A stretch of DNA of 13,034 nucleotides from contig JAQVRW010000041.1 of the NCBI GenBank assembly GCA_028700875.1, forward strand, positions 1 to 13,034, in the 5' to 3' direction. Source of the stretch: Candidatus Zixiibacteriota bacterium. GTDB taxonomy: Bacteria > Zixibacteria > MSB-5A5 > GN15 > JAAZOE01. A model generated the notes under the pieces. That model was not told the DNA's origin. It worked only from the letters and a program-made list of their open reading frames with translations, and searched no databases. Positions 1-13,034 of this stretch are shown one piece after another; position 1 is the first letter of the stretch, and every line of letters begins with the position of its first letter. The position numbers and the translations under genes were made by a program.

Positions 1-408
1 AGCCCGGTCTTCGAAGAGATTTATCAGATCACCCGTCGCCACGACCAGCAACAGGTGACCGAGGAGTGGTTGGCCGAGATCACCGACCCGTTCGCCCTGG
101 CGATCTGGTTCATGGACGTGGGGGACATCCAGCCGCTCTATCGGGACAACACCCATACTGTGGTCCGGGGCCATACCCTCCGGCTATATTTGCATGTGAA
201 ATCGCGGGACGAGGCCGTGTTGATCCGGGACTGGCTGGACCGGGAGTGGGGGATCGATTTAAATGCCAATACGTGGCGGCAGACGCGGAGCGGACACGAC
301 TACCACGCACTATCCCGATCCGTCCCCACCGTGGTCCGGGAGTTCGTCGCCCTGGTCGAGCCTCATGTTATCCCGGCGATGCGCCACAAAATCGCCTGCG
401 TCCGCTGA
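1..408 (+). CDS. LAGLIDADG-family homing endonuclease, C-terminal part (5' end lies outside the window)
   Basis: Frame 1 is open from nt 1 to the stop at 406-408. The segment ITDPFALAIWFMDVGD resembles the second LAGLIDADG motif of I-SceI-type enzymes (LTPMSLAYWFMDDGG), and the C-terminal HVIPAMRHKI resembles I-SceI YLIPQMMYKL. The comparison is from memory, not a search. Confidence 0.65.
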   Translation, partial: SPVFEEIYQITRRHDQQQVTEEWLAEITDPFALAIWFMDVGDIQPLYRDNTHTVVRGHTLRLYLHVKSRDEAVLIRDWLDREWGIDLNANTWRQTRSGHDYHALSRSVPTVVREFVALVEPHVIPAMRHKIACVR

Positions 409-556
409 GGGGCCGTAGGCCTCGTTCCCCCACCCGGGGGTGTGGAAGGGTGGCCGAGAATGAGATCGGTCGCCAGAACGCGTCTATGAGGGTGCCCGGG
501 TACACCCGGCGATCAAGTTTAGCGGGGAATACTCATTTCCTGCAATAGGCAAGAGA

Positions 557-576
557 CCCCCGGTTTTAACCGGGGG
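557..576. terminator. Perfect 20-nt palindrome (cccccggttttaaccggggg) followed by a T-rich tract
   Basis: Seen directly in the sequence: a 9-bp GC-rich stem with a 2-nt loop, then ttttgtttt at about 598-606. It lies between the LAGLIDADG stop and the tnpB-like start. It could instead be a left-end subterminal hairpin of the IS element. Confidence 0.35.
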
Positions 577-663
577 AGGAATGCCGTCACCGATCCGTTC
601 AACAGGTTTTGTTTTAACGATATAACGATACCTTTAATATGAATTACATTCTCTATAAACATA

Positions 664-2112
664 ATGCGAGGGAGAGAGTATCGATCGGTCTCAAACTATC
701 TGCGGCCTAGCCAACGGCAGTTCTACCTGATCGATCAACTCGCATACTACTCAAAGAATCTGTACAACGTCGCGTTGTACAATGTTCGTCAGCACTACCT
801 TGAGTGGCAGGAACAAGCAACCTACATGACCGGGATTCGGCCGGATATCACAAACAACGTCGATATCCTGGTGGGATCCTACCTTCCTTACTCCCGGAAA
901 ACCTCGTATCCGTACAAAGATATCTGCAACTATGCCCGGACAAAATCGAACGAGAATTATCCGCTCCTCCACAGTGATGTTGCTCAACAAACCATCAAGA
1001 GTGTGGAAGAGGGGTACAAATCGTATTTCGGATTGTTGTGGTCGTACCGGCGGGGAAAATTGAAAGATTGTCCTCGGCCGCCCCACTATCTGGAGAAAGA
1101 CGGTCGGTACAAACTGGCGTTTCCGGCAATTCGACTCAGGTTTCGAAAGGGATATGTCACGCTCGGGGTCTCCCGTCAGTTCAAACGTCGATACGGCGTG
1201 GGAAAGAACGAACTCTCGTTCAAGATCCCGCCCCAGATCCGACCTGACCAGATCCGGGAAGTCACGATCCTGCCGATCAACAACGGACTAACCTACAAAA
1301 TCGAGTTCTCCTACACGATCAAATCCACTCCTGCCCCGGTCATCCAGGACCGGTACCTTGCAATCGATCTCGGGCTCACGAATTTTGCCACGTGCGTGGA
1401 ATCCGCTACCGGGACGGCCTTCATCCTCGACGGCTCGTATCTCAAATCAATCAACCGGTGGTACAACAAAGAGACCGCACGATTGCAGGCGATCAAAGCC
1501 AAACAACATCTGCCCCAGAACCTCACGCGCCGTCAGGCGCGGTTGCTCAACCGTCGCAACAACACGATCAACGAAGCCATGAACCGGTTTGCTGTCTACA
1601 TCGTGCAGTATGCGATCGACCGGCAGATCGGGACGATCATCCTGCCGACGTGGGACGGGATCAAACACAAGATCAAACTGGGACCGAAAACCAACCAGAA
1701 CTTTGTCCAGATCCCCTATGCGAAATTCCGGTTCAAACTGAATGGGCTTTGCCAGCAGTTCGGGATCGTCTTCGACGATACCCACGATGAACGCTATACC
1801 TCGCAGGTGGACGCGCTTGCGCGCGACCCCCTCAAGAAACCGGCGTATGGCAGAACCCGGCGGATCCAGAGAGGATTGTATCAGAGTTCGGTTGGTACGT
1901 TGATCAATGCGGACGTGAACGGGGCGTTGAACCATTTGAGGAACGTAGCCGGTGATTCCATCATCGCATGGATAATCGGTAGCGGCCGCGTCAACCGGCC
2001 GGTACGAATAAGGTTTGCCTTCGAGGGCCAAGCCCCCGAACGGATCACCAAACAGCCTTCGTACGCATTAAATCGTGATGGTGGCAACACCGTCACAAGC
2101 CACCGGTTCTAA
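664..2112 (+). CDS. tnpB: IS200/IS605-family (IS1341-type) TnpB-like protein with apparently degenerate RuvC-II and zinc-finger motifs
   Basis: The N-terminus (YRSVSNYLRPSQRQ...NLYNVALYNVRQ) fits the TnpB OrfB_IS605 N-domain pattern. AIDLGLTNFAT is RuvC-I, YTSQ is the motif that precedes the zinc finger, and INADVNGALN is RuvC-III. Where a canonical TnpB has I/V-x-L-E-D-L the sequence reads IILPTWDGI (no Glu), and no Cys pairs follow YTSQ (YTSQVDALARDPL). No tnpA gene is adjacent. Confidence 0.85.
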   Translation: MRGREYRSVSNYLRPSQRQFYLIDQLAYYSKNLYNVALYNVRQHYLEWQEQATYMTGIRPDITNNVDILVGSYLPYSRKTSYPYKDICNYARTKSNENYPLLHSDVAQQTIKSVEEGYKSYFGLLWSYRRGKLKDCPRPPHYLEKDGRYKLAFPAIRLRFRKGYVTLGVSRQFKRRYGVGKNELSFKIPPQIRPDQIREVTILPINNGLTYKIEFSYTIKSTPAPVIQDRYLAIDLGLTNFATCVESATGTAFILDGSYLKSINRWYNKETARLQAIKAKQHLPQNLTRRQARLLNRRNNTINEAMNRFAVYIVQYAIDRQIGTIILPTWDGIKHKIKLGPKTNQNFVQIPYAKFRFKLNGLCQQFGIVFDDTHDERYTSQVDALARDPLKKPAYGRTRRIQRGLYQSSVGTLINADVNGALNHLRNVAGDSIIAWIIGSGRVNRPVRIRFAFEGQAPERITKQPSYALNRDGGNTVTSHRF

Positions 2113-2170
2113 CCGGTGGTAGTTGACTTCCCGCAACTCTTCGTCACATGGCGATTCGCCCCACCGGCTG

Positions 2171-2304
2171 TGATCGACTTGATCGGGTTGATCGGGTCGT
2201 CCTCCCCTAGGATCTTTCCACTCCCCATATACCCCTCCCTACCTCTATTTCCACTGGAGAGTTCTTAGGGAGGGGAGACCCGATCAAGTCGATCAACCCG
2301 ATCA
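2171..2304. repeat. Large imperfect inverted repeat (~41-nt arms, ~52-nt spacer) immediately 3' of tnpB-like; candidate omegaRNA scaffold or IS right end
   Basis: The left arm at 2171-2211 (tgatcgacttgatcgggttgatcgggtcgtcctcccctagg) pairs with the reverse complement of 2264-2304 (cttagggaggggagacccgatcaagtcgatcaacccgatca) at roughly 80%. The arms contain the internal direct motif TTGATCGGGT. Confidence 0.5.
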
Positions 2305-2443
2305 TTGTCAGACGGATGGCTGCCAGAAGGCCGACAACGGGACGACAATCTAATAATTCGTCCATTCCACCATGCCGGTGGCGGAATCAAAAGCGAAACG
2401 GTTAATTTGGTGGAAACAAAACCGTTCAGTGCAGCCACCCCGC

Positions 2444-2608
2444 GGATCCGTGGTGGTGTCGTGGCTTCACGGCCGCATCCGGGTGGATCCGTGGTGGCGT
2501 CATGGACGGGTGGTGGTATCGCCGGTGAACGCATGGCGGTGTCATGGACCGGTGGTGGAACCCTCGTGAACCTATGACAGAATCGTGGCTGGATGGTGGC
2601 AACCATGG
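2444..2608. repeat. Degenerate tandem array with ~41-bp period (GGATCCGTGGTGG / GTCATGGAC / GTGAAC motifs), about 4 units
   Basis: ggatccgtggtgg occurs at 2444 and 2485. gtcatgga occurs at 2500 and 2541. gtgaac occurs at 2525 and 2566. GGTGGTGG-like runs sit near 2452, 2493, 2511, 2553 and 2594. The array runs into the start of the MerR-like ORF. Confidence 0.5.
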
Positions 2609-3222
2609 AATATTCACTCACTGTTGATGATATTGTACAGCAAACCGGGTTCACCACGTCGACGGTTCGGCGGTACCTGCGTGATTTCACGGACTTTATC
2701 CCGTCGAACCCGATCAACCGGAAGCAGGTCCTGTATGGCGAAGAGACCGTGGCGATCGTGACCCGGATCAGTGATCTCTACGGATCCGGGAAGTATACCC
2801 CGGACATCAGGGAGATCTTGAAGTATGAGGTACCGATGACGGTTGAGGTTCACGAGGTTGTGGAACTCCCGAAATCGGACGAAATCGCGGTTGCGATTCG
2901 TCCCGACGTCCAGGATCAGATCGACCGGGTCGTGGCGTTGGCCGAATCCCTGGTAGAAAAAATGCAGCAGATCGACGATCATGAAACCGAGATCACGGCG
3001 ATGCGGCAGACCCTGGTCGATACCCGGGCGCAGGTCACGGGGTGTATCGACCAGATGACGGCCGTGGAACGGGCGATGCGTGATGAGTCGCGAGTGGACG
3101 CACTCACCCGCGAGATCCAGCAGCAGAATGCTACCATCGCCTCGCTCACCGACGAGATTGCGGCGTTTCGTCAGCAGCCGGTGACGTTCTGGGGCTGGGT
3201 ACGCCAGACGTTCAAATTTTAA
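2605..3222 (+). CDS. MerR-like HTH transcriptional regulator with a C-terminal coiled-coil
   Basis: The N-terminus LTVDDIVQQTGFTTSTVRRYLRDF matches the MerR-family HTH pattern (T-x-x-E-x-A-x-x-x-G-V-S-x-x-T-L-R-Y-Y). The C-terminal half is heptad-like (EITAMRQTLVD...IASLTDEIAAF). The start could be ATG 2593 or 2605. A T7 run follows the stop. Confidence 0.55.
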   Translation: MEYSLTVDDIVQQTGFTTSTVRRYLRDFTDFIPSNPINRKQVLYGEETVAIVTRISDLYGSGKYTPDIREILKYEVPMTVEVHEVVELPKSDEIAVAIRPDVQDQIDRVVALAESLVEKMQQIDDHETEITAMRQTLVDTRAQVTGCIDQMTAVERAMRDESRVDALTREIQQQNATIASLTDEIAAFRQQPVTFWGWVRQTFKF

Positions 3223-3223
3223 C

Positions 3224-3350
3224 TTTTTTTCCGACAATCGACATGGACCCGGCCCCGCCAATCCCCCATAAACCATATGATGCTATACGACATCGGGAGG
3301 GGTGGCGACTATCCCGCCGTGGCGGGATGAACATCACGTTCGAAAAAAAA
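3224..3350. terminator. Convergent terminator region: a T7 run after the MerR-like gene, a hairpin at 3311-3328, and a T8 run directly after the flotillin stop on the minus strand
   Basis: cttttttt at 3223-3230. atcccgcc-gt-ggcgggat hairpin at 3311-3328. cgaaaaaaaa at 3341-3350 reads as T8 on the minus strand, adjacent to the flotillin stop (3351-3353). Archaeal terminators are typically oligo-T. Confidence 0.4.
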
Positions 3351-4895
3351 TTAGAAGAAGTCGTCGGCCCGCTTCAACGTTTTCGGCGGCACATCCTTCT
3401 TCTCGTTGAGTGAACCGAGGAACTGTTCCGCGACACTCGCAAGCGCATCAAGCGACGTTTTTGGCGGCACAGTGACAGTGTCCATTACCGATTCTGGAGT
3501 CGCCGGGGCATCGTTGGACGGGTTCTCAGTCTCACCATTCGACCGATCAACCACGGACTTGATCAGACCGGCGATCTTCTCGGTGGCGTCCGGCTCGGCC
3601 GCGTTTAAGGCTTTCAGCATCCCGCCGATCCCCAGTCCGCCTTTGACCGTGAAGAGGTCGAGGAAGTTCTCCGGGTTACCGCTCCCGATATACTGAACAT
3701 CTGCTGCCTTGAGGGCTTCTGCGAGCGCCAGACCGACCCGTTCATCTTTCTCAATCACCCGGATTGCCTGTGCCTTGGTCTGCTGATACTCCTGGGCTTT
3801 GGCCTTCTCCATCATACCGTCGGCTTCGGCAAACAGCTGGGCCTTGGTGCCTTCTGCAGCGGCGATCAGTTTTGCCCTGTTCCCGGTTGCTTCCGCCACC
3901 ATGGTGATCTCGGTGACGTTGGCTTTCGCCTTGCCTTCGAACTCGATCTTCCTGGCCTCTCCTTCACCTTCGAGCGAGAGCCGTTCCCGGTTGCCGGTAG
4001 CGGTCTCGACCATCGCCCGCTTCTCGCCTTCGGCCCGCCGTACCGCGGCATCCGCATCGATCTCGGCTTTCTGCACGGCGTTGATCCGGTACACGTTCAT
4101 CTTCTCTTCGGCTGCCGCCTTCTCGCGCTTGGCAACCTCCATGATCCGGTCCTGTTCTCGCATATCGACATGCTCTTTCGCCTCGATTTTCCGCTTCTCT
4201 GCGATCTCGAACGTATCGGCTTCGACCAGTTCGGCGTCCCGGTTCTTGTTGGCCACCTCTTGACGGGAGTTCGAGTTGATCTGCGCTTCCATCTTCGCCG
4301 AGATGTCGTGGATGACCGTGGAGCTGCCGTCAACCGGGTCCCGGATTGAGACGATCGCAACGTTCGTGAGTTCGACACCCCATTTTGTGAAGTCGGGCGC
4401 AAGTTCGCGGGTCAGGTCGGCCGAGATCTCTTCCCGCTTGGCGATAACATCTTCGATCGAGTAGTTTGCCGTCGTTTTCCGGATTGCCGAGATGACAATC
4501 TCTTTCATACCGTCCTGGAAATCCGAGATCTTGCGGCCGGGGAACCGGCGGGCGGCTTCCGCAATATCGATGATCTTGCAGTAGACCGTGACATCAATGA
4601 CGAACCGGGGATTGCCTTTTGCGAACGTTTCGTAATCTTTGACGACAATACTGATGATGCTCAGCGGCATTCGCTGCACGACCACACCGAGGATCGGGAC
4701 CCAGGAAGGGAACGCGTAGTAGATCGGGGTCATCTTCTGGCCTTCGGGCACCACCGACGCGTCACCCGTATAGATACGGGTCCCGTGTTTCCCGACCACT
4801 ACGTCGGCATAGTTCGCGTCCACAACCCGGCGTAGGAGGATCAGCCAGATCGCCAGTCCTACCAGTGCAATAATTCCAAGTAATGTTACCAGCAT
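3351..4895 (-). CDS. Flotillin-like SPFH/band-7 domain membrane protein
   Basis: N-terminal TM anchor MLVTLLGIIALVGLAIWLILL. SPFH-like core. A long Glu/Ala/Lys-rich coiled-coil region. The flotillin C-terminal signature YIGSGNPENFLDLF. An SD-like AAGGTGA sits 6 nt upstream of the ATG. Confidence 0.85.
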   Translation of the reverse strand: MLVTLLGIIALVGLAIWLILLRRVVDANYADVVVGKHGTRIYTGDASVVPEGQKMTPIYYAFPSWVPILGVVVQRMPLSIISIVVKDYETFAKGNPRFVIDVTVYCKIIDIAEAARRFPGRKISDFQDGMKEIVISAIRKTTANYSIEDVIAKREEISADLTRELAPDFTKWGVELTNVAIVSIRDPVDGSSTVIHDISAKMEAQINSNSRQEVANKNRDAELVEADTFEIAEKRKIEAKEHVDMREQDRIMEVAKREKAAAEEKMNVYRINAVQKAEIDADAAVRRAEGEKRAMVETATGNRERLSLEGEGEARKIEFEGKAKANVTEITMVAEATGNRAKLIAAAEGTKAQLFAEADGMMEKAKAQEYQQTKAQAIRVIEKDERVGLALAEALKAADVQYIGSGNPENFLDLFTVKGGLGIGGMLKALNAAEPDATEKIAGLIKSVVDRSNGETENPSNDAPATPESVMDTVTVPPKTSLDALASVAEQFLGSLNEKKDVPPKTLKRADDFF

Positions 4896-4947
4896 ACAAT
4901 CACCTTAATTCGACATGAGGCCCCCTGTGTTAGCGGGGGTAGTTGAC

Positions 4948-5193
4948 CTACAGATATTCTTCGCTTGTCAGTTCCGTCCGGTTATCGCTGATCCGGTTCG
5001 ACAGGTTATCGTTCCGCACCAGTTTGCTCCGGCGCTTCGTGTCATCAACCGAGATCAGCACCGCATCTTTCCCGCCGTGCACGACGTTCTCGTAAAACTT
5101 GATGAGGTCGTCCGGTGACTTGAAGACGATCTTCGTACACTCGTCGTCCATCGACACGATCTCGAATTTCAGAATGTCCGACATAAAACCCAC
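4948..5193 (-). CDS. Hypothetical small acidic protein (81 aa), likely co-transcribed with the flotillin gene
   Basis: The ORF has a protein-like composition. It lies about 50 nt upstream of the flotillin gene on the same strand. TTTATAT and an AGGAG-like element lie upstream of its ATG. The intergenic region holds a hairpin plus the flotillin SD. Confidence 0.45.
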   Translation of the reverse strand: MGFMSDILKFEIVSMDDECTKIVFKSPDDLIKFYENVVHGGKDAVLISVDDTKRRSKLVRNDNLSNRISDNRTELTSEEYL

Positions 5194-5230
5194 TCCTAAA
5201 TGAGCATATTAACGTGGAACGCACCACCAT

Positions 5231-5354
5231 ATAAACGTAATGGAGTTTCTCCATGAAATCTGCATAGTTGCATGGTATTACAACGAGTATGACACCTGCA
5301 TTGTACGCCTCCGTCAGATGTGCGCGGGAAAAAGAAGATTATGCGGGAAGAATG
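5231..5354. repeat. Copy 1 of a ~125-bp diverged direct repeat containing the palindrome ATGGAGTTTCTCCAT
   Basis: About 80% identical to 6962-7081. Conserved blocks are ataaaYgtaatggagtttctccaYgaaatctgcata, gcattgtacgcc and tgcgcgggaaaaaga. The palindrome is at 5240-5254. Confidence 0.6.
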
Positions 5355-5818
5355 TCGATGACCTCACCGATTTCGTTTAACTTTACAGTATACGTCCCGT
5401 TGATCTCAAGGTTCATCCAGATGACACGGTCATAATAGTATGCGTATTCGTTTCGAAAGTTATCTGTTTCGAAATGGATCCGGTATACACACCCCGATGT
5501 GTCCATAATGTAGTACACGGTGCGAGATCCTCCCCCGGATGTGAATTTGATAGCGGCAATGCATTCATGCATTTTCGCGACCGTAATCGTCTTTACCGTC
5601 GTTGGGTCCGATATATCGGTCTCAAACGCGCCCATTCCGTCCGTCACCATTGTATCCTGCACGGTATCGGGATGATAGACAATGCAGCAGAGAACCATTA
5701 TAATGACAATACTTAGTATTCCCAAATAGTACGACTGATCTGATACCATACCATTACTGGTGATGCAAAAAATGATAAAGGTTATGACAAAAAAAAGATG
5801 ACGGGTGGTGAGGATCAT
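5339..5818 (-). CDS. Hypothetical membrane protein (159 aa): two N-terminal TM helices plus a ~110-aa C-terminal domain
   Basis: Hydrophobic stretches LFFVITFIIFCI and LGILSIVIIMVLCCIV. Its start overlaps the stop of the upstream 339-aa ORF (ATGA). Its GC is about 43%, against roughly 58% for the surrounding genes. Confidence 0.6.
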   Translation of the reverse strand: MILTTRHLFFVITFIIFCITSNGMVSDQSYYLGILSIVIIMVLCCIVYHPDTVQDTMVTDGMGAFETDISDPTTVKTITVAKMHECIAAIKFTSGGGSRTVYYIMDTSGCVYRIHFETDNFRNEYAYYYDRVIWMNLEINGTYTVKLNEIGEVIDILPA

Positions 5819-6834
5819 TCGGTCCGGAAGTCGATGATCGTCCGATCCTGCTCCGTCAACGGCATTTCATCCCGGTACGTCGATTCTGTGTCGACATTGT
5901 CAGACGCGGCAAACGTGTAGAAAATGCGGTCAGTTACCGACTTGAACAGTGTGTTGATGGCGATTTGATGACAGGGAGGGAGATTGTGAGTGGCGTCAAT
6001 GCCAAGCCGATACGTCCAGCCGTTACAGAGATCAAGGATGATCGGAGCAATCTCGTTGATGATCTCTCCCACCCCACGTATCGGCACACGGGTGCGGAAC
6101 GTCTGATCAACTGTCTTGGTCCAGAGGTAAGTTGCAGCTCGGTTGGCAGCATCACTGATATCATTGAGGAACGGGAATTCGGCGTCGCCCGTCCCAGTAA
6201 TCGGGGAGAATGCGGCGAATTCCGGATACTGACGGAACAATCGTTCCGCGGTGTGCAGTTCGGTCTCGGCGTCGAACCCATCGATGATATTACGGCTTCG
6301 TAACGCGAGCACGGCGTCAATCATGTCGGCGACCATCAGATATTCGAGGTGCTGAACGAACTGCAATGCTGACTTGTGGCAGACGTTTGGTTTCGATATA
6401 TCTGCAAGCGTTTTTGCGAAGATTGGTTTCATGTTGAAATATGTATTGATGCACGTTGGTGTGAAAATGACCGGATGGTGAACGATATCGTAAGCCTGGA
6501 TCTGTGCATGCCAGTCGTTTGCCTGCATCAATCTGACGCGATCCCATTTATCTGCGAGCAGGTAAAATGATCGCGGTTCGGCCAGTGTCTGGAATGCCAT
6601 CGCGATACGTCGTTGGTCGTCGACGTGGATTCCGGCTGGGTTTAGTCGAGTAATGGGAAACTGCATGAGGTATAGCAGAGCATCCTCAGAATAATCTATC
6701 ATGCAACCATCGGGTTGAGATAGTATATGGGTCAGCGTCACGTCGGCTTCGTACAGCGAGTAGCCCGTCTCCTGGTCAGGAGTAACACGAACCGTGACCT
6801 TGGTGACATCGTCCAATAGCCTTTTGCGTTTCAT
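5815..6834 (-). CDS. Hypothetical protein (339 aa), unknown function, first gene of the low-GC two-gene cassette
   Basis: A long ORF with protein-like composition and no motif I can recognise by eye. It is translationally coupled (4-nt overlap) to the 159-aa TM protein. Its GC is low for this window. Confidence 0.65.
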   Translation of the reverse strand: MKRKRLLDDVTKVTVRVTPDQETGYSLYEADVTLTHILSQPDGCMIDYSEDALLYLMQFPITRLNPAGIHVDDQRRIAMAFQTLAEPRSFYLLADKWDRVRLMQANDWHAQIQAYDIVHHPVIFTPTCINTYFNMKPIFAKTLADISKPNVCHKSALQFVQHLEYLMVADMIDAVLALRSRNIIDGFDAETELHTAERLFRQYPEFAAFSPITGTGDAEFPFLNDISDAANRAATYLWTKTVDQTFRTRVPIRGVGEIINEIAPIILDLCNGWTYRLGIDATHNLPPCHQIAINTLFKSVTDRIFYTFAASDNVDTESTYRDEMPLTEQDRTIIDFRTE

Positions 6835-6961
6835 GGTCGGTTACCCTGTAATAAGGTGTGAATCAACATAAAGGTATGGGATCGTCGAACGAATGGGCCC
6901 TGCTATCATCTCTTCCTTTGTGAAAGGAGTCTTCCCGCTCCGCTCCTTCAACCTCGCAAAG

Positions 6962-7081
6962 ATAAATGTAATGGAGTTTCTCCACGAAATCTGCATAATT
7001 GAATGGTAATATAACGGGTGTGACAATCGCATTGTACGCCCCACCGGTCGTGCGCGGGAAAAAGACGATGTGGGGAGGATG
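6962..7081. repeat. Copy 2 of the ~125-bp direct repeat (palindrome variant ATGGAGTTTCTCCAC)
   Basis: Aligns with 5231-5354 in the same orientation. It lies between the rtcB stop and the promoter region of the 339-aa gene. Confidence 0.6.
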
Positions 7082-7105
7082 CCCCGGACCGGTCATCCGT
7101 GCGCG

Positions 7106-8407
7106 TCAGGTCGACGCTTTCAGGTTGTAGACCGGTCGGATCCGGTCAACGATCTCGACGCTCGGCGCAATTGCGTCGATGATGGTCTGGGCGTCTTTGT
7201 AGGCGCCCGGCGCCTCGTCGAGCGTCTCCCGTCCGACCGACGTCGTGTAAATCCCCTGCATCTGGTCCCGATACTCCTCCACGCTCAACGTCCGTTTCGC
7301 AACGCTCCGGCTCATAATTCGTCCCGCCCCGTGAGGAGCGGAACAGTTCCAGTCCACATTGCCTTTTCCCACGCCGATCAATGACCCGTCTCGCATGTTG
7401 AACGGAACGATGAGCCGGTCGTCCTGGTGGCTCCGGATCGCGCCCTTCCGGATGATCAGGTCATCGAAATCGATGAAGTTGTGCACCGACTCGATCCGGT
7501 CCACAACCATTGCATCCGGGATCGTCGCCAGGATCCGGGCAATCATGGTGTCCCGGTTCAGGGCGGCATACTGCTGGGCGAAGATCATCGCGTGGTAGTA
7601 GTCGTGCGCCTGTTGGCCTTCGAGATAGGCCAGATCTTTAGGGATTCCCAACCCGAGTTCGTCCCGCATCTTCTTGATCTCAGCCCCGATCCGGTTCCGT
7701 TCGCAGGTGGTCCGGATCGCATCCAACCGGTCCTGGTATTCGCGTTCCCGGTGTTTTCCCACCGTCTTGAGGGCGAGCCGTTGGTACGCCTCGGCAACCC
7801 GCAACCCGAAGTTGCGCGACCCGCTGTGGACGACCACCCATTTCTCACCCTGTTCACCTTCGGCGACCTCGATGAAATGGTTCCCGCCCCCGAGCGTGCC
7901 GACCGCCGCCCGGACCGCGTCCGGTTCCGCCCGCACGAAGGTGCACAATTTCTCGAACCACTCGTAGGTATACTTGACCGGTTCGATCGTGGTGTCATAC
8001 GTTGCGGCAAACCGGTCGCGGAACCGGTATCCGATCTCATTGACCAATTTCCAGTCGAACCCGTGTTTCAGGTTGACGACCGCGTGGCCATGCACGTTGA
8101 ACCCGACCGGTACCGCTTTACGAACGGATCGGTCGAGCGTCGCGTAATCGATATCGATATCGCCGATGTTGACCGCGGTGATCCCGCAGCCGACATCGAC
8201 CCCGATGGTGTTGGGGATCACTTTGTCGCCGAGCGGCATGGTGAACCCGATAACGCTCCCTTTCCCGGCATGCGTGTCGGGCATGATGGCAACCGGGTTG
8301 GTAAACGCCGGGTGGTTGACGAACGTGCGAATCTGCGCAATACACTCCTCCTCCACGTCGTCGATCATCACCCGGGCGGTCGTATATTTTCCGGATATTT
8401 CGAACAT
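7106..8407 (-). CDS. rtcB: RtcB-family RNA ligase (3'-phosphate/5'-hydroxyl RNA-splicing ligase), short form (433 aa)
   Basis: Hallmark RtcB motifs MPDTHAGKG, GVDVGCG (metal-binding Cys) and GTLGGGNHFIE (Asn-His pair), with conserved His residues further on. An SD-like GGTGA lies upstream of the start. Confidence 0.9.
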   Translation of the reverse strand: MFEISGKYTTARVMIDDVEEECIAQIRTFVNHPAFTNPVAIMPDTHAGKGSVIGFTMPLGDKVIPNTIGVDVGCGITAVNIGDIDIDYATLDRSVRKAVPVGFNVHGHAVVNLKHGFDWKLVNEIGYRFRDRFAATYDTTIEPVKYTYEWFEKLCTFVRAEPDAVRAAVGTLGGGNHFIEVAEGEQGEKWVVVHSGSRNFGLRVAEAYQRLALKTVGKHREREYQDRLDAIRTTCERNRIGAEIKKMRDELGLGIPKDLAYLEGQQAHDYYHAMIFAQQYAALNRDTMIARILATIPDAMVVDRIESVHNFIDFDDLIIRKGAIRSHQDDRLIVPFNMRDGSLIGVGKGNVDWNCSAPHGAGRIMSRSVAKRTLSVEEYRDQMQGIYTTSVGRETLDEAPGAYKDAQTIIDAIAPSVEIVDRIRPVYNLKAST

Positions 8408-8627
8408 CTTCTCACCTTAATCTATGTGGTTGTACTACAGATGTGCATATAGGTATATAATGGTATGGTTTGGTCCAATCGAAGCGAGAACCGATCGGCG
8501 ATTACCCGGTCGCCCGGGTTCAGCCGATGCAACAATCGCTCGGGGCGGTCCCAAAGATTGATTATGATCAAACGACAACCAGCCTCTACGAATGTCGTTC
8601 AACCTGTATGACATCGGGAGTTGATCT
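8408..8627. promoter_or_regulatory. Divergent intergenic promoter region between rtcB and the rmlD-like gene
   Basis: AT-rich TATA-like elements (tatataat near 8450, ttaatctat) between divergently oriented genes. A GGGAG SD-like element precedes the 8628 ATG. Confidence 0.3.
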
Positions 8628-9527
8628 ATGTCACGAGTTCTTGTATTGGGAGCGACCGGGATGTTGGGCCACACTCTCTGTCGCGTGCTGGCGCAACGCC
8701 ACGGTGTGGTCGGCACGGTCCGGGGACATGCCAAAGACTACCGGTCGCCGTTGCTGGAGGTGCCGCTCTACAGTTATGTCGATATCAATAATCTGAACAG
8801 CGTTGCCGGCGCCATCCAGATGATCAATCCGGATATCGTAATCAACGCGATCGAGATGAGCAAACCCACCCTGGACGCGTCAAATCAGGACCAGACAATC
8901 GCCGTCAACAGTCTACTGCCGCACAAACTGGCAAAATATTGCCAGTATCATGGCGCCAAACTGATCCATCTCAGCAGCGACCGGGTCTTCGCTGGCACCC
9001 GGGGAAACTATGACGAGACCAGTTGTCCGGACGCGACCGATTGGTATGGCCGGACGAAATCGCTTGGCGACGTGTGGAACGACCACGACCTCACCCTCCG
9101 AGTCTCGTACATCGGGCACGAACTCTATCTGCCTGGTCCCGCACGCTACCCGAAAAAGACCGGGTTGCTCGACTGGTTCCTGCGGCAGACCTGGGCTCCG
9201 GTCCCCGGCTTCACGCAGGCGTTTTTCAGCGGGATGACGACGACCGCGGTGGCCCGGACCATCGATACGATCATCACTGACAACCCGGACCTGACGGGCC
9301 TCTACCACGTTGCGGGGCCGAAAATCTCCAAACACGATCTCCTCACCCTGATCAACGACCGGTTCAAGATCCATGCGACCATCGAGCCGGCACCCGGGTT
9401 CGTGATCGATCAGAGTCTGAACGACGACCGGTTCCGGGCCGCCACGAAGATCGAGAAGCCTACATGGCCGGAGATGATTGATGATCTGTATGCCGAACAG
9501 TTCTTGTATACGGCGGCACAACCATGA
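8628..9527 (+). CDS. NAD(P)-dependent sugar-nucleotide reductase/epimerase of the extended SDR family, RmlD-like (dTDP-4-dehydrorhamnose reductase-like)
   Basis: N-terminal Rossmann VLVLGATGMLG (GxxGxxG). HLSSDRVFAG resembles RmlD HISTDYVFDG. The catalytic YxxxK reads YGRTK. The length (299 aa) is typical of RmlD. Confidence 0.7.
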   Translation: MSRVLVLGATGMLGHTLCRVLAQRHGVVGTVRGHAKDYRSPLLEVPLYSYVDINNLNSVAGAIQMINPDIVINAIEMSKPTLDASNQDQTIAVNSLLPHKLAKYCQYHGAKLIHLSSDRVFAGTRGNYDETSCPDATDWYGRTKSLGDVWNDHDLTLRVSYIGHELYLPGPARYPKKTGLLDWFLRQTWAPVPGFTQAFFSGMTTTAVARTIDTIITDNPDLTGLYHVAGPKISKHDLLTLINDRFKIHATIEPAPGFVIDQSLNDDRFRAATKIEKPTWPEMIDDLYAEQFLYTAAQP

Positions 9528-10000
9528 CACGTATTGACACCGTACAGAAGAGGAAAGCGTTTGAGAAAGTGTCGAGTCTTGGCGACATTCTGTTTGGGAG
9601 ACGGGAGTATCGCGACTACCACAAACTTCGAGTGGAGTTGTTGCGCATTCTCGTTCACATGGATCCGGCCACCCAACAGGCGTTCAGGCAAGAGATGCCG
9701 AGGAGTCGGGGCGGGAGCCGGCGTCTGTATGACGACGTTATTGCGCTGGTCGAGGTCTCGAACCTGTCCCCCGACGACCGAGCGGTGTATATCACATTAG
9801 ACAACCTTGCTTACACTTGCGATCGGTATGGCGACGATCCGAAGACCTTTGGTCGCATGCATGCTTCAATTGCCCGTGACTATAAGAAGGTACAGCCGTC
9901 TCTTGCGACAATGATGGCAAAATCATCGTCGCTCCTCAAAGACGATATCGAATCGCGAATGATCAGTATCGACAGTTATCTTGCGCGTATGGTGGGCTGA
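9524..10000 (+). CDS. Hypothetical protein (158 aa) translationally coupled to the rmlD-like gene
   Basis: Its ATG overlaps the stop of the upstream gene (ATGA at 9524-9527). The composition is protein-like, and I recognise no motif. Confidence 0.55.
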   Translation: MTRIDTVQKRKAFEKVSSLGDILFGRREYRDYHKLRVELLRILVHMDPATQQAFRQEMPRSRGGSRRLYDDVIALVEVSNLSPDDRAVYITLDNLAYTCDRYGDDPKTFGRMHASIARDYKKVQPSLATMMAKSSSLLKDDIESRMISIDSYLARMVG

Positions 10001-10002
10001 GC

Positions 10003-10185
10003 ATGGTGGTGCCGGGAAAATGTAACAATCTGGCGGTGGTGGCGAGCATTCTCCTGATCTTCGGTGGGGTCATGGTGGCAGTCCTCACTGAGTATGGAGT
10101 GGTCGGGATTGCCATCATATTCTTCGGGTTTACTATCTGGAGGATTGACGGAGTTGTCGATTTCTGTTCGGACGTGGAATCGTGA
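10003..10185 (+). CDS. Small hydrophobic protein (60 aa) with two predicted TM segments
   Basis: Starts 2 nt after the stop of the preceding ORF. The segments LAVVASILLIFGGVMVAVL and VVGIAIIFFGFTIW are strongly hydrophobic. Confidence 0.4.
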   Translation: MVVPGKCNNLAVVASILLIFGGVMVAVLTEYGVVGIAIIFFGFTIWRIDGVVDFCSDVES

Positions 10186-10342
10186 TCCAGCGGAAACCGG
10201 GAGGAGGGTACAGGTTCCTCTCGAACCCGGATGTTCGTGGATCCGGGACGGATGCAGGTGGCGGGTGCCGAACGGCCGCGTCACCGGGCGCCGATCGGAA
10301 GTGCCGGTGGAACACCGGTTATAATTATAGGGGGAAGAAATC

Positions 10343-10492
10343 ATGCGCATAGAAGAACCGGTGGTTGTCGTTTCGGGATTGCAGAACGGGTTTCAGAAAC
10401 AGCGGACGTTCCGCGGCCCCACGGCGCCGGGGGATGCCGTTGCCTGGATTCGTGGAAAAGAACGGGCGACGATTAAAGTAGTGTTTGCGTAG
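10343..10492 (+). CDS. Small ORF (49 aa; MRIEEPVVVVSGLQNGFQKQRTFRGPTAPGDAVAWIRGKERATIKVVFA) with a strong SD and a 3' hairpin
   Basis: GGGGGAAG lies 7 nt upstream of the ATG, preceded by ttataattata. The stop codon is embedded in a terminator-like hairpin. The ORF is below the size cutoff of the supplied ORF track. Confidence 0.35.
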   Translation: MRIEEPVVVVSGLQNGFQKQRTFRGPTAPGDAVAWIRGKERATIKVVFA

Positions 10493-10508
10493 GGGGATTT
10501 CCCTACGC
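10487..10508. terminator. Hairpin gcgtaggg-ggattt-ccctacgc between convergent ORFs, followed by a T-rich tract
   Basis: A perfect 8-bp stem seen directly in the sequence. The downstream sequence is cgtttgttcgatgtt. Confidence 0.4.
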
Positions 10509-10769
10509 CGTTTGTTCGATGTTGCGAAACGTCACCAGCCAATAGCCGAGGGCACAGTCCTCGACGACATCGGAGGTGGGCACCACGCTCGCACTTCCAC
10601 GCACATTTGTATTGCTAAACGTTTGCAGCCCATGGTGGGCAGTCATTATGACAATACACTGGTCGTTCTCAAGTCGATCGACGGCGTCCGGCAAATAATC
10701 GGCCAGCACCTCGTCCACGGTCATCTCCCCGTAAGCAAAATCAACAAGATCCGTTTTGTGTATCCACAT
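10503..10769 (-). CDS. Hypothetical acidic protein (88 aa)
   Basis: Of the two overlapping ORFs here, the minus-strand one (MWIHKTDLVDFAYGEMTVDEVLADYLPDAVDRLEND...) has the more protein-like composition. The plus-strand 10485..10895 ORF is Arg/His-rich and shadow-like. Confidence 0.35.
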   Translation of the reverse strand: MWIHKTDLVDFAYGEMTVDEVLADYLPDAVDRLENDQCIVIMTAHHGLQTFSNTNVRGSASVVPTSDVVEDCALGYWLVTFRNIEQTA

Positions 10770-10952
10770 GCTATCGGCTCTCCAACCAATTCGATATCAC
10801 ACAATGGCTCGTTGGACAAACGGGTCCGTCTCGGCCGTCTGTTCACCGAGAGAACAGAGTATTGGTCACCGAAGTATATAAACGTTGTCGGTTGAATAAT
10901 TGAGAAACGTTACCACATAACAGAAAATAGGGCGTTGACGTATGACGGGTTG

Positions 10953-11333
10953 TCAACCAACAACATTGTAATCGTCCAATACGGTTGGAAAACTCCCGTC
11001 TTGTGGTTGATGTGTCGTCACGTTGACCGATACCGGATACGTGATATTCTCCACCGTCACCGATGTGGGATCCCACCGTTTCGCTGGGCCTGTCCACTGG
11101 ACCTCCAGACGAACTCCGGGGTGCAGACCGGTCAGGGTGAACTTGTCGATCCCGGTGACCTTCCACAGCGTTCCCCGGGTATCTTCGACGATGGTTCCCG
11201 CAATTCCTCTGATGGTGATCGTCTCGGTATGGACCTCGGTGAGTTCGGTATGCAGAGGGATACCGAGGAAATATACTACGGCTACCAGAATTACGACCGC
11301 AAGAATGCCGTCAAGAGAAATATCGTCAGACAT
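10953..11333 (-). CDS. Hypothetical membrane-anchored protein (126 aa; N-terminal TM helix plus a beta-rich extracytoplasmic domain)
   Basis: An internal ATG (11331-11333) of the 204-aa ORF yields MSDDISLDGILAVVILVAVVYFLGIPL.... This ATG overlaps the stop of the upstream macro-domain gene (ATGTCTGA), which implies coupled translation. Confidence 0.55.
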   Translation of the reverse strand: MSDDISLDGILAVVILVAVVYFLGIPLHTELTEVHTETITIRGIAGTIVEDTRGTLWKVTGIDKFTLTGLHPGVRLEVQWTGPAKRWDPTSVTVENITYPVSVNVTTHQPQDGSFPTVLDDYNVVG

Positions 11334-11763
11334 TGCAATTGCCTCGTTCGACGGGCATCCAGACCTCGTGCCGGTTGTCGAGCATATCGTCCAACACCGC
11401 CAACACCTCGTCCTGGTTGAGACCACCGAGCCCGGCGCCGAGCAACGGAAATGCGGCGGGAACATCGATGAACTTGTTGTAGAAGGCAAGCCCACTGCTG
11501 ATAAGGCTGATATCGGACCGATCCCGCCAGTGGTGTTTCGTCGGGAACAGCACGACGTCCGGCCCATTTTCGTTTTTCCAGAGCAGGGGGCGACCCAGGG
11601 TCAAGAGGTTGGCACGACACGCCGCCTGGTATGCGGGCAGCATGGCGGGAAACCGGCGTCAGAACTGGAGGGCAAGCCCGGCCCCCATGACTCCGACACA
11701 GTTGACCGGGTTGACCAACACCGGTTTGGTGCTCGCGAAGATATCTCCGTAGTTGATCTGCAT
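11326..11763 (-). pseudogene. DarG/TARG1-like macro domain (ADP-ribosylglycohydrolase family) interrupted by an in-frame TGA at codon 35
   Basis: The minus-strand translation reads MQINYGDIFASTKPVLVNPVNCVGVMGAGLALQF*RRFPAMLPAYQAACRAN...VVLFPTKHHWRDRSDISLISSGLAFYNKFIDVPAAFPLLGAGLGGLNQDEVLAVLDDML.... This matches the DarG N-terminal macro-domain pattern (VNtVNtVGVMGKGIALqFKrrFPenY..Y..AC; iNFPTKkHWR; iaiPpLGaGnGGL). The TGA sits where a Lys/Arg is conserved (QF[K/R]RRFP), and CGA to TGA at a CpG is a single transition. The DarG sequence is recalled from memory. Confidence 0.7.
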
Positions 11764-11798
11764 ATCGAATGGTTGTAGGTGAGAGAAGATAAGCGTAT

Positions 11799-12530
11799 GG
11801 TTCCATTGGAACCCGCCACGAGGCCACACTTTCCTATCGATCCGGGATCCCGGGTAATCATCGAGGGTAGGGCGAATTGGCCACGGTAAATGCGCTGATC
11901 GGCCGGTGCCACTGGAGATTGCAAAATGGTCCAGTGGAAGTCTCTACAGATTACGACGGATAGGCGAAATGCCGACCGTTCCGGTGACATCTCCATCGAC
12001 GATCCCGGGGCTTCGTGAGCAGCAGATCCGCAATCGCGCTTCCGATGGAACTCATCTACGGGGTTTGAAGACGGGAATTACCGATTCATCCGGTTTTCAG
12101 AAGAATTCTACCGGAAGGGAGGGGGGAGGCCGCACCTTCCGAAGGAGGGTGAAATGGGAAGATACCCCGGGTATCTTCCAAATTTCTGATAAAATGGATT
12201 GTTGTTGAGGTATGCAACTCATGGTAGATAAAGGTGCCGGCCACCTCGGATCCGGGCACCGGGGATACCTTTTTTTCCGGGTTGGAGTGGAAGGTGCGGC
12301 CTCCCCCCTCCCTTCCGCTCGACGTTTCTTCTGCATCTACAATTTTTCCACTGGAACCACTCAGATGCAGTTTTTGGTCGTGGAATGGCAAATGCAGCCT
12401 CACCGTCTCTTCTCTTCGATGCCCATTCCTCGGTGGATCGTTCCATGGGAACTGACAAAACTCCATTCGAAACCCCTAAATAGGTTGTGGACAATCTCTG
12501 ATCGTGACCCCCGACTCCATCCGAGACGAA
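11799..12530. other. Candidate replication origin (oriC) upstream of orc1/cdc6, with ORB-like elements, inverted repeats and an AT-rich candidate unwinding element
   Basis: Mini-ORB-like cores: GTTCCATTGGAAC (11799-11811), CCACTGGAG...TCCAGTGGAAG (11908-11940), TTCCACTGGAA (12346-12356) and GTTCCATGGGAAC (12440-12452). The canonical archaeal mini-ORB is TCCAGTGGAAAC. The AT-rich segment 12180-12232 has about 33% GC. The region sits directly 5' of orc1/cdc6. Confidence 0.65.
12113..12316. repeat. Perfect 28-bp inverted repeat (ggaagggaggggggaggccgcaccttcc, at 12113-12140 and 12289-12316) with G-strings, flanking a 23-bp palindrome and the AT-rich stretch
   Basis: An exact reverse-complement match seen directly in the sequence. 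An inner palindrome ggaagataccccgggtatcttcc lies at 12157-12179. G-runs are reminiscent of the ORB G-string. Confidence 0.7.
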
Positions 12531-13034
12531 ATGCGGCACCGGATCGCGACCGCCCGGCAGGCGGCTTCCTCGATCTTCACCGATCCCAACGCACTCTCGA
12601 ACGAATACGTGCCGACCCACCTGATCGCCCGGGACGACCAGATCCTCGACGTCCTGGACATCTTCCTCCCGACGTTCCGCACCGGCGCCAAGATTCGGAA
12701 CCACATCATCCTCGGTCCCACCGGGTGCGGGAAGACCGTGGTCGCTCGCTACGTGATGCGATTCGTTAACGACGAGATTGCTACCGAAGCCGAGACGGCG
12801 CCGGCGGACAAACCGACGATCCGCCCAATCTACGTCCTGTGCCGGGACAACCGGACCAAAGTATCTATCTTGATCAGCATCATCACCGATCTCGACCCGA
12901 CGAGCAAATTTATCAATCGCGGGATCCGGTACGACGAATACGTGGCCGAGATGGTCCGGCTCATCAATCGGCTTAACGTCAGTCTGGTCATCCTCTTCGA
13001 CGAGATTGATCAGGCCAATCCTGCAGAAATGTCC
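12531..13034 (+). CDS. cdc6: Orc1/Cdc6 origin-recognition AAA+ ATPase (N-terminal 168 aa; continues beyond the window)
   Basis: EYVPTHLIARDDQILDVLDIFLP fits the Orc1/Cdc6 N-terminal pattern. Walker A is GPTGCGKT. Walker B is LVILFDEID. The frame is open to the window end, and an in-frame TAA lies at 12477-12479 upstream. ATG 12531 is preferred, with GTG 12504 a possible alternative. Confidence 0.9.
   Translation, partial: MRHRIATARQAASSIFTDPNALSNEYVPTHLIARDDQILDVLDIFLPTFRTGAKIRNHIILGPTGCGKTVVARYVMRFVNDEIATEAETAPADKPTIRPIYVLCRDNRTKVSILISIITDLDPTSKFINRGIRYDEYVAEMVRLINRLNVSLVILFDEIDQANPAEMS

What the first reader, a model, noticed from the sequence alone, without database searches (positions are those of the whole stretch)
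5231..7081. Low-GC two-gene cassette (339-aa unknown plus 159-aa two-TM protein) bracketed by ~125-bp direct repeats, sandwiched between RtcB and a flotillin operon
The segment between the two repeat copies (about 5355-6960) has roughly 42-45% GC, while the flanking genes are at roughly 58%. That points to horizontal acquisition. The two ORFs overlap by 4 nt (ATGA), so they form a single unit. Neither shows a motif I recognise. The second encodes a small two-TM protein with a compact C-terminal domain, an architecture common among membrane-disrupting effectors of abortive-infection and defence modules. An RtcB RNA-repair ligase lies immediately upstream on the same strand, and a flotillin (membrane-microdomain) operon immediately downstream. 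A sensor or enzyme paired with a TM effector in a compositionally foreign island is a plausible undescribed defence or stress module. No known defence system matches this pair in my recollection.
Basis: partly seen in the sequence, partly recalled or inferred. Interest (0 to 1): 0.75.

Follow-up and report, generated by a model that had tools for sequence, protein, structure and literature searches.

The report
Dead ATPase plus membrane-protein operon remnant
The flagged segment is a real but very rare two-gene unit on an uncultured archaeal replicon: an ATPase-like protein that has lost its ATP-binding loop, plus a small membrane-anchored protein. Its flanking "direct repeats" are two copies of the neighbouring flotillin operon's terminator-promoter region, so there is no sign of a freshly inserted defence island.

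Summary
The sequence observations mostly hold. There are two direct repeats of about 120 nt (5231-5351 and 6962-7081, 84% identical). Between them, on the minus strand, lie a 339-aa and a 159-aa ORF with an ATGA overlap, and RtcB and a p78-flotillin operon flank the unit. The GC dip was overstated: 49.3% against 56%, not 42-45%.

The 339-aa protein is not motif-free. It is a truncated relative of Pfam PF24389 ("ORC-CDC6-like" P-loop NTPases) that lacks Walker A, and its predicted fold is AAA+/STAND-like. Full-length PF24389 proteins sit in metallophosphoesterase-NTPase-~350-aa operons, and none of those partners is present here.

The 159-aa protein carries a new ~85-aa beta-rich domain behind a membrane anchor. 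Its gene is doubly frameshifted in every other close assembly that covers both tracts, from three JGI samples and two ENA assemblies. It is intact in the window and in two further independent assemblies.

The repeat is a T5 terminator, a palindrome and a TATA box. It is conserved upstream of p78-flotillin in a diverged sister lineage, which carries the same gene pair beside flotillin but preceded by four more small genes. The window ORF still contains the last ~20 codons of one of those genes.

I therefore read the unit as a truncated native operon re-headed by a duplicated promoter. Its function is unknown. Nothing tested supports a defence role: there was no significant PADLOC hit.

The parts
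6962..7081 (-). Repeat copy R2, between the RtcB stop and the 339-aa gene. Read on the minus strand it contains a T5 run (7059-7063), a near-palindrome GTGGAGAAACTCCAT (6971-6985) and a TATA-like TTTATCT (6960-6966).
   Evidence: In contig L002 the central part is converted to the R1 sequence (91.7% vs 84%).
6835..6961 (-). 127-nt leader or spacer between R2 and the annotated ATG of the 339-aa ORF. It has no counterpart in the sister lineages. A second TATA-like TTTATGTT lies about 33 nt upstream of the ATG at 6834.
   Evidence: homology to the relatives L010, L028 and L030 begins only at about 6765.
5815..6834 (-). 339-aa ORF: an inactivated, truncated PF24389 'ORC-CDC6-like' P-loop domain. 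Residues 1-73 are predicted disordered. Residues ~24-44 (about 6703-6765) are the fused last codons of an upstream 136-aa gene that is intact in relatives. The ancestral start corresponds to M45 (ATG 6700-6702).
   Evidence: (Walker A GxRGxGKT replaced by A[DN]KWD-RV; Walker B CIDxxE replaced by GIDATH).
5339..5818 (-). 159-aa ORF. Two N-terminal hydrophobic helices (about residues 5-21 and 27-47), an acidic linker, and a ~85-aa beta-rich domain (residues ~70-159) with motifs TITxAKMH, SRTVYYxMDT, YRIHF, DRxIWM and TYxVxLNE. No family in Pfam, PHROGs, NCBIfam or PADLOC.
5789..5796 (-). T8 homopolymer on the coding strand at codons 8-10 of the 159-aa gene. It is T7 in L001-L004 and L022, which breaks the frame from the coupled ATGA start.
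5532..5536 (-). G5 homopolymer on the coding strand in the 159-aa gene. It is G4 in the same sister assemblies, which destroys the conserved C-terminal domain (the 111-aa product P0004).
5231..5351 (-). Repeat copy R1, the native intergenic module upstream of p78-flotillin. It contains a T5 run (5329-5333), the perfect 6-3-6 palindrome ATGGAGAAACTCCAT (5240-5254) and the TATA box TTTATAT (5229-5235), 44 nt upstream of the p78 ATG, with AGGAG as ribosome-binding site. Its last 12 nt overlap the end of the 159-aa ORF.
   Evidence: core conserved upstream of the p89-flotillin genes in L005/L006; same TATA-to-ATG geometry at RtcB.
4948..5184 (-). 78-aa gene (p78), first gene of the flotillin operon. 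Conserved with flotillin in the sister lineage (68% aa identity). No family hit.
3351..4895 (-). 514-aa SPFH/Band 7 flotillin-like protein with an N-terminal membrane segment.
7106..8407 (-). 433-aa RtcB RNA ligase, upstream neighbour. It has its own TATA (TTATATAC) about 45 nt upstream of its ATG.

Best explanation
The segment is the truncated 3' part of an accessory operon native to a small family of uncultured archaeal replicons. It is now driven by a duplicated copy of the neighbouring flotillin-operon regulatory region.

**Shown**
- Gene 1 encodes only the ASCE core of a PF24389 'ORC-CDC6-like' NTPase. The P-loop is replaced (GxRGxGKT becomes A[DN]KWD-RV) and the Walker B glutamate is lost.
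- Gene 2 encodes a membrane-anchored protein with a new ~85-aa beta-rich domain.
- Both genes are under purifying selection.
- The ~120-nt repeat is terminator, palindrome and TATA box, and its core is conserved upstream of p78-flotillin in a diverged sister lineage.
- That sister lineage has the order [130][134][94][136][dead ATPase][TM-domain][soluble domain paralogue]-R-[p89][flotillin].
- The window ORF still carries the last ~20 codons of the 136-aa gene fused in frame.

**Inferred**
- A rearrangement deleted the upstream genes and put a second copy of R (R2) next to RtcB.
- The pair is therefore transcribed from, and co-regulated with, the flotillin promoter. The two copies still exchange sequence by gene conversion.
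- The dead ATPase cannot bind or hydrolyse nucleotide in the canonical way, so it most likely acts as a non-catalytic scaffold or adaptor.
- Its membrane partner is dispensable: it is a pseudogene in most sister strains.
- My working guess for function is a membrane-associated accessory role linked to the flotillin microdomain operon. I put that part at roughly 30-35%. The anatomy and history part I put at roughly 70-75%.
For: **Family and inactivation**
- Pfam PF24389 hit at 29.7 bits, above the cutoff of 27.
- An exhaustive profile search finds only 11 proteins among 1.84 billion representatives. The distant ones are ~660-712-aa PF24389 proteins with intact GxGKT.
- Alignment A5 shows the motif losses. 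tblastn of full-length members against the window gives E = 2.6e-13.

**Real genes**
- dN/dS is 0.14-0.24.

**Repeat as regulatory module**
- Alignment of R1, R2 and the region upstream of p89 in L005/L006.
- The RtcB promoter has the same TATA-to-ATG spacing.
- The palindrome occurs only in R1 and R2.
- The repeat shows no RNA-structure signal, z between -0.8 and +1.1.
- Gene conversion in L002: 91.7% identity against 84%.

**Native rather than inserted**
- Sister-lineage synteny.
- Homology to three other lineages begins at about 6765, inside the ORF.
- Homologue GC is 53-58%.
- Every contig that spans a junction carries the cassette.

**Dispensability of gene 2**
- T7+G4 double frameshift in L001-L004 and L022; intact T8+G5 in the window, L035 and L036.
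Against: - No transcript data exist. R2's TATA is degraded (TTTATCT) and lies 128 nt from M1. A second TATA-like element lies nearer the ATG, so use of R2 as the promoter is unproven.
- The direction of the duplication (which copy is original) rests on a single sister lineage.
- The link to flotillin rests on adjacency in only two lineages, with a terminator between the units.
- The 159-aa model is unusable (pLDDT 47), so nothing structural supports a membrane-scaffold role.
- The cassette genes are much more diverged between lineages (dN 0.35-0.42) than flotillin (dN 0.06). That could also mean cassette exchange rather than vertical descent.
Confidence: 0.6

Rival explanations
1. The pair is a degenerate remnant, or a repurposed part, of a conflict (defence or anti-defence) system. 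The dead ATPase descends from the NTPase of a metallophosphoesterase-NTPase-~350-aa system, and the membrane protein is an effector or accessory.
For: - All four contexts of active PF24389 proteins show a tight Metallophos -> PF24389 -> next-gene operon. In the two with a full-length ATPase a ~350-aa gene follows. In the other two the ATPase gene is split and the contig ends in the next gene. One operon sits next to a D12 methyltransferase.
- The phosphoesterase weakly resembles NCBIfam 'anti-phage phosphoesterase' DS9_1: 49.7 bits against a cutoff of 420.
- The fold is nearest to RdrA/KAP, STAND and ORC NTPases.
- The family is rare and patchy, evolves fast, and lies on a replicon with TnpB and a homing endonuclease.
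- Loss of a toxic TM effector by frameshift is a plausible decay path.
Against: - PADLOC gives only an insignificant hit for the 339-aa protein (AbiEi, E = 0.023) and none for the 159-aa protein. The full-length relatives match PADLOC models only over the P-loop.
- The phosphoesterase and the ~350-aa partner are absent from the window and its relatives.
- The ATPase motifs are lost.
- The TM architecture is not conserved, and a soluble paralogue exists.
- No neighbouring defence genes were identified.
Confidence: 0.15
2. The 159-aa protein is a highly diverged NfeD-like partner of the flotillin. NfeD proteins have N-terminal membrane helices and a C-terminal all-beta domain, are encoded next to an SPFH gene, and organise or regulate the SPFH assembly.
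For: - Architecture: two hydrophobic helices, a short hydrophilic linker, then five predicted strands.
- The gene lies on the same strand directly upstream of a flotillin operon in two lineages.
- No ORF scanned in the window matches Pfam NfeD, so this flotillin lacks a recognised partner.
- Flotillin-type SPFH2 partners such as YuaF and YqiJ are known to be barely recognisable by sequence, about 21% identity (PMC2636767; read).
Against: - No Pfam NfeD hit even at E <= 10.
- hhalign probability is 0.06-0.16% against YbbJ, YqiJ and a four-sequence NfeD profile.
- No hit to any PDB sequence.
- The domain is longer (~85 aa) and has different motifs.
- A terminator-promoter module and p78 separate it from flotillin.
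- The gene is a pseudogene in most sister strains while flotillin is intact.
Confidence: 0.12
3. The cassette is a horizontally acquired insertion. A circular DNA carrying a homologous stretch integrated by single crossover (Campbell type) or by illegitimate recombination, which left the direct repeats. The repeats could also excise it.
For: - Direct repeats bracket the unit exactly.
- GC and GC3 are lower than in the neighbours.
- The cassette genes are far more diverged between lineages than flotillin.
- Several assemblies break at R1 or R2 (L003, L020, L021, L023).
- There is gene conversion between the copies.
Against: - The repeats are only 84% identical.
- There is no integrase or recombinase next to the unit.
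- The same pair sits at the same place in a diverged lineage without RtcB or R2 directly upstream.
- The left homology boundary lies inside the ORF, at a truncated gene, and not at the repeat.
- Homologues have background GC.
- No cassette-free allele was seen.
Confidence: 0.1

Closest known systems
Pfam PF24389 'ORC-CDC6-like' P-loop NTPases (uncharacterised ~660-712-aa proteins)
   Same: - Significant HMM match, and a pairwise tblastn match at E = 2.6e-13.
- Collinear alignment over the whole ASCE core.
- Conserved non-catalytic positions: the Walker B Asp, the LNTL motif, and ESTY...PLTxxDR.
- AAA+/STAND-like predicted fold.

   Different: - Only the N-terminal ~265 residues of the family are present.
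- The Walker A loop and the Walker B Glu are replaced.
- No metallophosphoesterase gene upstream and no ~350-aa gene downstream.
- Paired instead with a small membrane protein, on an archaeal-type replicon.

Inactive STAND/ORC-Cdc6-like domains used as scaffolds, e.g. BrxB of BREX
   Different: There is no sequence relationship and no BREX genes nearby. PADLOC gave no BREX hit. This is an analogy of principle only.
NfeD-SPFH operon partners (YbbJ-QmcA, YuaF-FloT, YqiJ-YqiK)
   Same: A small protein with N-terminal membrane helices and a C-terminal beta-rich domain, encoded beside an SPFH/flotillin gene on the same strand (PMC2636767).
   Different: - No sequence or profile similarity.
- Separated from flotillin by a terminator-promoter module and another gene.
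- Partnered with a dead ATPase.
- Dispensable in sister strains.
RdrA (RADAR) and KAP-family NTPases
   Same: They are the best Foldseek matches of the model in the PDB and in viral structures: probability 0.92-0.99, E = 0.002-0.02.
   Different: The matches are weak (TM-score about 0.3). There is no RdrB-like deaminase and no active site, and the protein is a third of the size.

Membership tests
PF24389 ORC-CDC6-like NTPase | HMM score above Pfam's gathering cutoff | tested here: met
   29.7 bits against a cutoff of 27, E = 3.6e-07, but covering only profile positions 77-281 of 571. The homologue P0006 scores 30.1 bits.
PF24389 ORC-CDC6-like NTPase | Walker A P-loop G-x-R-G-x-G-K-T | tested here: not met
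   The aligned position reads A-D-K-W-D-R-V in the window and A-N-K-W-D-R-V in P0002 and P0006. All six active relatives in the alignment have G[ITS]RG[SAT]GKT.
PF24389 ORC-CDC6-like NTPase | Walker B h-C-[IVF]-D-x-x-E | tested here: not met
   The window has L-G-I-D-A-T-H. The Asp is kept and the Glu is replaced by His.
PF24389 ORC-CDC6-like NTPase | Full-length architecture: ~700 aa with a ~350-aa C-terminal region | tested here: not met
   The protein ends right after the last core strand, and the downstream gene is unrelated.
PF24389 ORC-CDC6-like NTPase | Operon with an upstream metallophosphoesterase, followed by a ~350-aa gene where the ATPase is full-length | tested here: not met
   The metallophosphoesterase is upstream in 4 of 4 contexts of active members, and the ~350-aa gene follows in the two full-length ones. 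tblastn finds neither partner in the window or its relatives.
PF24389 ORC-CDC6-like NTPase | ASCE / AAA+-STAND-like fold | tested here: met
NfeD (SPFH operon partner) | Match to Pfam NfeD, or profile similarity to NfeD proteins | tested here: not met
   No hit at E <= 10. hhalign probability is 0.06-0.16% against YbbJ, YqiJ and an NfeD alignment.
NfeD (SPFH operon partner) | N-terminal hydrophobic helices plus a C-terminal all-beta (OB-fold) domain | tested here: inconclusive
   Hydropathy shows two TM segments. The model shows five strands but its pLDDT is 47, so the fold cannot be judged.
NfeD (SPFH operon partner) | Same operon as an SPFH gene | tested here: inconclusive
   Adjacent and co-directional in two lineages, but a T5 run, a TATA box and the p78 gene intervene.
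Known anti-phage defence systems (PADLOC-DB v2) | Significant match of either protein to a defence-system model | tested here: not met
   The 339-aa protein matches only AbiEi at E = 0.023 (12 bits). The 159-aa protein matches nothing.
Abortive-infection type TM effector | Membrane-disrupting toxicity controlled by the partner | not testable with these tools
   This needs expression experiments. Indirect evidence: the TM number is not conserved, and the gene is a pseudogene in sister strains.
Site-specifically integrated cassette or island | Integrase or recombinase, near-identical att repeats, and empty sites in relatives | tested here: not met
   There is no recombinase beside the unit. The repeats are 84% identical. 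The pair is present at the same place in a diverged lineage, and no empty site was found.

The most novel reading that the evidence does not exclude
The dead ATPase is a decoy carried by the mobile replicon. As a catalytically inert copy of the NTPase of a host metallophosphoesterase-PF24389 conflict system, it would co-assemble with the host enzyme and poison it. That would be a dominant-negative anti-defence protein. The membrane protein would be an optional helper.
Probability: 0.06. Interest if true: 0.7.

Novelty: new variant of a known kind. Interest (0 to 1): 0.3.

Why it matters
If the reading is right, the case is mainly a caution. Direct repeats and a GC dip can arise from promoter duplication and operon truncation, and need not mark an acquired island.

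The finding also adds two small things:
- A purifying-selected lineage of an uncharacterised NTPase family (PF24389) that has no P-loop.
- An unclassified ~85-aa domain that occurs in both membrane-anchored and soluble forms.

It also brings out that active PF24389 proteins lie in a conserved operon headed by a metallophosphoesterase, which in the full-length cases ends with a ~350-aa gene. That operon is itself an untested candidate conflict system and is probably the more rewarding target. None of this bears on a long-standing open question.

Tried and rejected
1. **Structured RNA in the repeat.** Single-strand folds have z-scores from -0.8 to +1.1, and the alignment fold has no covariation support. 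Rfam finds nothing there. Rejected.
2. **Multi-copy element (MITE-like).** Only two copies exist in the window and in the 24-kb relative. Rejected.
3. **NfeD homology.** No support from Pfam, PDB sequences or hhalign. Kept only as an analogy.
4. **Structure of the 159-aa protein.** AlphaFold2 with a four-sequence alignment gave pLDDT 47, so no fold search was run on it. I should have added the 88-aa paralogue from L006 and dropped the frameshifted P0004.
5. **Metagenome scan for the promoter module.** This was wasted. My gap range (17-23) excluded R1 and R2, whose gap is 24. The five hits are unrelated to the window, and the collection did not return the L005-type copy that should have matched.
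6. **Host and element identification.**
   - No relative of the 339-aa protein was found in GTDB species genomes or IMG/VR.
   - The replicon's Orc1/Cdc6 has only a 32% match in the genome collection (a Bathyarchaeia MAG) and 33% to Methanosarcina plasmids.
   - Neither Orc1/Cdc6 nor flotillin has a relative in IMG/VR.
   - TnpB is at best 38% identical to a Methanohalobium plasmid copy.
   - The host and the nature of the element (plasmid, virus or chromosome) remain open.
7. **Remnants of the PF24389 partner genes in the window.** None found.
8. **AlphaFold database fold search.** The library was not available.
9. **Word-indexed search with a broader profile.** It returned only 4 proteins.
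Full report
**1. What is in the sequence**

All the relevant genes lie on the minus strand, in this order:

| Feature | Coordinates (minus-strand direction) | Note |
|---|---|---|
| RtcB | 8407 -> 7106 | Pfam E = 1.8e-65 |
| Repeat copy R2 | 7081 -> 6962 | |
| Spacer | | 127 nt |
| 339-aa ORF | 6834 -> 5815 | |
| 159-aa ORF | 5818 -> 5339 | ATGA overlap with the 339-aa ORF |
| Repeat copy R1 | 5351 -> 5231 | |
| 78-aa gene (p78) | 5184 -> 4948 | |
| SPFH/flotillin | 4895 -> 3351 | 514 aa |

- The repeat is real. The repeat finder gives 79 nt at 86% plus 20 nt at 95%, and a local alignment gives 118 nt at 83.9%.
- Against the near-identical contig L001, blastn aligns 121 nt at E = 1e-25.
- There are only two copies in the 24-kb relative.
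- The compositional claim was overstated. GC between the repeats is 49.3% (339-aa gene 51.7%, 159-aa gene 43.8%) against 56% in the flanks. GC3 is 54-61% against 69-80%.

**2. The 339-aa protein**

- It matches Pfam PF24389 "ORC-CDC6-like" just above threshold: 29.7 bits against 27, over profile positions 77-281 of 571.
- It is extremely rare.
  - A word-indexed search of 5.8 billion clusters gave two hits.
  - An exhaustive HMMER search of 1.84 billion representatives gave 11.
  - Three of those 11 are close relatives or fragments (P0006, P0007, P0011), two are low-complexity repeats, and six are PF24389 proteins. Five of the six are ~660-712 aa long, and one is a 353-aa split form.
- Aligned with those proteins, the window protein is collinear over the whole ATPase core, but the catalytic motifs are gone.
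  - The P-loop G[ITS]RG[SAT]GKT is replaced by A[DN]KWD-RV.
  - The Walker B motif CIDxxE is replaced by GIDATH.
  - Non-catalytic conserved positions are retained (LNTL, ESTY...PLTxxDR).
- Full-length members hit the window ORF directly by tblastn at E = 2.6e-13.
- AlphaFold2 on this alignment gives a confident alpha/beta core for residues ~75-339 and a disordered N-terminus, residues 1-73.
- The protein is therefore a truncated, catalytically dead AAA+/STAND-like domain. It is still under purifying selection, with dN/dS of 0.14-0.24 against homologues that are 57-72% identical.

**3. What active PF24389 proteins look like**

- In all four contexts I could retrieve, the NTPase gene overlaps the stop of an upstream metallophosphoesterase gene of about 430-455 aa.
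- In the two contexts with a full-length NTPase, a gene of about 350 aa follows. One of these operons lies next to a D12 methyltransferase.
- In the other two contexts the NTPase gene is split, and the contig ends within the next gene.
- PADLOC and NCBIfam give only sub-threshold, P-loop-level or N-terminal similarities to defence proteins.
- Neither partner has any trace in the window or its relatives.

**4. The 159-aa protein**

- No Pfam, PHROGs, NCBIfam or PADLOC family matches it.
- Hydropathy shows two N-terminal membrane segments.
- The C-terminal ~85 residues form a conserved unit with the motifs TITxAKMH, SRTVYYxMDT, YRIHF, DRxIWM and TYxVxLNE.
- That unit recurs in P0005, a 127-aa protein with a single signal-anchor-like segment. 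It recurs again in an 88-aa soluble paralogue encoded immediately after P0005 in contig L006.
- dN/dS is about 0.2.
- The AlphaFold2 model was too poor to use (pLDDT 47).
- Two homopolymers differ between strains.
  - The window and two independent assemblies (L035, which is 100% identical over 2,588 nt, and L036) have T8 and G5, giving the intact 159-aa ORF.
  - Contigs L001-L004 and L022, from three JGI samples and two ENA assemblies, have T7 and G4.
  - That combination removes the coupled start and destroys the conserved domain.
  - The 339-aa gene stays intact in L001-L003.

**5. The repeats**

- Read in the direction of transcription, each copy begins with a T5 run (CTTTTTCC). It contains a 6-3-6 palindrome, ATGGAGAAACTCCAT (perfect in R1, one mismatch in R2), which occurs nowhere else in the window. 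It ends with a TATA box: TTTATAT in R1 and TTTATCT in R2.
- R1's TATA lies 44 nt upstream of the p78 ATG, which is preceded by AGGAG. The RtcB promoter has the same geometry.
- The core of the repeat (TTGTCA...GTTGTAATACCA...AAACTCC.TTAC.TTTATAT) is conserved upstream of the p89-flotillin genes of a diverged sister lineage.
- There is no evidence for a structured RNA.
- In contig L002 the middle of R2 has been overwritten with R1 sequence, raising identity from 84% to 91.7%. The two copies therefore recombine.

**6. Relatives and history**

- Contigs L028, L006 and L005 overlap and reconstruct a sister lineage. Its flotillin is 88% identical at the protein level, with dS of 0.86.
- The gene order there is [130 aa, TM][134 aa][94 aa][136 aa][dead ATPase, 279 aa][TM-domain, 127 aa][domain, 88 aa] - R - [p89][flotillin].
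- Two further lineages (L010, L030) also have the 136-aa gene ending at the start of the ATPase gene.
- The window's similarity to all of them begins at about 6765, inside the 339-aa ORF. Residues ~24-44 (GYSLYEADVT...) are the last codons of the 136-aa gene, fused in frame. The ancestral start corresponds to M45.
- Homologues in these lineages have ordinary GC, 53-58%.
- Every contig that spans a cassette junction contains the cassette, and no empty site was seen.
- The pair is therefore native to this group of replicons and sat beside the flotillin operon before the lineages split.
- The window lineage lost the upstream genes and gained a second copy of the flotillin intergenic module in front of what was left.
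- The lower GC of the window copy is lineage-specific. I interpret it as drift, which is an inference.

**7. Function**

*Shown*
- The unit has a non-catalytic NTPase core and a membrane-anchored small domain.
- Both genes are under selection.
- The membrane partner is dispensable.
- The unit is adjacent to flotillin in two lineages.

*Inferred*
- The pair is transcribed from R2 and hence co-regulated with flotillin.
- The dead ATPase has a scaffold or adaptor role.

I rank the readings as follows:
- A flotillin-linked membrane accessory role is the most likely functional reading, but at only about one in three.
- A degenerate conflict module comes next.
- An NfeD-like partner is an attractive analogy. 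SPFH2 partners are known to be almost unrecognisable by sequence (PMC2636767). Every sequence test failed, however.
- A Campbell-type insertion is least likely.

**8. Setting**

- The window ends in the start of an Orc1/Cdc6 gene (from 12531). That gene is preceded by ORB-like inverted repeats, which looks like a replication origin.
- The replicon also carries two TnpB copies, a LAGLIDADG endonuclease and a MerR-like regulator.
- Its Orc1/Cdc6 is at most 32-33% identical to anything in GTDB species genomes or the plasmid collection. Nothing related is in IMG/VR.
- It is probably an archaeal extrachromosomal element, but this is not established.

**9. Verdict**

The unit is a new, inactive variant of a known but uncharacterised family, joined to an unclassified small domain. 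It is of modest interest.

Noticed in passing
window 11798-12530 and 12531-13034 (+): This looks like a replication origin next to the start of an Orc1/Cdc6 gene, which runs off the window end and is 427 aa in L001. There is a 34-nt inverted repeat with a G-string (12107-12140 / 12289-12322, 94% complementary). There are also mini-ORB-like GTTCCAnTGGAAC elements at 11798-11811 and 12346-12359, plus similar ones near 11927 and 12441.
   Followed up: partly
loci L008, L009, L026, L027: Active PF24389 NTPases sit in a conserved operon with overlapping genes, headed by a metallophosphoesterase of ~430-455 aa. In L026 and L027 the NTPase is full-length (~700 aa) and an unknown ~350-aa gene follows. 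In L008 and L009 the NTPase gene is split. L026 has a D12 methyltransferase next to the operon. This is an uncharacterised candidate conflict system.
   Followed up: partly
window 5789-5796 and 5532-5536: Two homopolymer tracts in the 159-aa gene (T8 or T7, G5 or G4) occur only in the combinations T8+G5 (window, L035, L036) and T7+G4 (L001-L004, L022). This is a linked double frameshift that separates two strain populations.
   Followed up: yes
L002 8674-8795 vs L001 and window 6962-7081: In one strain, the central ~35 nt of repeat copy R2 carries the R1 sequence variants (identity 91.7% instead of 84%). This indicates gene conversion between the two copies. Several assemblies also break exactly at R1 or R2.
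   Followed up: partly
window 664-2112 (+); L001 17920-19368: A 482-aa TnpB (OrfB_IS605 plus a Cas12f-like TNB domain) is present in two copies that are about 90% identical at the DNA level on the 24-kb relative. A LAGLIDADG homing endonuclease gene lies between them. No TnpA was seen.
   Followed up: no
window 2593-3222 (+): A MerR-type HTH protein with a long C-terminal coiled coil is convergent with the flotillin gene. In E. coli the MerR-family gene cueR lies next to ybbJ-qmcA (NfeD-SPFH), which may be coincidence. The palindrome in R1 and R2 could be its operator, but this is untested.
   Followed up: no
window 7106-8407 (-): The RtcB here is short (433 aa). Its best matches in the phage collection are bacteriophage RtcBs at about 42% identity. 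It looks like an element-borne RNA-repair ligase, not the host's tRNA-splicing enzyme, though this is not established.
   Followed up: partly
window 11326-11643 (-): A 105-aa ORF matches the middle of PHROG 335 ('phosphatase', E = 1.9e-14, profile positions 102-200 of 422). It has no Pfam hit and may be a gene fragment.
   Followed up: partly
L006 1262-1528 / L005 653-910: The sister lineage encodes an 88-aa soluble paralogue of the C-terminal domain of the 159-aa protein, directly after the membrane-anchored copy. The domain therefore exists in both anchored and free forms.
   Followed up: yes

What the first reader, a model, noticed from the sequence alone, without database searches (positions are those of the whole stretch)
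5231..5354. Duplicated ~125-bp module with a conserved palindrome placed just upstream of the TATA boxes of two adjacent operons
Copies at 5231-5354 and 6962-7081 share about 80% identity over 125 bp in the same orientation. On the minus (coding) strand, each copy ends in ...TTATGCAGATTTCRTGGAGAAACTCCATTACRTTTAT. That puts the palindrome ATGGAGAAACTCCAT (a 6-bp stem with an A to G change, giving a G-U wobble in copy 2) directly upstream of a TTTAT(A) TATA-like box. The palindrome thus sits upstream of the 339/159 cassette in one copy and of the 81-aa/flotillin operon in the other. This looks like a shared cis-regulatory module: a transcription-factor site plus promoter that co-regulates both units. 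Alternatively it is the footprint of the event that inserted the cassette, as diverged att-like direct repeats. A reading frame starting MEFLHEICI is conserved at the 5' end of both copies but terminates after 12 codons in copy 2, so coding is unlikely.
Basis: seen in the sequence. Interest (0 to 1): 0.55.

Follow-up and report, generated by a model that had tools for sequence, protein, structure and literature searches.

The report
Duplicated archaeal promoter spacer, gene-converted

Summary
Two direct copies, R1 (about 5229-5370) and R2 (about 6960-7100), are 83% identical over a 100-nt core. Three independent assemblies span both copies.

R1 is the ancestral spacer between a 159-aa-family gene and the 78-aa/flotillin operon. 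Diverged orthologues occur at the same place in two other lineages. Those lineages share:
- a T5 run just after the upstream stop codon;
- a 13-nt box, GGTTGTAATACCA, at a fixed 36-37 nt from the TATA;
- TTAC-N-TTTATAT;
- a TATGCTCA box where the transcription start is expected.

The palindrome ATGGAG-N3-CTCCAT is not conserved; only its right arm recurs, in one lineage. Palindromes of that size occur about 0.5 times per 100 nt in this window.

R2 is a secondary copy. It carries a decayed remnant of the 3' end of the 159-aa gene. It stops inside the TATA box. It abuts a 195-nt segment of unknown origin and a truncated relic of the gene that precedes the ATPase-like gene in relatives. It also has changes in the box and in the TATA. 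One strain (L022) carries an R2 with a 31-55-nt R1-type tract, which indicates gene conversion.

No integrase, further copies, Rfam match or conserved RNA fold were found. This is an ordinary promoter-region duplication on an archaeal replicon that is mislabelled as Zixibacteria.

The parts
5229..5333 (-). R1 core: the native terminator-to-TATA spacer upstream of the 78-aa/flotillin operon. On the minus strand it runs from the T5 run (5333-5329) to TTTATAT (5235-5229).
   Evidence: Orthologous spacers occur in L029/L011 (56% identical) and L030/L031 (63% identical) at the same position.
5334..5370 (-). R1 tail: the last ~10 codons, the stop codon (TAA at 5341-5339) and a few following bases of the 159-aa gene. 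This stretch is also part of the duplicated segment.
   Evidence: Its similarity to the sequence 5' of R2 is significant: 8/5000 shuffles for the window's R2 and 0/5000 for the L021 R2.
5273..5285 (-). Conserved 13-nt box: CGTTGTAATACCA in R1 and GGTTGTAATACCA in L029 and L030. It lies 36-37 nt upstream of the TATA and is the best candidate regulator site.
   Evidence: Twelve of its 13 positions (GTTGTAATACCA) are identical in three lineages, although the spacers are only 56-66% identical overall, and the spacing to the TATA is conserved.
5240..5254 (.). On the minus strand its right arm runs into the TTAC that precedes the TATA.
   Evidence: It is not conserved as a dyad in L029 or L030, and the background rate of such palindromes is 0.52 per 100 nt.
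5229..5240 (-). BRE/TATA-like element TTACGTTTATAT of the 78-aa/flotillin operon.
   Evidence: It is conserved in L029, L030 and L012 and fits the replicon-wide pattern [A/T]TAC-N-TTTAWAT.
5201..5208 (-). Conserved TATGCTCA box 25-27 nt downstream of the TATA centre. This is the inferred transcription start region. GGAGTG (5196-5191) and the ATG at 5184 follow it.
   Evidence: It is conserved in L029 and L030, and L012 has TATTTGCTCA. The start site itself is inferred and has not been mapped.
4948..5184 (-). 78-aa gene, listed as 81 aa from the GTG at 5193. It is the first gene of the operon with flotillin.
3351..4895 (-). SPFH/flotillin-family gene (514 aa).
   Evidence: Pfam Band_7, E = 9e-18. 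Homologues are listed.
6960..7063 (-). R2 core: the secondary copy. On the minus strand it runs from the T5 run (7063-7059) to TTTATCT (6966-6960). It contains the variant box GTTATATTACCA (7015-7004) and the 5-bp palindrome remnant (6971-6985).
7064..7100 (-). R2 tail: a decayed, non-coding remnant of the 3' end of a 159-aa-family gene. It starts within about 10 nt of the RtcB stop codon (7106).
6766..6959 (-). A ~195-nt segment of unknown origin between R2 and the relic of the 136-aa-family gene. It holds the proximal promoter-like CCATACCTTTATG (TTTATG at 6872-6867) and the ATG at 6834.
   Evidence: It has no homologue outside same-strain contigs. Homology to L018 starts only at about 6765. 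The promoter-like element resembles the TnpB upstream CGATACCTTTAATATGA.
6703..6765 (-). Relic of the last ~22 codons of the 136-aa gene that precedes the ATPase-like gene in relatives. Here it is fused in frame into the '339-aa' ORF.
   Evidence: GYSLYEADVT is identical to the C-terminus of the L018 upstream ORF.
5815..6834 (-). ORC/CDC6-like (PF24389) gene, a '339-aa' chimeric ORF. The homologous core starts at Met45 (6702).
5339..5818 (-). 159-aa gene with a hydrophobic N-terminal half (read from the sequence) and a conserved C-terminal domain. Its start overlaps the end of the 339-aa ORF by 4 nt.
7106..8407 (-). RtcB-family RNA ligase gene. The T5 run of R2 lies about 45 nt after its stop codon.

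Best explanation
R is the intergenic regulatory spacer of an archaeal gene cluster.

R1, at its native position between the 159-aa-family gene and the 78-aa/flotillin operon, contains these elements in order:
1. An oligo-T run (T5) a few bases after the upstream stop codon. This is the usual archaeal termination signal.
2. A variable G+C-rich stretch.
3. A conserved 13-nt box, GGTTGTAATACCA, at a fixed 36-37 nt from the TATA. This is a candidate regulator site about 70 nt upstream of the transcription start.
4. A TTAC-N-TTTATAT BRE/TATA element.
A conserved start-site box, a Shine-Dalgarno sequence and the ATG follow R1.

R2 is a paralogous partial copy of R1. It covers the last ~40 nt of the 159-aa gene through to the TATA, but not the start-site box or the 5' UTR. 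It arose by segmental, probably tandem, duplication followed by deletion in a rearranged region.

In relatives the ATPase-like gene sits inside a tightly packed operon behind a 136-aa gene. In the window that operon is truncated. R2, a 195-nt segment of unknown origin and a 22-codon relic of the 136-aa gene now precede the ATPase-like gene.

R2 therefore supplies RtcB with an oligo-T terminator. It may also supply an upstream promoter for the 339/159 unit, which has a proximal promoter-like element of its own.

The two copies still exchange sequence by gene conversion, which helps to keep them 83% alike.

Shown here: the duplication, the orthology of R1, the conserved blocks, the junction anatomy and the mosaic allele. 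Inferred: terminator and promoter activity, the start sites, regulator binding and the order of the rearrangement events.
For: Repeat and its extent.

Archaeal context:
- The sister contigs L021 and L022 are 99% identical to the window and carry Orc1/Cdc6 with Cdc6_lid and WHD domains.
- ORB-like GGTTCCAGTGGAAA motifs lie upstream of that gene.
- There are no sigma-70-like sites in R.
- [A/T]TAC-N-TTTAWAT occurs 30-54 nt upstream of the RtcB, 339-aa, 78-aa and both TnpB genes.

Orthology of R1:
- L029/L011 (78-aa protein 90% identical) and L030/L031 (67% identical) carry a homologous spacer between a 159-like gene end and the 78-aa gene.
- They share the T5 run, the box, its spacing to the TATA, TTAC-N-TTTATAT and TATGCTCA.

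Cluster conservation:
- L031 has the ATPase-like gene (56% identical), two 159-like genes (50%), R, the 78-aa homologue and then flotillin.
- L029 retains only a relic of the 159-like C-terminus before R.

R2 is derived:
- It carries a remnant of the 159-aa gene tail.
- It ends inside the TATA box.
- In L038, L039 and L018 the ATPase-like gene is directly preceded by the 136-aa gene, of which the window keeps only GYSLYEADVT... fused into the 339-aa ORF.
- R2 has substitutions in the box (GTTATATTACCA) and in the TATA (TTTATC).

Gene conversion:
- In L022, nine consecutive diagnostic sites of R2 are R1-type while both flanks are R2-type.
- L021 and L022 also differ from the window in a second small R1-like patch.
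Against: - There are no transcript data, so terminator, promoter and start sites are inferred from sequence only.
- Only three independent lineages support the conserved blocks. A fourth, L012, has a much shorter spacer without the box.
- The upstream region of the ATPase-like gene is known from only two other lineages, so an older R2 kept similar to R1 by conversion cannot be excluded.
- The mosaic R2 is seen in a single assembly (L022). It could in principle be an assembly chimera, but the copies share only 12-nt identical stretches at the two switch points, which is too short for usual assembler k-mers.
- The rest of the genome is not available. Two genome-contig scans found nothing relevant, so further R copies elsewhere cannot be ruled out.
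Confidence: 0.7

Rival explanations
1. The palindrome ATGGAG-N3-CTCCAT is the operator of a dimeric transcription factor. It overlaps the BRE, and with the TATA box it forms a shared module that co-regulates the 339/159 unit and the 78-aa/flotillin operon.
For: - The dyad abuts the TTAC-TATA element in both copies.
- The 30-nt stretch containing it is the best-preserved part of the repeat, with 29 of 30 positions identical.
- L012 has a different 5-bp palindrome at a similar place.
- A MerR-family regulator gene lies next to the operon at 2593-3222.
- The half-site AAACTCCATT also occurs upstream of orc1/cdc6.
Against: - The dyad is absent from the orthologous spacers of L029/L011 and L030/L031. 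Only the right arm, next to the TATA, is kept, and only in L030.
- Its outer pair is broken in R2.
- Six-bp palindromes occur at 0.52 per 100 nt in this window and in 16% of shuffles of R1.
- A 17-nt perfect run is what 83% identity over 100 nt gives by chance (my estimate).
- The R2 TATA is mutated, lies 128 nt from the ATG, and competes with a proximal promoter-like element.
- No other promoter on the 24-kb contig carries the dyad.
Confidence: 0.15
2. The repeats are att-like direct repeats left by site-specific or Campbell-type integration of a mobile 339/159 cassette, which could excise again by recombination between R1 and R2.
For: - Direct repeats flank a 1.6-kb unit of lower G+C, 0.47-0.52 against 0.55-0.61 in the flanks.
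- The two proteins are near-orphans.
- The region is rearranged relative to relatives.
- Recombination between the copies does occur.
- Several short contigs break inside R1 or R2.
Against: - No integrase or recombinase is called in the 24 kb around it.
- The ATPase-like and 159-like genes lie at the same place, upstream of R and the 78-aa gene, in a distant lineage. L029 keeps a relic of the 159-like gene there. The unit is therefore ancestral and not inserted.
- R2 contains a relic of the end of the 159-aa gene, which fits a duplication better than an attachment site.
- No cassette-less RtcB-R-78aa junction was found on any contig.
Confidence: 0.07
3. R encodes a small structured RNA or a cis-acting RNA element, such as a 3'-UTR element or a riboswitch-like leader.
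For: - A small hairpin can form.
- The element lies between genes and is conserved.
Against: - There are no Rfam matches, even at E <= 1.
- Folds of either strand are no better than shuffles, with z from -0.8 to +1.1.
- The consensus fold of four homologues is -2.3 kcal/mol.
- The element lies upstream of the inferred start and downstream of a T5 run.
Confidence: 0.03
4. R is a member of a dispersed repeat family, for example a MITE or an IS-end-derived element, that happens to lie twice in this window.
For: - Two TnpB-only IS elements lie nearby.
- The rest of the genome is unavailable.
Against: - There are only two copies in the 24-kb contigs.
- The metagenome scan for the 25-mer returned only fragments of this same locus plus one chance hit.
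- R has no terminal inverted repeats and no similarity to the IS ends.
- Orthologues are positionally fixed upstream of the 78-aa gene.
Confidence: 0.03

Closest known systems
Archaeal BRE/TATA promoters with upstream regulator sites (for example the Ptr2, Lrp-family or TrmB-type arrangements; named from my own knowledge, not tested here)
   Same: A TTTAWAT box lies 50 nt upstream of the ATG and is preceded by a short conserved element. A conserved box lies further upstream at fixed spacing. A conserved start region and a Shine-Dalgarno sequence follow.
   Different: No regulator, start site or binding has been shown. The box GGTTGTAATACCA matches no motif I can name.
Segmental or tandem duplication of an intergenic region with promoter capture, followed by concerted evolution through gene conversion
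   Same: Two direct paralogous copies 1.7 kb apart. One carries a relic of the neighbouring gene's end and lies at a breakpoint. A mosaic allele has a 31-55-nt converted tract.
   Different: Promoter use of the new copy is unproven. Its TATA and box are degraded in most strains, and the downstream gene has another candidate promoter.
Archaeal oligo-T transcription terminators (established knowledge: runs of five or more T suffice)
   Same: A T5 run lies 5-10 nt after the stop codon of the upstream gene in four lineages, and about 45 nt after the RtcB stop in R2.
   Different: Termination was not measured. A run of five T is the minimum signal.
att sites of integrative elements or integron-like cassettes
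   Same: Direct repeats flank a small gene unit, and the repeats recombine.
   Different: There is no integrase. The repeats are long (about 140 nt) and diverged. The unit is ancestral at this position in relatives.

Membership tests
Archaeal BRE/TATA promoter (R1) | A TATA box of the TTTAWA type at a plausible distance from the gene start. | tested here: met
   TTTATAT lies at 5235-5229, 51 nt upstream of the ATG at 5184. The same pattern lies 30-54 nt upstream of the RtcB, 339-aa and TnpB genes.
Archaeal BRE/TATA promoter (R1) | Conservation of the element in orthologous upstream regions. | tested here: met
   TTAC-N-TTTATAT is invariant in window R1, L029 and L030, and L012 has TACCTTTATAT.
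Archaeal BRE/TATA promoter (R1) | A transcription start about 25 nt downstream of the TATA. | not testable with these tools
   There are no transcript data. The conserved TATGCTCA at the expected place (5208-5201) is indirect support only.
Archaeal BRE/TATA promoter (R2) | An intact TATA box, positioned to serve the downstream gene. | tested here: inconclusive
   The box reads TTTATCT, with A changed to C at a position invariant in the R1 orthologues. It lies 128 nt from the ATG, and a proximal CCATACCTTTATG lies 32 nt from the ATG.
Palindromic transcription-factor operator | Dyad symmetry beyond chance. | tested here: not met
   The arms are 6 bp with a 3-nt spacer. The window holds 68 such palindromes (spacer 0-8 nt), and 16% of shuffles of R1 have one.
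Palindromic transcription-factor operator | Conservation of the dyad in orthologous promoters. | tested here: not met
   L029 has TTGCGGGGGTTCGG and L030 has TCGACAAAACTCCG at that place. Neither region contains a 5-bp dyad there.
Palindromic transcription-factor operator | Recurrence in other promoters (a regulon). | tested here: inconclusive
   Only the half-site AAACTCCATT recurs, upstream of orc1/cdc6 at 12458. The rest of the genome is not available.
att site / integrated mobile cassette | A recombinase or integrase associated with the element. | tested here: not met
   None is present among the genes called on the 24-kb contigs or in the Pfam scans.
att site / integrated mobile cassette | An empty site in relatives. 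| tested here: not met
   A distant relative (L031) has the ATPase-like and 159-like genes at the same place, and L029 has a relic of the 159-like gene.
Dispersed repeat / MITE | Many copies at unrelated sites, with terminal inverted repeats. | tested here: not met
   There are two copies in 24 kb. The metagenome scan returned only this locus plus one chance hit. No terminal inverted repeats were found. The whole genome is not available.
Structured non-coding RNA | A fold better than shuffles, covariation, or an Rfam match. | tested here: not met
Gene-conversion (concerted evolution) pair | A mosaic allele with a contiguous tract of donor-type sites. | tested here: met
   In the L022 R2, nine consecutive diagnostic sites are R1-type and the flanks are R2-type. 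This rests on a single assembly.

The most novel reading that the evidence does not exclude
R could be a portable terminator-promoter module that also acts as a homology handle. Recombination between R copies on this archaeal replicon, which looks like a mobile element or lies next to a replication origin, would shuffle, duplicate or excise gene units such as the ATPase-like/membrane-protein pair. Each unit would then arrive with a ready-made promoter and a shared regulator box. That would be an integrase-free analogue of cassette exchange. It would tie an uncharacterised ATPase-like/159-aa/78-aa/flotillin cluster into one regulon.
Probability: 0.07. Interest if true: 0.5.

Novelty: new member of a known kind. 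Interest (0 to 1): 0.2.

Why it matters
The finding has limited reach. It is a clean, dated-by-anatomy example of promoter-region duplication and gene conversion in an uncultured archaeon. It replaces an attractive but unsupported palindrome-operator reading with a conserved box that can be tested.

Three practical points follow:
- It shows that an NCBI contig labelled Zixibacteria is archaeal.
- It defines a local promoter consensus for that replicon.
- It exposes a conserved, uncharacterised gene cluster (136-aa gene, ORC/CDC6-like protein, 159-aa family, 78-aa protein, flotillin) whose regulation could be studied through this spacer.

Tried and rejected
- Pattern scan of genome contigs: no hit.
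- Flotillin-based search for related loci on genome contigs: only an irrelevant bacterial SPFH hit. The source genome and its close relatives are therefore not among the species representatives.
- Metagenome scan: only same-strain fragments (L003, L004) and a chance match (L002).
- Viral-contig scan for box + spacer + TATA: six chance matches in AT-rich phages, with no protein homology to the window.
- Phage and plasmid BLAST of 3300-8500: only RtcB-level similarity to haloarchaeal viruses and plasmids and to bacterial phages.
- PADLOC, NCBIfam and PHROGs gave nothing for the 339-, 159- and 78-aa proteins.
- The PDB sequence search for the 339-aa protein was empty.
- The exhaustive representative search found only 8 weak or partial relatives of the 339-aa protein.
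- The literature search for ORC-CDC6-like / PF24389 gave one unrelated BREX paper.
- The AlphaFold model of the 78-aa protein had pLDDT 50.6, too poor for a fold search. It showed a beta-beta-alpha-beta-beta pattern with no obvious helix-turn-helix.
- I tested whether the 195-nt leader of the 339-aa gene derives from the left end of the neighbouring IS element. Only the promoter-like ATACCTTTA...TGA.T.ACA is shared.
- The sigma-70 promoter and intrinsic-terminator scan found nothing in R.
- Cluster look-ups gave no taxonomic label other than the MAG's 'Zixibacteria'.

Full report
**The observation**

From the T-run to TTTAT the copies are 83/100 identical with a single 1-nt gap. The 30-mer around the palindrome occurs only at these two places, against none in shuffles. 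The minus-strand ends, the palindrome with its A-to-G change in copy 2, and the 12-codon stop of the MEFLHEICI frame all read as described. Three independent assemblies (L001, L021, L022) span both copies in the same order, so the duplication is not an assembly artefact. The repeat is in fact longer. Similarity continues for about 40 nt into the 3' end of the 159-aa ORF, with a local score reached by 8 of 5000 shuffles, and by 0 of 5000 for the L021 allele of copy 2.

**Context and origin of the sequence**

The gene order on the minus strand is:
- RtcB-family ligase (8407-7106)
- R2
- a 339-aa ORC/CDC6-like protein, PF24389 (6834-5815)
- a 159-aa protein (5818-5339)
- R1
- a 78-aa protein (5184-4948)
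- an SPFH/flotillin protein (4895-3351)

The window is a whole NCBI MAG contig labelled candidate division Zixibacteria. Several results point to an archaeon instead:
- The 24-kb sister contigs, 99% identical, carry an Orc1/Cdc6 gene with Cdc6_lid and WHD domains.
- ORB-like GGTTCCAGTGGAAA motifs lie upstream of that gene.
- R contains no sigma-70-like promoter.
- A pattern [A/T]TAC-N-TTTAWAT recurs 30-54 nt upstream of the RtcB, 339-aa, 78-aa and both TnpB genes.

**R1 is the ancestral spacer of the 78-aa/flotillin operon**

Flotillin and 78-aa homologues led to related contigs. Two other lineages carry a homologous spacer between the end of a 159-like gene and the 78-aa gene: L029/L011, whose 78-aa protein is 90% identical, and L030/L031, at 67%. 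Overall identity to R1 is only 56% and 63%, yet four blocks are kept:
- a T5 run 5-10 nt after the upstream stop codon;
- the box GGTTGTAATACCA, with 36-37 nt between it and the TATA;
- TTAC-N-TTTATAT;
- TATGCTCA about 25 nt downstream of the TATA, followed by GGAG and the ATG.

This is the anatomy of an archaeal terminator, upstream element, BRE/TATA and start region. The activities themselves are inferred and have not been measured.

**The palindrome**

The dyad is not conserved at the corresponding place. L029 reads TTGCGGGGGTTCGG there and L030 reads TCGACAAAACTCCG. Only the right arm, next to the TATA, recurs, and only in L030. Perfect 6-bp-arm palindromes with a 0-8-nt spacer occur 68 times in the window, about 0.52 per 100 nt, and in 16% of shuffles of R1. 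With 83% identity, a perfect run of about 16-17 nt is expected by chance over 100 nt (my estimate). The good preservation around the dyad is therefore not evidence of constraint. The conserved box is the better candidate regulator site.

**The 339/159 unit is not a foreign cassette**

In L031 the order is ORC/CDC6-like gene (56% identical), two 159-like genes (50%), R, the 78-aa homologue and flotillin. L029 keeps only a relic of the 159-like C-terminus (GVVVDIVPSP*) before R. The unit is therefore ancestral at this place. No integrase is called on the 24-kb contigs.

**R2 is a derived copy at a rearrangement junction**

- R2 begins with a decayed remnant of the 3' end of the 159-aa gene, about 10 nt after the RtcB stop codon, and it ends inside the TATA box.
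- In L038, L039 and L018 the ATPase-like gene is immediately preceded by, and overlaps, a 136-aa gene within a tightly packed operon.
- In the window only the last ~22 codons of that gene survive. The sequence GYSLYEADVT is identical to L018, and the relic is fused in frame into the '339-aa' ORF. Homology starts at about 6765.
- The 195 nt between that point and R2 have no detectable relative. They contain a proximal promoter-like CCATACCTTTATG 32 nt upstream of the ATG.
- Close relatives also differ in gene order: theirs is 78-aa gene, flotillin, a 95-aa gene, then RtcB.

The simplest account is a segmental, probably tandem, duplication with one end in the 136-aa gene region and the other just past the TATA of R, followed by deletion. 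The sequence of events is inferred.

**Is R2 functional?**

In the window allele R2 has substitutions in both of the most conserved elements: GTTATATTACCA in place of the box, and TTTATC in place of the TATA. It lies 128 nt from the ATG. It retains the T5 run, which is now placed to terminate RtcB transcription. Its promoter function remains open. I put it near even odds, leaning against.

**Gene conversion**

In L022, nine consecutive diagnostic sites of R2 are R1-type while both flanks are R2-type. They span alignment columns 95-125, giving a tract of 31 to 55 nt that includes the box. L021 and L022 also differ from the window in a second small R1-like patch next to the T-run. The identical stretches at the switch points are only 12 nt, too short to mislead assemblers. 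The mosaic nevertheless rests on one assembly.

**Rejected readings**

- Structured RNA. There were no Rfam matches, even at E <= 1. Folds of either strand are no better than shuffles. The consensus fold of four homologues is -2.3 kcal/mol.
- Dispersed repeat. There are two copies in 24 kb, and the metagenome scan returned only this locus plus one chance hit.
- Viral or plasmid origin of R. The scans gave only chance hits.

**Verdict**

The palindrome-operator idea and the inserted-cassette idea are not supported. What is present is an ordinary duplicated terminator-to-promoter spacer at a rearrangement junction, still exchanging sequence with its parent copy. Interest is low. The side findings are the mislabelled archaeal replicon with a candidate origin and the conserved uncharacterised flotillin-linked cluster.

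Noticed in passing
window 11799-12460, with the orc1/cdc6 ATG at 12531 and the gene running off the window end: This looks like a candidate replication origin. Four ORB-like dyads (GGTTCCATTGGAACC, TCCAGTGGAAG, TTCCACTGGAACC = GGTTCCAGTGGAAA on the other strand, and GTTCCATGGGAAC) lie upstream of an Orc1/Cdc6 gene that has Cdc6_lid and WHD domains on the sister contigs. L021 appears to differ from the window by an indel or duplication of about 98 nt near 12263-12360.
   Followed up: partly
window 12107-12140 and 12289-12322: A 34-nt inverted repeat, 94% complementary and G-rich (GGAAGGGAGGGGGGAGGCCGCACCTTCC), with 148 nt between its arms, lies inside the candidate origin region.
   Followed up: no
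whole window (NCBI proteins MDD4050879-MDD4050893): The contig is deposited as a Zixibacteria MAG. Its content is archaeal: Orc1/Cdc6, ORB-like motifs, TATA-type promoters and an RtcB closest to haloarchaeal sequences. Mis-binning is likely.
   Followed up: partly
window 547-2127; L021 17341-18921: A TnpB-only IS200/605-type element (OrfB_IS605, 482 aa, 664-2112). A second copy, 90% identical, lies on the 24-kb contig. Just outside its right end is a 50-nt-arm inverted repeat (2171-2220 and 2255-2304) built from 9-nt TGATCGGGT units.
   Followed up: no
window 2425-2558: Three to four direct repeats of 41-42 nt lie immediately upstream of a MerR-family HTH and coiled-coil gene (2593-3222, plus strand), which is convergent with flotillin.
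   Followed up: no
window 5339-5818; L004, L021 and L022 equivalents: The 159-aa gene is intact in the window and in L001. In L004 it is broken by single-base changes in homopolymer runs (C5 to C4, A8 to A7), and in L021 and L022 it is called as only 111 aa. This could be pseudogenisation, phase variation or sequencing error.
   Followed up: partly
window 5815-6834; L018, L031, L038, L039: The '339-aa' ORF is chimeric. It joins a novel 22-codon start, a 22-codon relic of the upstream 136-aa gene, and the ORC/CDC6-like core that begins at Met45 in relatives. In the alignment I read no Walker A motif (GxxxxGK[ST]), and the Pfam match covers profile positions 77-281 only.
   Followed up: partly
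L031, L038, L030 and window 3351-6834: A gene cluster of unknown function is conserved across three lineages: several small genes, a 136-aa gene, the ORC/CDC6-like protein, 159-aa-family protein(s), the spacer R, the 78-aa protein and flotillin. None of its non-flotillin members has a Pfam, PADLOC or PHROG assignment beyond PF24389.
   Followed up: partly
window 12458-12467 (plus strand): The right arm and flank of the R palindrome, AAACTCCATT, occurs once more, next to an ORB-like dyad upstream of orc1/cdc6. L030's R has GACAAAACTCCGTT against GACAAAACTCCATT here. I estimate about 0.03 chance occurrences of an exact 10-mer in the window.
   Followed up: no
L006-L011 compared with window 3351-8407: In the closest other lineage (flotillin DNA 84-86% identical, RtcB 79%) the order is 78-aa gene (or a different upstream gene), flotillin, a 95-aa membrane protein and RtcB. 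RtcB therefore lies downstream of flotillin there, not upstream as in the window, so the region is rearranged between lineages.
   Followed up: partly

Follow-up and report, generated by a model that had tools for sequence, protein, structure and literature searches.

The frame under study reads as a complete macrodomain gene apart from a single internal TGA codon. The locus thus raises the question whether this codon is real, whether it is read as a stop or as an amino acid, and what kind of gene it interrupts. The window analysed here is the whole 13,034-bp contig of an NCBI metagenome-assembled genome labelled as Zixibacteria (locus tags PHR28_031xx).

The interrupted frame

On the minus strand, the frame running from 11763 to 11326 comprises 145 codons. 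Its translation begins with MQINYGDIFASTKPVLVNPVNCVGVMGAGLALQF, is interrupted by a stop, resumes with RRFPAMLPAY and ends with ERGNCNV before the terminal stop codon. The lone internal stop is the TGA at codon 35 (11661..11659), in the context TTC TGA CGC, and the next ATG after it is codon 41 (Met41; 11643..11641, minus strand), 15 nt downstream of the stop. In four other assemblies of the locus (L028, L030, L031 and L032; see below), gene callers predicted the N-terminal 34 codons as a separate ORF of 34 aa, and in the PGAP annotation of the window contig the macro gene is represented only by its 105-aa remainder, annotated as a hypothetical protein. Other ORFs overlapping the gene, a 251-aa antisense ORF (11023-11778, plus strand) and ORFs of 204 and 178 aa, were considered and set aside, as they gave no family matches. 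The features of the region are listed in Table 1.

Table 1. Position of the macro gene, its parts and its neighbours within the window.
Feature	Position	Strand	Basis
Predicted standalone DarG/TARG1-class macrodomain gene, 145 codons, with in-frame TGA	11326..11763	-	translation, Pfam, NCBIfam, AF2, Foldseek
In-frame TGA, codon 35	11659..11661	-	translation; Lys/Arg column in 112/119 homologues; same codon in L001 and L028-L032
34 N-terminal codons: beta1, beta2, invariant Asn21 (= TaqDarG N22), GVMGAG loop	11662..11763	-	AF2 secondary structure, alignment
Residual 105-aa ORF from Met41 (MDD4050892.1 / PHR28_03185), keeping the catalytic-type Lys76 (FPTK, = TaqDarG K80)	11326..11643	-	
orf126, lineage-specific, N-terminal hydrophobic helix; ATG overlaps the macro stop	10953..11333	-	translation
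Origin-like intergenic region, 767 bp	11764..12530	.	between macro gene and divergent orc1/cdc6
orc1/cdc6, 5' part, running off the window	12531..13034	+	complete in L030 (13108-14391, 427 aa); coordinates mapped

The read-through sequence is predicted to form a DarG/TARG1-class macrodomain

When read through the TGA, the sequence scored 33.3 bits with the Pfam Macro family (PF01661; cut-off 22), the match extending from position 1 to position 117 of the 118-position profile. It also matched the DarG profile of NCBIfam (NF048014) over positions 2-141 of 338, with 127 bits where the cut-off is 250, and that of PADLOC over positions 3-136 of 329, with 125 bits. A phmmer search against solved structures returned DarG-type chains only, with an E-value of 1e-23 to 5M3I. 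Modelled with AF2 (pLDDT 94.9, pTM 0.89), the read-through sequence displayed the three-layer alpha/beta/alpha macro fold, and the best Foldseek matches of the model in the PDB were the DarG macrodomains 5M3I, 5M3E and 5M31 and that of T. africanus (TM 0.81-0.84, 35-36% identity). Ranks 1-8 were occupied by DarG and TARG1, with SCO6735 further down; in total, 229 PDB matches were obtained at E <= 0.001, and the inspected ranks among them comprised macrodomains and computationally designed serine hydrolases of the OSH55 series. These sequence and predicted-structure neighbours point to a macrodomain of the DarG/TARG1 (ALC1-like) class, an assignment that the first-pass annotation had already made from the letters of the sequence and that is now supported by NCBIfam DarG, phmmer and Foldseek.

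The motifs of the class are all present, i.e., VNPVN (with Asn21), the GVMGAG loop, FPTK (with Lys76) and GAGLGGL. In an alignment of 119 of the homologues listed from the protein database (131-194 aa, median 149), the columns of N21, G24, G27, G29 and K76 were invariant. In TaqDarG, K80, corresponding to K84 of TARG1, is the catalytic-type lysine and N22 the substrate-positioning asparagine, and K80A and N22A caused the strongest loss of activity among the mutations (PMC5179494). The premature stop separates the two counterparts in the present protein, with Asn21 lying before and Lys76 after it. The column of codon 35 itself is occupied by Lys in 86, Arg in 26, Ala in five, His in one and Leu in one of the 119 homologues, so that the earlier statement that the TGA sits at a conserved basic position was found to be correct (Lys or Arg in 112 of 119). 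Judged by its class, the intact enzyme would most plausibly have removed ADP-ribose from DNA bases or from proteins.

The macro gene is set apart from DarG antitoxins

The macro domain of DarG alone suffices to neutralise DarT (PMC5179494), and the first-pass annotation had read the gene as an orphan antitoxin whose DarT toxin had been lost, having found no DarT-like ORF nearby. The latter observation could be extended. A DarT HMM, built here from 13 DarT sequences located beside more distant macro homologues, was run at maximum sensitivity (--max) over the window and the longer contig L030, both translated in all six frames, and found nothing (best E 1.8), by which a hidden darT gene on the contig was rejected. 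The gene lists of L030, L031 and L037 likewise held no Pfam match to DarT (PF14487). Thus, no DarT was found, but the orphan-antitoxin reading gained no support. A DarTG remnant, dispensable and decayed once darT was lost, would agree with the strongest profile and structure matches being those to DarG, and also with the DarT genes that are adjacent or fused at 12 of the 20 genomic loci carrying a macro homologue. However, these DarT-linked or fused loci are the more distant relatives (<=41% identity), whereas no DarT lies within 8 kb of the four closest genomic relatives (50, 49, 45 and 44% identity). As the closest relatives lack DarT and the DarT-linked ones are more distant, the protein appears to belong to a standalone branch. 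In addition, the macro ORF ends at 145 codons without the C-terminal DarT-binding half of DarG, and all 119 aligned homologues are similarly short. With this half missing and a score below the equivalog cut-off, the gene is by definition not a DarG antitoxin, and we regard decay from a DarTG pair as rather improbable.

The TGA codon is present in every assembly that reaches it

The same locus was recovered from ENA ERZ27250894 (L001) and ERZ27247350 (L030/L037, a 24,107-bp contig), from JGI 3300035208 (L031) and Ga0172377 (L029), and from Logan SRR6484787 (L032) and SRR22315503 (L028). JGI Ga0172381 (L034) also carries the locus, but this contig stops short of codon 35. Apart from L028 (100% identity to the window), the assemblies share 98.5-99.4% nucleotide identity with the window, and they represent at least three protein haplotypes. 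Codon 35 is TGA in every assembly reaching it, in the identical L028 as well as in the five non-identical ones (L001, L029, L030, L031 and L032); the comparison of related strains at this codon, suggested earlier as a check, thus gave the same answer throughout. A DNA-pattern search of the JGI metagenomes, in which the flanks were fixed and codon 35 was left as NNN, returned one contig, again with TGA, and the same pattern had no match among viral contigs. Because assemblies of ENA, JGI, Logan and NCBI that differ from one another all carry the identical codon, a sequencing or assembly error, which had been held possible, can be ruled out with near certainty. The nonsense allele is carried by every assembly of the population recovered here.

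A search of 5.8 billion proteins yielded no intact allele beyond 64% identity. The nearest full-length relative (P0002), at 64% identity, is intact, and this nearest intact orthologue codes AAA (Lys) at codon 35. The first-pass annotation had taken the context of the stop as consistent with a CpG-deamination change from CGA to TGA, and the AAA of the orthologue lends this route no support. A scan of genome contigs for the locus yielded bacterial relatives alone, all of them distant (<=50% identity).

TGA is an ordinary stop codon on the contig

Of 13 other genes of the contig whose stop codons were checked, eight end in TGA, which is thereby the commonest terminator; the macro gene itself and orf126 both end in TGA as well. 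One of the eight is the gene for RtcB, which stops in the same TGA-CGC context as codon 35 and whose product extends exactly to the end of the Pfam profile. Scans with Rfam gave no match at the gathering threshold and no SECIS family at E <= 5, and tRNA scans identified no tRNA gene, hence no suppressor tRNA, on the 24-kb contig. A predicted 9-bp hairpin, located some 17 nt beyond the TGA, sequesters the ATG of Met41; its stability was no better than that of shuffled sequence (z = -0.9), and it was rejected as a SECIS-like or stimulatory element. Selenocysteine is used by some archaea, and this, together with the codon being TGA, is the sole point in favour of selenocysteine insertion or a reassigned TGA. 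Since TGA serves as a normal stop, since neither a SECIS nor a tRNA gene was found in these scans and since none of the 119 homologues has Cys at the codon-35 column, both selenocysteine insertion and code reassignment were rejected as very unlikely.

Sequence divergence and age of the stop

The macro genes of the window and of L030 differ by six non-synonymous and four synonymous changes (pN 0.018, pN/pS 0.46). The pN was the highest of the contig genes, and the pN/pS compares with 0.09 for RtcB and 0 for both cdc6 and SPFH. The pN/pS fits relaxed constraint, but six plus four changes cannot separate 0.46 from 1 or from about 0.2. Moreover, divergence between the window and L030 is a mosaic, amounting to 0% at 664-3350 and 9524-10185 and to 1.6-4.9% from 10770 to 12333. 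Nine of the ten differences within the macro gene fall into codons 103-136, and the TGA-bearing codons 1-102 (306 nt) differ at one site only (K13Q). Because of this mosaic and the near identity of the TGA-bearing tract, dN/dS is uninformative about any constraint acting since the stop arose. The tract carrying the TGA would thus be younger than its flanks or have been spread by recombination.

The read-through sequence agrees with 45 of the 47 columns that are conserved at >=80%, as intact homologues do, and the ORF is otherwise pristine, with no frameshift and no second stop in any haplotype. If the gene is dead, its inactivation would be recent, because the read-through sequence is as typical of the family as the intact homologues are. 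A pristine ORF with a stop kept across haplotypes whose flanks diverge by 2-5% is also what a tolerated or leaky stop would look like.

The macro gene lies beside a putative archaeal replication origin

The stop of the macro gene and the start of the 126-aa orf126 overlap by 8 nt (ATGTCTGA, 11333..11326). The macro gene had been described as translationally fused to this membrane-anchored ORF; the overlap was confirmed, but the two lie in different frames, so that they may be coupled at most. As a GAGG motif is located about 9 nt upstream of its ATG, orf126 could be translated independently of the macro gene. No match to orf126 was found in Pfam, NCBIfam, PHROG or PADLOC, and its only homologue among the 5.8 billion proteins was a 98% identical strain variant.

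The DNA upstream of the macro gene had been taken as origin DNA, and both its motifs and the divergent orc1/cdc6 gene, seen on the longer contigs, are in agreement with this. The whole window contains five ORB-like TCCANTGGA boxes where 0.31 would be expected, and three of them are located in the intergenic region (11802, 11930 and 12347). In this region, an inverted repeat of 34 nt (12107-12140 / 12289-12322) surrounds an A+T-richer core. According to precomputed Pfam assignments, the orc1/cdc6 product contains the domains Cdc6_lid and WHD_Cdc6. All of its named homologues are archaeal, at <=35% identity outside the lineage and at just 30-33% to Cdc6 of Methanosarcina and of haloarchaeal plasmids. 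Because of the archaeal Orc1/Cdc6 and the ORB-type origin, the contig looks archaeal and its Zixibacteria label most likely results from misbinning.

ORFans are numerous on the 24-kb contig, which additionally codes for two TnpB proteins, a LAGLIDADG protein, a MerR-like protein, an SPFH protein, a second, weak ORC-like protein and RtcB; it had no PHROG or viral hallmark matches and no terminal overlap. In a contig with a related cdc6 (L036, 71% nucleotide identity), homology ends inside the origin region, and upstream there is no macro gene but IS-end-like sequence instead. In another (L035, cdc6 75% identical), the upstream sequence is too short to be informative. Since L036 has no macro gene upstream of its cdc6, the macro-orf126 pair appears to be variable, dispensable cargo beside the origin.

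Consequences of the stop and competing explanations

Taken together, we consider it likely that the locus was once a standalone and dispensable DarG2-like macrodomain gene, located on an archaeal replicon, and that a nonsense change has recently turned it into a pseudogene; this agrees with the recently inactivated gene proposed in the first-pass annotation. The intact ancestor would have been a standalone enzyme of the DarG2/TARG1 class, carried as variable cargo beside the Orc1/Cdc6 origin of such a replicon, and a single nonsense change would have converted the conserved Lys/Arg codon 35 into TGA. Normal termination at this codon would leave a peptide of 34 residues with Asn21 and the Gly-rich loop, and re-initiation would at best add the 105-residue remainder with the catalytic-type Lys76. 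According to the AF2 model, the first 40 residues supply beta1 and beta2 of the central sheet together with the Gly-rich loop and helix alpha1, in support of the earlier remark that a fragment starting at Met41 lacks the N-terminal ADP-ribose-binding elements. Neither fragment would be expected to form the macro fold alone, and the gene would therefore be a pseudogene.

Two explanations would retain a product. Leaky or programmed readthrough of the UGA, by which a near-cognate Arg, Trp or Cys tRNA would provide a low and possibly regulated dose of the full-length protein and the stop would act as an expression throttle, is in line with an ORF that is otherwise intact and family-typical, with a stop common to all haplotypes and with the C following the TGA, as a stop codon followed by C is a known weak-termination context in bacteria and eukaryotes. 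However, the same TGA-CGC closes the RtcB gene, no conspicuous stimulatory structure was seen, and the TGA-bearing tract is near-identical between haplotypes, so that persistence of the stop needs no selection. In addition, redefinition of stop codons in Archaea has been demonstrated for selenocysteine and pyrrolysine only (PMC8211752). Readthrough is thus unlikely, and we have more doubts about its most specific form, a maintained leaky TGA, perhaps decoded by an Arg tRNA that restores the basic residue, which would supply traces of a DNA de-ADP-ribosylase near the origin of an archaeal mobile replicon. If true, archaea would thereby gain their first example of programmed UGA readthrough without selenocysteine or pyrrolysine, and there would be evidence for ADP-ribosylation-based conflict in this domain, where, to our knowledge, conflicts involving DNA ADP-ribosylation have hardly been explored. 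The other explanation is a split or truncated but active product, in which translation stops at codon 35 and re-initiates at Met41 to yield the 105-aa fragment, acting alone or with the 34-aa peptide. The ATG of codon 41 is close to the stop, the 105-aa ORF is annotated by gene callers and PGAP, and termination-reinitiation reportedly occurs in archaea. Against this stand a Met41 that is ancestral rather than a new start (Met in 85 of the 119 homologues), the lack of a Shine-Dalgarno-like motif before it, its burial in the predicted hairpin and a fragment without beta1, beta2, Asn21 and the Gly loop; we give this explanation very little credence.

With a young pseudogene as the preferred reading, the gene would be a broken member of a known macrodomain class. 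For annotation, the 105-aa PHR28_03185 should be flagged as a probable macrodomain pseudogene fragment, and the contig as apparently misbinned in the Zixibacteria genome. The reading would also place a DarG2-like standalone macrodomain, a class known from the phage protein AdfM, on an archaeal replicon.

Comparison with known systems

The best match in sequence and structure is the macrodomain of DarG, as solved for T. aquaticus (5M31/5M3E), M. tuberculosis (5M3I) and the DarTG of T. africanus (7OMU). The present protein shares with it the Asn of VNxVN, the GVMGxG loop, the catalytic-type Lys of FPTK and the GxGLGGL loop. Unlike DarG, the present gene has neither the C-terminal DarT-binding half nor a darT neighbour, scores below the equivalog cut-off and is interrupted by a stop. 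Human TARG1 (C6orf130; 4J5R/4J5S) belongs to the same fold class (TM 0.76) and has the catalytic Lys conserved, at only 19-20% identity. At the position that would correspond to Asp125 of TARG1, the present protein has Gly, as does DarG.

AdfM, the anti-DarT factor macro of chimalliviruses (PhiKZ gp104, PhiPA3 gp108), is likewise a standalone DarG2-like protein without a partner toxin and is encoded on a mobile replicon. We know of no DarT-type threat to the present host, in contrast to the situation of AdfM. PhiPA3 gp108 was the top phage match of the read-through sequence (33.6% identity over 90% of the query) and removes ADP-ribose from DNA (PMC13309987). The present replicon differs from that of AdfM in that it appears to be archaeal and has no PHROG matches, and the gene on it would be inactivated. 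SCO6735 of Streptomyces coelicolor (5E3B) is a chromosomal standalone macrodomain of the ALC1-like class (TM 0.70 to the present model) and reverses thymidine-linked ADP-ribosylation of DNA (PMC9411070). Its mobile loop is longer and Gln occupies the position of the catalytic Lys, whereas the present protein keeps the Lys of DarG and TARG1 (K76). By analogy, the standalone DNA de-ADP-ribosylases SCO6735 and AdfM may be better models for the ancestral enzyme than an orphan DarG.

Origin of the contig

The contig is named 'candidate division Zixibacteria bacterium' at NCBI (locus tags PHR28_...). The named relatives of the Orc1/Cdc6 initiator gene, which is complete in another assembly of the locus (L030 13108-14391, ENA ERZ27247350), are archaeal without exception, and the gene adjoins ORB-like repeats. 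Given these relatives and the neighbouring repeats, the contig is probably mis-binned archaeal DNA, either chromosome or mobile element. The origin-like region also carries a G-rich 34-nt inverted repeat (12107-12140 and 12289-12322), the arms of which are 94% complementary and separated by 148 nt. Its length varies among strains, L030 being about 100 nt longer around window positions 12263-12333, where the extra sequence is partly duplicated.

Features of the window
Feature	Position	Strand	Remarks
TnpB / IS605 OrfB, 482 aa	664-2112	+	Two copies on the 24-kb contig (L037 4383-5831, 8664-10112)
Second ORC-CDC6-like protein, 339 aa	5815-6834	-	Very divergent; Pfam PF24389, 29.7 bits, cut-off 27
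RtcB-family ligase, 433 aa	7106-8407	-	Short; ORFans around
ORF, 251 aa	11023-11778	+	Antisense to macro gene and orf126
GC-rich hairpin, 9 bp	11600-11645	-	CAUGCUGCC...GGCGGCGUG
Origin-like region	11764-12530		ORB-like boxes at 11802, 11930, 12347; inverted repeat

Strain divergence and neighbouring genes

Divergence between window positions 1-12333 and L030 was strongly mosaic along the sequence: no differences occurred in 664-3350, comprising the TnpB and MerR-like genes, or in 9524-10185, while the figures for 1-663, the RtcB gene and the origin region were 3.3%, 1.5% and 4.9%, respectively. Such a pattern suggests frequent recombination among the haplotypes. Among the complete genes of the window, synonymous divergence peaks in the RtcB-family ligase gene, whose pN/pS of 0.09 reflects strong purifying selection. 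For the ORC-CDC6-like protein the between-strain pN/pS was 0.6, and searches of NCBIfam, PHROG and PADLOC returned no matches to it. Both ends of the contig of a related replicon (L036) carry sequence resembling the TnpB / IS605 OrfB flanks, and together with the two TnpB copies on the 24-kb contig this indicates that the insertion sequence appears to be active in this lineage.

The macro gene and its relatives

The reading frame of orf126, the 126-aa ORF overlapping the macro stop codon, is open further upstream, up to an ATG at 11567 (204 aa). As neither this extension nor the antisense ORF had a match in the family search, both are probably non-coding shadows. The Met41 AUG of the macro gene lies inside the hairpin, just 3' of the premature stop; compared with shuffled sequence, the hairpin showed no significant excess of stability.

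The sole intact close macro orthologue found (L002 1-719, GCA_025563055.1; 64% identity) is located in a context unlike that of the window, indicating that the macro gene moves among genomic contexts. The DNA upstream of it contains a palindromic TATA-like element, TTCCATATAATTATATGGAA, along with small ORFs on the minus strand; ORB boxes are absent there within L002 1-719. Two of the DarTG loci used as comparisons are unusual. In that of 'Ca. Oleincola secundus' (L016 1604-2195), DarT is divided between two overlapping ORFs and may be disrupted. In a Rhodoferax MAG (L022 6785-7998), DarG is preceded upstream by two tandem DarT-like genes.
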